64,000 bases of DNA, taken from the NCBI GenBank assembly GCA_965113315.1, contig OZ220365.1. The stretch is one strand, 5' to 3'. Both the position numbers and the translations under genes were made by a program. The notes beneath the pieces were generated by a model, which saw nothing but the letters and a program-made list of their open reading frames with translations, made no database searches and was not told the DNA's origin. How positions within the stretch are numbered: position 1 is the first letter of the stretch; the number at the start of each line of letters is the position of its first letter. The stretch comes from Podarcis vaucheri. Its lineage: Eukaryota. Of the stretch, positions 1-64,000 are shown in pieces.

Positions 1-549
1 CCTAAACTGAAACAGGGATCTCTGAAGTGGCTCTGATATTAAAAAACCTTTTAATTTATTTAATTTATTAAAAAAAACCTCCACAGCAGATCTGTTAAAA
101 AGTGACATTTCTCTCTATGCTAGCCATTGAAGACACACACCAAGGCCTATTTTCTGACTAACAGAGAATGATTTCAGCAGGACTTTCCAATCCCAGAGCT
201 TGGAGAATGGACACCAGCTTGTAGTTGTCTGTTCTGCATCTGTGCTGGTTCTGCTACTAATGCTTGTATGGAAATGCTGGGCATTCAAGTTCTTCTGCCC
301 CTGTGCCACACACCATGTACCCATTCCTGTCAAATCAGCTTTTTCACTTCATTTCTTTAAGTCTTGCTGCTAGCTGAGCAGAACAGAAGCCTGAGGCTGT
401 GAGTCCCCTCCCTTAATCAAAACTCAGTACCTTACACCTAACATTCTGAATTTTTGCAGATTACTTTCCTAGGGGAGCCTCTAGAAAATTGATGCCCACA
501 AAATCAAAGGGAGGGAAATAATTCCCATTTAGCTCTTCCTCTGTCCTCC

Positions 550-1533
550 TGCGAAATCTCTATGTGGGACAAGAAGCTACAGTTAGAACTGGATATGGAA
601 CAACTGATTGGTTCCAAATTGGGAAAGGAGTACGGCAAGGCTGTATATTGTCTCCCTGCTTATTTAACTTATATGCAGAATTCATCATGCGAAAGGCTGG
701 GCTGGATGAATCCCAAGCCGGAATTAAGATTGCCGGAAGAAATATCAACAACCTCAGATATGCAGATGACACAACCTTGATGGCAGAAAGTGAAGAGGAA
801 TTAAAGAACCTTTTAATGAGGGTGAAAGAGGAGAGCGCAAAATATGGTCTGAAGCTCAACATCAAAAAAACGAAGATCATGGCCACTGGTCCCATCACCT
901 CCTGGCAAATAGATGGGGAAGAAATGGAGGCAGTGAGAGATTTTACTTTCTTGGGCTCCATGATCAGTGCAGATGGTGACAGCAGTCACGAAATTAAAAG
1001 ACGCCTGCTCCTTGGGAGAAAGGCGATGGCAAACCTAGACAACATCTTAAAAAGCAGAGACATCACCTTGCCAACAAAGGTCCGTATAGTAAAAGCCATG
1101 GTTTTCCCAGTAGTGATGTATGGAAGTGAGAGCTGGACCATAAAGAAGGCTGATCGCCGAAGAATTGATGCTTTTGAATTATGGTGCTGGAGGAGACTCT
1201 TGAGAGTCCCATGGACTGCAAGAAGATCAAACCTCTCCATTCTGAAGGAAATCAGCCCTGAGTGCTCACTGGAAGGACAGATCGTGAAGCTGAGGCTCCA
1301 ATACTTTGGCCACCTCATGAGAAGAGAGGACTCCCTGGAAAAGACCCTGATGTTGGGAAAGATGGAGGGCACAAGGAGAAGGGGACGACAGAGAATGAGA
1401 TGGTTGGATGGTGTTCTTGAAGCTACTAGCATGAGTTTGACCAAACTGCGGGAGGCAGTGGAGGACAGAAGTGCCTGGCGTGCTCTGGTCCATGGGGTCA
1501 CGAAGAGTCGGACACGACTAAACGACTAAACAA
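550..1533 (+). mobile_element. RTE-BovB LINE, 5'-truncated; intact RT C-terminal ORF (564-1529)
   Basis: 321-aa ORF with GVRQGCILSP and LRYADD reverse-transcriptase motifs and BovB-type C-terminus (WRALVHGVTKSRTRLND); 3' tail GACACGACTAAACGACTAAACAA; 9-bp direct repeat CTGTCCTCC at 541-549 and 1534-1542. Confidence 0.95.
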
Positions 1534-2519
1534 CTGTCCTCCAAAATCAACTTTAAAGGCACTAGCACAAAATCTTCCCAGACTGATTTGTCCATAATGT
1601 GGAAGTTTCTTATCAAGGAGCACTTCTCTCACGCAAGCTATTTTCATATAAAATTGCCCACAAAACAAAAGAGGAGAGTAAGTAGATCCTTTTTAACCAC
1701 CCAAAAACAGTAAAGGACACCCGTGCAGGAAAACCACTACAGCTTTCCTTTTAGAATTTGGCAGGATTCTCAAGAACACCTCAAAGGTGCTAATAAGTCT
1801 GAAATTTCATCCAGTTCTGCAGAAATATTTCTTTTTAAGTTATAGACAGTGCAGGGTGGAGGAGTTGAATAAAATTCAAATGTGAACTGCACATAACCCC
1901 TTGTAGAGAAGGCTGGAGTCATGCTTGCCCAAATTAGAATTCAAATCTAAACCTTAACTGAATCAGACAACTTCTGAAGCATTTTGGACTAAATTGGGCT
2001 GCTCACTGATGTGCTAAATCAGGGCCGAAACCAAACCTTGTGCTCAGTGTACACCCCTAGCAGAAGGAACAGCTATTAAGTTTTTGAAGATCTCTGCAGG
2101 TCTCATTTTTAGCCTTTAGTGCCTATTGACCAGAGAAGGAAAGCCCTGCTGGCAGTGAGATGCTACAGAAGAATATGGCTGCGTCATGTTCAAATAGCTG
2201 GTAGCATCTGGTAAAATGACAATCAGATGTGGTGACTTTACCTCAACATGAACACCCCAAAGCAGGCAGTTGTTCAGGGAACTGGTCCTATGACTAGTGT
2301 ATAACAAGGGCTGCAGATATTACAGCCACTCAATTGCTCTTCAGTAGAGCGATGGCAATAATGATGGATGAACCTGAGGGATTTTTATCTAACTATTTCT
2401 TTCTTAATTCTATAGTTCAGTGATCTTGATAATAGGTCTAATTTACAGTGCTATACAAGCCAACACAAATGGGAACTGCCACTCTGTTCATTCATTCTTA
2501 GGGTAGCCCCATTATTGGA

Positions 2520-2730
2520 AGGCCCATAATTTAGTGGCAGAGCATCTGCTTTGCATCCAGAAGGTCCCAAGTTCAATCCCAGGCCTCTCCTGGCAGGGCT
2601 GGGAAAGATTTCCTGCCTGGCATCCAGGAGAACCACAGCCATTCCTGAGCTAAATGGGCCTATGGTCTGAGACCCCAGGGTATAGGGCGGTATATAAATT
2701 CTAAGCATAAGAAGGCAGCTTTCTATGTTC
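2520..2730 (+). mobile_element. tRNA-derived squamate SINE (Squam3-like), degraded
   Basis: A-box-like TAGTGGCAGAGCA and B-box-like GTTCAATCCC followed by GGGCTGGGAAAG body; similar copies near 14505 and 24160. Confidence 0.6.
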
Positions 2731-3486
2731 CTGTGCCCCATACAAAACAGGACATTTGCAAGTGCCTTCTGATTTTTTTCATATTCTATATAGTAGGGCT
2801 CCCCAGAAACCAGTTGGCTCAGAATGTGTGGGCTCGTTCTGCCATAGCAGTTTGATCCATAGACTAGAACTAAGCTCCTTGGCACATTCCCCTTCTTCCT
2901 TCATCCTTCCATTTTGCTCCTTTTGCATTTATTCTGTAGTTCACAACACACATCCCCTCTTGGTGTCAGCCATTCTCTTTTCTGCTTGCTACAGATTACT
3001 GCTCCAGTACTCCCCCTCACACACCCCTCTGAGACAGACTATCCATGTCATTTGCCAAGTTTCAGCCAACAGCAAAAGAGGAACCCACCAGTGTGAATGC
3101 CTTCCTTGCTACAAGAGGCAAGAAAAGGTTTAAATGCCTTTTCATTCATTAAGCATATTTTCTTGAGCACCAAATGCAGGCAGTTCCTGAATCCAGTCAG
3201 AGGATTCAGAGGAGGCACATGCAGCAGCAGGGTGTTTTCTTTTAAACGCAGCAACAGATTTCATTAAATGCCTTGAAGCAAGGATGCCCGGTGATAGGCA
3301 TTTGCAAAGACAGATGCAGAGATCCTCTCACTTTGTAACTTGACTGTTGCTTCCTTTCGAAATAATGCACTCCCTGATGTGCAGCTGCAGGACAAAGTTG
3401 CACGATAACCTGGCAAGATTAGCTGTTTGTGATTTCTCTTGACTCTATGGCTTTATTTGTCTTCTTCAGCGCAGGCTGACATTCAT

Positions 3487-3546
3487 TCTCTCTCTCTCTC
3501 TCTTTCTCTCTCTCTTCTTTCTTTCTCTCATGCACACACACACACA
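3487..3546. repeat. (TC)n/(CA)n compound microsatellite
   Basis: Directly visible dinucleotide runs. Confidence 0.9.
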
Positions 3547-3702
3547 TATAATGTTGATGGGTAAAATATAGTCAGGCATGTGTTCTCTGATTCTTCTCTA
3601 GACCCTATAAATGTGAAGCAACAATGTCCATAACTATCAAATGACATCAAACTTGCCTTGATCTAAAATGCTAAAAAGTTTTTTACAAATGTGTTTGTGG
3701 TA

Positions 3703-4059
3703 AAAGGTAAAGGGACCCCTGACCATTAGGTCCAGTCGCGGACGACTCTGGGGTTGCACGCACATCTCGCTTTACTGGCCGAGGGATCTGGCGTTTGTCC
3801 GCAGACAGCTTCCGGGTCATGTGGCTAGCATGACTAAGCTGCTACTGGCAAACCAAAGCAGTGCACGGAAATGCCGTTTACCTTGCCACCAGAGTGGTAC
3901 CTGTTTATCTACTTGCACTTCGTGCTTTCGAACTGCTAGGTTGGCAGGAGCAGGGACCGAGCAACGGGAGCTCACTCCATTGTGGGGATTCGAACCACCG
4001 ACTTTTTGATTGGCAAGCCCAAGGCTCAGTGGTTTAAACCACAGCGCCACCCGCGTCCC
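3703..4059 (-). mobile_element. Sauria SINE, full length
   Basis: Minus strand begins GGGACGCGGGTGGCGCTGTGG with tRNA-like box GGTTCGAATCC and ends in an ACCTTT-type tail; flanked by degenerate TSD TGTGTTTGTGGTA (3690-3702) / TGTATTTGTGGTA (4062-4074). Confidence 0.92.
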
Positions 4060-7000
4060 ACTGTATTTGTGGTACCTTACCCAAACTGGATCACTGTTAT
4101 CACCTAAATGGCTACTGCATACTTGCACAAGCTAAAATAAACTGACTGAAACATCTGTGTTGTCAGAATAATGTAAAATTAATGTATAATCCCTACCCCC
4201 TCCCCAGAACCAGAAAAAGCTGCATATTTACCAAGGTAAAAGATACAGTGGTGTCTTTAAAATATCTCTTCTGGGAAGCAAGATCAATTTCCTACAGAGT
4301 GTTTCCACCTGTGGCCATAGGACTATAGCCAGAGCAATGCCTACTCAGAGTGGACTCAGTAAAATTAATTTACATGACTAACTTGTCTGTTGATTTCACC
4401 TGGTCTACTCTGAGTAGAACCTAGTTGGATACAACACATAATCAAAAATTAGTTGCAATATAGCATTATCCTATAATGCATCCATGGTGAAACATTATTT
4501 GTTTATTTCACATCCCTTTCCATCTTTTTTGGGAATTCAAGGCAGCTCCCTTAGAACCCCTAGCGTCCTTAGGTGGCTTTGCATCCCAGCACTAACCAGA
4601 TCCAGATCTCCTGAGCTACACAATGTGCCCTCAGACTACTCAAAAACACAAATTCCATTTGAAATCTCAAGAAAAACTTACTGGATTTTTCCTGAGATAT
4701 CCATATGAATGCTGCACCCCAGTCTAATATTTCCAACACATATTTCTGTGTGGTTATTTTTTCATTGCAGAAAACCCTCAAAATTTGCCCCAGGAGGGGA
4801 TAAGGCCTGTGTGGAATACTGTAGGGGAAAGGATCTGATGAAGCCAGGAAACCAAATAACTAACCTATTTAGAAGATTCATTAATGTATCCCTGTTTGGA
4901 ACTGAGCAACAGCAACTGATCACCAGCTGAAACATATGTGAAGTGGGAAGGTGAGCTCAAAGCGAGTTTAGCATCAGACTATGAGTCAAGCCACACACAC
5001 ACTCACACACCTTATATTGCTATATTAAGGGTATTACTACTAAACTATTAAAAAAATAAAATCTGGCGCTTTTTTTCCTGGTCTGAAACAGGAATAATGC
5101 TCAGACTTTAACATGTCTCATCTCTTGGAAACAAGTAGTTTAAAAAGGAAGCATTCTCTGCTCCCAATATAAGCACTAATCTCCTCCAAAAGTCCAAGGA
5201 TATTTGGTTGCTTAACTGTCTTTCTGGAGATGACTAATCATGGAATGCTTTCAGACATGAGACTTAAATCACCACTGAAGCATCTCTCACGCTGTTTATG
5301 TCAAGTCTGATCATTAAGATTGAGAGCACTTGACTTGCGAGGAAGCATTCTGGCCAATGTAGGCTTTGCATCCACACTGCAAAGCACTGAAACAAGAACT
5401 ACTTAAGACACCTCATGTGTGAAAATGCCGTTCCTATGTACAAAACACTAGTGCAATTTAACAAAAGGAAACTCACATCAGGACCAGATATGGGCCACAT
5501 CAAGTTTAAACTGAACATTTTTCTCTAAAGAATCACAGCGCAGAAGAATGGTACACTCTCTTATCAACAGTTATACAGTTCAGAGTGCCACTAGACGAGG
5601 TGTGAGAGATCTGTGATCAAAATCTCCCACTCTGTTTAAATTTAAAACCACCCGTGGTGCCATCACATCACATCAGAGCTGTGGCATTGTGGAAGTGGGT
5701 GGCTGATCCCTTTTTCAATCTGAATAATCTCCCCCAACTATTATTTGACCCCTGGGGAAACATCAGATACCAGTATTATTCTTGTATGTTTTCCCCTACA
5801 GGACAAACCACATTTGGTATTTGGGGAAAACAGCATGAGGGATTGGAATAACTTGCCTCTGCTAGTACTGTTGCACTGACCCAATTTTCACCCAATGCAA
5901 CTTCTTTTAACTTTTTTCGGGTGATCTAATTGTGATCCAGTTGTGAATGTCATATCTAGTCTAACACAAAGTTGTTCTTAAATCAGCAGTGAGGGTCAAA
6001 TCAATAGTCTTTCATTATCTCCTGTCCAATGGGCAACTCCCATGGCAAAACCATAAAACAATTAAGTACAGTATATCTTTATTGTGAATTGTACAAAATG
6101 GAGAGGTACTTAAATTCTAATAGATCTTTTACTGATGCTTATATAACATATAAACAAGAGAACCCCCAAGACAGCAAACTGAAGAGAGGTGCATCCATTC
6201 TCACTATCCTTGGGGCATTTGCTTTCCTTCTTTTAAAAACAGGATAGTGATTATGATGATGATCTCAACACCTTTTGTAGTTTACAGAAAGAAGCGTCAT
6301 AATCTTGTTGGAATTTTGGAGAGTAGAAAACCCCAAGAATATTGCAAATTCAGTATTATGTCTTCCTTAATTAGGTTTCATTGGGATCCTAGATGGAACT
6401 ATGTAAGTCCCACCAAACTTTCAATTAAACATGCATGGGATCAGGATGCACATCTTACATTGCAAATACGTTGGATGTAAACAAAAATGTCCACAGCAAT
6501 TGTATCTGTAAAACATTTATGATGGTGCACAGTCAGAAGTCAGCATGTTGCAAAGCAGACTTGAGCCCCAAATCCCAAAAATATCATAGTAGAAGGGGAA
6601 GGTTACTTTTAAATTACTTCATGCTAAGGAATATTTTCACTTTAAAAGGGCAGCTTATTGAAAGATTTTGCAAGCAGTATATGCAATTACTAGTGAAAGT
6701 ATCATACCATTCGCCTAGGCTTTATAGCATGCACTGATTTTAAAATACATTTAGCAGAATGATTCATTGACCCCATTTACTTTTGAGGAGGAAATAGCAT
6801 ATGTGATAAATAAAGAATAGTCTTCTCCTTCACCTGCCACAAGATCCAGCTATATCCACAAACAGTGTTGTAATTGAGTGCCAGGAGTATACAACAACTG
6901 GAATGAGTTACAGTTATTTTATTCCTAGGTTGCCACAGAATGAACTCCATGAATACTTATTCCCTTTTCTTAACACATTTCAAAAAAAAACAGGCTGGTT

Positions 7001-8156
7001 CCACATTTTGAATAGCTAACACCACTCTAAGTCAAATCACCTATGACTAACTGAAGGCTGCCTTATTTCATGAGTCAAGTCTATACTTGTAATTTGTTTC
7101 TTTCAGTTATTATTTGATCACAAAAAGTTCATGAAAAATTCTATTTGTTATGACAAAAAGACATTGAAAACCTCAGTATAACAGGAAATTCAAAAGGCAA
7201 TGCTTAAGAAGTCCAAATTTTGCATGTAAAAAGTCAGTTATTATTTAAACAGATATCAAAGTAGAACATTTCCCCTAGTGGACAACTTTAATTATTTTTT
7301 ATCTATTTGTCATGATCTAGCTATAAGTTATTGCTTATATTTTCTAATAACATTTCTCCCCAATTCCTTCACTATAGTTTTAAAGTATAGTAAACTTCTT
7401 CCTTGTAGTCACTAAAAGATAATATTATCTGGCAATTCACAAAGCATCAACACATTATGACTATTAATTCTTTTGGATACTTGCACGCTAAGAGATCTTT
7501 GCCCACATCAGTTCATTTTATGAAATATGTAACAACAATATTTTTGGCTCTCATCCTTGCTGCCCGTCTAGTGTCTAGAGATAGCAGATTTCCTAGGGGT
7601 CAAATGCCCATATTTTATTTTTAAAAACAACCTTGGTGCTCACTAGAGCAAAAATACAATTGACATGAAAGACATCTTTTTCTCTCTCCCTCTCTTCAAG
7701 GCAAGCCTGCAGAACTTGCCTCATCGAAAATCTATAAACTTCATTACTGAGCTGGCACTTTTCTTTGAGAATGATTTGTTCATGCCATTATTAACTTTGC
7801 CTGTAGATTTCCACATCTGCTACCTACTTAATTAGATATGAAAGACTGCTTGAAATTGGAATTATTCAGTCTCTGTGAGGAAGAGGTAAAAAGGTTGGTT
7901 TAAGTACAAAGTAACACTACACATATCAAGTATGTGTGAGTGTGGGTGTGCATGTTTCCTCTTCTAGATGTTCAACTTCTATCTCAAGAGCATGGATTCA
8001 GAAGAGCTGTTAGCTAACAGTTTCACTCTGTCATGCTTAAATATTTAGTCTTTGGGGAGTTAGCTGTCCATGATTCAGGAGAAAAGTTGATTGCTAATAA
8101 AAGACCAATAGAGGCTTGTCCCACTGATGGGAAGATGAATATTCCCCAAAAAGCTT

Positions 8157-8206
8157 TACTACTACTACTACTACTACTACTAATAATAATAATAATAATA
8201 ATAATA
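8157..8206. repeat. (TAC)n(TAA)n microsatellite
   Basis: Directly visible trinucleotide runs. Confidence 0.95.
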
Positions 8207-8637
8207 CAAATACACCCTAAGCAATGTATAGGTACAGTACAGCTCTCTTATCTTTTCTAAAATCATGGATAATTAATGGTCTGAGAGCTAAAATTAATGA
8301 GATGAGAGCCAAAATGTATCTATTATATATGCTTGTTTAGCAAAGCTCATTATACTATAGGAAAGTTCTGTGGGGAGCTGTCTATGGTTGTAAGAGAAAG
8401 TCTAGTTCAAAGCAAAAGGAAAGAAGATACCATAAGTAATGTACACATCTAACAGAGTTAAATGGTTTCGACTTGAACCTTGAAGTAGGATCAAGACCCT
8501 CTTCTATTCTGATATGAAGTCACTCCTTCATAGCAGCAGTTTCTCAGAATTGGAATAATGTTGCCAATCCTTTAGGGTTAAAGTTGGATTGAAACTACAA
8601 AGTGATTTATACCTGAAATGCTCTACAAGAGCAATTA

Positions 8638-9564
<927 letters not shown>

Positions 9565-9817
9565 CTGTTGACATAGGAAAAAAGAACAGAACACATTGAC
9601 CAACTGAAAATATGTCAAAGCAGAGCTCAGTAAAGGTCATTTTCTTCATGAACATCTCTCCCCACCTGCCTGGAATATTAGCAGACACCAGATCAAATGG
9701 ATCCAAATAGCAGGTTGTCTTTCGATTTCAGATCTCAAGGAGAGAAAGCAGGGAGAGAGTAACAAGGCACAGTTATACTACTGAGACCAACACTGTGTAG
9801 GTGTGAGTGTGGGTGTC

Positions 9818-9859
<42 letters not shown>
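9818..9859. repeat. (GC)5(AC)15 alternating purine-pyrimidine tract
   Basis: Directly visible. Confidence 0.95.
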
Positions 9860-9861
<2 letters not shown>

Positions 9862-10379
9862 AAAGTAGTGATGCCTTGTTGCATGCATGCATATGTAATA
9901 TACGAAGAATCTTGCATTTATAAACAGAGTGCAGTGTGTGACTTGATATATTCATTTATACCTAACCACCTCCATGTGCAGAAATTGGTATCCCTTATCT
10001 ACTAAGGCAAAATGCTGTTACCTGCATTCTGACACATAAAGCAAAGAAAAGCCTTTACAAGTTTGAGAACTTCCTTATGTCTTTAATTAGATTTAAAAAA
10101 AACAAAAACCCTTCATTATTAAGTCAAGAACAAGAAAACTATGCTAGTTTAAACATCTTGAGAAAGACGGGGTGTGTGCGCTTCTGTGTAGAATCTTCAG
10201 AAAAGAAAATGTCATTTAAAGGTCAAGACAGAATTCTTAAAAACCCTTACAAGATACAGCCTTTCCCAGCTAGATTAATCTTTGGGTTTTGAAAGGGGGA
10301 AAGCTGTAGTTGGACAAAAGAGACAACTATGCAAGCTGTGGGAAATACATATTAGTTACTAAGGCAACCGCAGGCAAAG

Positions 10380-11500
10380 TCCTGATGTGCTTTTCTGGCA
10401 CCGCTTGCTTTTCATGCAGACTTTGGGCAGGAGAGGTGACAAGCCAGGCGGCTAGAGTTTAAGTAGTTTAATGCGATTTAAAAGGCGATCGGCCGCTCGT
10501 TGGAGATAATTGCTGATTGGAAAGTCGGGTATGCTTCGCTTCGCTCGGCTGCCTTGGCTCCCTGTTGCACGGGCAGGGATTGCTATGGATTTCAGCACCC
10601 TGGACAACGTCCACGGCAACCCGATCCCTAGCGAGTTCCTCCGTTCGGTGCAACAGAATCTGCAGCCCATGCCGCGCTCTTTGCCCCAATAACTTCTTGC
10701 ACCCGTTGCTTTGGTCTTTTGCACCCACCGACCCACCCACACACTACTATCCAGTCCCCGAAAACACATAGTAGAAATACATACAGAGAATTCCAGTTGC
10801 AGCAGCCTCTTCTCCCCACCCTCTCTCTGAAAGGCTTTTAATGGAATGAAGCGCTGCTGGTGGGTTTCTATGAAGCAAGCCAGATTTCTAGTTGCCACCT
10901 CCCCCCACCCACCTTCCTTCGGTCTTTCTCCCCATTATCTCTGAAGGACAGGAAAGGGGAGAAAGGCGAGAGATGAAAGCGGGCAGAAGGACCGTACTGT
11001 GTGAAGCAAGTGCCGATTCTCCCTGCGCACGCACAAACACACACATCTACGGAATCCAGAGAAACTGGTCACAGGAAGCCGAATCCGTTTGAAATCTAAT
11101 GGAGAAGGAAGGTCTTTTTGTCTGGCTCTCTTGCCTGCAACGTTATGGTTCGCGCCGGTCCCTTTTGGAGGATGAAACTCAAGACCTACCTGAATCCGAA
11201 TCGGTGAGACTGGTCGTTCCTTTCCGTGTCCGAGGCGTTCATTGCCAGTTCTCCTGTTCACATTTCCCTTTGCCACAGTCTGGTACAGGCGAATCGAAGG
11301 AGATGGGCTGTACGCGACTGCCCTCTTTCTTCAACGCTGTTTTACCGCATGAAGGAGGGAAAGGGGAGGGGTGTGTGGAAACAGGTCATTCCAGGCTCAT
11401 CTATTATCTCATGCATAAAGATCAGTCATTCTTTCCCCTTCTTCAACCAGCTCTCGGCCCCCCTCCCTTTCCATATATATGCATATATATGTTGGTTTGG
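10380..11500 (-). promoter_or_regulatory. GRM1: Putative GRM1 promoter / non-coding first-exon region
   Basis: CpG-enriched relative to flanks, 1-2 kb upstream of the coding exon, contains an RE1 site; exact TSS not resolvable. Confidence 0.55.
10591..10611 (+). promoter_or_regulatory. RE1/NRSE (REST-binding silencer)
   Basis: TTCAGCACCCTGGACAACGTC vs consensus TTCAGCACCNNGGACAGCGCC; canonical 2-nt spacer, 2 mismatches in the right half. Confidence 0.85.
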
Positions 11501-14289
11501 ACTGTATTTCAATGCCTTAAATTCGTTACTTCCCAGTCACACAAGCAAGTATAAGAAACAGGAGAGAGGCTGGTTTCAGAGGTATAGACAGACATGCACA
11601 TTTGCATCCTGCTGCGAAGATTTCTAACACTGCATTTGAAGATTTAATTCTCCAATTACTATTGCATTAAAACCCTGCCAGAACAAAGCAAAATCCCATG
11701 AATTGTCTAGAATGGAAATTTTTTCCAGCTGAATCTAAAGCTTGCATGCTAAGAGGCATGTAAGATTAAAATAATACCAGGCTGAAAAAGGCAATTGACC
11801 CGCTTGCTACACAGACTGAATTAAAGGACTCTAGTGTTTTAGTTTATTATATGAAAGTTAAAGTTAGAATAAGACCCCACTGGGAATGCTAGACGCTTTC
11901 AGGGCTGATAGTTGCCCTACTTCTGAAAAGGCAAAGACACCTTGTGCAAAGAGACGACTGCAAGAATCCAAGGACCATTTTTTGTGGGCTTATTTACCAT
12001 GGTTTTCTACCTGTATTATCTCTGTTACCTTTACACAGTTCATTTATGTGTTGCATTGTGTTTACATTAGTTCCAGTATTATTTTTTAAAAAACAAAACC
12101 TGTGGACATGTGAGCTTTACGATATGTTTTCGGTAAAAAAGGATAATCTTCCTTCTGCCTGAAGGACACCCAAGGTAATGTGCATCCCATAGAAACCAAC
12201 TCAACAATTAAAACAATGGGATTTAAAGTAACTGATGAAAGATCATGGCTAAAATAGCTGCATAACCATTTGCAATGCAAGGAAATGTGTTTTTAAAATC
12301 CATTCTAAGTCTAAATCTCATCACTGAAGTGGCCTGACATCTCTTACTGAGAATCAGACTCCAAAGCTGTAATGCCACCTGGGGGAGCCTTCTTGCCTCA
12401 AGCCCCACAGTGTCATTTCAGGAAGGAAGCCTAGTGTAAGGTCTCACCAGCTTATTTCAAAGAACAGGGTTCGTATGTGAGAAGACATTCCCAGAGGTAA
12501 GGTCAAATTCATTGATGAAATCAAGAGAGACCATGAAGCTACAACAGGGGACAGTGAATCAATCTTTTGCAGAACCAACACATGAATGGCGGCTTATGAG
12601 TTAATTGTTTCCCACATAATGGGATTAAGATGTATCTGGCTAGAGTTTCAGACTGGTTTGTGCTTTATCTTTGGAAACTTATTTTAAGAGAGGGAAATTC
12701 TCCCCTGAGGAAAAAGTGAGAGTTGCTTAATAAAAGCAATGAAGAAATCCAGGATTTTAGAACACATGTGATTGGACAGCTATGCTCCCCTCTCAAACAA
12801 ATGTTAGCAGCAAAGGCGAGAATTTCTATCTTTGACTATGAAGTCAAACATCTCTAGCCAATGAGGTGGAAATAATCTAGTATTTTTAATCTCTTTTTGA
12901 AATTTGTTGTTGTTGTTGTTGTCATACAGTACCTGTGTTGTTTTAAAATACATATATTGCAGGTAGGTCAATTACACACATACATCTTATGCTTTTGACC
13001 TCAGCATTCCATAGGTTCTGGAAGTTCTCAGCTCATAGAAGCTCACACCTACACATCTATAGACATATGGAGTCACCTGAGTAGGTAAAAGTCATACCAT
13101 AGCAACATACTTCTGAGTGGCCTTATTTGACTTCTAAACTGACAGGCATGCAACAACCCAATTTTAATATCCAGTGAAGGATGCTTTCTAGAACATCCAT
13201 GATTTGCAGAACAACAAAAGCACCTTTAATACTTGAGGGGATAAGCTTCTGCTCCTTAGGAGGATGGCTCAGGAGCCATAGGATGCTGCTAACATACCCC
13301 ATTTCACCAACTTGGACAAGATACCCATTTGATCTACACAGCTTCAATTCTGAGTCCTGTCTCATCCCTCCACTCCCTGGTAAAAGTGGGATCACCTCCC
13401 TCACACACAGCTTGATAGCACTCCAAGACCACGACGTAGTTTTTACAGAGCCAAATATGGATAGTTGTTTCCCATCTTCACAATAGACTGAACCATTTTG
13501 CTGAGACTGAGAGGCAGAACTGCCAGATCAACTATTACCTAGAAACAATCTGGTGTTTCTGGGATATGGCCAATCTGCATTACTAACTCAGTTCCAAAGG
13601 ATATATCTGTGAACGTATAGAAGTATTATAATAAACTGCAGTATGCCTAGAGCATGTAGACTCCTGGAAGTCCAGCAAAACTCATGAGAATGAGCAACAG
13701 GTTTAAGATTATAATGGGAATCTCTAGCATGATTTGGGGAGATAGGAATATCCTTAAGGCAAAACAAGTAATAGTTATTTTGCTTCCTCCAAAAAGATTA
13801 TTGATAAATAGAAGTTTTAAAACACTTCTCCGCAGCAATACAGGAAGGCTGAATGACCTCACATATTATCTTCAACTGAAATATAAATTCCATGATGTTA
13901 TTTCATTAGCATTATGAATTCCATATACCCTTTTTAAAGTAAGCAAATCACACAGACTTCCCCAGAGATTCAGCCAATAGGGAGTTTTCATCTCATGGTG
14001 GTTTCAAGCATCTTCAAATGTGAAATATATCTTAATGCATAATCCGGCACCTTGAGACACATTGTGTGTTTTCAATGCTCTTCAGGGGCTTTAGTCTCTC
14101 TCAAGCAATGCATAGTTTATGTTCATCCAGATGTACTACCTCGTGAATTGCCTGCATTTGTCACAGTATTTTATCCATCCCTGTATCTATATGCCAGCCC
14201 CTGAGTGTGAAGGACTAGATGTGGTAGAGGTTCAATCCAGATTAAACAGAAATTGTTGATGATTCGTGTTTGAGTTTGCAGTCTGTCTT

Positions 14290-14900
14290 GGATAGAGTTG
14301 AGATTCCTGTGAAAGATCAGGTACTTAGCTTGGGAGCATTCCTTGATGCATTGCTGTTGGATAGGCAGGTAGCATTGGTTGCGAAGAGTGCCTTGTCCCA
14401 TCTTTGGCTAGTTTGCCAACTAAGAACTTTGCTTGCCACAGTCATTCATGCACTAGTGAAAGGGAAGCCAATGTGGTACCTTCTAGGTGTATGCAGAAGG
14501 GTCATAGCTCTGTAGTAGAGCATCTGCTAGGCACACAGGTCCCACCTTGAATTTCCAGAATGTTAAGGTAGGCCTGGAAAGATCTCACCCTGAAACTCTG
14601 GAGAGCTGCCACTAGTTAGTGTAAAAAAAAATACTGGGCCAGTTTGACTGTTAATCTGACTTGGTTTGAGGCAGATTATTATGTTCTGTTGTTGGACTCC
14701 AACTCCCATCAGCCACTGGCAGCATGGTCAATAGTCAGGGATGATGGGAGTTGGAGTCCAACGACATCCAGAGGGCACTATATTGGTACTGATGTAGTCT
14801 CATCCTCTACACTGGATTACTGTGTGGGGCTACCCTTGAAAAGTGTTCAGAAACTGCATTTGGGACAAAATGCTGCAGCCAGGTTGCTGACAGGTGCTAG
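14290..14900 (+). mobile_element. Degraded L2 LINE fragment interrupted by a tRNA SINE and a hAT MITE remnant
   Basis: Residual L2 ORF2 peptides (ATVIHALV...[27 protein letters not shown]); SINE head TCATAGCTCTGTAGTAGAGCA near 14502; GGACTCCAACTCCCATC hairpin near 14694-14760. Confidence 0.65.
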
Positions 14901-15346
14901 CATTTTGATTCCAATTTGCCCATTCTGAGATGTGTCTCCTGTGGTTCATTTAATGAATGTGACAGAATCCTGAGCTTCTTTCAAAACCCAAGTTACTTTC
15001 ATCATTAAGGGTAATTTCACTTTAAACCAAGAGCCTGGTGTGGATGATATTCTGCCCTGGGCATATGAGACTATCCAAAGGGCTGCCAATTTGAGAATCA
15101 CAACTAATATATGCTGTATGCTACTAAACTTTACTGCTAAGTGCAAAGGTAGCCCAACAAACCATGAAGATATGATGCTCTGAAATGAACACAGAACTCA
15201 ATGAGTTATTGGAAGCCATGCGAGCATTTTAAAATAAGGCTGCAGTTCTAATAATGCCACTGAAATTGATTAAATTTTCCATGTGTAGGGAGGGTGTGGA
15301 AGTTTGCCACAGGTTTCATTTAATATATTTGCATTAATGACAATAA

Positions 15347-15490
15347 GAGGGGTGGCTAAGCCACAGCCCTCTAGCTGTTGCTGAAGTACAACTCCCATCA
15401 TCTCTGACCATTGGCCATGCTGACTAGGGCTGATATACGGTAAGTTGTAGTTCAGCAGCAGCTGGAGGATCACGGGTGGTGCACTCCACA
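15347..15490. mobile_element. Degraded hAT-type MITE (same family as 43159-43296)
   Basis: Shares ACAACTCCCATCAT...AGTTGTAGT palindromic core. Confidence 0.6.
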
Positions 15491-18400
15491 CAGCCTGTTA
15501 TCTTTTTTTACATATATTGGCGCTGGCAGTCTGGAGAAGGTGCAATAAAGCTCATGGATAAAGCTGGCAGCCAAGCGAAATAGTGCATAGCTGGGCTGAC
15601 AGGTGGGTGGATTGGGAGCTGAAAGCCAGCAAAGCCTGTAGGGAGAGTCTGAAGAAAGCTTGATTTTTACCCAAAGGATGGGTTGTCAAAGCAGAATCAG
15701 AGGCGTTTTAAAGTGCCATTTGGAATCAACATTGGCCCCTTATGTCACCTTACCTCTGCTGACTAAATATCTACAGAACTGCCTTCTGGCTATTAGCAAT
15801 GATGGCACTCAAGCGGCAACAGAGATCAGGCCAGCCACTCTCTCTTCTGGCAGCCTGCCATGAAATATATCTGGGACTAGTTATCAAAGTCCCTCGTTCC
15901 ATATTGTTGACATCGAACAACAAAACCCCATTTGCTGCAAAAGTTAGGACTTATTCCCCCTCCTATCCCCAACGAATGAGTAACTTTAGCACAGAAGAGA
16001 ATGGCTGCATCAAATATTTAGCAGCTGCTCTTTGCACCCCTCAGTATCCTGCCATATCTAGTTTTTCATTTCTATATATTGCACAAATGTATCTTAGCAG
16101 AATCACAAAAGTCAGAAAGGGTCATCCAATTTCCCTACATTCCCTACATTCCCCTATTGTCTCCTACAATTTAAAAAGGCTTATGTTGTTGTTGTTTAAG
16201 TGCTGATTTAAAAGGCAAAACAAACAAAATAAAATATTGGGAATTTAGAAAGGGTTATGAGAAAAAAGCACGTTGACATGTTGGAATTGTGACTGATATG
16301 AACAGCATAACCCCATTAAAAGTCCTTCATCTTCACTTGTGGAATGTGCCTCGACCCTCTAACATAACTCCACTCTGAGCTTAATATGGAAAAGTCTCAG
16401 ATAGGTCTGTCTTGGGTCATATGTGAACTGAACACCAACTGCCTTGGGAGTTCTGGCTAATCATGGACCATGCAATCATGCACCACCTCCTGAAGCACCT
16501 TGCTCTGCTCACAAGTCATTGACTTAGATCCTAAGGTTGCAACCCTAACGATGTCTACTCAGAAACAAGTGCTCTTTAAATTAAAGGGGCTTACTTGCAG
16601 GTAAGTGGGATTTGGAGTGCAGCCTAAGCAAGCTTCTGCAGGTGGGAGTGTCATGTGAGTGGAATTCTGATCATGAGACTCTCTCACTAATGGAAGTGGA
16701 AAAGTGACTTTCAGTAAACTCCCTTTTCCCCTTGCCAATCTGCCGCAGAGAGTTATGAATGGTGCTCCACAGCAGCATTGCGCAACTGCTGGGGAAAGGA
16801 GAGATGAGCAAAAAAAAGACATACCACCCCATACTCTGCTAGATACCAGCTCCCTCCATGAATGTAAGCAGCCCTTTCATTAGCAGAGGACTAGTTAAGA
16901 TCCAAGTTTGGTAGCTAAAGGGTTTTTCAATGCACACTTAAATCTTAGGGTCATAGTGTTCTTACAATATCCAACAGAGAGAAGCTTGGATAGATAAGGC
17001 TGGTTGGCTCACACTGGTAGAGCTTAGATCACAGCAATCTTGAAGGTGCACAAGATAACACTAGTTTTTTTATGAGATAGAAGAGAACCACATACTTGAA
17101 TTAATGTGCCTATGCAAAAATGTCCCTTATTTGTAAAGCTAAGGCATTAGAAGGAAAGCTAGACTGGAAGCCTTCTGCCTGATATATATTAGTCTTATGT
17201 ATAATGGGAAGCTTGAGTGTGGAAATGCATTCAACCAAGCAACCCCCCTCCCTTGCATTTTCAGGGGGTATGTAAGGTTTATACTGCATCCCCTTGGTAA
17301 CAACATGTTTAATACATAAATAGATGCCTGTAGGCTGGAAAATAGGGAAAACAAACGAATATTTGAACTGGCTCAAATATCCCCTCGATTCACCCATATT
17401 GTTATTTGTACAATGGCAAAGAGGAGAGTAGCTAGATGGAGGAAAGAAATTACACAGGACATCCTTGATGGCAGAAGGGGAGAAGTCGGTCACAACTTGC
17501 TTTATTCTAGCTTAGCAGTAGCAAGGCAGGCAGGGCATGAAAACAATGGTTGGGTCTGCTAAAACCTTTTATCAAGTCATACTGTTGGTCTCCTTACTTC
17601 AGTATTGTCTACTCTGACTGGCAGTGGCTCTCCAGGCCAGGTACCAGGCAGGAGAATGTCTCAGCCCTACTTGGAGATGCCAAGTCTCTCTAGGTCTGGA
17701 GAAGTTGTCTCTCTAGATCTGTCCAACTCCTCCCTTAAGAACTTAACCAGGTCTTGATTGTGGGATTCCCATAGGCATCTGGTTGGCCAAACCAAATGAG
17801 ACACTGGTCTGATCCAGCAGGACTCTTTTTATACTCTTAACCTGACCAACTGAGCAAAGGGGGAGATCAGTCTCCCCAAGTCAAAGCCAAAACAGGCCAC
17901 TAATGGCCTGCCACTACTAGTGCAGAGATACTTCTGTCCCCCCTGTATCCTATCACACAGCACAAAGCAAGTCCACTAAAGAAAGCAAGGATCCAGCATT
18001 TCCTAAATGATATATCCCATCTGCTGAGAAATCAAAGTCATATTCCTTTCTTTAACTAATCTTGCTAAATAAATTCTTGGTAATCTGCAGTCATCACAAT
18101 CAAGACAGGCTCGTGGGTTTGTGTTGGTGGGTGACACATCTGTCCACATGTTGCCACCCAGGGGCTGCTCTGTTAAGATCCCCTTTCCAAGGCCGTGACA
18201 TTAAATTATATCAGACATTCAAGTGCAGACCATCCAGTACTCCCATTATTTTTGAAAAATGAGGTTGCGAAAGTCTAAGGCGCCTCATTCAATCTTGAGC
18301 AGCCTAACAAATAAAGCAGAGCTGCTCTATTTGTAACCTGGTAGCCCAGTTTGGAAAATAAATGAAAGTTTTGATTAAATCAATGTGTTTTAGATATGCA

Positions 18401-18755
18401 TTTAAAATATGAGCCTTCAGAAAGTTCACAGTATGAAAAAGCGGGAGAGAACCCTGTGCTTCTTCGGTTCATTTTGTTTAGTGGTCATTAATACGTTAAT
18501 TGCCTCATGAATACAACTGAAATATCTACACTTTTCAAATTGCAAAGCACTTATTATTGGAGAAAACTGTGTCTCATTTCCATGCACTGAGGAAAATGTA
18601 CTGTACCTATGTTTGTTTGTTTTTGAGAATTCTCCAGTATTTTTGGAGAGGTTTTATTTTTTTTAAGCCAATATTTAAAGAAATAGTGGGGTTTTGTTTT
18701 TAGTAACTTCATCTTTCTCTTGGTATTTTGCAGGGCTGTTACCTCTCTTCATGAC

Positions 18756-19511
18756 TGTCAGGGGTTCAGGAGCAGAGGCGAGGGCAAGGGAGGAAACAGA
18801 GAGCGAGGGGGAGGAGGCAGAAGAAAGGATGAGTGATGACGACGACCCGAGATCTCCGAGTCTTTCCAGTGAATCAGAAGATTCACAAAAAGGAGCACCA
18901 GTGGCCAGGGCAAGGGGGGAGGCTAGGGGGACACCCCAGGAAGAAAGAGCCAGAGGGGACTCAGAGGGGAGCAGTTGGAGATCGGGACCAACGTCACCAC
19001 CAGAGAGTAGGAAAGAGGAAGAGCGCCAGGGAGCAAGCGCTGGCAGCTCGCAACAGGAGGGAGGGCACGAGTCAGGAGTGGCCACACCTTCATCGGGGAG
19101 CGAAGTGACGGTTAGACGGAAAGTGGAAGGTTGGGCGTGCGCGCCAAGTTCAAATGCACAGGAAGGTGGCGCAGTAGGCAGCCCGGAAAGGGAGCCAGGT
19201 CCTAAAGCCCGGCGCAAGGAGACAGGAGAGTCAGGGGGGTCAGCGTCAGAAGAATCCCGGAAGGAAGAGACCCAGGGGGGCAGAGGGACCCAGAGGAGAA
19301 CTGTCAGGCGGAAAAGGTGGAGCAGGGCTAGGATATTAAGTTGGTGCGCAAGGGGCGGAGACTCAGACGGAGCTTCGCCGATCTAAGCATAAGACGTAGG
19401 GTTGCACGCAGCAGCTCGAGAATGGAGACTGTAACTCAATAAAGACTTTTATTTAACGATCGCTGGCTAGCGTGATCCTCTGTGAGCTAGGATCTGGAAG
19501 TAACCCTGACA
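18756..19511 (+). mobile_element. Solo LTR (Gypsy-like, 756 bp)
   Basis: TGTCAGGG...CCCTGACA inverted termini, perfect 5-bp TSD ATGAC (18751-18755, 19512-19516), AATAAA at 19438-19443. Confidence 0.88.
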
Positions 19512-20971
19512 ATGACTATTTGAGAAATTGAACCCTAGCTTTTAAAATTTACCTGTTAAGATTAAATCAGATATTATGGGAATACAAAGAAAGCTAGAAG
19601 AACTTAAAATAACAAACTATCTAACTGTACATGAAAAATTCATGTATAGTTTTATGATCACCCCCCACTTTTTTCCCTTGCAATTGATCTGCTATGAGGC
19701 AGTATCCTGTTTTACTCACTGACATTGGCCCCCATGACATTCGACTACCTAAAAGGAATATTAATGTATACTTTATACTGGGGCTTCATTAGACCATACA
19801 TTTCTTGCATTGACTATAGCAGTTTAGGTCGTTTTCTTCCCAGCAGCAATTCAACAAAATAGTATCCTCTCATATCACATTTAATCTCTATTGTTTGACG
19901 TTCACTCATAGACTCACTGATTCAGTGGCATTCAAAACAGTTTGCTTATTTATTTAACCATATTTTTAACCTACCCACCTCTTTTTCAGGCAATTATTCT
20001 CTCCCAAAGCAGCTTGCATCAATTTAAAAGAGTAGAGGAGCACTGCCATCAGGCACATAAAGACCCACAAGGGAAAAGAAGTGGATGGAAAAGCAGAGAA
20101 ATGGAACATCAACTCCTTAAGGCCAGACTGAAGCAGTGGGCCATAACCAGGCATTTATAGTCACCTGTTTATAGTCATCAATTTATAGTTGATCTTCGCT
20201 GGCCAGTGTTCTTGCTTGAATAGCAGTTGATGGCTCTCAATGGATGGGGCCAGAACGTCCTCTCATTTTGCTTCTGCAATACTAAAGCAGACTGGAAGTT
20301 GGAGCGGAGTGTTCTTTCTGGCATGGAGGAGAAAGCAAGCTCCTTCTGTGGCCAGCGGATGGGGCCAGGCTGGCCACCCCCTTGCCACAAGGTTCTTCCT
20401 AGGAGCCTCCCAGTGGCCTTTGGTGCCTCTTACACTGAATATAATCTTCCATCTACAATTGTCTGAAGCACCAAACGGAAGCTTTAAAACATACCTAAAT
20501 AAATCCTTTCAATCCCATCCAGGGAGTATGTACAGACTTGTGATGTTTTCATGTCATGCAGACATGATGTTTTCATGTCATGTTCCTGTAAGAGAATCAC
20601 GGGGTGGTGCTGCGGAGGAAGTGTTTTGGACATTAACACAGAATGCACAGTGCTGTGTTGACAGCAGAAGAGAAACTCAGTCTGTTCACATTTTTATTGT
20701 ACATGAAAAATATGTTAAGACACCTGTGTGGTGCCTGTACAGAGTCGAAGAGAATTTTTTTGAGAGAAAACGGATTTAGTACCACAGTGGAGATGGAAAA
20801 ATATGAGCTTAGCTAACTCACACAATGTTTTTATGCATTTAAGATTAATTATGGGCACAACCCATACATAGCATCAGTGTGGTGTGGTGTCATGCTAGGA
20901 TGGGAGAAGCCAGTTCAAATATATACTATATTATTGTTATTTTGCTATTGATGTTGATATTATTAGTATTG

Positions 20972-20975
<4 letters not shown>

Positions 20976-21013
<38 letters not shown>
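20976..21013. repeat. (AC)n microsatellite
   Basis: Directly visible. Confidence 0.95.
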
Positions 21014-21014
<1 letters not shown>

Positions 21015-23241
21015 GCCCTTATTATGTGTATTTTATATACCACCCTTCGATGAAAGAGCACAAGGTAGTTTAAAACACAGAACACAAATGTCAATACATA
21101 ACATAATATCTGTACAATATAAAAATCAAAATGGTTACAATTGTCGTAAAAAATACGTAATAGAATATATATTTTTTAAAAAAAGATAAAATACAGATAC
21201 TCATAACAGCAACAGCACAAACGAAAAGGAAGGAGAACATCATCAGCCAGGTATCTAAAATACAAAAATAGTGCACAAATTCACAATTGTCTCTCTGTCC
21301 AAAGTAGCTCTTAATCCCAGCCCCACACAGAAAATGACAGACACTCTGAGCTTTCGCCTGGGAGCTTTCCTTTTCTCTCCCAGTTTCTCACCCTGGGAGA
21401 TGTTCACACTGTTTCTCACTGAGGGTCCTTCACTGAGGTCAAGCAGAAATCTGCCAATTCAAAGTCAGACAAAGCAGAGACAGTTAAATACAGATAAGCA
21501 ATATCAGGCAAAAGCAGATAAGGGGTCAAGGCAAAGGCAGTTAGCACCTTGGACAGCTCCACATCACATAGATTGGAAGTTTGACAAGACGGTCTTGAAT
21601 GCTGCTCCAACAACCAGCAAAGTCAGATTTAGCCTTAAGTGGACTACAGCTTCCACTGAGTAGCCAACCTCGCCCCTGGTGGTTGGAATCTTGTTTGGGA
21701 GCCATTGACTCTGGCAGCTCAGAGCAGCCCAGGATTCTCTATGATCTCTGAGCTGTCACCCTTAGAGTCTGAGAAAGGCAGTGCAACCTCTTAGGGTTGG
21801 AGAAGTGCAGGCATCACTTGCTCCTCTGGTGATGTAACACCTGAGGAGACAGGAACAACCAAGACTGGTTCTGAGGGGAAATTCTCCTCACAGTCGAAGG
21901 TATCCTCTGTATCCACAGCCTCAGTCCCTGAGAAACCCTGAGTCACATGACACCATAACATTTAGCGAGTAAGTTTAGGAAGTTGAAGAATTTTGTTTTA
22001 GCATTCAGGGATAGGTGGAGGTGAGGAGGAAATTGATCATTGTCCAGAGAAACCACCATTAAGGGACAATTATCTAGCCTGGTTTATGCAGCAGAATTCA
22101 GTGGTAAAATTCTGGGGTAATAGAATGGACTGTACCACTTCAAAATGCAGGTGAAGGTATCAATTTTTTTTAAATGTAAAGGAACATTTAAAAATGGTAT
22201 CTTCATTCGCAATCTGAAGCAGACCCTCTCTGTCTCTGGGGTATTCCCAACCGACAGCTAGCAGAATAATATACTATACCCTCCTTAGGGTGTTCCAAAT
22301 TGGCAGCTACTGGAATAATATATTGCTCCCTTCACAACAGTGACATGTATACTGAGCAGCCACAGACTCCAGAGAATTTAAATTGGCTTTGCAGCCACAT
22401 TTTCAGGACTGTAAAATGCTTTCCAGCTGCACTTTATGGGTTGGCTTAGTATTTCAGTTATCTAAAGCCAAAATGCTCTTGAGAATAAAACACACACACT
22501 ACTTAAGAGATAGTTAACTCTTCACCTAATGAAATCATGATTGCTATTTCAGAAATGAAATAGGACCACTTAATTAGATATAAGGCCTTCCTTTAAAGTA
22601 CTCTCCCCCCCCCCACTTAGCTCAAAGTGAATTAATTTTTAAACTAAAACTTTTCAGACTGAAGGATGGAATTATTATCCTAATCATAATAGCACCATTA
22701 TAGGGTTCAAATATTCATAGAAATCACTTCCGGTGCCGCCATGTTGAACAGAGGATCCCACGATTGCGGATGTCAGCCGGGCAGTTAATTAAGGATAATC
22801 TGGGAGTAAAATCCTGGGCCAATTTGGATCGCCATGTGTGTAGGCTCTCTGCATGCATATACTGGTGCACACAGAAAGCCTCTTCTCACACATGTAGGAC
22901 ACGTGGATGGTGAGGATGGGGCCACTGGGTGTGTTGACATCAGGGCTATCTTGTGCATAAGCTCCTCACATGTTCTTTTAATGTTTATCTGAACTCCCCT
23001 ATTGTCATAGCATACGGCATTTCACCAGCATTAAAAGACAAATTAGTAGCATTGTAAGACAGAGCTATTGCCTGTCAGCAGCCACCACAGTGAAATTCTG
23101 TATTAATAACATTATGCAGACATTTCAAATAAGGGATAGAAATTCAGTGTAGCATGGGCACATGTGTTGATTGTCTGTGTATCTGAAAGAATTTTGTCCT
23201 CTGTTCATCACAGAGTCAACTACCAGTGAAATCCTCTGTAC

Positions 23242-23379
23242 CAGGGATAGGAATTTTATGGTCTTCTAGATGTTGCTGTACTACAATTCACATCATCCCT
23301 GACCGCTGGCCATATTGTCTGGGGCTTATGGGAGTTGGAGTCCAATAACATCTGGATGGTGACAGGTTCCTCACCCCTG
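23242..23379. mobile_element. Degraded hAT-type MITE
   Basis: CAGGG...CCCTG termini and CTACAATTCACATCAT...ATGGGAGTTGGAG palindromic core. Confidence 0.65.
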
Positions 23380-24159
23380 TATACTTTGAAATATTTATTT
23401 ATAATAAGATGGGTACTGAAAAGCCACAAAGCAGACATGCCCTATTACCCTACTGAGTTTAGCTCCATCAGTGTGTATTACTCTCTGTGTTATCACAGCA
23501 ATACACCCACCTTTAGGGTCATCTTGAAAAGCCTTAAGTGTCCCGCTAAGTAACATTGCCCCCCAAAATCTGGATCTTTCACTCTCAGACCAGCCATATA
23601 GGATCATTACTTAGTGTAAAAGAACATTATGAACATTGCCAGAAATCCTCTGCGATGTCTGGCGTGTTAGTATGCAACATAAGCAATTAAACTGGAGGAA
23701 GGAAATGAAGGTGTAAAATCCTCTGGAGGTAATTTTCCCACTGGGTTATATAAAGCTGATCTCTTCACTGATCTGAAACTTAAGTACAGCAACTTTATTC
23801 TCGAATAGTTTTATAGTCTGTTGTAGTAAAACATCTCATTTATGCTGGGCTATGTTCTTGTCGGCAAATCTTCACAAGCTTTTGCACACTTTAATTAAAT
23901 AATTATCGCCATATCCCTGTGAGCCTTGAAAGGTGTCAAAGCTGTTCTACTGAAGCAGACAGGTAGATGTTATTAAACGCCTCCTTTGGGGGGGGGAAAC
24001 CGAGTGTGTTGGGTCACTGCAGTTATGTAGTGTCAACATTAACTAGCTGTATTTGTCTTCTAATCTTTCATTAAGGTGTTGTTGTTTTAAAAAAGAAATT
24101 ATTAAAAGTTGAATTCAACTTGTAAAATTAATGGTTCCTATTCAGTAACTGCAGAAAGG

Positions 24160-24425
24160 GTTGTAGCTTAGCAACAAAGCTTCTGGTTTGTATGCCAGAA
24201 ACCCAAGATTCCCTACCATTTCCAAGTAAAACTGGGAATATTCCCCGTCTGAACCTCTGGGCAGTTACTGCCAGCAAGTGCAGATCAGAGGGGGTTAACA
24301 TCTGGCTCTTCGGATATTGTTGGACTCCATCAGCCCCAGCCAGCATGGCCAATGGCCAGGGATGAGGCAGACAATACTGAGTGAGATGGACCAATGGTTT
24401 GACTCAGTATAAGGCTATGTTCCTA
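24160..24425 (+). mobile_element. Degraded tRNA SINE with nested hAT MITE remnant
   Basis: SINE 3' end GATGGACCAATGGTTTGACTCAGTATAAGGCTATGTTCCT; MITE core GGACTCCATCAGCCCCAGCCAGCATGGCC. Confidence 0.5.
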
Positions 24426-25149
24426 ACTAGTGAAACTTACTGAATGCAGCAAGGTGGTCATAGTACTTGTGACATCATGTCCACCTGCAACCCCACTGTA
24501 ACATTCCTGCAATGTTCCCTTGATGTTCTACCAAGGTCGCATTTGCACGGACACTTTACTACTGGAACTTCTCCTAGATCTGCTGCTGGATGTGCATCTA
24601 CTTGTGATAATCCATCATCTTTCATTTTGCTCTGTATCCAGTGCATGCGACACTGCTTCCATTCCACTGCAGTTTCAGTTCTGCAAGAACATTATTCAGC
24701 TTGTTGTGATGATGCCACATGACTGACAGGTAGGCACCAGCAAGGATGGGCAAGAGAGAAGAGGCAGGAGCCCACCTGCCTGCTTCCCTGCCATCCTCAA
24801 ACTTCCACCCCCCTCCTTTCTAGGTTCAGGGTGGCAGCAGCAGCCATTGCCTCCTTAGAATCGCTCAGCCAGGGACGGTTTCTGCTGCTTCCCTTTGTTT
24901 GCTTGGCCTTTCTCTTTGGGTGGTGCAGTAGCAAGGATTTGGCTCAGCAGCAGGGCGCCAGAAACAGTCAAAAGGAAGAACTGTTTCTGCCAGCTGACCT
25001 GTTTTCTCTTCCTCTTATGAACCAAGGTGGGCAAACTTCTGGCTTGTTGGATCCATTTTGCTGTGAAACCCCAATTTTATTTATTTATTTCTATGTTTCA
25101 TAAAATTTCTATATAGATTCATTGCTGTTGTTGTTGTTTTTAAAAAAAT

Positions 25150-25352
25150 CCTAAACATTTCCCAAACCAAATAATAATAAAAAATTGGTAAGAACAATTA
25201 AGACAATTAAACCACTAATAATATAAAAGCACACAAGCATTTTAGATGCATGGGTATGCTTCCTAAACAAAAACGTCTTTAGCAGCAGGTGCCAAAAAGA
25301 GTACAGTGAAGGCACCTGCCTGGCTTCAACAGGCAAGGAGTTCCAAAGTGTT
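25150..25352 (-). mobile_element. L2 LINE 3' fragment
   Basis: Minus-strand peptide LWNSLPVEARQVPSLYSF..LLKTFLF typical of the L2 ORF2 C-terminus. Confidence 0.65.
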
Positions 25353-25441
25353 CGCCACACTACAAGATCTTTAAAAACTTCCATCTAACTTATGTCGAAA
25401 CGACAGGGGTTGGGCTCAATACCTTCGCAGAACCTCAAGAC

Positions 25442-25647
25442 CAGGGGTCAGCAACCCGCGGCTCCGGAGCCGCATGTGGCTCTTTTACACCTTTGCCGCG
25501 GCTCCGGGGTGGATACTAGCGAGGGGAGGAGGCGCATTGTGTGCCCTGACACTCCCCACTTTTAAATGTCGCAATGGTTTTGCGGCTCCTGGTTTTTTTT
25601 TCTTCGGTCCAAGTGGCTCTTTTTGTCTTAAAGGTTGCAGACCCCTG
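25442..25647. mobile_element. hAT MITE (206 bp)
   Basis: TIRs CAGGGGTCAGCAACC / GGTTGCAGACCCCTG; perfect 8-bp TSD CTCAAGAC (25434-25441, 25648-25655). Confidence 0.92.
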
Positions 25648-25699
25648 CTCAAGACCAACCAAAACGCCCCAAACTAACCCTGGTTAAACCTATCACTGC

Positions 25700-26230
25700 A
25701 ACCTAATCCGGATGGACCGGGTCCTACAGCAGCTGTTCTGCAACCGTCTTCGTTTGTCCTCCCCGCAGAAACACGGAACACGCCGGGTTGGAAAAAAGAA
25801 GGCACCGCGCACGCGCACATTCGCCAGCGCTTCCCTGCCGTTGTGGGGTGGGGGGGGGGCAGGCGCGTGCTAGCGCGAGAGGGGCAGTGGGGCGGGGCCT
25901 CCGCGTCACTCTCGGCTTCCGCCTCCTTCCTCCGTCCGGCGGGTGAACTTTGAGGGGAGAATCTTGTTGTTGTTTGGCTTTCCCCTCCCCCAAACTTCCC
26001 TTCGCTTTTTCTTCCTCTTCCTGGTTCAAGGATGGTCGCTGCTCTCCTTGGAGCTGCTCAGGAGCTCGTTTCTTCTGCCAGCCTCGCCGCCGCCGCCGCC
26101 GGGCCCAGAGGGGGAAGCCGGGGAGGAGCCCCAAGGAGCTGATTCCAACCCTCCCAGGTGCGTCAGGCTGAGGAGAAGCAGCGGGTGAGAGGTTGCAGTT
26201 AGTGGCTTCGCCCCCACCTGTCGCTTACAC
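25700..26230 (+). promoter_or_regulatory. SHPRH: SHPRH CpG-island promoter and non-coding exon 1
   Basis: CpG-rich; NRF1-like CGCGCACGCGCA (25806-25817), GC box GGGGCGGGGC (25889-25898), CRE half-site CGTCA; candidate donors CAG|GTGCGT (26157) and CGG|GTGAGA (26184). Confidence 0.8.
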
Positions 26231-26965
26231 ACTTACACACACATGTGTGTGTTTATAGTTTTATATATAGAGGGAGAGACAGCTTCTTCGTTGGTCTATG
26301 ACGTGCAATAGGCCTTAATGTAGGGGGGGGGATTGTTACCGGCGCCTTGGCCTTGTTGGTACCCCTATTATCTGCATATTCTTATAATATGCACAATATA
26401 ATGAATAATTCTCTTGCGGTTTTGTATCTCGCTCCCCTCCCCCCCCAACAGCCCCTCTTATAAGTTGTTGGGAGGAGCACGCTAATCTTCTCTCTCCTTC
26501 AAAAAACAAAAAAATCATTTTCTGGTATGTCATGTGCATGTACAGCCAGAGCTTATTATATTCGTGATTTATCTGTTGGAAACAATTGTAGAAAATTCGT
26601 AGCATCTTTGTTTATAAGCATACAGTGAGGTGGAGGAAGGGGAATACCCCACTGTCTTTGCCCAGTGTCTACTCCACTTTGAAACATGGTAGCATAATTT
26701 ACACAGTTTAGTAAGGAATCCAGATTACATGGTTTTGAATGTGCGCATATGGATTCTTTGCCCATTTCACTTCCTGTCAGCTGATGTGGATTAAATGTCC
26801 TGAGTAACAGATGGGTCCCAGAGTTCTCGGTCACCTGTAGATAATATAATGCAAATAAATATGTATCAAGTTTAGTTTGTATCTGTGGCATAACTTCTTT
26901 ATTTGATGTACATGTATTAATCATGGTTTTTGTTTGTTAAGTGCAAACATGGTTGATAGTATATG

Positions 26966-27152
26966 CAACAAAGAGTCTTGTGGCATCTTAAAGACCGTCA
27001 AATTTATTACAGTGGACTAGAGTCAAGTTCTTTGGATGCATGATTGTAGTCTATAAATGTTTATGCTGTAATTAATTTGTTAATCTTTTAAGATGCCGTA
27101 AGGCTTTTGGTGTGTTTTGCTCCAAGAGAGTAACACAACTACCCCTTTGGAA
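26966..27152. mobile_element. Old Penelope-like element terminal fragments in inverted arrangement
   Basis: AAAGAGTCTTGTGGCATCTTAAAGAC...AAATTTATT is the approximate reverse complement of downstream AATTAATTTGTTAATCTTTTAAGATGCCGTAAGGCTTTT; the end TAACACAACTACCCCT resembles CCAACACGGCTACCT in the younger segment at 50943-51070. Confidence 0.55.
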
Positions 27153-27478
27153 TAAGTTTGATTGTGTGGCTGATTTCCTCCTTGAGACAAAATGTCATGT
27201 GGTACTACCAACATTAATAGTCCTTTCATGAAGAGTTAAAAATACTGCCTGTATCCCTCATTTCTGCCTCCATCCCTCATCTGTCCAAATATTTTAGCTT
27301 TAAGGCAATGAGGGTGTGTTGTAGTATAAGGTGGCATAAGGCAAATTCTTAATGAATGCCCAGATAGAAGCTTTCTGAGGAACAGGGTTGTGGGTTTTTA
27401 AGTTGTTAATCAGCAGGTATTCATGTGCCTGGTCTTTGTTGTCATATTAACTTAGTGATTAAAGCAAGTCTCTCATGT

Positions 27479-28950
27479 TCATAGAATCTTAGAGTTGGAG
27501 GGGATCCCAAGGGTCATCTAGTCCAACCCCTTGCAGCTCTGGACTCTCAGCTAAAGCATCCATGACAGATGGCCATCCAGCCTCTGTTTAAAAACCTCCA
27601 AGGAAGGAGAGTCCACCATCTCTCCACTGCTGAACAGCTCTTACTGTCAGAAAGCTTTTCCAAATGTTTATTTGGAATCTCCTTTCTTGTAACCTGAAGC
27701 CATTGGTTCAAGTCCTACCCTCCAGAGCAGGAGAAAACAAGCATGCTCCCTCCTCCATGTGACAGCCCTGAGGATGTTTCACCCCTCCCATTGCAAGAAT
27801 CTGCTGACAATGTTTCAGAAAGGATGGGGCGGATTTTGCTCATCGCTTCTTCTGCTACAGCCTGTAGGAGTCTGAGTGATATCTGTATATAGATAAGGTG
27901 ACTTCTCAAGCAACTGTAACACTCATGCAGTCCAGCGCCTCCAATTAGGCTTTAGTTAGTTTATGCAGTAGCTGTAGAGAATAAAAGAAGTTATACTTCA
28001 GAGCTGTCATTCATGTGGTTCATACTCTGCTGTGCTCCGTTGACTTTTGGAACTGAGTTTGGTGCTCACAGCTCTAAGTTGTGAGTCCACAGCACTTAGA
28101 CCTGCTCCCTGCAGTGGAAGGTCTCTGGAAGTGCTTTCCCAGCTCGCCTGGCCCACTCAGGGCTGAAAAGGTTGAGCCCAGTCGTTGACACTGGCTCAAA
28201 GACGAAGCTGACAAGCCCTTAAGATATTTGACGATAACTATCATATCTCCTCTCAGTCTCCTTTTTTACAGGCTAAATATACCCAGGTCCTTCAAGCGCT
28301 CCTCATAAGGTTTAGTTTCCAGACCCTTGATCATCTTGGTTGCCCCCCTCTGCACATGTTCCAGCTTGTCAACATCCATCTTAAATTGTAGTGCCCAGAA
28401 TTGGACATAGTATGCCAAGTATGGTCTGAGAAAGACAGAATAGAGTGGTACTATTGCTTCCCTTGATCTGGACACCACGTATATTTCTGTTGATGCAGCC
28501 TAGAATGGCATTAGCTTCTTCTTTTTTCTTCTTTTTTGCGCTGCTGCTGCATCACACTGTTTACTCATGTTTAGCTTGTGGTCCACCAAGACCCCTAGAT
28601 CCTTTTCTCATGCACTGCTAGTAAGCCAGGTGCCCCCCGTCCTATATTTGTGCATCTGGTTCTTCCTGCCTAAGTGCAGTTATATTTGTTCCTGCCTATT
28701 GAAATTCATTTTGTTAGCTTGTGCCCAGTTCTCCAATCTGTTAAAGTCATTTTGAATTCAGATTCTGCGGCATTAGCTACCCCTCCGAGTTTGATGTCAT
28801 CTGCAAATTTGATGAGCATCCCCTCAATTCCTTTATCCAAGTCATTTATAAAGATGTTGAACAACAACGGGCCCTGAACAGAACCCTGCGTCACCCCACT
28901 TGTCACTTTTTTCCAGGATGACGAGGAACCATAAATGAGTACCTCTTGGG
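27479..28950 (-). mobile_element. CR1 LINE, 5'-truncated and degraded, interrupted by a solo LTR
   Basis: Minus-strand peptides VTSGVTQGSVQGPLLFNIFINDLD...IKFADD and [11 protein letters not shown]...VQFW; ATTCTATGA-type tail at 27479. Confidence 0.9.
27769..28213 (+). mobile_element. Solo LTR (445 bp) nested in CR1
   Basis: TG...CA termini, 5-bp TSD AGCCC (27764-27768, 28214-28218), TATA-like TATATA near 27886, AATAAA at 27980; removing it rejoins the CR1 sequence. Confidence 0.75.
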
Positions 28951-29545
28951 ATTTAGACTATATCTTGGGTGCACGGTCTCCATCCATTTGTAATCACATG
29001 CCTATTTTTAAATAACACCATTTCATAATTAAATAGTCTTATGTTTCGAGATGAAGGGTACAGATCCACTGGTGAATTCACCCTTTAGAGATGGTAATGT
29101 TTTGAATTATATTTAGAGTTAGAAAACAAATTTGGAGGGAATATTTAACTTGTAAAAAATATTGTTGTTGTAAGCATAAACTGATTAAGATATATTTACT
29201 TTTTACTCAGGACTTACATTTTAGATGTGTCTATATAATTTCGACAAGTGTTGTGGCTCCTTCACATGCTACTATTTATCATTCTTGCCTTGAAACCATT
29301 TGCAGTTAGAGATTAAACAACAGTTTCTGATCAAACCCCAGAATATTCTTTCGTGGGTGGGTGAGAGACAGAGAGAGGAGATGGGACACAGCACTCATTC
29401 TCTGTTCAGTAAACTATGGATTGTTACCTATACATTTGAATCAGGCCTTTATTGTTAACAAACCAAAGTATACTAATCCATGCAGAAATGTAAATGGATG
29501 TCAATCTGTATTACAGAGATTAAACACTGCTAGTGAAACATAAAA

Positions 29546-30184
29546 ATGAGTGGCCGTCGAAAGCGTGCTCCTCCATCGAGGATGAATGATGAGAAAAAGA
29601 AGCAGCTCTGCTGGAATATGCATGATGACCGTAAAAATGAAGTGATAGATTTGGATGCAGTGGACGAAGACCAACCTCTTCCATGTACAAGCTCATCTTC
29701 TACAGCACATGTTGTTAGAAATGATGATAGCACTGATGAAGTTTCGACGCTCAAAGTAAACAACCTAAAATCATTGAGCTTCTCAACCATTTTGGATGAA
29801 GCAGAAGATTCCTGCCATCTCTTGACTTCCATATCCATACAGCTAAATATTGTGATATTTCCTTATATTTCTGATTCTAACTGGAAAACCTTGCTTGGAG
29901 AGTTCATTCTGCAACCTCTTCCTGGTCAACAACTAAGTGAGAATGTCCATAAAAAGAGTTTTACATTGATGAGAGCAGAACCTAGTGATCATTTGCGTAT
30001 CTGTATTCATGCAACGAACGTTGAGAAGGTGGATGAGAGGGAAGAATCATTACAGAACACTCATCAAGAAGACGTGTTAGTTGAATCATCTTTAAGTAAT
30101 GAAATGTTAGAAGACTTGATGTGGCTGCAAAAGAAGAGAGTAATTGTACTTTGTCAAAGATCCGGAGATGGCCAGTGCTTAAAG
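29546..30184 (+). CDS. SHPRH: SHPRH coding exon 1
   Basis: ATG 29546, [10 protein letters not shown]...GQCLK; donor AAAG|GTACTT. Confidence 0.92.
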
Positions 30185-33100
30185 GTACTTGATTTATGTA
30201 ATTAATAAGACTTCCTAATTGTTAAGAATAAGCCATTTATTTCGTACTTGAACATATTACGTGAACATCTGGTACCCTTTCTGTTTGATTTTCAGAGAAT
30301 TGTCTCTATTTACATTAACAATATTGTCATGCATATTTATTCAGAATTAAATTCCATTGAGTTCATTATGCACATAATCCTAAATATGTGTAGGATTTCA
30401 ATGTAAGATTGGTCCAATGAATATTAAAAGTTAGCCAAATGCTTGCCTGCAACATGAACATTATAGGTAGTTTTTTTGGTAAGATTTAGTTTAGCATATC
30501 CTAGGTTCCAGGAAGCTGTAGTTTACTCATACCATGGAATGTTATTTGAGCCACTTGGGGTCAAATATAACATTATAATCCGGATTACATGTAGAATCCA
30601 CAATTTATGCTTGACTAAGGCTTATATCTGATGGACTTTGGACTCCCCCAGAGAGCATTGACATTTCACACCTGAAGGTTTATGTTATTAGGGAAGTAGG
30701 ATTATTTTCAGAGTGCTAAATGTCACTTATTTGCACTGTCTTCTATCTAGATTCTGGGCATAATTCAAACAGCAGTTGGCTGAAGGATATATTGGTTACA
30801 GTTTTTGACTAAGAGCTGGGAGACCAGGGTTCTAGCCATGAAGCTCACTAGGGGACCTTGGCCCAGTCAATGTCTCTCAGCCTAGCCTATCTCACAGCAT
30901 TGTTATAAGGATAAAATGGAGAGATGGAGAACGATGTGTGCCCACTGAGCTTCTTGGAGGAAAGGTGGGATATAAAAGCAAGCAAGCAAGCAAAAAATAA
31001 AATAAGGCATCTGGGGATGGCATAGACTGTTTTTCCTTGAGTGTTGCTGCTTTGATCCATGGCTGTGCTTACGGGAAAATAATTATAATGGAAAATCTAA
31101 TAATGGATCTCCCACAACCATATAATTTGGTCCTTTAGCCACAAGTTGCCAAGGGTGGTCACCTATGAACTCTGCAATTCTAGCCATGTTTACTTGGAAG
31201 TAAGTCCTATTAAATTCAGTGGGGGTTGCTCACGGGTAAGCAAGTTTAGAATTCCAGTTTAGTCACCAGTAAGCTTATGATCTTTTTCTCACATTTTTTC
31301 TCCTTTTCTTGCACGTTCCAAAATTCATCTAAAAACTACATTCACAGGTTGGAATGTATCTTCTTGAAGTTGGTTTAAGCAAGCTAGAATTCCTTAGTGA
31401 TGGTGGTGGCAGAATAAAAAAAGCTAATCAACTTATTCAAAAACTGATGGAAAAATTCTACCACTTCATAATTCCAGGTAATCTTATTTGATAATATTGA
31501 CACATATTGGTTATACCATTAAAACATATATATGAGTTTTGAGGGAAATGTTCTTATCTTGGTGTTACATTAAGGTGACCTTAATTAATCTTCTAAATAC
31601 TATTTCTGGAGTAAAGAAGGTTTTAGCTTCTCTTAAAGTGTGGAAAGCAGAGCATAAATTATTTAAACTCTGTCACATTTGTCGGTGACTTTTGATACTT
31701 TTAACTTGAGTAAACTGCACACATACACAGAACATTCTCTGGTACAGCAAAGTAACAGGACATACTTCTTTCAGCTCAGGGGTGAGGATTCTGGAGATAA
31801 TCAAGAAATGAAATGCCTGCCAAATGACATAAAGGTATATGGAAATGTGGCCTAGAGTGGGTGTGCCTTTATATAAAGAGCAGAATATGTATGATTCAGA
31901 ATCATGTAGAAATATATCCCTATATGTCCTGCACTATCATTCAATTGTTGGCTTAGGACTCTGGGCAATACCTGTGCTGTGTTGGTCAAATCTATTCTAA
32001 TAATATTTATTCATATAAAAATAAGCAATAACTTTATTATAAAGATAATGTTTTGACCTCCAGGCTCTGTAGAGAACATCAGTCCGAATTACTGTACCCA
32101 AATGGTCAGTGGTTGCACAATATTACTAGAGATGTGTCATGTAAATTGGCATGATTTCTTTTGAAATTGGTGAAATTGCGCTGAGTAACAACTCTGTTTT
32201 GTGCATTTTTATTCTTGGCTCATAATGTGTAAAGTGCACATAATGTATAAATAGTCACAATTCGCTTGTAAAATTGAAAAAAAGTGATGATTGGGTATAG
32301 TGAATCGATGCATAAGTTGCACATTATTACCAGTGGAGACCCACACAGAATGGCAGAGGAGAGTGGAAGAAAAATAACTTGGCCTTGCATTTTTAAATGT
32401 CTTTTGATTCTTCATTCTCTCCCTTCATCATCTGCTCAAGCCCTTACATGTTCCTCTTCCTTGTGTTCAACCTATCCCTGTTCATAGTCACTCCACTTAT
32501 TTTTCTTACTTTATACAGTGAGGGTGGGTAGTGGTTGGCTATTAAAGGATAGCATCTGGTTTTCTGCATCACAGCTGCTGCAAGAGGATTTGTTCATCAG
32601 CAGCAAATTTAATCAACACATTAATTATAATATTATCACCTTCACTGTTCACCAAGTACAAGGAAAGTGTTGTGAATGAAATCAAGATTTTGTTTTTAAA
32701 AATTGCGAACTGATGTTGGTACTGTAAGCTTTTTAAATAATGGAAATAAATTATAATTTCTTAAAACAAACTCAGTACTTTAAAAATTGTATTCTAGCCA
32801 GTTCCTAGTATTATTTATTGGTCATGTTTTTTATCTTAAAAGAGAGCCAAGTTCTCTTCTTCCCCTCCAAGAACTATTTGGTATTATACCTAAGATTGGG
32901 AACAATATGGTACTGGATTAATATTTCTTAGTACAGGGATACTATTTTTACCCATTTGTTTTGTTACTTCATTGCAGTACGTTTAAGGTATTGCAAACAT
33001 TACTGATTGTGAATCAGTGCCATATGGTTCTTTTAGATATTCTGGAGGAAGATGAAGAGGAATCCGATAGAGATATAGAGCGGCAAAATATTGAAGAGCT

Positions 33101-36100
33101 TTATGACTATGTGAGGCATACACACCAAAAAGAAATTCAGTTTTTGAAGGAGAATGTACAGCACTCTGCACTGATTCCTGTATTGAGGCCATACCAAACT
33201 GAGGCTGTAAACTGGATGCTGCAGCGTGAGAACTTCAAAAATGTACCAACCAATGGCAAGTATCTCGAAAAAGGCAACATAAATATACATCTTGATTACA
33301 GTGATACTGATAGAAATTCATGATGATGTATTAGTTATAAGAAAGTCGCACATCATTCCCCACCTCAAGTAGCAAAAATTCAATGCCCTGCTTGTGTGAA
33401 TAGAACTGCTTTCTGCTAAGGCAAAGTTGCCAATGAATACAAGCCATTGTGCATCCTGGATTGCTGATCTTAGACATGCTCATATTGCATACATCAGCAC
33501 TTAGTTTATACACAACATAAGGGTTGTTTGTGTTTCTAACATACCAGGTGTGGCATTAATGTGCATCATTTGGTTCAGAAGTGGCTAATTACGAATAGAA
33601 CCCCCTTTAGGGAAATTTCATTCCCCCTCTCCCATATTTTTATTTTTGGCAATTTCCTTCCTAGTTATTGCTTATTTCCTTGATGCTGTAGGCAGGAAAT
33701 GTATGTAACCTGAATCTTAGATTATTACATCTGGAATATAGTAGGTACTCCATGTAAATTTCCATTTAGGGCAACTGGGGTCTGGGGATGGCTTAAATGC
33801 TGGAAACATTATGAGCTCTGAGAATTAGCTTCTGTAGATTACCTGTGATTCATAGTTCCTATTTAATTTACACGATTATCTTGAGAAGGAATAAAGTAGA
33901 CCTACACTAGCTAAGAGAGTAAGCTGTGGGTCAGAAAGTCTCTGGTTCATATCTAATCATGATCATAAACCCACTAGTTGGTCTTAGGCATGTACTTGGA
34001 CAAGTTGTCTTTCAAGCTTCTTGATCTGTAAAACTGGGCTTAATAATGCTGGTTTACTTTATGGGATTACTGTAAGGATTTGTGTATGTAAAACACTATA
34101 AAGTACTAAGTACTAAGTGGTGGTGTTACCCAGATTTACAATCTGGTCATTTAAGGGTCTTGTAACTATTTGTACTGGGTTCATTTAATCTTATAGAAGC
34201 TGAAGGGGCATTGGTCTGTAAGAGAACATAGGGCTCGAGGGATTGTGGAATGATCAAATAAGATTCCTCAGAGCTTCAGTTTCTGTACTTTCAACTTTGA
34301 AGATAAGCGAAGAAGCAGTCAAAATAAATTTAAATCATATGAGTAGCATTTGTATGAATCTCATTGTTTTCTTCTTTCTCTCAGTAGAAAATGCACTCCA
34401 CTTCTTATGGAGAGAGTTTATTACTTTAGATGGACTAAAACTGTACTATAATCCTTTTACTGGCTGGTAAGGATTATTGGTCTTATTATTACAGCCAAAG
34501 TGCATACAATTTAAGTAATTGTGTTTAATGCTATAAATATCACTCCAGCACTTGTTTTATGAAAATTCCTTAATGTGACTATTTCCTAGATTTAAGCAAT
34601 AAGAAATTATATAAATATCTTTTGAATACTTCTGAAGATGAGAAAGGAAAATATGACAGAGATTGGGAAAGGAATTAAAACTTAGTCTGATTTCATAGAC
34701 CCATAGAATTGTAACTTGAAAGGGACCCTGAGGGTCATGTAGACCAACCCTCTGCAACACAGAAATCTCAACACATGGTTCTCCATCCAATTTGAAAGTA
34801 TATTGGATCCTGCTTCATTTTGCAAATGAGCAGTTTTATTTAATTCTGTACTTGATTGATAATGAAATATATATCGTTTCCTTTCTGTTCTTAAAAAATG
34901 TGTAGGTACTAGGATTAAAGCAACTCTTATGATGGATTTTGTTATGTGTATATCTTAAATATTAGAGATTGGGTTGTCCACAATCCTTCTCCAAATGCAT
35001 GTATTTCTAGAATGTTACCTACTTCAGAAAATGCCAATGTAGTCATTTGCTTCTGTTAAATTTGTGATCAGAAATTATACATACACATAACATGTTCTTA
35101 ACTAGGATGAATCTTTGGTCTTCAGCATTATTCGTGAACGCCCAGTTGCTGGGCCTCAGTGGCCTGGAGGAATATTGGCAGATGAGATGGGCCTTGGAAA
35201 AACAGTAGAAGTATTGTCCCTTATCCTGACACACACTCGAAAGGATGTTAAACAGGATGCTCTGATGTTACCTGAGGTGAGAAATTTGTAGTAGGTATGA
35301 GAATGAAGCAAATGGTTCCAATACTCGAGAAGTGATTTGGTCCTTGCCGGGGTAGGTGGTGAGGGGAGAAGAGACCATTCTTGGTAGCAGAACATTGAGC
35401 TAGGGGTTTATTAGAACTGCTCTTTTATGTTTATATTCATAATAAATTATTCATTTTTTTTCATTTCCACAAGTCTTAAGTTTCATGTCCATCCATAATC
35501 AAATCCCATTTTATTAAAAATGGGGGGAAGTTTTATGATGTTTAAGCATATGTATACAAAAACAAACATGGGACTGGTTGCTTAACTGTGTATCTTCAGC
35601 ATTAATAAATACAACTTTAAAATCTGTATAAATTGAGCAAGAGTTTACCACTCAGTCTCAGATTTATGTTGGACCAGATTGTATGCTTATTTTTCGACAT
35701 GCCTGATTTTTTTCTACTGAAGTTCTTACTATTATACAATAGATTACAGGTTACCATCTAGAACCAAATGCCAAATTGGTCCAGAATTGAACCTCCTGAA
35801 TTGAACAAATTGATCTACAACCTACATAATCTGGTTGATCATAATAAATTTAGTATTAGACAATTTTAGAAGATACCAGAAGCACCAAGTTTCACAGAAT
35901 AGGGTTCATGAAAGTCAGGAAAATTGTTTTTGTTGACAAAATTTGTGTACTTCTCCCAGGGCCAAGCAAAATATACAGCATTCACTAGGCTAAGCTTATT
36001 GAGAGATTATCTTTATTTGTAAATTACTAGAATAACAAATTTTAGGTCAACATACAACCTTGTGTGTTTTTTTCTATGTTTTGAAGACCTTGCCTCATAC

Positions 36101-39100
36101 CTGTGCATTGCTATAGTTCATATTCTATATATTAGGGCCAATCTGGTAATAGCAAATTAATATTTTCTCTGTGCCCAATCTATTTATTATTAACTTTTTC
36201 TTTTACTATTTTATGTTGGTCATTATCAAACTCTCATGTTGCCCCATGATGTCGTTCCTTTTGTACAAAGACTTTGGCTTGTCTGGTGGAATTTCCCCTC
36301 TTCTCTCCTCCTGCACACCACCAAATTTTTAAATACCTTTAAATATTAGTTTTTCACTTCAGCTGGGATATCTGTTTGATATCACCAATCTTAACCATAT
36401 TGTTAGTGAATTGTTACTGTTTGCCATTGCATTGTCACATTGCATTGTCCCCAGCCTTAGTTTTTCTGTGTTGAGTCAGTAGATAATATTCAAATATTCT
36501 TGGCATGCTTGTTTAAGATACATTAATTGTGCGTCAGACTCAGTGATGCAAATGTTAATTTTGTGAAGCAGGTCAGCATGGTAGCTGAACATAAATCTGA
36601 TATTGTTAAAATTATCTCTTAGGGTTTTTTGGTAAACTTCTTTGTTCCGCCTCAACCTAGTGAAGGAAGCAAAAAGAAAAGCATAAAGAAAATGGAACTT
36701 AAATTGAAGGAAAAAGTGCACTATCCTAGTAAGTGTTCTTCAGTAGGTTTAATTTGCCAGAAGCAATAATAAGAAATATGTACCATTCACAGTAGCTTTG
36801 GTACTGGGTCTAAAGGCTCCTTCCTGCAGAAACATCTAACTAGACTACTTTGAATTTGTGGGCAAAGAGTGGTAGAATTGCTGTTGAAAACAAAATATTT
36901 AAAAGCCGCACAGCCAGGCCAATATTTATTTGCCATTATACACTATGTGTATATGCATTCTGCCTGTTTCCTACTATTCTTTGTACCAATTTGGTGTGAC
37001 ATATTTGCAGATACATTTATTGCTGCATAAAAATGATTGCAGAGATTGATAATATAAAATAACTGACAGATCAGTACTGCCGGATATAGTTAGGATTTCT
37101 GTATATTACAGAAGAGCTAAAGTCTATGCATTAGCATTGCACGTTTTACTTTGATACAAAGATGCAGACATGGTTCCCATATCAGTGGGGGGACTCATTC
37201 AGATGTCTCAAGCAGACATTAGGGAACACTGTTGAGTATATTCTTTGAGAAGCTGTTGAGGTTCGCATGAGATCGAAGGTAAAATGGGTTGTGGTCTTTC
37301 AAAAAATAATAATACTTTTAACATGAAAGTCATTTGTAGCATATATGAAATGAATAAAGCATTTACTACCAAGCCCCCCAAATTTATCTTTATTTATTGA
37401 GGTTTTAGTATATGATAATGATGCTTTTCACATCAGGGCAGGTCCTAAATTGATTGCATGCAATTGAATAATTATGTTTAAGGGTTTCCCCCCCAAAATT
37501 ATTTGAAATACTGCAATAGGTTCCTTTAATTTTGTTAACTTTTCCTATTAACTAGTTTTGCAGAATTGATTATAGATGAAAATTAACGTTACATCAATTT
37601 TTAAAAAAGAATAGTCGGTGCTGCATTAGTATTGTATTGGATTTGAAATTGTTCATCACTTTGAGATGTTTTCATGGAAAGTGATTCCTAAATAAATACA
37701 TAAATACTGTTAAAATCTTAACATTATTTTGTGACCTCTTTTTGCACAACTTATCATAGATATTTATGCCTTCACAATAGGTTTGCGAGTGATGCTCTTA
37801 ACAGCTATAAAAGAAATGAATGTGAAGAAGGGAGCATCTATTGTGGCAATTTTTAAGTATGTCCATGCCATATACAAGTATGACACACACAGAAACCGTC
37901 GCATTCTTAAAAGGACTCTGGAAAAATTAATTGCAGAGAAGGTAGTGGAACAGGTCAAAGGTCATGGTCTTGCTGGTTCTTTCAAGCTGGGCAGAAACTA
38001 CAAGGAACAGAAATTTTGTAATAAATTAAAAAAAGAGGTAACCTGGGAGTTTTTTTTAATCCATGGAGGGAATAATTTCTATTTAAGTGTTTTGATACAT
38101 GTCCATTATAGTAATTTTGGGAATGGGAGCAAATGAGAACAGAGCAGATAAGTCAATTGAACAAGAGCTGATAGAATTCAGGGAGTAATCGCTGTGTAGG
38201 AAATCTTATCTGGATTTGCCATTGGATATTTTCCACCATCTGCTTTAATGACTGTAGTCTCAAAAGTTGTTGTGAGATATCTTCATATCAATCCCTGAAC
38301 ATTTTAATGGGTTGAAATAATTGCATGTAATTTAGGCCATGGAGAACTGGGTTTGAACCCCAATGGCTGATAATGAGAATGAATGTACTTATAATGTGCA
38401 GTAGATCTCTTGGGTGTAATGCTATTACACTGTTTAATGAATAACAGATGTGTTGCATAGTAGTTTGGGGTGTAGTTTCTCAGTGTTAAACTGCCGTGCT
38501 GAATTAGAGGACAAAAAAGAACTGAAAATGTATAACAGTGTATACACACGCACACATATTTATATATATATTCCTATATGCATTAAAATGTAAGATGTCA
38601 ACACTCTGCAATTTGCATGGCCACTGATAGGCAACCTATCAGTGAGCTGTTTATTGGAAGGGGTGGGATGCTGTAGCAGAGTTTAATGGGGAAAGCCCTT
38701 CACACAGTAGTTGGGCAGGTAAGGGTTGAGATATAAAAGGGCGGTGGGGTTGGTTAGGTGTGTGGGAAGGGCAAAGGGGTTGGTGAACAGAGCAGGGGTG
38801 GCAACCCCTAGTAAGAGTGTGTGTGTGTTTCTTTGTTTGGAACTCCCTTTAAAAAGTCTTGTAAAAGTCTACTTAGTATCCTGAAAGTGTATTTTGTTCC
38901 AAACATGCACAGAATGCAGCATGCACATTGGGACTTTTCCAGCTCCCCTTCCCTTGTGCCGCCTAATTAAGTGTTTGATTTAATCCAGAGTGTTTTTATG
39001 AAGCTGAAAAAGCAAAATAAGTTTATTTTATTTTATTTGTTTGTTTTAGAAAATAAAAACTTCAGCTAGGGTTCAGAAGAAAAATTCACCAGAAAATAAG

Positions 39101-41117
39101 AATGAAACCAAAGAATTGGGAGATGAGGGCACGTGCTATCCAAATGGTCTTAAACTATCTCAGGCAGTAGACATCACAGCAGAAGAGCATGATTACTGTA
39201 CAAGAAGCAAAGATAATACAAAATCAGAAATGGATCCTAAGGGCTGGATAATGCAAGAAGATTCTCTGCATAGAACTTCTGACTTGCAAGAAAATAGGCC
39301 TATTTCAAAAAACAAAACGTATTCTACTGACATTTCTAAAAAAGATGATGAAGCTGAAGAGCAGCCAGACAACTCAGAAGGCCAGTCTACAGCCTCTCAA
39401 GAACACACTAGCATTTTTGTACCACATCCTGGTTCTATTTTTCCATTCAATACCTCTGATTATCGCTTTGAATGCATATGTGGTGAGCTTGGCTTGGTTG
39501 ACTATAAGGCCCGTGTGCAGTGCCTGAACTGCCACCTGTGGCAGCATGCTGAGTGTGTGAACTACAAAGAAGAAAATCTAAAGATCAAGCCCTTTTACTG
39601 TCCCCATTGCCTTGTAGCAATGAAACCAGTTCCAACAGGAGCTACTCTGATAATCTCTCCAAGTTCTATCTGCCACCAGTGGGTTGATGAGATTAACAGG
39701 CACGTGAGATCATCTTCTCTTCGAGTGTTGGTAAGAAAAGGTGTTTCACAGCAGCCAATAGGGGAAGTATACTATGTTGAGGTAGAGTGTAGCAAATGCA
39801 GTTATTAAGTGAGTAGAATGAAAATATTTTCACTCCTGGGTAGTTGTTAAAATAAATGCCCAGCATTTCAGTACATTTTGATAATGGTAGTAATCCTTAA
39901 GATTTTTTTGCAGGATAGATTGATTTATATTAAGACAATTTAAATCAGTGATTTAAAATCAACAAGGAAAAAAATGCCAATGTAAATCAAGGGCTGTGTC
40001 CAACAAAATTGTTCATGCAAATACTTCTCCGTTTGTCACAGAACTTCCTCTTATCTTCTGAAAAAGATTATTTCTTGTAAATCTTTGTTTCTAAAGTAGT
40101 CAGTTCTTGATTTAGCAATCATTTCTGTCATGAAACTTGAGAGCCAAGTTATAGAGAACCTACATTTTTTTTAACCACCGCATGCTTAACTGTGAATAAA
40201 GCTTGTCATCATAGTGTTAAAATCCTACAAGGCAGGAAATTTTCAGCTTCTCAGTGTTCTGTGTCTCTCCCCCTCCCTCAATTTAATTGTCGATGCTTTC
40301 TCTCATGTGCATTGTGCCCAAATTTATGCAGGTTTATCAAGGAGTGAAGAAGCATGGTTTCTTGCAGCCTCACATCTTGGCAGAGCAGGAAGTAGTGATC
40401 ACCACATATGATGTCCTTCGTAGTGAACTGAACTATGTGGACATTCCTCACAGTAATAGTGAAGATGGACGCCGTTTCAGGAACCAGAAGCGTTATATGG
40501 CTATCCCAAGTCCCTTGGTAGCTGTGGAGTGGTGGAGAATTTGCCTGGATGAAGCACAGATGGTAGAATGCACCACTGCAAAGGTGAGAATGAACATGAG
40601 TTGCTTGGGTATGACCCTGTTGAACATGTACAACATAAAAGCAAATGAAAGAGCCTACTTGTATACCCTTTTAACACGCGGGCATATAAATTTGACCTTA
40701 ACATTTATTCTTCTGAAGTGACTAATATAGTTTCCCTTGGAGGTGTTACTAAATGTTTTATCTGCCGGAGGTTTGACTTGCTATGAAGCTTAGTACTTTT
40801 TATAATTTAATCTCTTAACACAATGTATTCTGACAGTGTAAAGAACTAGGTCATCGTGTATATTACACTGCTTGATAGTTGAAAGCAAGATGTTAGTCTG
40901 TTTCAGTGCCTATCTAAACAGGCAGAGGGTCTACCCTTGGGTCTAGAAGCTGTAAAACGGTCTTTATTGACATTAAGAAATATTAAGCAGGACCATTTCA
41001 GCTGTTTGCAAAGCGATACTGCTGTGAATACCTGCTCACCTCCAGTAAAGGAATTTATTGGTGGATGACATTGCATATTTGAACAGCTAATCTTTTGAAC
41101 AGTAACAATGTGATATT

Positions 41118-41175
<58 letters not shown>

Positions 41176-44100
41176 TGTGTATGGATCGGAATGAGAGAGA
41201 GAGATGTTGGAACACACCCACAATGGGTGTATCCTCATTCAGATCAGATAGCTGTTCAGTTTTACTGAGGACCACCATGTGTACAAATGAATAGGCATCT
41301 GTAAAGTAGAGTGAAGGAAAGAACCCAGACGACAGGGGGAATGGGTTCCAGAAGCAGGCTTGCTGAAGAAAGGAAGGGGAGGCTGAATTGCAGTGATATG
41401 GAGTGTAGGAAATTGGAACAATGTGTAAAAGTATTCCAGTTTGAAGAAACGAGAAGCTATGGAAAAGTAGTCACACCGTGTCTGTGAATATAAGGGGCTT
41501 TGTTGTGATGGCAAGATGCAGTAATGATGGCAGGCCAGGAACTCACCTGAGTAGGAAAATAGAAATGGAATGCTGTCTCAATACTTCAGTTTACATTGCT
41601 CAAATGTTCAGCCTTTTTCACCTCTTCCCTGTTCACAAAACTGAGCCATAGCAGTGTGGACAGTGCAGGTTGTTGGGATATTCCAGCTGAGCATTTTTCA
41701 CTAGGACTCTTTCTACTGGTTGGTCTCTATAGGGGGATGAAATAGAAAGGTGGGGAACTACCATCTCGTCAATTTCCTAAAGCAGTTATTCTTCACTTAC
41801 CATTGTGGTATTCATCCTTGCCATTCAAGTCATGTAGGAAGTACATTTAGAAAGCGTGGTGGCAGGTGGACCCTTAGTATTGCTTAATATTCTTGGGCTA
41901 AGCATGAGGTTGTTCCTAGTAGTCATGGGCTTTAATTATATTTTCTATAATATTTTATTAGGCTGCAGAAATGGCTCTCCGTTTGAGTGGAATCAATCGC
42001 TGGTGTGTCAGTGGCACACCAGTGCAACGAGGATTGGAAGGTGAATAGTATAGCTAATCTTCTGTCTATATCAACAAGCATGCAGTAATGGCAAGGGTAT
42101 TTTGGTCCAAACTCCCGTCTAGAAAGCATTTTTTTTTTTTAAATCCAGAATATTTGTGTCCTGGCTATCCAACAGCATAGTGTTCAAGACAGCTAATAAG
42201 AGAATCCATCAAGTGCAAACTAAAGCATATTTAAAATACACCTTAAAAATCACATCCCAAAGAAAAAAGCAGCACAAAAAAACAAAAACAGTACTAACTG
42301 TACCTACAAGTAGGTCTTCTCTTATGTTCCCACCAAATGTACCTATGACATTGGTGAGATACAGACAGTGACCTCATTTGCAGATTTTAATGCCCAGGCA
42401 AGTTTGTATTGGAGCAGGCAGTCCTTCAGGTACACTGATGCCAAGACATTTAGGACTTTAATGGTCAAAAGCAGCCCTACTTTGATTTGGGCTTGGAAAC
42501 TAATTTGAAATCAATTCATTTGTTGTGATCAGAATCACACGCTCCTCATCAGCTACTCCAGTTAACAGTCTGGCTGCAGCATTTTGGACAGACTGCAATA
42601 GTCCAAATGTACGTAGAGCCCAGCATCCTATTTTCACAGTAGCCAACCAGATGCCTATGGGATGCCCACAAGCAGGACATGAGCACATCAGCAGTTTCTC
42701 CACTTGTGTTCCCTAGAAACTGTTATTCAGAGGCATACTGCCTCCAGTACTAGAGGTACATGGCAGGTAGTCATTTATAACCTTATATTTCATGGGTTTA
42801 ACCCTGTTTTTAAGACTCCATCTTGTGGTAGTAAATTCCAGAGTTAAGTTGGGTGCTGTATGAAGAAATGCTACCTTTTGTTTCTCATGAATCTTCTGAC
42901 ATTCAGCTTCATTGCATGGCACCAGGTTCTACTAACTAGGGCATGTGTTGCCATGGCCAAATTCGTACCTCAAGTAAAGGATGTAGTTGACATACTAGCC
43001 AAAGCTATGCAGACATAGTTCCAGCAACAACCTGTTGCCTGTGTATCCAGTTTCCAGGATTACTCGCAAAGTGTGAACTTCATTGATCAAGGGAAGTGGG
43101 ACCTTCTCTAAAACAGGATGAACTCCAACTTTTTGATCTGCAGTATTATAGATTATGACAGTGTTGGCCAAACTTGGGTCTCCAGCTGTTTTGGGACTAC
43201 AATTCCCATCATCCCTGACCACTGGTCCTGTTAGCTAGGGAGGATGGGAGTTGTAGTCCAAAAAAACAGCTGGAGACCCAAGTTTGGCCAACACTGGATT
43301 ATGAGACCTAATAATTGCATTTACAATTGGCATCTATTCGTTTTTAGTAATAAACTTAAGAAACGGCAACAACAAAAATATTTTTTTAAGCACTGGGAAA
43401 TTTTCTACCCTCTATCATTGCCACCATGCAGTAATCCTTGTTCAGGAAAGCCTCCTAAGAATTAGGAGGAAACTGGAAACTGTCCTTCCATGAACTTCCA
43501 TATAAAATTTACATTTGTGATTGAAGCCTAGATTTTGAAAAATGTCAGTGCTTTGAAATTGCTGGTGGACTCTGTGTGATACTTATAAGAGAATGTACTG
43601 CTTATTTTAAGCTTTCACAAAGATTTGGTTGTATACGCAGCACCCAAGTTCCATCTCTCCTGCCCAAAGAAAGCAAGCGTGAAGTAATTTTACTTGTCAG
43701 GCTTAGCTAGGTTGCATTGTGTATAAGCTTTTTTTAAAAAAATTCTTGCTTGCAGTAAAATGTGCTGTTCCTTTGTCATAGATTTATATGGATTAGTACT
43801 GTTCCTTGGAGCTGATCCTTACTGGGTCAAATATTGGTGGGATCAGCTTCTGTATCGACCATACTGCAGGAAAAACACACAGCCTCTCTACAACTTCATA
43901 GCCAAGATAATGTGGAGGTCAGCAAAGAAGGACGTGATTGACCAAGTAAACACACAAGTTCTAAGAATATGTTCATAGACAACATTTTTCACCCAATACT
44001 TGAGTTACTCATTTGTCGTTTCATTTTATTATTAGATTCAGATCCCTGCTCAGACAGAAGATACACACTGGCTCTATTTTTCTCCTGTGGAGAGACACTT

Positions 44101-47100
44101 TTATCATCGCCAACATGAGGTCTGCTGCCAGGATGCTCTGGCAAAACTCAGGAAGATTTCTGATTGGTCCCTCAAACTTAGCAGCTTGGATCGGAGGACT
44201 GTTGCTTCCATTCTGTACCCTTTGTTGCGCTTGAGGCAGGCCTGCTGTCACCCGCAAGCTGTACGTGGCGAATTCCTCCCACTGCAGAAAAGGTTAATTA
44301 CATTTATTCTAAAAGTGACTCTAGACCTCTCATAATTACGGGACTCTTATACTGATGGACATGGGTCAGTGGGGTTTATTTCTGGGTAGACTTACAATAT
44401 TGAAATGTAAAGGTTGGGCTTTTTCTGTTGTTACTCTAAAGTCAGTTGGTGAGTGAAATTCACCAGTTTGGTATATGAAAGAGAAAGCTATTTGTTATTC
44501 ATTTGGACTTCATATTTCAGGCAGTGACTCTAGAAATAGCAGAGTACTTGTGAAGTTGAATTTATACTTAAAAGACAGCGTTTGAAAATGCCCTGTATAT
44601 TCTGCATACAAAGCAAGACATACATACATCTGTGCAACCTGCTGTAGTCTTGTTACCTCACCTGATGGAACATTAAAGATAGTTGTTGAGGTTCAATGTC
44701 AGATAATATGCAAAACTAAGATCCCACTCCATGTTTTTAATCATTGTGACTTGCATCAACAAAGTGCAAGTGAGGTTGTAGTAGGAAGGCGAAATCAGTG
44801 GAAAGTGAGGAAGGAAGCAGAGGTGCCCTTTGCTTGCAAAAGAGCAGCTTTTGATCCAAGGCTATGAATGAAAAGATATCAAATCTTTTAATTTTAATTA
44901 TCTTTAACTTATAGTATTCTGAGACAACTAACTGAGCAAAGAAATAAATAGATCTATACCATACAGATAGGTTTAGCCTAACTGTGGTTGGGATCCATTG
45001 ACTTGTTTGGTCTTTGCTCTTGACTCAAGACTATTTGTTTACCATAAATCGAACAGTGCTGAAGAACCTTTTACTGCACACACCACCAATTGAAATTCAC
45101 ATTTTCATCTGCAACCAACAAGTAATAGTACTGATTGATTAATCCTTTTCAACTCTGCAGATTACATGTTTCTATACTCTGCTGTGAGAAGAAATAGCAT
45201 AACAGTATGGCAACTGATGTTGACTATTCATACTATCACAGCCTAGAAATACTAGCTTTTATTGGGAGCAGAATATTGAAACTAACTTTTTAGTGTTTAA
45301 GTTGATGCAGCAAGTTCAGGAAATGTGCCAGTGAAATAAAGCAGCTTTAATTTTAACTGAAGGGTTTTATCTGTCCTAGCAACCTATATTCAGTGGAATG
45401 TTCATGGGTAGCAGCAACATAGCCACTTCAGTAAAGGAGGAGTACAGTAACAAAAAAGTAGCTCCCATAAAAAGGACTGCAGAAAAAGGATTTGTTTCTA
45501 AGCTCTTTTTGTCTGAGAGCAATAGTCCATTTTTACAACAAATGGTTGAAATTACTTGTGGGTATCCTTTTACTTATGTGTCCATGACACAGTGCTAGAG
45601 CTTCTGAATAATAGATACAATGAACCCATCGTCTCTATCAGGTTAGCAAGCTAATTCACTGTTGCTTTGCTATCCTGCCCTCTGTGAAGCTGGGGGTCCC
45701 AGGTTGTCTTTTATCCACATAATAGCCTGGACCAGTCTCTTGGTTTAGATATAGAATGACATCAGGTTTCTTTGCCTGTTGTTAAATATATATCCTTTTC
45801 CTCATAGCATGTCTTTTAGAAATCAGCATTTATTTTTTATTTTTACAATTTGAACCTGACAGTGAACAATGCCTGCTTTCTCTGTTTCTCCCACTCTGGT
45901 CCTGTATTGTGCCTGGGGAATGTGAACATGAGAGTACTGTTGCGCTCATATCCTGCTTGTGGACTTCATAGATAATCTGGCTGGCTCGGTGAGAACAGAA
46001 TGCGAGACTAGATAGCCTTTGCTCCGGTCCAGATGGGCTCCTCTTATATTCTTAGAACAATCTGCTTCTCTGTTAGGGTGCTTCCACCTGGAAGCCTTCT
46101 GCAGGTTTCTGTTCCTTCTCATTCCACTTTTCATCAGATTATGAGATAGCAGTGTACTGTCCACACCATTTAATTTTTTTAAAAAAGCAAGCAGCTGAGT
46201 TGAACGTTGTCACCATAAACAAGCCCAGACTGGAATGTTTTTAAAGTGTTTCTCCCTTTTCCATGGGCTGGCATAGCAGGTCCAGTGGAGAGTTTGGGGC
46301 TGTGTGTCAAATAACGAAGATTATTTGGCTTGGCCAATGGCATCATGAGACCTTGAGCAGCATGGACTGGGGGAAAAGGAGGAGACCCTTCTTCAGGGTA
46401 ACAATCCCAACTGCAGTTACCGTACTTGTCCCCCTCTGCTGTAGGCTAGCAGTGCAATTCCACTATTTGTTGTGTCACTAAGGTCATGTTACTTGGTCAT
46501 GTCAAGTCAGTCATTATAGTCTCTCACCACACTTTTGCATATAATGTGGATTACAAGGCATCTAGGCAAGGATTGTATCCTTATTTTTTCTGTATATTAA
46601 ATGGAATATATTTAGTAAAAATATTAAATAATAGCAGTAGAACAGCATCATTTTTTAATTATACCAGTTGCTAGTCCATTCAGTTTATTATTGTTATAAA
46701 AAGTACATTCTTGAAAAGGTGGCCTTATGACTTCTGATGCATACTGAATGCCTGTACTTCATGCTTTGGGTCTCTGTTCCAGCACAATGACAATGGAGGA
46801 GCTTCTAACATCACTACAGAAAAAATGTCGAACAGAATGTGAGGAAGTCCATAGGCAACTGGTGTGTGCTTTGAATGGATTAGCTGGTATTCATATTATT
46901 AAAGGTAAACTTGGCTCATAATAGTTTGGTGCAGTTCTTATGAGTGCAGTAACCCGTGTTAAGGTTAATTGCAAAGATATTTTATTTATAATGATTGAGA
47001 GAGAGAAAGAGAGAGAGTTCTTTACTATTTGGTTAATTCAGACTGAATCCAAAGGGCTGATTTGTTTTGCCTCAGATTCCTCTAAGCAAAATATAAGCCT

Positions 47101-50100
47101 CTGTATCTAGCCACTTACTAACTACGAATATCCCTTGGCTCTGAGCACCAAACTACATTGGACTGCCTGTGGAATCTGTTAGTTGTTTCTTAAATAGTTA
47201 AGTACCAGCCCAGGTGTTTAGGCATTTCTTTAGTAGAGTTACTGGTAAATCCTAAAGGAAAATGTGTATGTTCAGGATACTCAAGAAATGACATTTGTAC
47301 TAGCTGCAAGCAAAGCTGCAGAATTGTAAGTCTCTGGAAGGTTAGGAGGTGTAAGTCACTGCTTTTTCAGTTTTATAAATATTACTTCAAGATAGATTGG
47401 TACACCAAGATGCAGGAAGAGAAATTTAATCAGAAATGAAGTTTGCACTTGAGGAAATACTTGCATGCCTTTTTAAAGCAGCCAGCAAAGAGGAGGGCAG
47501 TTTTACAGGCCCACTCAAAATTCTGGTGACCCAGCACACAACTCTGAATCAGCATAAGAAGTACTTGAATCTAACAGGGAAGAGTGACTATATACAGTTT
47601 TATTTTATATCTCTTATCTCAAAAAATATTTTTTACAACATTTTTAAAATATGCTAACTTTATCAGTGGCTGCATACGCAATTTTACTGTTTTGATCTTA
47701 ATTCTGCAATAGGTTTGCCGGTCTGTCTCTGTCCATATGTAAATAGCCAAACAATTTAATATAATACTTTACAGTGATGTTTCTAAGTGTTGGAAATAGG
47801 GAACTATTTCCGTTTGGGAACAGACATAGAAAGTGTCTGTATCTTCCATTTCCAGGGTGGGTAGAGGGTTCCCATTGCCTCTGCTTCCCTGGAATGAAAA
47901 ATCACGGTGGTAGTAATAGAATTCTGTGTTTTAGCTTTGTTTTCACAGTTGGAAATTTATTCTCCAACTCCTTTTCAGTTATAATTTGTTTATGCAGCAT
48001 AGATGTCTCAAATTAAAGTGCTTATTAAGAAATCCTGATGGCACTGTGTGTACAGTTGTAGGTAATTAGACATTTGAAAGACAGAAATCCCAATACTCCA
48101 GTCTGAAATATGCTAATTTTTCAGGTGAATATGCATTGGCAGCAGATATGTATCGAGAGGTGCTGCGTTCCTCTGAAGAGCACAAAGAGAAGCTCAAAAC
48201 AGATTCATTGCAAGTATGTGCATAATCTCTGAAGGTACTCTTTAAACTAGTACAGACATTTTGTGGAACTTGTTTTGCCTTTTCTTGGCTTTTATGTCTG
48301 TTCATGAGCTAAAAGATTGATCACCAGATCAGCCATCAAGTACCAACCTCTTTTGCCAAGAGAGATCTGGTAATGTTGTCAACTTTCAAAAATCATCATT
48401 GTCACCAGGCATATATTCTGATATTTAGGAGCCAGCTTATATTTTGTATCAGTTTAGTTCAATCTATCCATAAGAGGAAAACTAATTCCTCTGTTTGAAA
48501 TAGTGTTACATCCAACTTCACATGAATAGGCAGGTGCTAGGCAAGCATTGGGTTGCAACTAGTGCGTATACTGCCAGTAAAAACTATGATTTCTTCACAA
48601 GGATCTCATAATTATTTAGCACCCTGGAAGTATGGAAGACCAGGATATAAATATTGTGAACAGTAATACTCAATCTATGGTACCAGATGAACAATGTAAA
48701 CAGTGAGCTAGGCCTTTCAGCTGGTGATGGTGTTGTTTTTTTAAAGCCTCACTATGGAATACCTGTGGGCACCTATAGTTCTATAATGTACAGGAGTCAG
48801 TTTATTACACTATTACAGGAGAACAGGATCTGGCCAGTGGACCAAGTTTAACAGTGGGACAGAGATGCCCACCAGCCAAACACATAATTTCAGAATGTTT
48901 TGGACCCTACTTGCCCACATAGATTTTGCAGAGAGCTTTTCAAAGTACTGTACATGACATGACACTCAGCTGTTTTTTGAATCTTCGAAGGCTGCTTACA
49001 CAATTTCACGTATGTGTGCTGGGGTTCGGAATGTAACCCCCACATAAATGGGGAGTCACCTGTACTGTTCTTTTTTGTATAACATGAATAAGTGTATACT
49101 GCCATAACTTTGAGATGTGGGTAGAAGATTATTTACCGTATATACACGAGTATAAGCTGACCCGAATATAAGCCGAGGCACTTTATTTTACCTCAAAAAA
49201 CTGGGGAAACTTATTGACTTATTCACCACACCACAAACTCTCCCCCCCAGCCCCTCCCGTCCCCCTGCCTACCTAGGGTGCTGCCAAGAGGCAGAGGCTG
49301 GGGGCGGCAGCGAAGGAGGAGGAAGGAGCAGCCCGAAAGAGCTGTTTTCAGGCTGCTCGTTCCTCCTCCACCACCTTTGCCACTGTCGTAAATGCGCTCG
49401 GGTGGGACCCTCACTTGAGTATAAGTCGAGATTTTTTTTCCAGCTTATATACACGAGTATATACGGTAGTTCTATGTGGTAATGTGTTCATGTTTCTGTG
49501 GGGATTTTACCGCCGATTTAAACTGCTTATTGTTCGTAATTGTCACCATACGTCAAACTTAATCACTGCTGCCTTTTTTATTGACAAACGCAGAGACTTC
49601 ATTCTACGCACAACTTGATGGAGCTTCTGGCAGGAAAGCATCCTGGGATATCTCCCACTTTGCGCGATAGCAGGCTTCAAGAAGAGGTGATTGTACACTG
49701 TGTGCACTTCAGTGTATTTAGAAATGCTTCCTGCAAAAGAATTTATAAAAGAATGTAATTTGTTACAGGATAGCTCCGAGGCCTCTTACAGAAATGCTTA
49801 GAATCCTAAGGTCAAGTGTAAGGAAATTCCATGTTTGCCATATCTTTCCAGATGCAGCTGTAGTGTACTTTCAAGGTCACAACTGTCAGTAACAAGCTGA
49901 AAGAACAAATGAATAGTTTCCTTATGGAGACTGCTGTGCTTAACTTCTTCATAACCTTATCCTGGCTATTGTTGTAGAGTTAATGCAGTTCTTTTCAAAC
50001 CTCCACTAACCATTCTGGGCTGTTAATAATAATAGAAAGAGTTTATGGTTGTGAAGTTGAAGGTAATTGAATTGATCGGTACTTTTAAAGGACTGCCTTT

Positions 50101-53100
50101 AGGTAAGAGGGACAGAGCAGGTCAAGACAGGGCCAGTCACTGCACAATTAGGACCTAAGGTTTATTAGGGCCTGGATAAAAGTTTGGCTGGGATAGCTGA
50201 AGCTGAAAAACTAGCAAGGCAAGAATGAATACCAATAGATCAGATGTTTTGAAGCTGACCAAGTAACTTTTCACAGATGATGAAAACAAGGATGTGACAT
50301 TTAATGAAGAACAAACTGTAGAATTGGAGAACAGAGTGGGAATTAGTGGCAATAGTTGTAGCGTTATATTTGAATAAGAATTAAGAGGGATAACAACCAA
50401 GTCCATTTGGATAGGAACAATGATTTGAAGGCAAGATTGCATGAAAATGCACACTAAAAATGATGGCATCCACTTAGGAGGCTGGTAAGTTTTCGTCTTG
50501 CTTAGGTGAGGCTGTTCTACCTTCAGTTGATTGCTTATAGACAAGAGCCAGCTATGCACACCCTCAAACCCTGGCAAGTTCTTTCTTTTATCATCCTTTG
50601 CTAGCTACTACAAGTGCCTGAGGGACGCGGGTGGCGCCGTGGGTAAAACCTCAGCGCCTAGGACTTGCCGATCGCATGGTCGGCAGTTCGAATCCCCGCG
50701 GCGGGGTGAGCTCCCGTTGTTCGGTCCCAGCTCCTGCCCACCTAGCAGTTCGAAAGCACCCTTAAGTGCAAGTAGATAAATAGGCACCGCTTTATAGCGG
50801 GAAGGTAAACGGCGTTTCCGTGTGCTGCTCTGGTGCCGGTTCGTCAGAGAAGCTTCGTCACGCTGGCCACGTGACCCGGAAGTGTCTGCGGACAGCGCTG
50901 GCTCCCGGCCTCTAGAGTGAGATGAGCGCACAACCCTAGAGTCTGAAGAAGTGTGCATGCACACGAAAGCTCATACCAAGAACTAACTTAGTTGGTCTTT
51001 AAGGTGCTACTGGAAGGAATTTTTTTATTTTGACTATGGCAGACCAACACGGCTACCTATCTGTAATCTGGTTAGGGTTAGGGTTAGGGTTTGGGTTTCC
51101 TGCTTGGCAGGGGGTTGGACTCGATGGCCCTTGTGGTCTCTTCCAACTCTATGATTCTATGATTCTATGATTCTAAGACTGGCCCGTACGGGCAGGGGTA
51201 CCTTTACAAGTGCCTGAGTAATGTTTCAGGTTGTACAAAGGAGCATTATGTATTAACTTTATTTGGAAAATTCATAAATGGCTTATATCTCCAAGCAATG
51301 TACAGATAAAATGTGGCAAAAAACCCAATTAAAAATAAATATGCACAAGATATTTTTTTAAAAAAATAAAACCAACAAAACTTGATAGGCTTGCTAAAAT
51401 GGGAGAGTTTTCAGCATATGTTTTAAACAATGTAGTAATGGTGCCTTCTTAATGTCAGTAGCCAGGAAATTCCAGGGCACATGCCACACATGGAAAAACT
51501 CGATCACAAATGCACAACAGGCAGCTTATGCGACTGCAAAAGTTGTAGTTCTGCAGATCAAAGTGATTGAATAGGCACATGTGGGGCAAGGTGAATTTCT
51601 TAAATAAACTGGTCCCAAGGAATTAAGAGTTTTATATACCTTAATATCAGTTTATTTTGCTAATGCCATTAAAACATCTAATGCTTAATATATGCTAGCA
51701 CTAATAAGGTGATAGACAGGATCTCTGCCCAGAGTAGAAATTCACAGTGTTAAAGGTAATTATCCAGATAAGTGTTATGGATAAAGTAATATTTCATTGT
51801 TGTCCAGAACTGGTAAGTTACATCTGTTGTTGATGATATTCAAATAAACTTGCGATATTCCAGATAAACATGAATATCCTTTCTATTTAGAAAAGCTGTG
51901 TAAGTTTCGCTGTGTTCTAGGGATAAGGGCAGTCCTTACTGAAATATGGCTTTCAAAGAAAATATTCCCTATGGTTGGTTGGTCTTACTTACTATGGGTT
52001 GCCCATAGAATCATAGAGTTGGAAGGTACCCCGAGGGTCATCTAGTCCAACCCCCCTGTGATGCAGGAATCTCAACACAAATGTCTCTTGAGTCCTTCTG
52101 TAGATTTTGTTTTAGGTAGCAGCTGTGTTCATATGTGATTCTAGCTTGGTATAGCAATTTATGTTGTGGCCTTTCTGGAGAGTGAAAGTAATTAAAAATG
52201 GCCTAACACTCTTCTAAAAAACATAGGATTCTATTTCATCTACATTCACTGGTAATAATGTATCAACTATTAACTAACAATGTTATAAGTATTTCAGTGT
52301 TTGGTGTCTTTCTCTCTCTTTCATTTAAAAAACAGTGTGAGCAACTCCGTCAACATTATATGAGCAAATCAAATGCAGAAGTTTCTGAAGCCCACCAGGC
52401 TTTGCAACCAGTGCTACAGACAATCCATGAACTCCAGAAGAAAGTAAGACTTTGTAATATTTTTGACTTGCCTTTTGATGATATGTGGGAGCTTATAAAT
52501 CTCTAAAAATGTGTCCATGAAAAGATTCCCTACTGCAACAAGCTGGATTAGAAGTGGAGTTCTAGAAAATTGGCCTTCAGTGGGTTATATCCAATGGTGC
52601 AGTTCCATTAATGCAACAGACTGCCACAGTGCAGGTGAATTTCTACCCGTACAACAGGACTCTCTGTGGTTCTCCTGCTCCCTGCAGCCCCACTCGTGCC
52701 TTCAAAAGTCTCCTGCAGAGCAGATTTTTGTGGGTGCAGGGAGGGAGGGAGGAGAGGAAGGCAAAGTCTTGTTATGTGAATTAAAATGTGCATGCCAGTT
52801 TTAGATACAACTAACGCACTGTTCTTCCACATAGTTTCTACGGAATAATGTATGTTCACGTTTCTCTGCCTCACTCCTGTCTGTAAACATTTAAGATGCA
52901 TAAATTGACCTGTGAATATACAAGTTAACAGCTTAAGTATGTGCAAATGTTATAAAACTTTAGAACTTGCCAAATAAAATAGATAAAGCAAATTTTCTTT
53001 ATCACGGATTTTTTCTGTTCTTCCAAGGAGCTCATTCCATCTTAGGCTAATTTACTTCACACTTGACAATGGACAAAAGAGCATGATTGGCTGAAGCTCA

Positions 53101-56100
53101 TGGCTGATCCTTCTGAGTCTAGTCTGACACTCTGCTGCTGCACTCTACGAGACACATTGTGCGCTGGGATGATAATGAACACTGATGGCTATGTTCAGGC
53201 ATAACACTGTGATGTGAATGAGCCTGGGGCTTGCACACAATTCCCCTTCTGCCTTGGCATGGCCACAAGGAATTCAGAAGGTTTCACTTCCCTTTTTGCT
53301 TATCCCTGGCATCTTGTTTAATTCAAACTGACAAGTTGCTAGTTTAAAAGAAGCCAGCTCTTTCCTCCTCTTTGCATTGGAGGCAAGAGTACGAGTTTCT
53401 GAGGCTTACGTATGCTCATTCACAACACTCTAAACCAAGGCTTATTTTAACATCCAAATGCATCCACTGTGACTTCCTCAATGAATCGCATTTGCATTCG
53501 TTTCTTCAAATGTAAGTTGAGCAGTCGCTTATACCAGGTTTGGAACAGCAAGATCAAGGGTAGTGTCATTTCTGTAATCCTTAAACAAATGGTGTTTCAC
53601 TTGGAGATGCTTTGTTTCTCTAAAACTAATAAAAAGCAGTTCTCCAGATGAGACTTGCTTTTCTTTCTAAGAAGCAAAATAACTTTAAGGTAAGAATATG
53701 TCAATTTTTAACATGTAGCTCCTCAAGAAAGATCTTAGGAAATAATTCACTACAATAGGCCTTTCTCTTTTAAGCCTCATTTTGGGGTGTAACATATGAA
53801 GAAAGGGGGGAAGTACTCATGTCATTAAAGAGATATGCTCACCTAATTGCACTGTTTCCACAGTTTCAAATATTCCTCATTTATTTTTCATTGTTAAATC
53901 TAGCTACTGATTTGTCTCTCGCTGTCTTAAATGCTACAAAAAATAAGTAAACAGAGTAACAGAAAATACTTAAACAATTGTTTATATTTAAAAATCAGTT
54001 TTGAAGTTATCTAAGATGACTGCAGTGTGTCAAAATTTACCTGGGGGAAAGCTGCTGGTCTTGTATTCACAAGGAAGTGTGTGTTTCTCAGGCATGTTTT
54101 TTTTATCACACAAGATGTGGCACATGTATTTATGGGGCTATTTTCTGTCCTACACCTAGATGCGCTCCAATTCACCTTGGTGGTTGGATGTGATCCAGTC
54201 AGCAATACAATATGCTATTGATGAGGAGCTTGTTCAACGGGTGCAAAATGATCTTACTAGCAACTACAAACAACAAACTAATAAACTCTCTATGGCAGAC
54301 AAGTAAGTCAGCAGCTACAAAGCAATGTTTCTTATCATAGTTCTCAAGTTTTACTCAGTTTGTGACAGCTCATACACCATGCCCCAGGCACTGCTTGCTT
54401 GCAAACATCTGGGCTATCATTTAACATTTGAAAATGCTTCAAATGATGTATCCAAATACAGCATTGGTTTTCAAAAATGTAAGTCTTCTGTTCCCTTTTA
54501 TGTTGATTTAAATCTTAGTTGTGCATTAGGTGTGTTTTTATGTTTGAGATAATAGTCTATGGATTCATTCATCTCTTTAGCAATTATTTTTGCTCTGGAG
54601 AGTAACTTTTTTTTAAAAAAAATTTACATCATTTCACTCTTAAAGCACCATTTTCTAGGAATAAGTAGAATTGTATGTATATTTTAAAATATCAGCTTGG
54701 TCACTGGCAATTATTCTTCCACTTTGGGAGTGTCAGATTGCTTAAAAGTATATATTGGTGTATGCTCTGCATTGACTTGCCCTTTCAGAAAACTGCATTT
54801 GTCTTGTATAGGCACATTACCTCACTTATAGGCTACTCACAGAGAAGCTCTGTATTCTGCCAAAAGTCAAAAGCAGAAACGGTTTGCAAGCTGTTAGTCA
54901 CATAGCCAGTTCTGTTTGTTCCCCTGATAAAAATTTGAAGTAAGATATGCATCCTCATGCCATTCAGCCAGAAGAAATTACATATAGTATATGGGCCGTG
55001 AGTCAATCCAGTGATTTCAAAATAAAGTTTTGACTTTTCCTGTTTTTGCTAGATTCCGTGACTGCAGAGGCCTTCAGTACCTGCTCACAACTCAAATGGA
55101 AGAAGTGAAGAAATTCCAGAAACGTGTGAGAGAGGCTGTGAAAAAACTGGAGGGCCCTCCTTCCAAAGAGGTTATCGAGGCTGCCACTATCTGCCATCTG
55201 CGTCCTGTGAGGTTGCCCCTAAACAAGTAGGTGTGAAAACACCTAGACCTCTGTCACTGCGATTCCAATTAGCATTTCTTCTAATAATGAGACACATATC
55301 CCACAACTGAAGTGAAGCAATCAAGTGTGTGCATGGATCCTGTTGAGTTTTTAAAAACCTAAATATATTTTTCTGATTCTCATGTTATATTTCTTATTAG
55401 GCATCTCAGTGTGGTTAGTTTCCAAATCTTTTTATTAATTGAAAGAATACTGATACCAAACTTTGGAAAATTTAATTGTTTATTGATCTCCTAAATCTTT
55501 CTCTTTGTAATATCTTGTATTCCAGCTGTGTCTTCTGTAAGGCCGATGAATTGTTCACAGAATATGAGTCAAAGCTCTTCTCCCATACGTAAGTCATTTT
55601 TCTCCCTTTTTGTGCACTTGTGATGAAAGCAAACTTATTTCATTGATCAGAAAGCAGTTTCTGCTGTGACCTTCTATATCCTTTCTGGATAGAAACAAAG
55701 TTCCTTCTCTTTGAGAGCTGCTCCACCTCTTGGGAGTGTGAAACTCAGGTGAATTATGTTCTCTTTCACTGTGTTTTTGTAAGGAGAATTGGTATAAGTT
55801 TTTAAATAAGGTCACTATATCAAGCACTGTAGTGTTTGTTTGCCTGTTATCTTTGATTTTATTAAGATTCATACGGACTTCAGATATGATGACTACTCTA
55901 ATTCTTCTACATTATTTAAGTGTAAAGGGACAGATGGCAATCTTTGAAGAAATGATAGAAGATGAAGACGGTCTGGTTGATGACCGCTTACCTACCACAA
56001 GCAGAGGTCTCTGGGCAGCAAGTGAAACTGAGCGCTCTTTGAAAGCTATACTGTCTTTTGCCAAAGCTCATCGAATAGATGCCAAGGCAATTGAAGAGGG

Positions 56101-59100
56101 CAGCATCTTCTTGGAACTTTTTGAAGCATGGAAAAAGGAATATAAGGTACAACAGCAAGAAGAAATCATGGTGAAAAGTTCAGAACATAAGGAGCATTTT
56201 GAGTTGGTTGGTTGATAGGCATATAGACAACTCATGCGTAACAGTCATAGTGATTGATTGATTTGTAAACCTCCTTTCCACAAAAACATGCTGCTTACAA
56301 AAATTATAATGACGAGTCATAAAACAGCAATATATAATGGTGGTGCTGTAGTCTAAACCACTGAGCCTCTTGGGCTGGCTGATTAGAAGGTTGGCGGTTC
56401 GAATCTGTGCGACGGGGTGAGCTCCCATTGCTCCGTCCCAGCTTCTCCCAACCTAGCAGTTCCAAAGCATACCATCCAGGGGTCCTTTACCTTTACCTTT
56501 TACCTAACAGATAATCATTTCATACAATGATAATTCATTCAATAAAGAATAAGGATGGTAATAATACATAGCACATACAACCACAACATTTCATATGTGT
56601 GATCAGTATGTATATTCTTATTTCTGTGTTAGGCAATTGTCACAGGCCACCATGACCCCTTGCATTTCATAATCTTTTGATTTCACTGTTCACAGTTGTT
56701 TTCTTTTGGGTGGGCGGAGATGCACATAATGTAAATGGTCTCAGTGCGCAAATACGTAACCAAATGTGTTGGGTAACATATACTCAAAAGGTTCTGCTCT
56801 GAATAATGAAAGGGTATGCCACAACAAAATGGTTAATGTACCACAGAGCTCTTTGTTATAGATGTTCCCAAAGCAGTTTTCTCTAAACTAAAGGGCTTGT
56901 TTTGAAATGCCATTCCCAGCTCTTCATTGCTCATGTCTCAACCCTTAAGTGCAGGATGGAGGCTTTGTCATACAGGCAGTCAAATTACTGGTGCTAATCA
57001 GCCATTTATGACATTAATGTCCTTCTAGTGTTGCAAGTGGGGAACAAATTGTCTCTTCGCATACGGTTGCTTTGAGGACACATATGGAGACGTGTTACCA
57101 GTGACAGAAAAGGCTGTGCATTTGTATCTTCCATCTGTCCAGTACTAGTAAACTTTCAATTGGCTATGTAGTCTTTGCTGTACTGTACCTGGTAACTCTA
57201 CCAAGGCCTCATGTTCTGTGATGCATGGTAGCAGCATTTAAAAACTGAAAATTGATTCCTGTGAAGGCATTTTTAAGTTGATATAGTTCTTTATTCCTCA
57301 AACTATAGCTATTGGCTAAGAGAATGAATTGTAAACTAGGAAGCTGTAGGTTAAGTCTCATTTTAGGCAGAAATTAAGTAGTCTTTAGGCAAGAGGTAGT
57401 GTCACAGCATTGGATCCATAGCTGCAGTTTGAGGATGATAATAATACAAGCTTACTTCCCTAGGTCATTGTAATGATATATACATGATATATGTGCTAAG
57501 AGTACTGTACCTTTAAAATATTGACTTATATTTTCTCTAGTTTTGCCATGTTTCAAGTTATTTTGTGAAAGCAGGCTTTTTATTCTGTCTTTGGACCCTT
57601 TAAAAGCAATAACAACCAGGAATTGTGCATACTGAAGTGTGCTTAGTTTTGCAAAAATAGCTGGTTTTCCCACTCATAGCTAACACAGAATTTCTAGTTT
57701 ACTGTAACTTTCTTCTGTGTACCTGTGTGGGTGGGTATGCATATGTTTTGCACTACAAAGTACAGTAATTTTACAGTGCAAAGCTGTAATTTTCCATTAG
57801 ATTTTTTTCTGTTGGTGTTATTTTGAAATCCTGAGTGCTGGGACACAGAATTATTTGTTAACCACAGCTTACTGTGCTGCTGCTGATTATCTTTTTATCT
57901 TCCCTTCAGCTGCTTCATGAATATTGGATGGTCCTCCGAGATCACGTGTCTGCCATTGATGAGCTTGCCATGGCTACAGAACGGTTTAGAGTGCGTCATC
58001 CGGAAGAGCCCAAACCCAACCACCCTGTTCTTCACATAATTGAGCCGCATGAGGTGACAAGATTGCATTGCATCTGAAAAACAGTAGTGCTGATTAAGCC
58101 ACCATTTGGGACTGCTGCTTGCCACTAAACAGGACTTTAAAACGTCAGTCCTGCTGTTTGTTGAATGTTCTTTTTGTAGCATCTCTTCATTGTTTTGGGA
58201 CTAGATATAACTTGCACACCAGGATTATGTGTTTATTGTATTATATCTAGAGATTGCCTTAATGATCACTGAATGGTTCCATTTCTTTTCTAGGTAGAAC
58301 AAAATCGAGTGAAACTCCTGAACGACAAAGCAGTTGCCAAATCACAGCTTCAGAAGAAACTGGGCCAGCTCCTCTACCTCACTAATTTGGAAAAGGTAAG
58401 GTTGACTTGCACCATTTCCAAATTACATTCATGCGGAACCCTCTATTACCTTGTAGATACGATTTTCTCTTTAATCTTCCCTCCTATTGTTTGAATATCT
58501 AAAAGAAAGAAATGAGGGAACAGGGATTCCTACTTTGCATTGGCATTATCCTCAAAGAGATTCTTAGAGCCGAGACAAGAAAAGCTGTGCTGAGGTTCTG
58601 CAGATTTTACCTCATACCTTCAAGTATGTCCAGTTTGGATTTAAAGGGTACAGGATAGACTCAAAACTATGACTCCTTAAACAGCTGTAGATACCTATTG
58701 CAGATGTTTGTATACCTATGTCAAGAAGCAGGATACCTTCCAGACTGTGCTTCATAGCTCTAAATAATACAGTGGACCCTCCGGACACGAACTTAATTCA
58801 TTCCGGGTGTCTGTTCGCACCCCAAAAATTACTTAAGTAGATGCAGCATTTCTGTGCACACGCGCGGCGCAGTTGAGCGCTTCTGTGCATGTGTGAGGCA
58901 CGCAGAGTGCTTCTGTGCATGCGCAAGGTGCGTAGAGCGCTTCCGGGTTTGCCGTGTTCACAACCCGAAAGTTACGTTACCCGAAGGTAACATAACCCAA
59001 ACGTCCACTGTATACAAATTGCTAACCTTCACATAATTGGGACTTTCTGCTGATTTGTCACTGCAAACTGCTCTAATTAAACAAAAGGAAAAATCTCATT

Positions 59101-62100
59101 CTTCCTTTAATGCCAGCTTTGTAATTTTTAGATCATAGTTATGAGAACTATGCAAGCCATTTTTTGCACAAAATGAATTCATTCTCTCCCTCTCTTATAT
59201 ACATGAACTTACCATACTACATAGCTAGCTAATTCTCAGGGAAGTTTCAAAACCAGTTTGAAATACTGAAGCAGGCTGTTGCCTAAATGATAAAAAGACA
59301 GAAGTCCCACTGGGCTTGTACAAGCTCTTGGACACACCTGAAATTGTCTGGATTGTATTTTAAAATCATGACTCAGAATTAACCCCCCGCGCCCCCCCCC
59401 CAGTTGCCCCTTGGAAGTTTTAATAGTTTTCCATGAAGTTGTTTGCATTCATCAACCATAGTGCTTTAAACAATTCTTTTTAAACAATATCTCTCATAGA
59501 AATCCTAAAGTGGATCACTGAATCTCAGACAGCATTTTCTCTTTTAGTTTTATAACTCCTGAAAAATACTGGCTTGAATCCAAATATGCCCTTCTGGTTA
59601 CAGAAGGGCTGTTGACCGAGAGAGAGAGAGAGAGCGCGCATAGCATGAGAAAGTAACCCCAATTCAGAAAATATTTTTCTTTTTCCACAAGTTTATTAAT
59701 GGAGTTTGTATGCTACAGCTTGTATTGTGTGGTTCTCATACTGTAATAATGTAATCCCAAGTACATTATGGTACTGCACTGTAAGATGTCTTCCACAAAC
59801 TTGCACAAGAACACTTGGATAGCACTAACACACACATGAGTCTTTGAATCCAAGCTATTGCTTTTATTTTTCCAGGTATTGATTTATTTTTAACATACTT
59901 ACAAACAGGTCCTATATAATGAATTGCCAAGCTTAGCACACTTTAAAATTGTTCCGGCTTCAAATCATTTGTAAGATTACTTTAAGTATTAATTTACTTT
60001 TACTCCCTCACCCAAAATGTTTTTCTTTAATACTTCCATAGTCTCAGGATAAAACAACTGGAGGAGTGAATCCAGAGCCATGTCCAATTTGTGCACGGCA
60101 ACTGGGAAAACAGGTAAGACATTCACCTATGGATTTTTCTGTAGAGGATCTTAAGATTTCATATTTTTAAAGTTAGTGCCAACCAAACTTCCCTGGGGAG
60201 AGCATTCCACAGAGAACCACCACAGAAAAGGCCCGTTCACTAACTCCTTGTTTTTTACCTTTCTTTTGACTTTATAATCAGAAGCTCCTTGTGTGTAAAT
60301 AGCTAGATAGATAGATAGATAGATTATAGATATAGATACAGTGGTACTTGAATGTCAAACTTAATCCATTCCAGGAGTCTGTTTGACTCCCAGAATGGTT
60401 CAGAAACTAAGGCGTGGCTTCCGATTGGCTGCAGGAGCTTCCTGCACTCAATCAAAAGCCCCGGAAGCTGCGTTGGATGTTTGGCTTCCAAAAAACGTTT
60501 GCAAACCGGAACACTCACTTCCGGGTTTGTGGCATTCGGGAGCTGATTTGTTCGGTAGCCAAGCCGTTTGACAACCAAAGTACAACTGTATATAGATTTA
60601 TAGAGATAGATAGAGAGATATGAGAGATTTTTCTGATTATTCCAGAGATCAGTGTACAGTATGGGGTAGCAACATCACTAATGGCTTCTTCCCTGATTCA
60701 TACCTTTAGTATCCTTAAGTAATGTGTACATATTAATTGCAACCAGCATTGTAGATGGATTTCTTCATGGAACTTAAATTCGAATGTTTAAAAATTACAA
60801 ATTTCTACTTAGTTCTAATGTATTGTCATGTTTGCATGTGAACTCCAACATCTCATATGTCTTTGCACTTACTTGCTGTTATTTCTCCCTCTAGTGGGCA
60901 GTGTTGACATGTGGACATTGCTTCTGCAATGAGTGTATAGCTATTATTATAGAACAGTACAGTGTTGGCACCCGCAGAAGTTCAATCAAGTGTGCCATCT
61001 GCAGACAAACAACATCACATAAAGAAATCTCCTATGTCTTCACTGCAGAGGCAGCAAACCAAGAAGATGATATACCTGTGAAGGTAAACTGTCATACAGA
61101 TGGGAACTTTTTATATTGATACAAGTTTCGAATCATCCTGTAAGAGTATTTACATTTTTCTTACTTGGAAGAAAGTTTAGATGGCATGCTGACTGGCAAC
61201 AAACCTAGATTTTTAGGAGGGAAACCAAATGACTGATTTTTAATGTTTTAGTATGTTTATGTTTGAACTGAGTTTTCTGTAAACCACCCAAGGACTTCAA
61301 ACATTCAACAAATGTTCTGAATAAATAAATGGCAGCAGTCCGTTTTTTTTAAAAAAAACCATTTTAATCACTGAGATTTTATTTATGGGCAGTTGAAACT
61401 TGCTGGTAGTTGAATTTGATTTTGTGAAGTTTATAGTTCTTTAGATAGCAGAACATACTGATTAATCTGTTGATATTCATAGTGCCAAGCCCCAAATACC
61501 CTCCAACCATCAACCAGCCATTGGGCTGATTGGATTTCAATATACACACCCAGTGCCTACACCAAAACCTTCTTACATCTGTAGTCATTAAAAGTTGTGG
61601 TCTCATTTAATCCCAGTACTGCTGTCCTGTGTCTTATTTTGTGTTACTTTACGTGTGCCCACTCCACTCACACCTTGTGCTCCACTGCACCTCAGTCCGC
61701 AACTAATTACTTTTAATTTTTTAAAAAAATCACATGGAGGAACTTCTATTTGAATAACATTTTTGCGAAATGCTTACAATGTTTATGCATAACTTTTAAA
61801 AATAGGATAGATTTCTTTATGGAAATCATTTATGGCAAATTTCACTGTATATATTTATGTAAACAAACATATCAACACACAGTGTTACTGAATGACTTTA
61901 ATCAGATGTGAACTATATAAAGGAAAGATAATCTTCAATTTCTTCTTTTTCAAAGGGAAGTCATTCCACCAAAGTGGAAGCTGTGGTCAGAACTCTAAAG
62001 AAAATCCAGTTCAAAGATCCAGGAGCCAAATCCCTAGTTTTCTCAACGGTATATCTAAAAGTTTTAATAATTAAAACGTACATTATTCAAAAGGTGGTAT

Positions 62101-63790
62101 ATAGCTAGATTGTTTATTTCATACATTTTGTTTACTGCTCGATTGTAAATGCACACACACACCTCAGAGCTGTTTGGATTGGGTGATGGTATAGCTAATG
62201 AAGATAATTTTAAGTTAAGATGAAATTAGGATACATGGGAAAGTGTGTCTTCTAGTTTTCTTCCCACCTATTTTAGATGCTGGGTGCTCTGATAAGTACC
62301 ATCTTGTTTGTAATATGGAAATATCTTCTTTTTTATTTTATAGTGGCAAGATGTGCTCGATATCATTGCAAAAGCACTATATGATAATAGCATGGAGTTT
62401 GCTCAAATCAATGGAATTAACAAATTTCAGGTATGTTTCTTCAACTGCTCACTGATTGTAATCTAATCCTTTGCTTTGTCTTGAGCGTATCATTATGAGG
62501 ATTTCAGAGGACAGACGTCTGCCGGAATATATTGAGACAGGATTCACCTAACAAGTCCCATTAGCAGAAGCCCTGCTCAAGGGTTTCTGCTTGCACAACG
62601 GAGCTTCCTCCTATGCCCCCAAAATTGGGGTGGGGGTGGGCAGGCAAATTCCCAGGACTAGAAGGTAGGGAGAACAGGGAAGATTGTTCCATCTGGCAAG
62701 CTGAAATGCTTGTGCTGAAGGAATAATCAGAAGACTGACATTGTATTTGAACTGATAGCACCTAGCAGCACTTGCTTGGCGCAAAAATAAAAAGAATTAA
62801 ACTGTTAGAGAGCTAGGCTAATTTCAGAGCTACTAGAAAGAGAATGCCCACTCCCTGTTAATTGCAGCTAAGCAAGTCAAAATAACTCAGGAATGTGCAT
62901 GTAAACACCCTCCCCCCAAATTGTGTCTGGACCAAGCTCCATCTGAAAAGCCCCCTCATGCCCACCTAGCACATTTAATCTCTGAGGTCATCAGAAAGAA
63001 AGGAGGCAGCAGCCAGGCAACCCTCTATCATGCCTGAATACATCTGCAGCTGTACTTCATGCCCAGGCACCCTTCCCGCATACCTGTGCTCAGGTGTAGT
63101 GCACACCTGCTCTCTCTGTCTCAACACTCTCACATCACATCTAGCCTAAGACTGTTTATTGTGTTTTAATTATTTACAGTGATTTTAATTAGTCATGTGT
63201 CTGCTTAGGGAGCCAATTTTGGTTTATAACGTGGGATTAAAATTTAATCACCCATTGTTCATGTTCATCGCTGCTGTGAAGTTAACAGTGGCTAAGGGTT
63301 CCATTTCATGCAAGCTTTGAAACCCCTTCTGACTAGCTTCAGGTCCTTTGCTGCAGTGCTGATGAGCTGCTTAACCGCAGGGAAGTGAGGAGGGAAAATT
63401 ATTCTTCCAGAGCTGCAAGGGAAGGAATAGTTATAGTCATTGTTAACAGAAGAGAGTTATTGGTGTGCACCATTACCTCTCAGGTCCACTCTGTAAAGAA
63501 TTTAGGATTCAAGTGTCACTGGTCTGTCACACTTTATAGCAACTGAATTTGTTCTTAAATATACAGGGAGCTGGTGAAGTTTTGAATATTACTCTTTATT
63601 TTGCCTTTCAGGAAAATCTGTCTGCATTTAAGTATGATCCCAAGATCAACATATTGTTATTGCCTCTCCATACTGGCTCAAATGGATTGAATATTATTGA
63701 GGCAACACATGTCCTCCTAGTAGAACCTATCTTGAATCCAGCACATGAGCTACAGGCCATTGGCAGAGTGCATCGCATTGGGCAAACTAA
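29546..63790 (+). CDS. SHPRH: SHPRH E3 ubiquitin ligase / SNF2 helicase; span of 27 coding exons, 3'-incomplete
   Basis: Spliced frame continuous over 4898 nt: [10 protein letters not shown] start, Walker [15 protein letters not shown]15 linker-histone domain, PHD finger, Walker B DEAQ, RING, helicase [14 protein letters not shown]. Confidence 0.97.
30790..30985 (+). mobile_element. SINE (MIR/L2-tailed type), degraded
   Basis: GACCTTGGCCCAGTC...CTCTCAGCCTAGCCTATCTCACAG...GAGGAAAGGTGGGGATATAAA followed by (AAGC)n tail. Confidence 0.55.
31348..31477 (+). CDS. SHPRH: SHPRH coding exon 2
   Basis: CAG|VGMYLLEVG...FYHFIIP; donor G|GTAATC. Confidence 0.92.
33037..33255 (+). CDS. SHPRH: SHPRH coding exon 3 (GC donor)
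   Basis: ILEEDEE...[16 protein letters not shown]; phase-compatible donor is G|GCAAGT. Confidence 0.88.
33920..34110 (+). mobile_element. MIR/CORE SINE remnant
   Basis: CORE-like CAAGTT...ATCTGTAAAACTGGG...ATAAT...GTAAGGATT...ATGTAAAACACT. Confidence 0.55.
34388..34466 (+). CDS. SHPRH: SHPRH coding exon 4 (alternative start 34385)
   Basis: [11 protein letters not shown]...YYNPFTG; CAGTAG acceptor; donor TG|GTAAGG. Confidence 0.92.
34693..34770 (-). mobile_element. CR1 3'-end fragment
   Basis: CATAGAATT...GGGACCCTGAGGGTCATGTAGACCAACCC is the reverse complement of the CR1 3' UTR/tail. Confidence 0.65.
35126..35276 (+). CDS. SHPRH: SHPRH coding exon 5 (Walker A)
   Basis: [15 protein letters not shown]; AG/GT boundaries. 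Confidence 0.95.
36623..36728 (+). CDS. SHPRH: SHPRH coding exon 6
   Basis: [10 protein letters not shown]...KEKVHYP; donor A|GTAAGT; phase consistent. Confidence 0.85.
37781..38037 (+). CDS. SHPRH: SHPRH coding exon 7 (H15 linker-histone domain)
   Basis: [18 protein letters not shown]...[13 protein letters not shown]. Confidence 0.93.
39050..39730 (+). CDS. SHPRH: SHPRH coding exon 8 (PHD finger)
   Basis: CICG...CLNC...QHAEC...CPHC, then [14 protein letters not shown]. Confidence 0.94.
40332..40583 (+). CDS. SHPRH: SHPRH coding exon 9 (Walker B)
   Basis: VYQGVKKHG...[13 protein letters not shown]. Confidence 0.95.
41123..41174. repeat. (TC)n(TG)n microsatellite
   Basis: Directly visible. 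Confidence 0.95.
41962..42040 (+). CDS. SHPRH: SHPRH coding exon 10
   Basis: [26 protein letters not shown] (helicase motif III). Confidence 0.94.
42380..42610 (-). mobile_element. L2 LINE fragment
   Basis: Minus-strand [14 protein letters not shown] peptide. Confidence 0.55.
43159..43296. mobile_element. Palindromic hAT MITE (138 bp)
   Basis: Long TIRs CAGTGTTGGCCAAACTTGGGTCTCCAGCTGTTTT and reverse complement; perfect 8-bp TSD GATTATGA (43151-43158, 43297-43304). Confidence 0.93.
43782..43945 (+). CDS. SHPRH: SHPRH coding exon 11
   Basis: [10 protein letters not shown]...[11 protein letters not shown]. Confidence 0.94.
44036..44292 (+). CDS. SHPRH: SHPRH coding exon 12
   Basis: IQIPAQTED...[12 protein letters not shown]...LPLQK. 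Confidence 0.94.
46783..46904 (+). CDS. SHPRH: SHPRH coding exon 13
   Basis: [15 protein letters not shown]...[11 protein letters not shown]. Confidence 0.94.
48125..48213 (+). CDS. SHPRH: SHPRH coding exon 14
   Basis: [29 protein letters not shown]. Confidence 0.94.
49136..49466. mobile_element. Tc1/mariner-superfamily (Tc2/pogo-like) MITE
   Basis: TIRs CCGTATATAC..GAGTATAAGCTG / CAGCTTATA...GTATATACGG flanked by TA TSD. Confidence 0.85.
49594..49686 (+). CDS. SHPRH: SHPRH coding exon 15
   Basis: [12 protein letters not shown]...[11 protein letters not shown]. Confidence 0.93.
50943..50976 (+). ncRNA. Minimal type-I hammerhead ribozyme motif (Penelope-associated), stem I weakened
   Basis: CTGAAGA core, bulged A, stem II GTGTGC-AT-GCACAC, GAAA, palindromic AGCT stem III, cleavage triplet CUC (after 50972). 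Confidence 0.75.
50943..51070 (+). mobile_element. Penelope-like element terminal-repeat fragment
   Basis: Hammerhead followed by TTAGTTGGTCTTTAAGGTGCTAC...CCAACACGGCTACC, recognised from reptile Penelope-like element ends; not database-confirmed. Confidence 0.7.
51072..51095 (+). repeat. Short interstitial telomeric repeat (TTAGGG)3 TTTGGG
   Basis: Directly visible. Confidence 0.9.
51096..51175 (+). mobile_element. CR1 3'-end fragment with (ATTCTATG)n tail
   Basis: GGGGTTGGACTCGATGGCCC...TTCCAACTCTATGATTCTATGATTCTATGATTC. Confidence 0.88.
52004..52072 (-). mobile_element. CR1 3'-end fragment
   Basis: CATAGAATCATAGAGTTGGAAGG...TCATCTAGTCCAACCCC. Confidence 0.8.
52336..52443 (+). CDS. SHPRH: SHPRH coding exon 16
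   Basis: [11 protein letters not shown]...TIHELQKK. Confidence 0.92.
54160..54302 (+). CDS. SHPRH: SHPRH coding exon 17
   Basis: [12 protein letters not shown]...KLSMAD. Confidence 0.93.
55053..55226 (+). CDS. SHPRH: SHPRH coding exon 18
   Basis: [11 protein letters not shown]...[11 protein letters not shown]. Confidence 0.94.
55526..55588 (+). CDS. SHPRH: SHPRH coding exon 19
   Basis: [20 protein letters not shown]. Confidence 0.93.
55921..56146 (+). CDS. SHPRH: SHPRH coding exon 20
   Basis: [14 protein letters not shown]...FEAWKKEYK. Confidence 0.94.
56339..56505 (+). mobile_element. Sauria SINE, internally deleted
   Basis: 5' tRNA-like head joined directly to the CAGGGGTCCTTTACCTTTACC tail. 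Confidence 0.8.
57910..58053 (+). CDS. SHPRH: SHPRH coding exon 21
   Basis: [11 protein letters not shown]...LHIIEPHE. Confidence 0.94.
58294..58395 (+). CDS. SHPRH: SHPRH coding exon 22
   Basis: [11 protein letters not shown]...LLYLTNLEK. Confidence 0.94.
58770..59010. mobile_element. Tigger-like MITE
   Basis: CAGTGGAC...GTCCACTG termini with TA TSD; internal ~31-bp tandem repeats. Confidence 0.85.
60042..60113 (+). CDS. SHPRH: SHPRH coding exon 23 (RING start)
   Basis: [24 protein letters not shown]. Confidence 0.94.
60339..60588. mobile_element. Tigger-like MITE within a (GATA)n microsatellite
   Basis: CAGTGGTACTT...AAGTACAACTG termini, TA TSD, GATA repeats on both sides. Confidence 0.8.
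60895..61083 (+). CDS. SHPRH: SHPRH coding exon 24 (RING)
   Basis: [14 protein letters not shown]...KCAICRQ...DIPVK. Confidence 0.95.
61956..62048 (+). CDS. SHPRH: SHPRH coding exon 25
   Basis: [11 protein letters not shown]...KSLVFST. Confidence 0.94.
62344..62430 (+). CDS. SHPRH: SHPRH coding exon 26
   Basis: [29 protein letters not shown]. Confidence 0.93.
63612..63790 (+). CDS. SHPRH: SHPRH coding exon 27 (helicase C motifs V-VI)
   Basis: ENLSAFK...[13 protein letters not shown]...[12 protein letters not shown]; donor AA|GTAAGG. Confidence 0.95.
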
Positions 63791-64000
63791 GTAAGGATCA
63801 AAACTGTTTTGGGCTCACCTAACTGCCACTGAATGCAGTGTATGTATAACCACTCTGAGGTTTTCTACAGTTAAGTGGTATATAAATTCTATGAAATAAA
63901 TTAACTAAATAAATGCAGCATTAGGATTTCACATAGCTTACAGCAATAAATTGAGAGTAAGTGGCAGGTCAGTAGAAACAGGAAGTACCAGCAGAACCAA

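Follow-up and report, generated by a model that had tools for sequence, protein, structure and literature searches.

A composite patch of DNA in Podarcis vaucheri (assembly GCA_965113315.1, contig OZ220365.1; one strand of 64,000 nt, referred to here as the window) raises the question of whether it is a copy of a mobile element family or the relic of a single event at a single site. The patch lies near the 3' end of a young Sauria SINE and is built from three co-oriented parts in the order Penelope-like fragment, telomere-type repeats and CR1 LINE 3' module. A sequence-only reading had described this arrangement and had left its origin between a mobile family and a one-off product. All of the parts are present in the sequence, the identities given to them and to the host SINE are supported, and the choice that was left between the two origins now leans toward the one-off product on features of the junctions, the CR1 end and the parent families. 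The locus itself and the raw reads show directly which parts are present, how they are ordered and oriented and where they join, that the insert has no TSD and that each parent family has a high copy number. The features are as follows, all on the plus strand.

50609-50622, plus: 5' copy of the SINE TSD, TACAAGTGCCTGAG
50623-50945, plus: 5' part of the Sauria SINE, running to consensus ...CCCTAGAGTCTG
50942-50945, plus: overlap TCTG at the SINE/Penelope junction, common to the SINE consensus and the hammerhead core
50943-50972, plus: Penelope-type minimal hammerhead core (descriptor match; features as in PMC4209133)
50946-51071, plus: 5'-truncated, 3'-terminal fragment of a Penelope-like element (high read depth, copy ends)
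51072-51095, plus: telomere-type repeats, (TTAGGG)3 TTTGGG (TRF: 4.7 copies, 95% identity)
51096-51174, plus: CR1 LINE 3' module, two hairpins (51099-51111 and 51112-51149) and octamer tail (TCTATGAT)3.5, that is, ATTCTATG
51175-51204, plus: 3' end of the Sauria SINE, AAGACTGG...GGGGTACCTTT, aligning with the SINE 3' end at 3707-3737 (minus strand)
51205-51218, plus: 3' copy of the SINE TSD, the second exact copy of TACAAGTGCCTGAG

The host SINE is present in two blocks, 50623-50945 and 51175-51204, split by the 229-bp patch. Sauria SINEs have a 3' end of the form (ACCTTT)n, a TSD beginning with T(A) and a T-stretch about 10 nt upstream, and this Tn-TA signature is reported for them (PMC13295347). 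All three features are found at this locus. The SINE ends in a single ACCTTT unit, an ending of the kind described for Sauria_POM (PMC13295347), the TSD begins with TA (TACAAG...) and a TTT stands at 50597-99, 10-12 nt upstream of the TSD. Raw-read depth over the 5' part of the SINE climbs to about 120,000, whereas the flanks have 1-2, and a second copy lies in the window at 3707-4059 (minus strand; 78% identity to 50623-50945). A search for a tRNA-derived head with ARAGORN on 50580-50760 calls no tRNA. Degenerate SINE heads usually give no such call, and what identifies the element as a Sauria SINE is its tail together with the TSD signature and the copy number. The element is very young, with 32 CpG in 353 bp (o/e 0.97), and its TSD is perfect, exactly 14 bp without extension, and occurs only at 50609 and 51205. 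The CpG-rich SINE with a perfect 14-bp TSD that had been reported from the sequence is thus borne out.

The borders of the patch were defined with raw reads of four runs aligned to the locus, in which 51063-51104 was masked as a simple repeat. In approximately 26,600 reads of other SINE copies, nothing but TC (or GC) separates 50945 from 51175; therefore, the insert is 50946-51174 (229 bp). The joints and loose ends of reads give a SINE consensus through the insertion point of ...GAGTCTG+TC+AAGAC, and the insert displaces at most 2 bp of it. The span first proposed (50943-51175) was correct in essence and has been adjusted only slightly by these reads. The same joints confirm the earlier claim that the insert has no TSD of its own, as none is seen at the borders of 50946-51174. 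The flanks of the locus are unique (read depth 1-2), and contigs of organism A cover both of them without differences. Across organisms, the contigs break off inside the SINE.

The first part of the patch includes an AC-rich region and a "tail" of about 39 bp (51033-51071). It is a member of a high-copy family present at thousands of times the unique read depth (3,400-12,300, compared with 1-2 for the unique flanks), and variant sites are few. Alignments of other copies stop at 51028-51032 or at 51059, with depth stepping down there (51063-51104 masked). In two organisms, contigs that carry other copies of the segment align from 50942 and do not run on into the telomeric or CR1 parts. No full-length relative is found within the 64-kb window, and an 18-mer of the AC-rich region, compared with metagenomes, gives 19 loci, all of them chance matches in bacterial-looking sequence without extended homology. 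Counted from the hammerhead core, the part is about 126 nt long. In the Anolis element PAc, reverse transcription starts 111-118 nt into the ORF (PMC11167929), and by this comparison the Penelope part would end about where Penelope reverse transcription reportedly starts. If the segment does end at the canonical start, a product of the Penelope reverse transcriptase (RT) would be implied, which a random template switch by the CR1 RT fits poorly.

The hammerhead was judged by the features of minimal hammerheads described in PMC4209133. The catalytic core CUGANGA...GAAA is present as CUGAAGA at 50943-49 and GAAA at 50965-68. Helix II has 5-6 bp (GUGUG/CACAC) with A50950 bulged and G50951 paired with C50964. 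The palindromic AGCU (15.2-16.2, the dimer-forming helix III) at 50968-71 is followed by the predicted cleavage site C50972, and the predicted cut after C50972 falls 26 nt past A6, as in Anolis PAc (PMC11167929). A descriptor that we wrote for the minimal motif matches once in the 64 kb and not at all in 200 Markov shuffles. Between 50500 and 51300, Rfam (E<=10) detects neither a hammerhead nor any other family of note, and a missing hammerhead hit is expected since the motif is the minimal Penelope type and here also lacks the 5' strand of helix I. In place of a helix I of 4-5 bp, SINE sequence stands 5' of the core, and its upstream bases can pair with 50973-77 only by A-U, U-G and one C-G. 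On sequence grounds, then, the hammerhead is truncated, with all of the Penelope-type hallmarks except the native 5' strand of helix I. It is probably a passenger for which self-cleavage is not expected because that strand has been lost; without protein, cleavage is poor even in PLE hammerheads that are intact (PMC11167929, PMC4209133). The core requires C3, U4 and G5 at positions that also lie within TCTG of the SINE consensus, and the suggestion that the 5' junction overlaps the ribozyme core is therefore correct, with an overlap of 3-4 nt.

In its core, bulge, long helix II and palindromic 15.2-16.2 positions, in the cut 26 nt after A6 and in its high copy number, the Penelope family of the patch looks like the ordinary dispersed, endonuclease-positive (EN+) Penelope/Poseidon type, in which an AC-rich region about 110-125 nt downstream holds the 3' end, with an optional tail of 30-40 bp (PMC4209133, PMC11167929). 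The patch differs from this type in being truncated inside the ribozyme, in lacking an AT-rich or (TA)n target and in having a telomeric 3' neighbor. The sequence-only reading had hinted at a link to the telomere-associated Athena elements, which is not borne out. The EN-deficient Athena and Coprina elements also place a hammerhead beside telomere-type repeats, but in the sense orientation their 3' end bears telomeric repeats as the reverse complement, and they lie at chromosome ends (PMC8557442), whereas in the patch the repeats read TTAGGG along the sense strand of Penelope and the site is internal. Attachment in the Athena manner was thus rejected, the orientation of the repeats being wrong.

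The telomeric block is the only one of its kind in the 64-kb window, and none of 100 shuffles reaches three matches. Immediately upstream of it, GG at 51070-71 is in register with the repeats. Insertions of interstitial telomeric sequence (ITS) at breaks have in-register nucleotides at 77.5% of loci, compared with an expectation of <=25% (PMC7215372). Both hallmarks of such telomerase-made insertions, in-register nucleotides at the upstream end and small target changes, are seen at the patch, where <=2 bp of target is lost. It resembles short ITS at double-strand breaks in its few internal TTAGGG units, its in-register GG and its small target deletion, and extra filler is sometimes found in ITS as well; it differs in that the filler consists of two retroelement termini, one on either side, with no TERC-derived sequence (PMC2246262, PMC7215372). 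Two other sources of the repeats were considered and rejected. Retrotranscription of TERC would leave telomerase-RNA-like sequence beside the repeats, and they are flanked by Penelope and CR1 sequence instead. Priming of either element from a telomeric G-overhang would make the sense strand read CCCTAA, not TTAGGG.

The CR1 part is recognizable from its very end. CR1 elements are defined by the octamer ATTCTRTG, present one to four times at the very 3' terminus (PMC2612034), and TRF finds 3.5 perfect units of TCTATGAT at 51148-51175 (100% identity). Within the window, three further CR1 tails share 75-86% identity with the module, and none of them has TTAGGG upstream. As in other CR1 copies, a structured 3' UTR (fold z = -1.9) precedes the octamers. 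Read depth over the part ranges from 14,500 to 18,500. Other copies stop near 51170 and run into unrelated AT-rich flanks. Pfam searches of ORFs near the three other tails give no match, and all of the CR1 copies in the window are short. The tail directly adjoins the target, as in target-primed reverse transcription (TPRT), and pre-integration sites of CR1 reportedly share bases with the octamer (PMC2612034). The CR1 part also amounts to the exact minimal module for RT recognition, as a CR1-dependent SINE would carry, an observation that sits less easily with a single accident.

Microhomology of 2-4 nt is present at all three junctions: TCTG between SINE and Penelope, GG between Penelope and telomeric repeats and TT(T) between telomeric repeats and CR1. 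Together with the in-register GG, the TPRT-like CR1 end, the young parents and the TTAGGG-free CR1 copies, these microhomologies lean toward a one-off origin. The patch is most likely the result of one repair or retrotransposition accident, and we give a probability of roughly one half to a locus-specific, one-off chimera that arose when a recently inserted Sauria SINE was broken at one point. The Penelope and CR1 parts are each near-identical to an abundant, young family, no TSD is present, <=2 bp of target is lost and a canonical CR1 3' end abuts the target, all of which supports this origin.

These features lead us to infer which enzymes took part and in what order. The break would have fallen between ...GAGTCTG of the SINE consensus and (TC)AAGACTGG. 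On its right side, the 3'-OH of the bottom strand would have primed the CR1 RT on the CR1 3' module (octamers and two hairpins), a step proposed because the CR1 tail adjoins the target as in TPRT. Copying on the CR1 RNA would then have stopped after about 79 nt, and telomere-type repeats plus the final 126 nt at the 3' end of a Penelope-like element would have bridged the gap to the left end. The bridging may have occurred in one of two ways. The RT may have switched template twice, from CR1 RNA to UUAGGG-repeat RNA to Penelope RNA, or the left end may have been extended on Penelope cDNA and then by telomerase from the terminal GG. In either version, the product would have been sealed through the microhomologies at each junction. 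A middle template of 24 nt demands two switches within a short distance, which speaks against this course.

Chimeras of a comparable kind are known from LINEs. Double template jumps are documented for LINE RT chimeras, including a tripartite fungal one with a 14-bp TSD (PMC2104539). Like the L1 chimeras (U6/L1) and those of MGL in Magnaporthe (PMC2104539), the patch joins unrelated transcripts head to tail in one orientation and has a 5'-truncated LINE end as its 3' part beside the target; this co-orientation, shared with the tripartite case, supports a one-off chimera. The patch differs in that the LINE is CR1 rather than L1 or MGL, with a telomeric repeat in the middle and a Penelope terminus on the 5' side. 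It also lacks the flanking TSDs that classic template-switch chimeras bear, the tripartite MGL chimera among them with its 14-bp TSD. The absence of a TSD weighs little against a template switch because CR1 insertions are frequently found without TSDs.

A more doubtful origin is that the patch is one of many copies of a non-autonomous composite, or that it was retrocopied from a chimeric read-through transcript made at one source locus. The head of such a composite would come from a Penelope pLTR with its hammerhead, a telomeric spacer would follow and the CR1 3' recognition module would form the tail; the CR1 RT would mobilize it, and the patch would be a copy 5'-truncated within the hammerhead. 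The CR1 part starts right at the foot of the first hairpin of the 3' UTR and contains both hairpins and the octamers, the module that the CR1 RT is thought to recognize. The right junction resembles an ordinary CR1-type insertion, copies mobilized by LINEs are normally 5'-truncated with microhomology, and the parts are co-oriented. Against this stand the lack of a second composite copy in the 64-kb window and the contigs with other Penelope segments, which stop before the telomeric and CR1 parts. A protein-word search with a 54-codon frame across both internal junctions gives no candidates and is uninformative, such ORFs being probably absent from the collection. The layout recalls LINE-dependent SINEs, with a foreign head on a LINE 3' recognition module of about 80 nt, but the patch has no pol III head (its head would be the end of a Penelope pLTR) and is a single copy in the window. 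The Sauria SINE, with its Bov-B tail, is an example of a LINE-dependent SINE. The stricter proposal, that the patch is a copy of an active, undescribed non-autonomous retroelement with a hammerhead-bearing Penelope pLTR head, a telomeric spacer and a minimal CR1 tail, is unlikely. An alternative of almost the same novelty would be that one chromosomal break was healed by the products of three different reverse transcriptases, namely the CR1 RT, the Penelope RT and telomerase.

Assembly in two steps at a hot spot of the element's own making is quite improbable. A 5'-truncated Penelope fragment with its tail would have inserted first, the Penelope endonuclease would later have re-cut the 3' junction of the fragment, and telomerase repeats and a short CR1 retrocopy would have filled the break. 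The Penelope EN reportedly recognizes and cleaves Penelope fragments that contain the tail, and that of Anolis PAc cuts both strands (PMC11167929). Such a course would account for the position of the telomeric and CR1 parts exactly at the Penelope 3' terminus, and the GG is in register for telomerase. No intermediate allele is seen, however, the youth of the SINE leaves only a short time for three successive events at the same site, and the site is not AT-rich, unlike reported Penelope targets (PMC11167929). Chance nesting of unrelated insertions at the same nucleotides, or an assembly artifact, is far less probable still: each of the three families is very abundant and active, but no SINE or telomeric remnants are displaced beside any part, so that stepwise chance assembly would need repeated hits on the same nucleotides to leave three exactly abutting parts, and an artifact is opposed by an insert of 229 bp in unique flanks, far shorter than a long read, and by the organism A contigs.

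The patch adds a variant to the chimeric retro-insertions that are already known, and such chimeras are documented mainly for L1 and one fungal LINE. If it arose once, it would be a clean and very young natural example in a reptile of a retro-insertion anchored by CR1 that fuses sequences of two other reverse-transcription systems. The locus bears on the processivity and template jumping of the CR1 RT and on the role of telomerase or telomeric RNA in the repair of retrotransposition intermediates. Under either origin, the hammerhead itself would be a truncated passenger without expected activity. Interstitial telomeric repeats are unusually common in squamates, and if the patch belongs to a multi-copy family, that family would be a non-autonomous hybrid of a new type, from which such repeats would have been dispersed in these animals. 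An active composite would be a hybrid that borrows transcription and a ribozyme from one class of element and the reverse transcriptase of another.

The sequence-only reading had described a three-part insert inside a young Sauria SINE with a 14-bp target-site duplication (TSD). This is confirmed, and the parts and junctions are located as follows.

50609-51218, plus strand: Sauria SINE including its TSDs, split by the insert
50946-51071, plus strand: Penelope 3'-terminal segment (part 1)
51072-51095, plus strand: telomeric block, (TTAGGG)3 TTTGGG (part 2)
51096-51174, plus strand: CR1 3' tail with octamers and hairpins, compared with other tails (part 3)
52004-52075, 27479-27534 and 34693-34771, all minus strand: other short CR1 3' tails

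The TSD, TACAAGTGCCTGAG, is a perfect 14-bp match at 50609-22 and 51205-18, and no longer match is found. Classification as Sauria is based on 78% identity to an uninterrupted second copy in the window (3707-4059, minus strand), a read depth of up to ~120,000 where the unique flanks have 1-2 (raw WGS run, close relative), a 3' end consisting of one ACCTTT unit, and a TSD that begins with TA and has TTT 10-12 nt upstream. ARAGORN called no tRNA in the SINE head. The SINE has 32 CpGs in 353 bp (observed/expected 0.97) and is very young. A further Sauria copy at 56339-56469 (plus strand), a 5' fragment only, is 76% identical to it, and 51836-51877 holds a short tandem repeat that is AT-rich (2.2 copies with a period of 20, 79% matches).

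A consensus across the interruption was built from reads and contigs of other SINE copies. Approximately 26,600 raw reads link 50945 straight to 51175 via TC (19,048) or GC (7,364), and the loose-end consensuses before 51175 read ...CCCTAGAGTCTGTC. The reads joining these positions thus bound the insert at 50946-51174 (229 bp), with a target loss of at most 2 bp and no TSD of its own. (T)CTG at 50942-45 matches both the SINE consensus and the first letters of the hammerhead core of part 1, so that the two overlap by 3-4 nt at the 5' junction. Reads of other copies over 50943-51177 reveal two Sauria subfamilies, an abundant young one (...GAGTCTG-TC/GC-AAGACTGG) and a less common one (...GAGTC-GGACAC/GGTCAC-GACTGG), which the older copy at 3707-4059 resembles.

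In consecutive bins of 31 bp, raw-read depth over part 1 is ~10,000, 12,300, 8,500 and 3,400, versus 1-2 in the flanks, and there are few common variant sites, indicating that part 1 belongs to a family whose many copies have diverged little. Common substitutions are at 50984 (T/A), 50999 (T/C) and 51027 (A/G), and an inserted T following 51019 is also among the common variants. Cervera and de la Pena listed the hallmarks of metazoan Penelope hammerheads (PMC4209133), and every listed sequence hallmark is present in the motif at 50943-50972: the core CUGANGA and GAAA, a long helix II (GUGUG/CACAC) closed by a G10.1-C11.1 pair, and a palindromic A15.1-G-C-U16.1 followed by C17. A descriptor with these rules matched the 64-kb window once, at this motif, and matched none of 200 Markov shuffles. 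The predicted cut site is 26 nt past A6, the identical distance to that in PAc, a Poseidon-type Penelope element of Anolis (PMC11167929). Rfam returned no match for the hammerhead, as expected for a minimal type missing the native 5' strand of helix I. That strand is replaced by SINE sequence (~2-3 pairs possible), which leaves the ribozyme truncated, a remnant carried along as a passenger.

In PAc, reverse transcription begins internally at a stem-loop that is rich in A and C and lies 111-118 nt into the ORF, and its two alternative start sites enclose an optional 'tail' of 30-40 bp (PMC11167929). Part 1 ends 124-126 nt past A6, just beyond an AC-rich stretch. Alignments of other Penelope copies, read outside the masked zone 51063-51104, stop near 51028-51032 or 51059, where depth drops. 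The end of part 1 is thus a putative Penelope 3' terminus. The genome appears to hold two length classes of the terminal segment, one ending at ~51030 and one ~39 bp longer, in agreement with the optional PAc tail; part 1 would fit the short form plus a ~39-bp tail.

The CR1 tail aligns at 75-86% identity to the window's other three CR1 tails, whose upstream sequence is not telomeric and near which Pfam detected no recognisable RT ORF. Its fold contains two hairpins (z = -1.9), and it terminates in 3.5 perfect ATTCTATG-type octamers, the octamer being the defining CR1 terminus (PMC2612034). Depth over the tail is 14,500-18,500, and other copies end at ~51170, followed by unrelated AT-rich flanks. 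The octamers directly adjoin SINE AAGACTGG, as they would after target-primed reverse transcription (TPRT). The window has no other telomeric block of this kind, and none of 100 shuffles reached three matches.

The three parts adjoin each other and the SINE exactly, without misplaced SINE or telomeric remnants, making independent chance insertions very unlikely. Every junction has 2-4 nt of microhomology, TT(T) being common to both sides of the CR1/telomere boundary. The sequence-only reading had left the choice between a mobile family and a chimera formed once, by break repair or template switching; its interpretation is supported in part, with the evidence leaning toward the latter. We give a probability of about 50% to an event confined to this locus and to one break, with CR1 TPRT anchoring the right side. 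The gap could then be bridged in two ways. The RT might switch twice, from CR1 RNA to UUAGGG-repeat RNA to Penelope RNA; LINE chimeras with three parts are documented (PMC2104539). Alternatively, the left end might be extended on Penelope cDNA and telomerase might then prime on its terminal GG. The GG at 51070-71, directly before the block, is in register with the telomeric repeat, and such bases are the hallmark of interstitial repeats that telomerase has made (77.5% of loci versus at most 25% expected; PMC7215372).

A mobile family, a less likely reading, would account for a CR1 part that matches the minimal recognition module exactly and for a right junction of the ordinary CR1 type; the 64-kb window holds one copy of the composite. 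A protein-word search with the junction ORF gave no candidates, and a metagenome pattern scan with an 18-mer gave chance bacterial matches only. Metagenome contigs L003, L006 and L019 are identical around such a match and are three samples of one sequence or of close relatives of it, with no relation to the lizard element. The Penelope endonuclease is known to recognise existing copies by their tail region and to cleave both strands (PMC11167929). A two-step origin, in which it acted at the tail of an existing copy and the telomeric and CR1 parts were added there, would explain their placement exactly at the Penelope terminus but is improbable. Three further routes each predict CCCTAA here and are excluded by strand logic: that a telomeric G-overhang primed either element, that CR1 RT copied the telomerase RNA template, and that attachment resembled that of the telomere-attached Athena elements, a link that the sequence-only reading had raised.

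Contigs spanning the flank-SINE junction are present in organisms A and B. In a relative, organism C (run X12), a contig with a depth of 14.6 runs along the left flank (50450-50608) only to 50608, and variants in the right flank (51225-51285) are carried at the same 14.6 depth. This suggests that the site in organism C is empty, without the SINE. Insertion of the SINE may be specific to one lineage and could serve as a marker.
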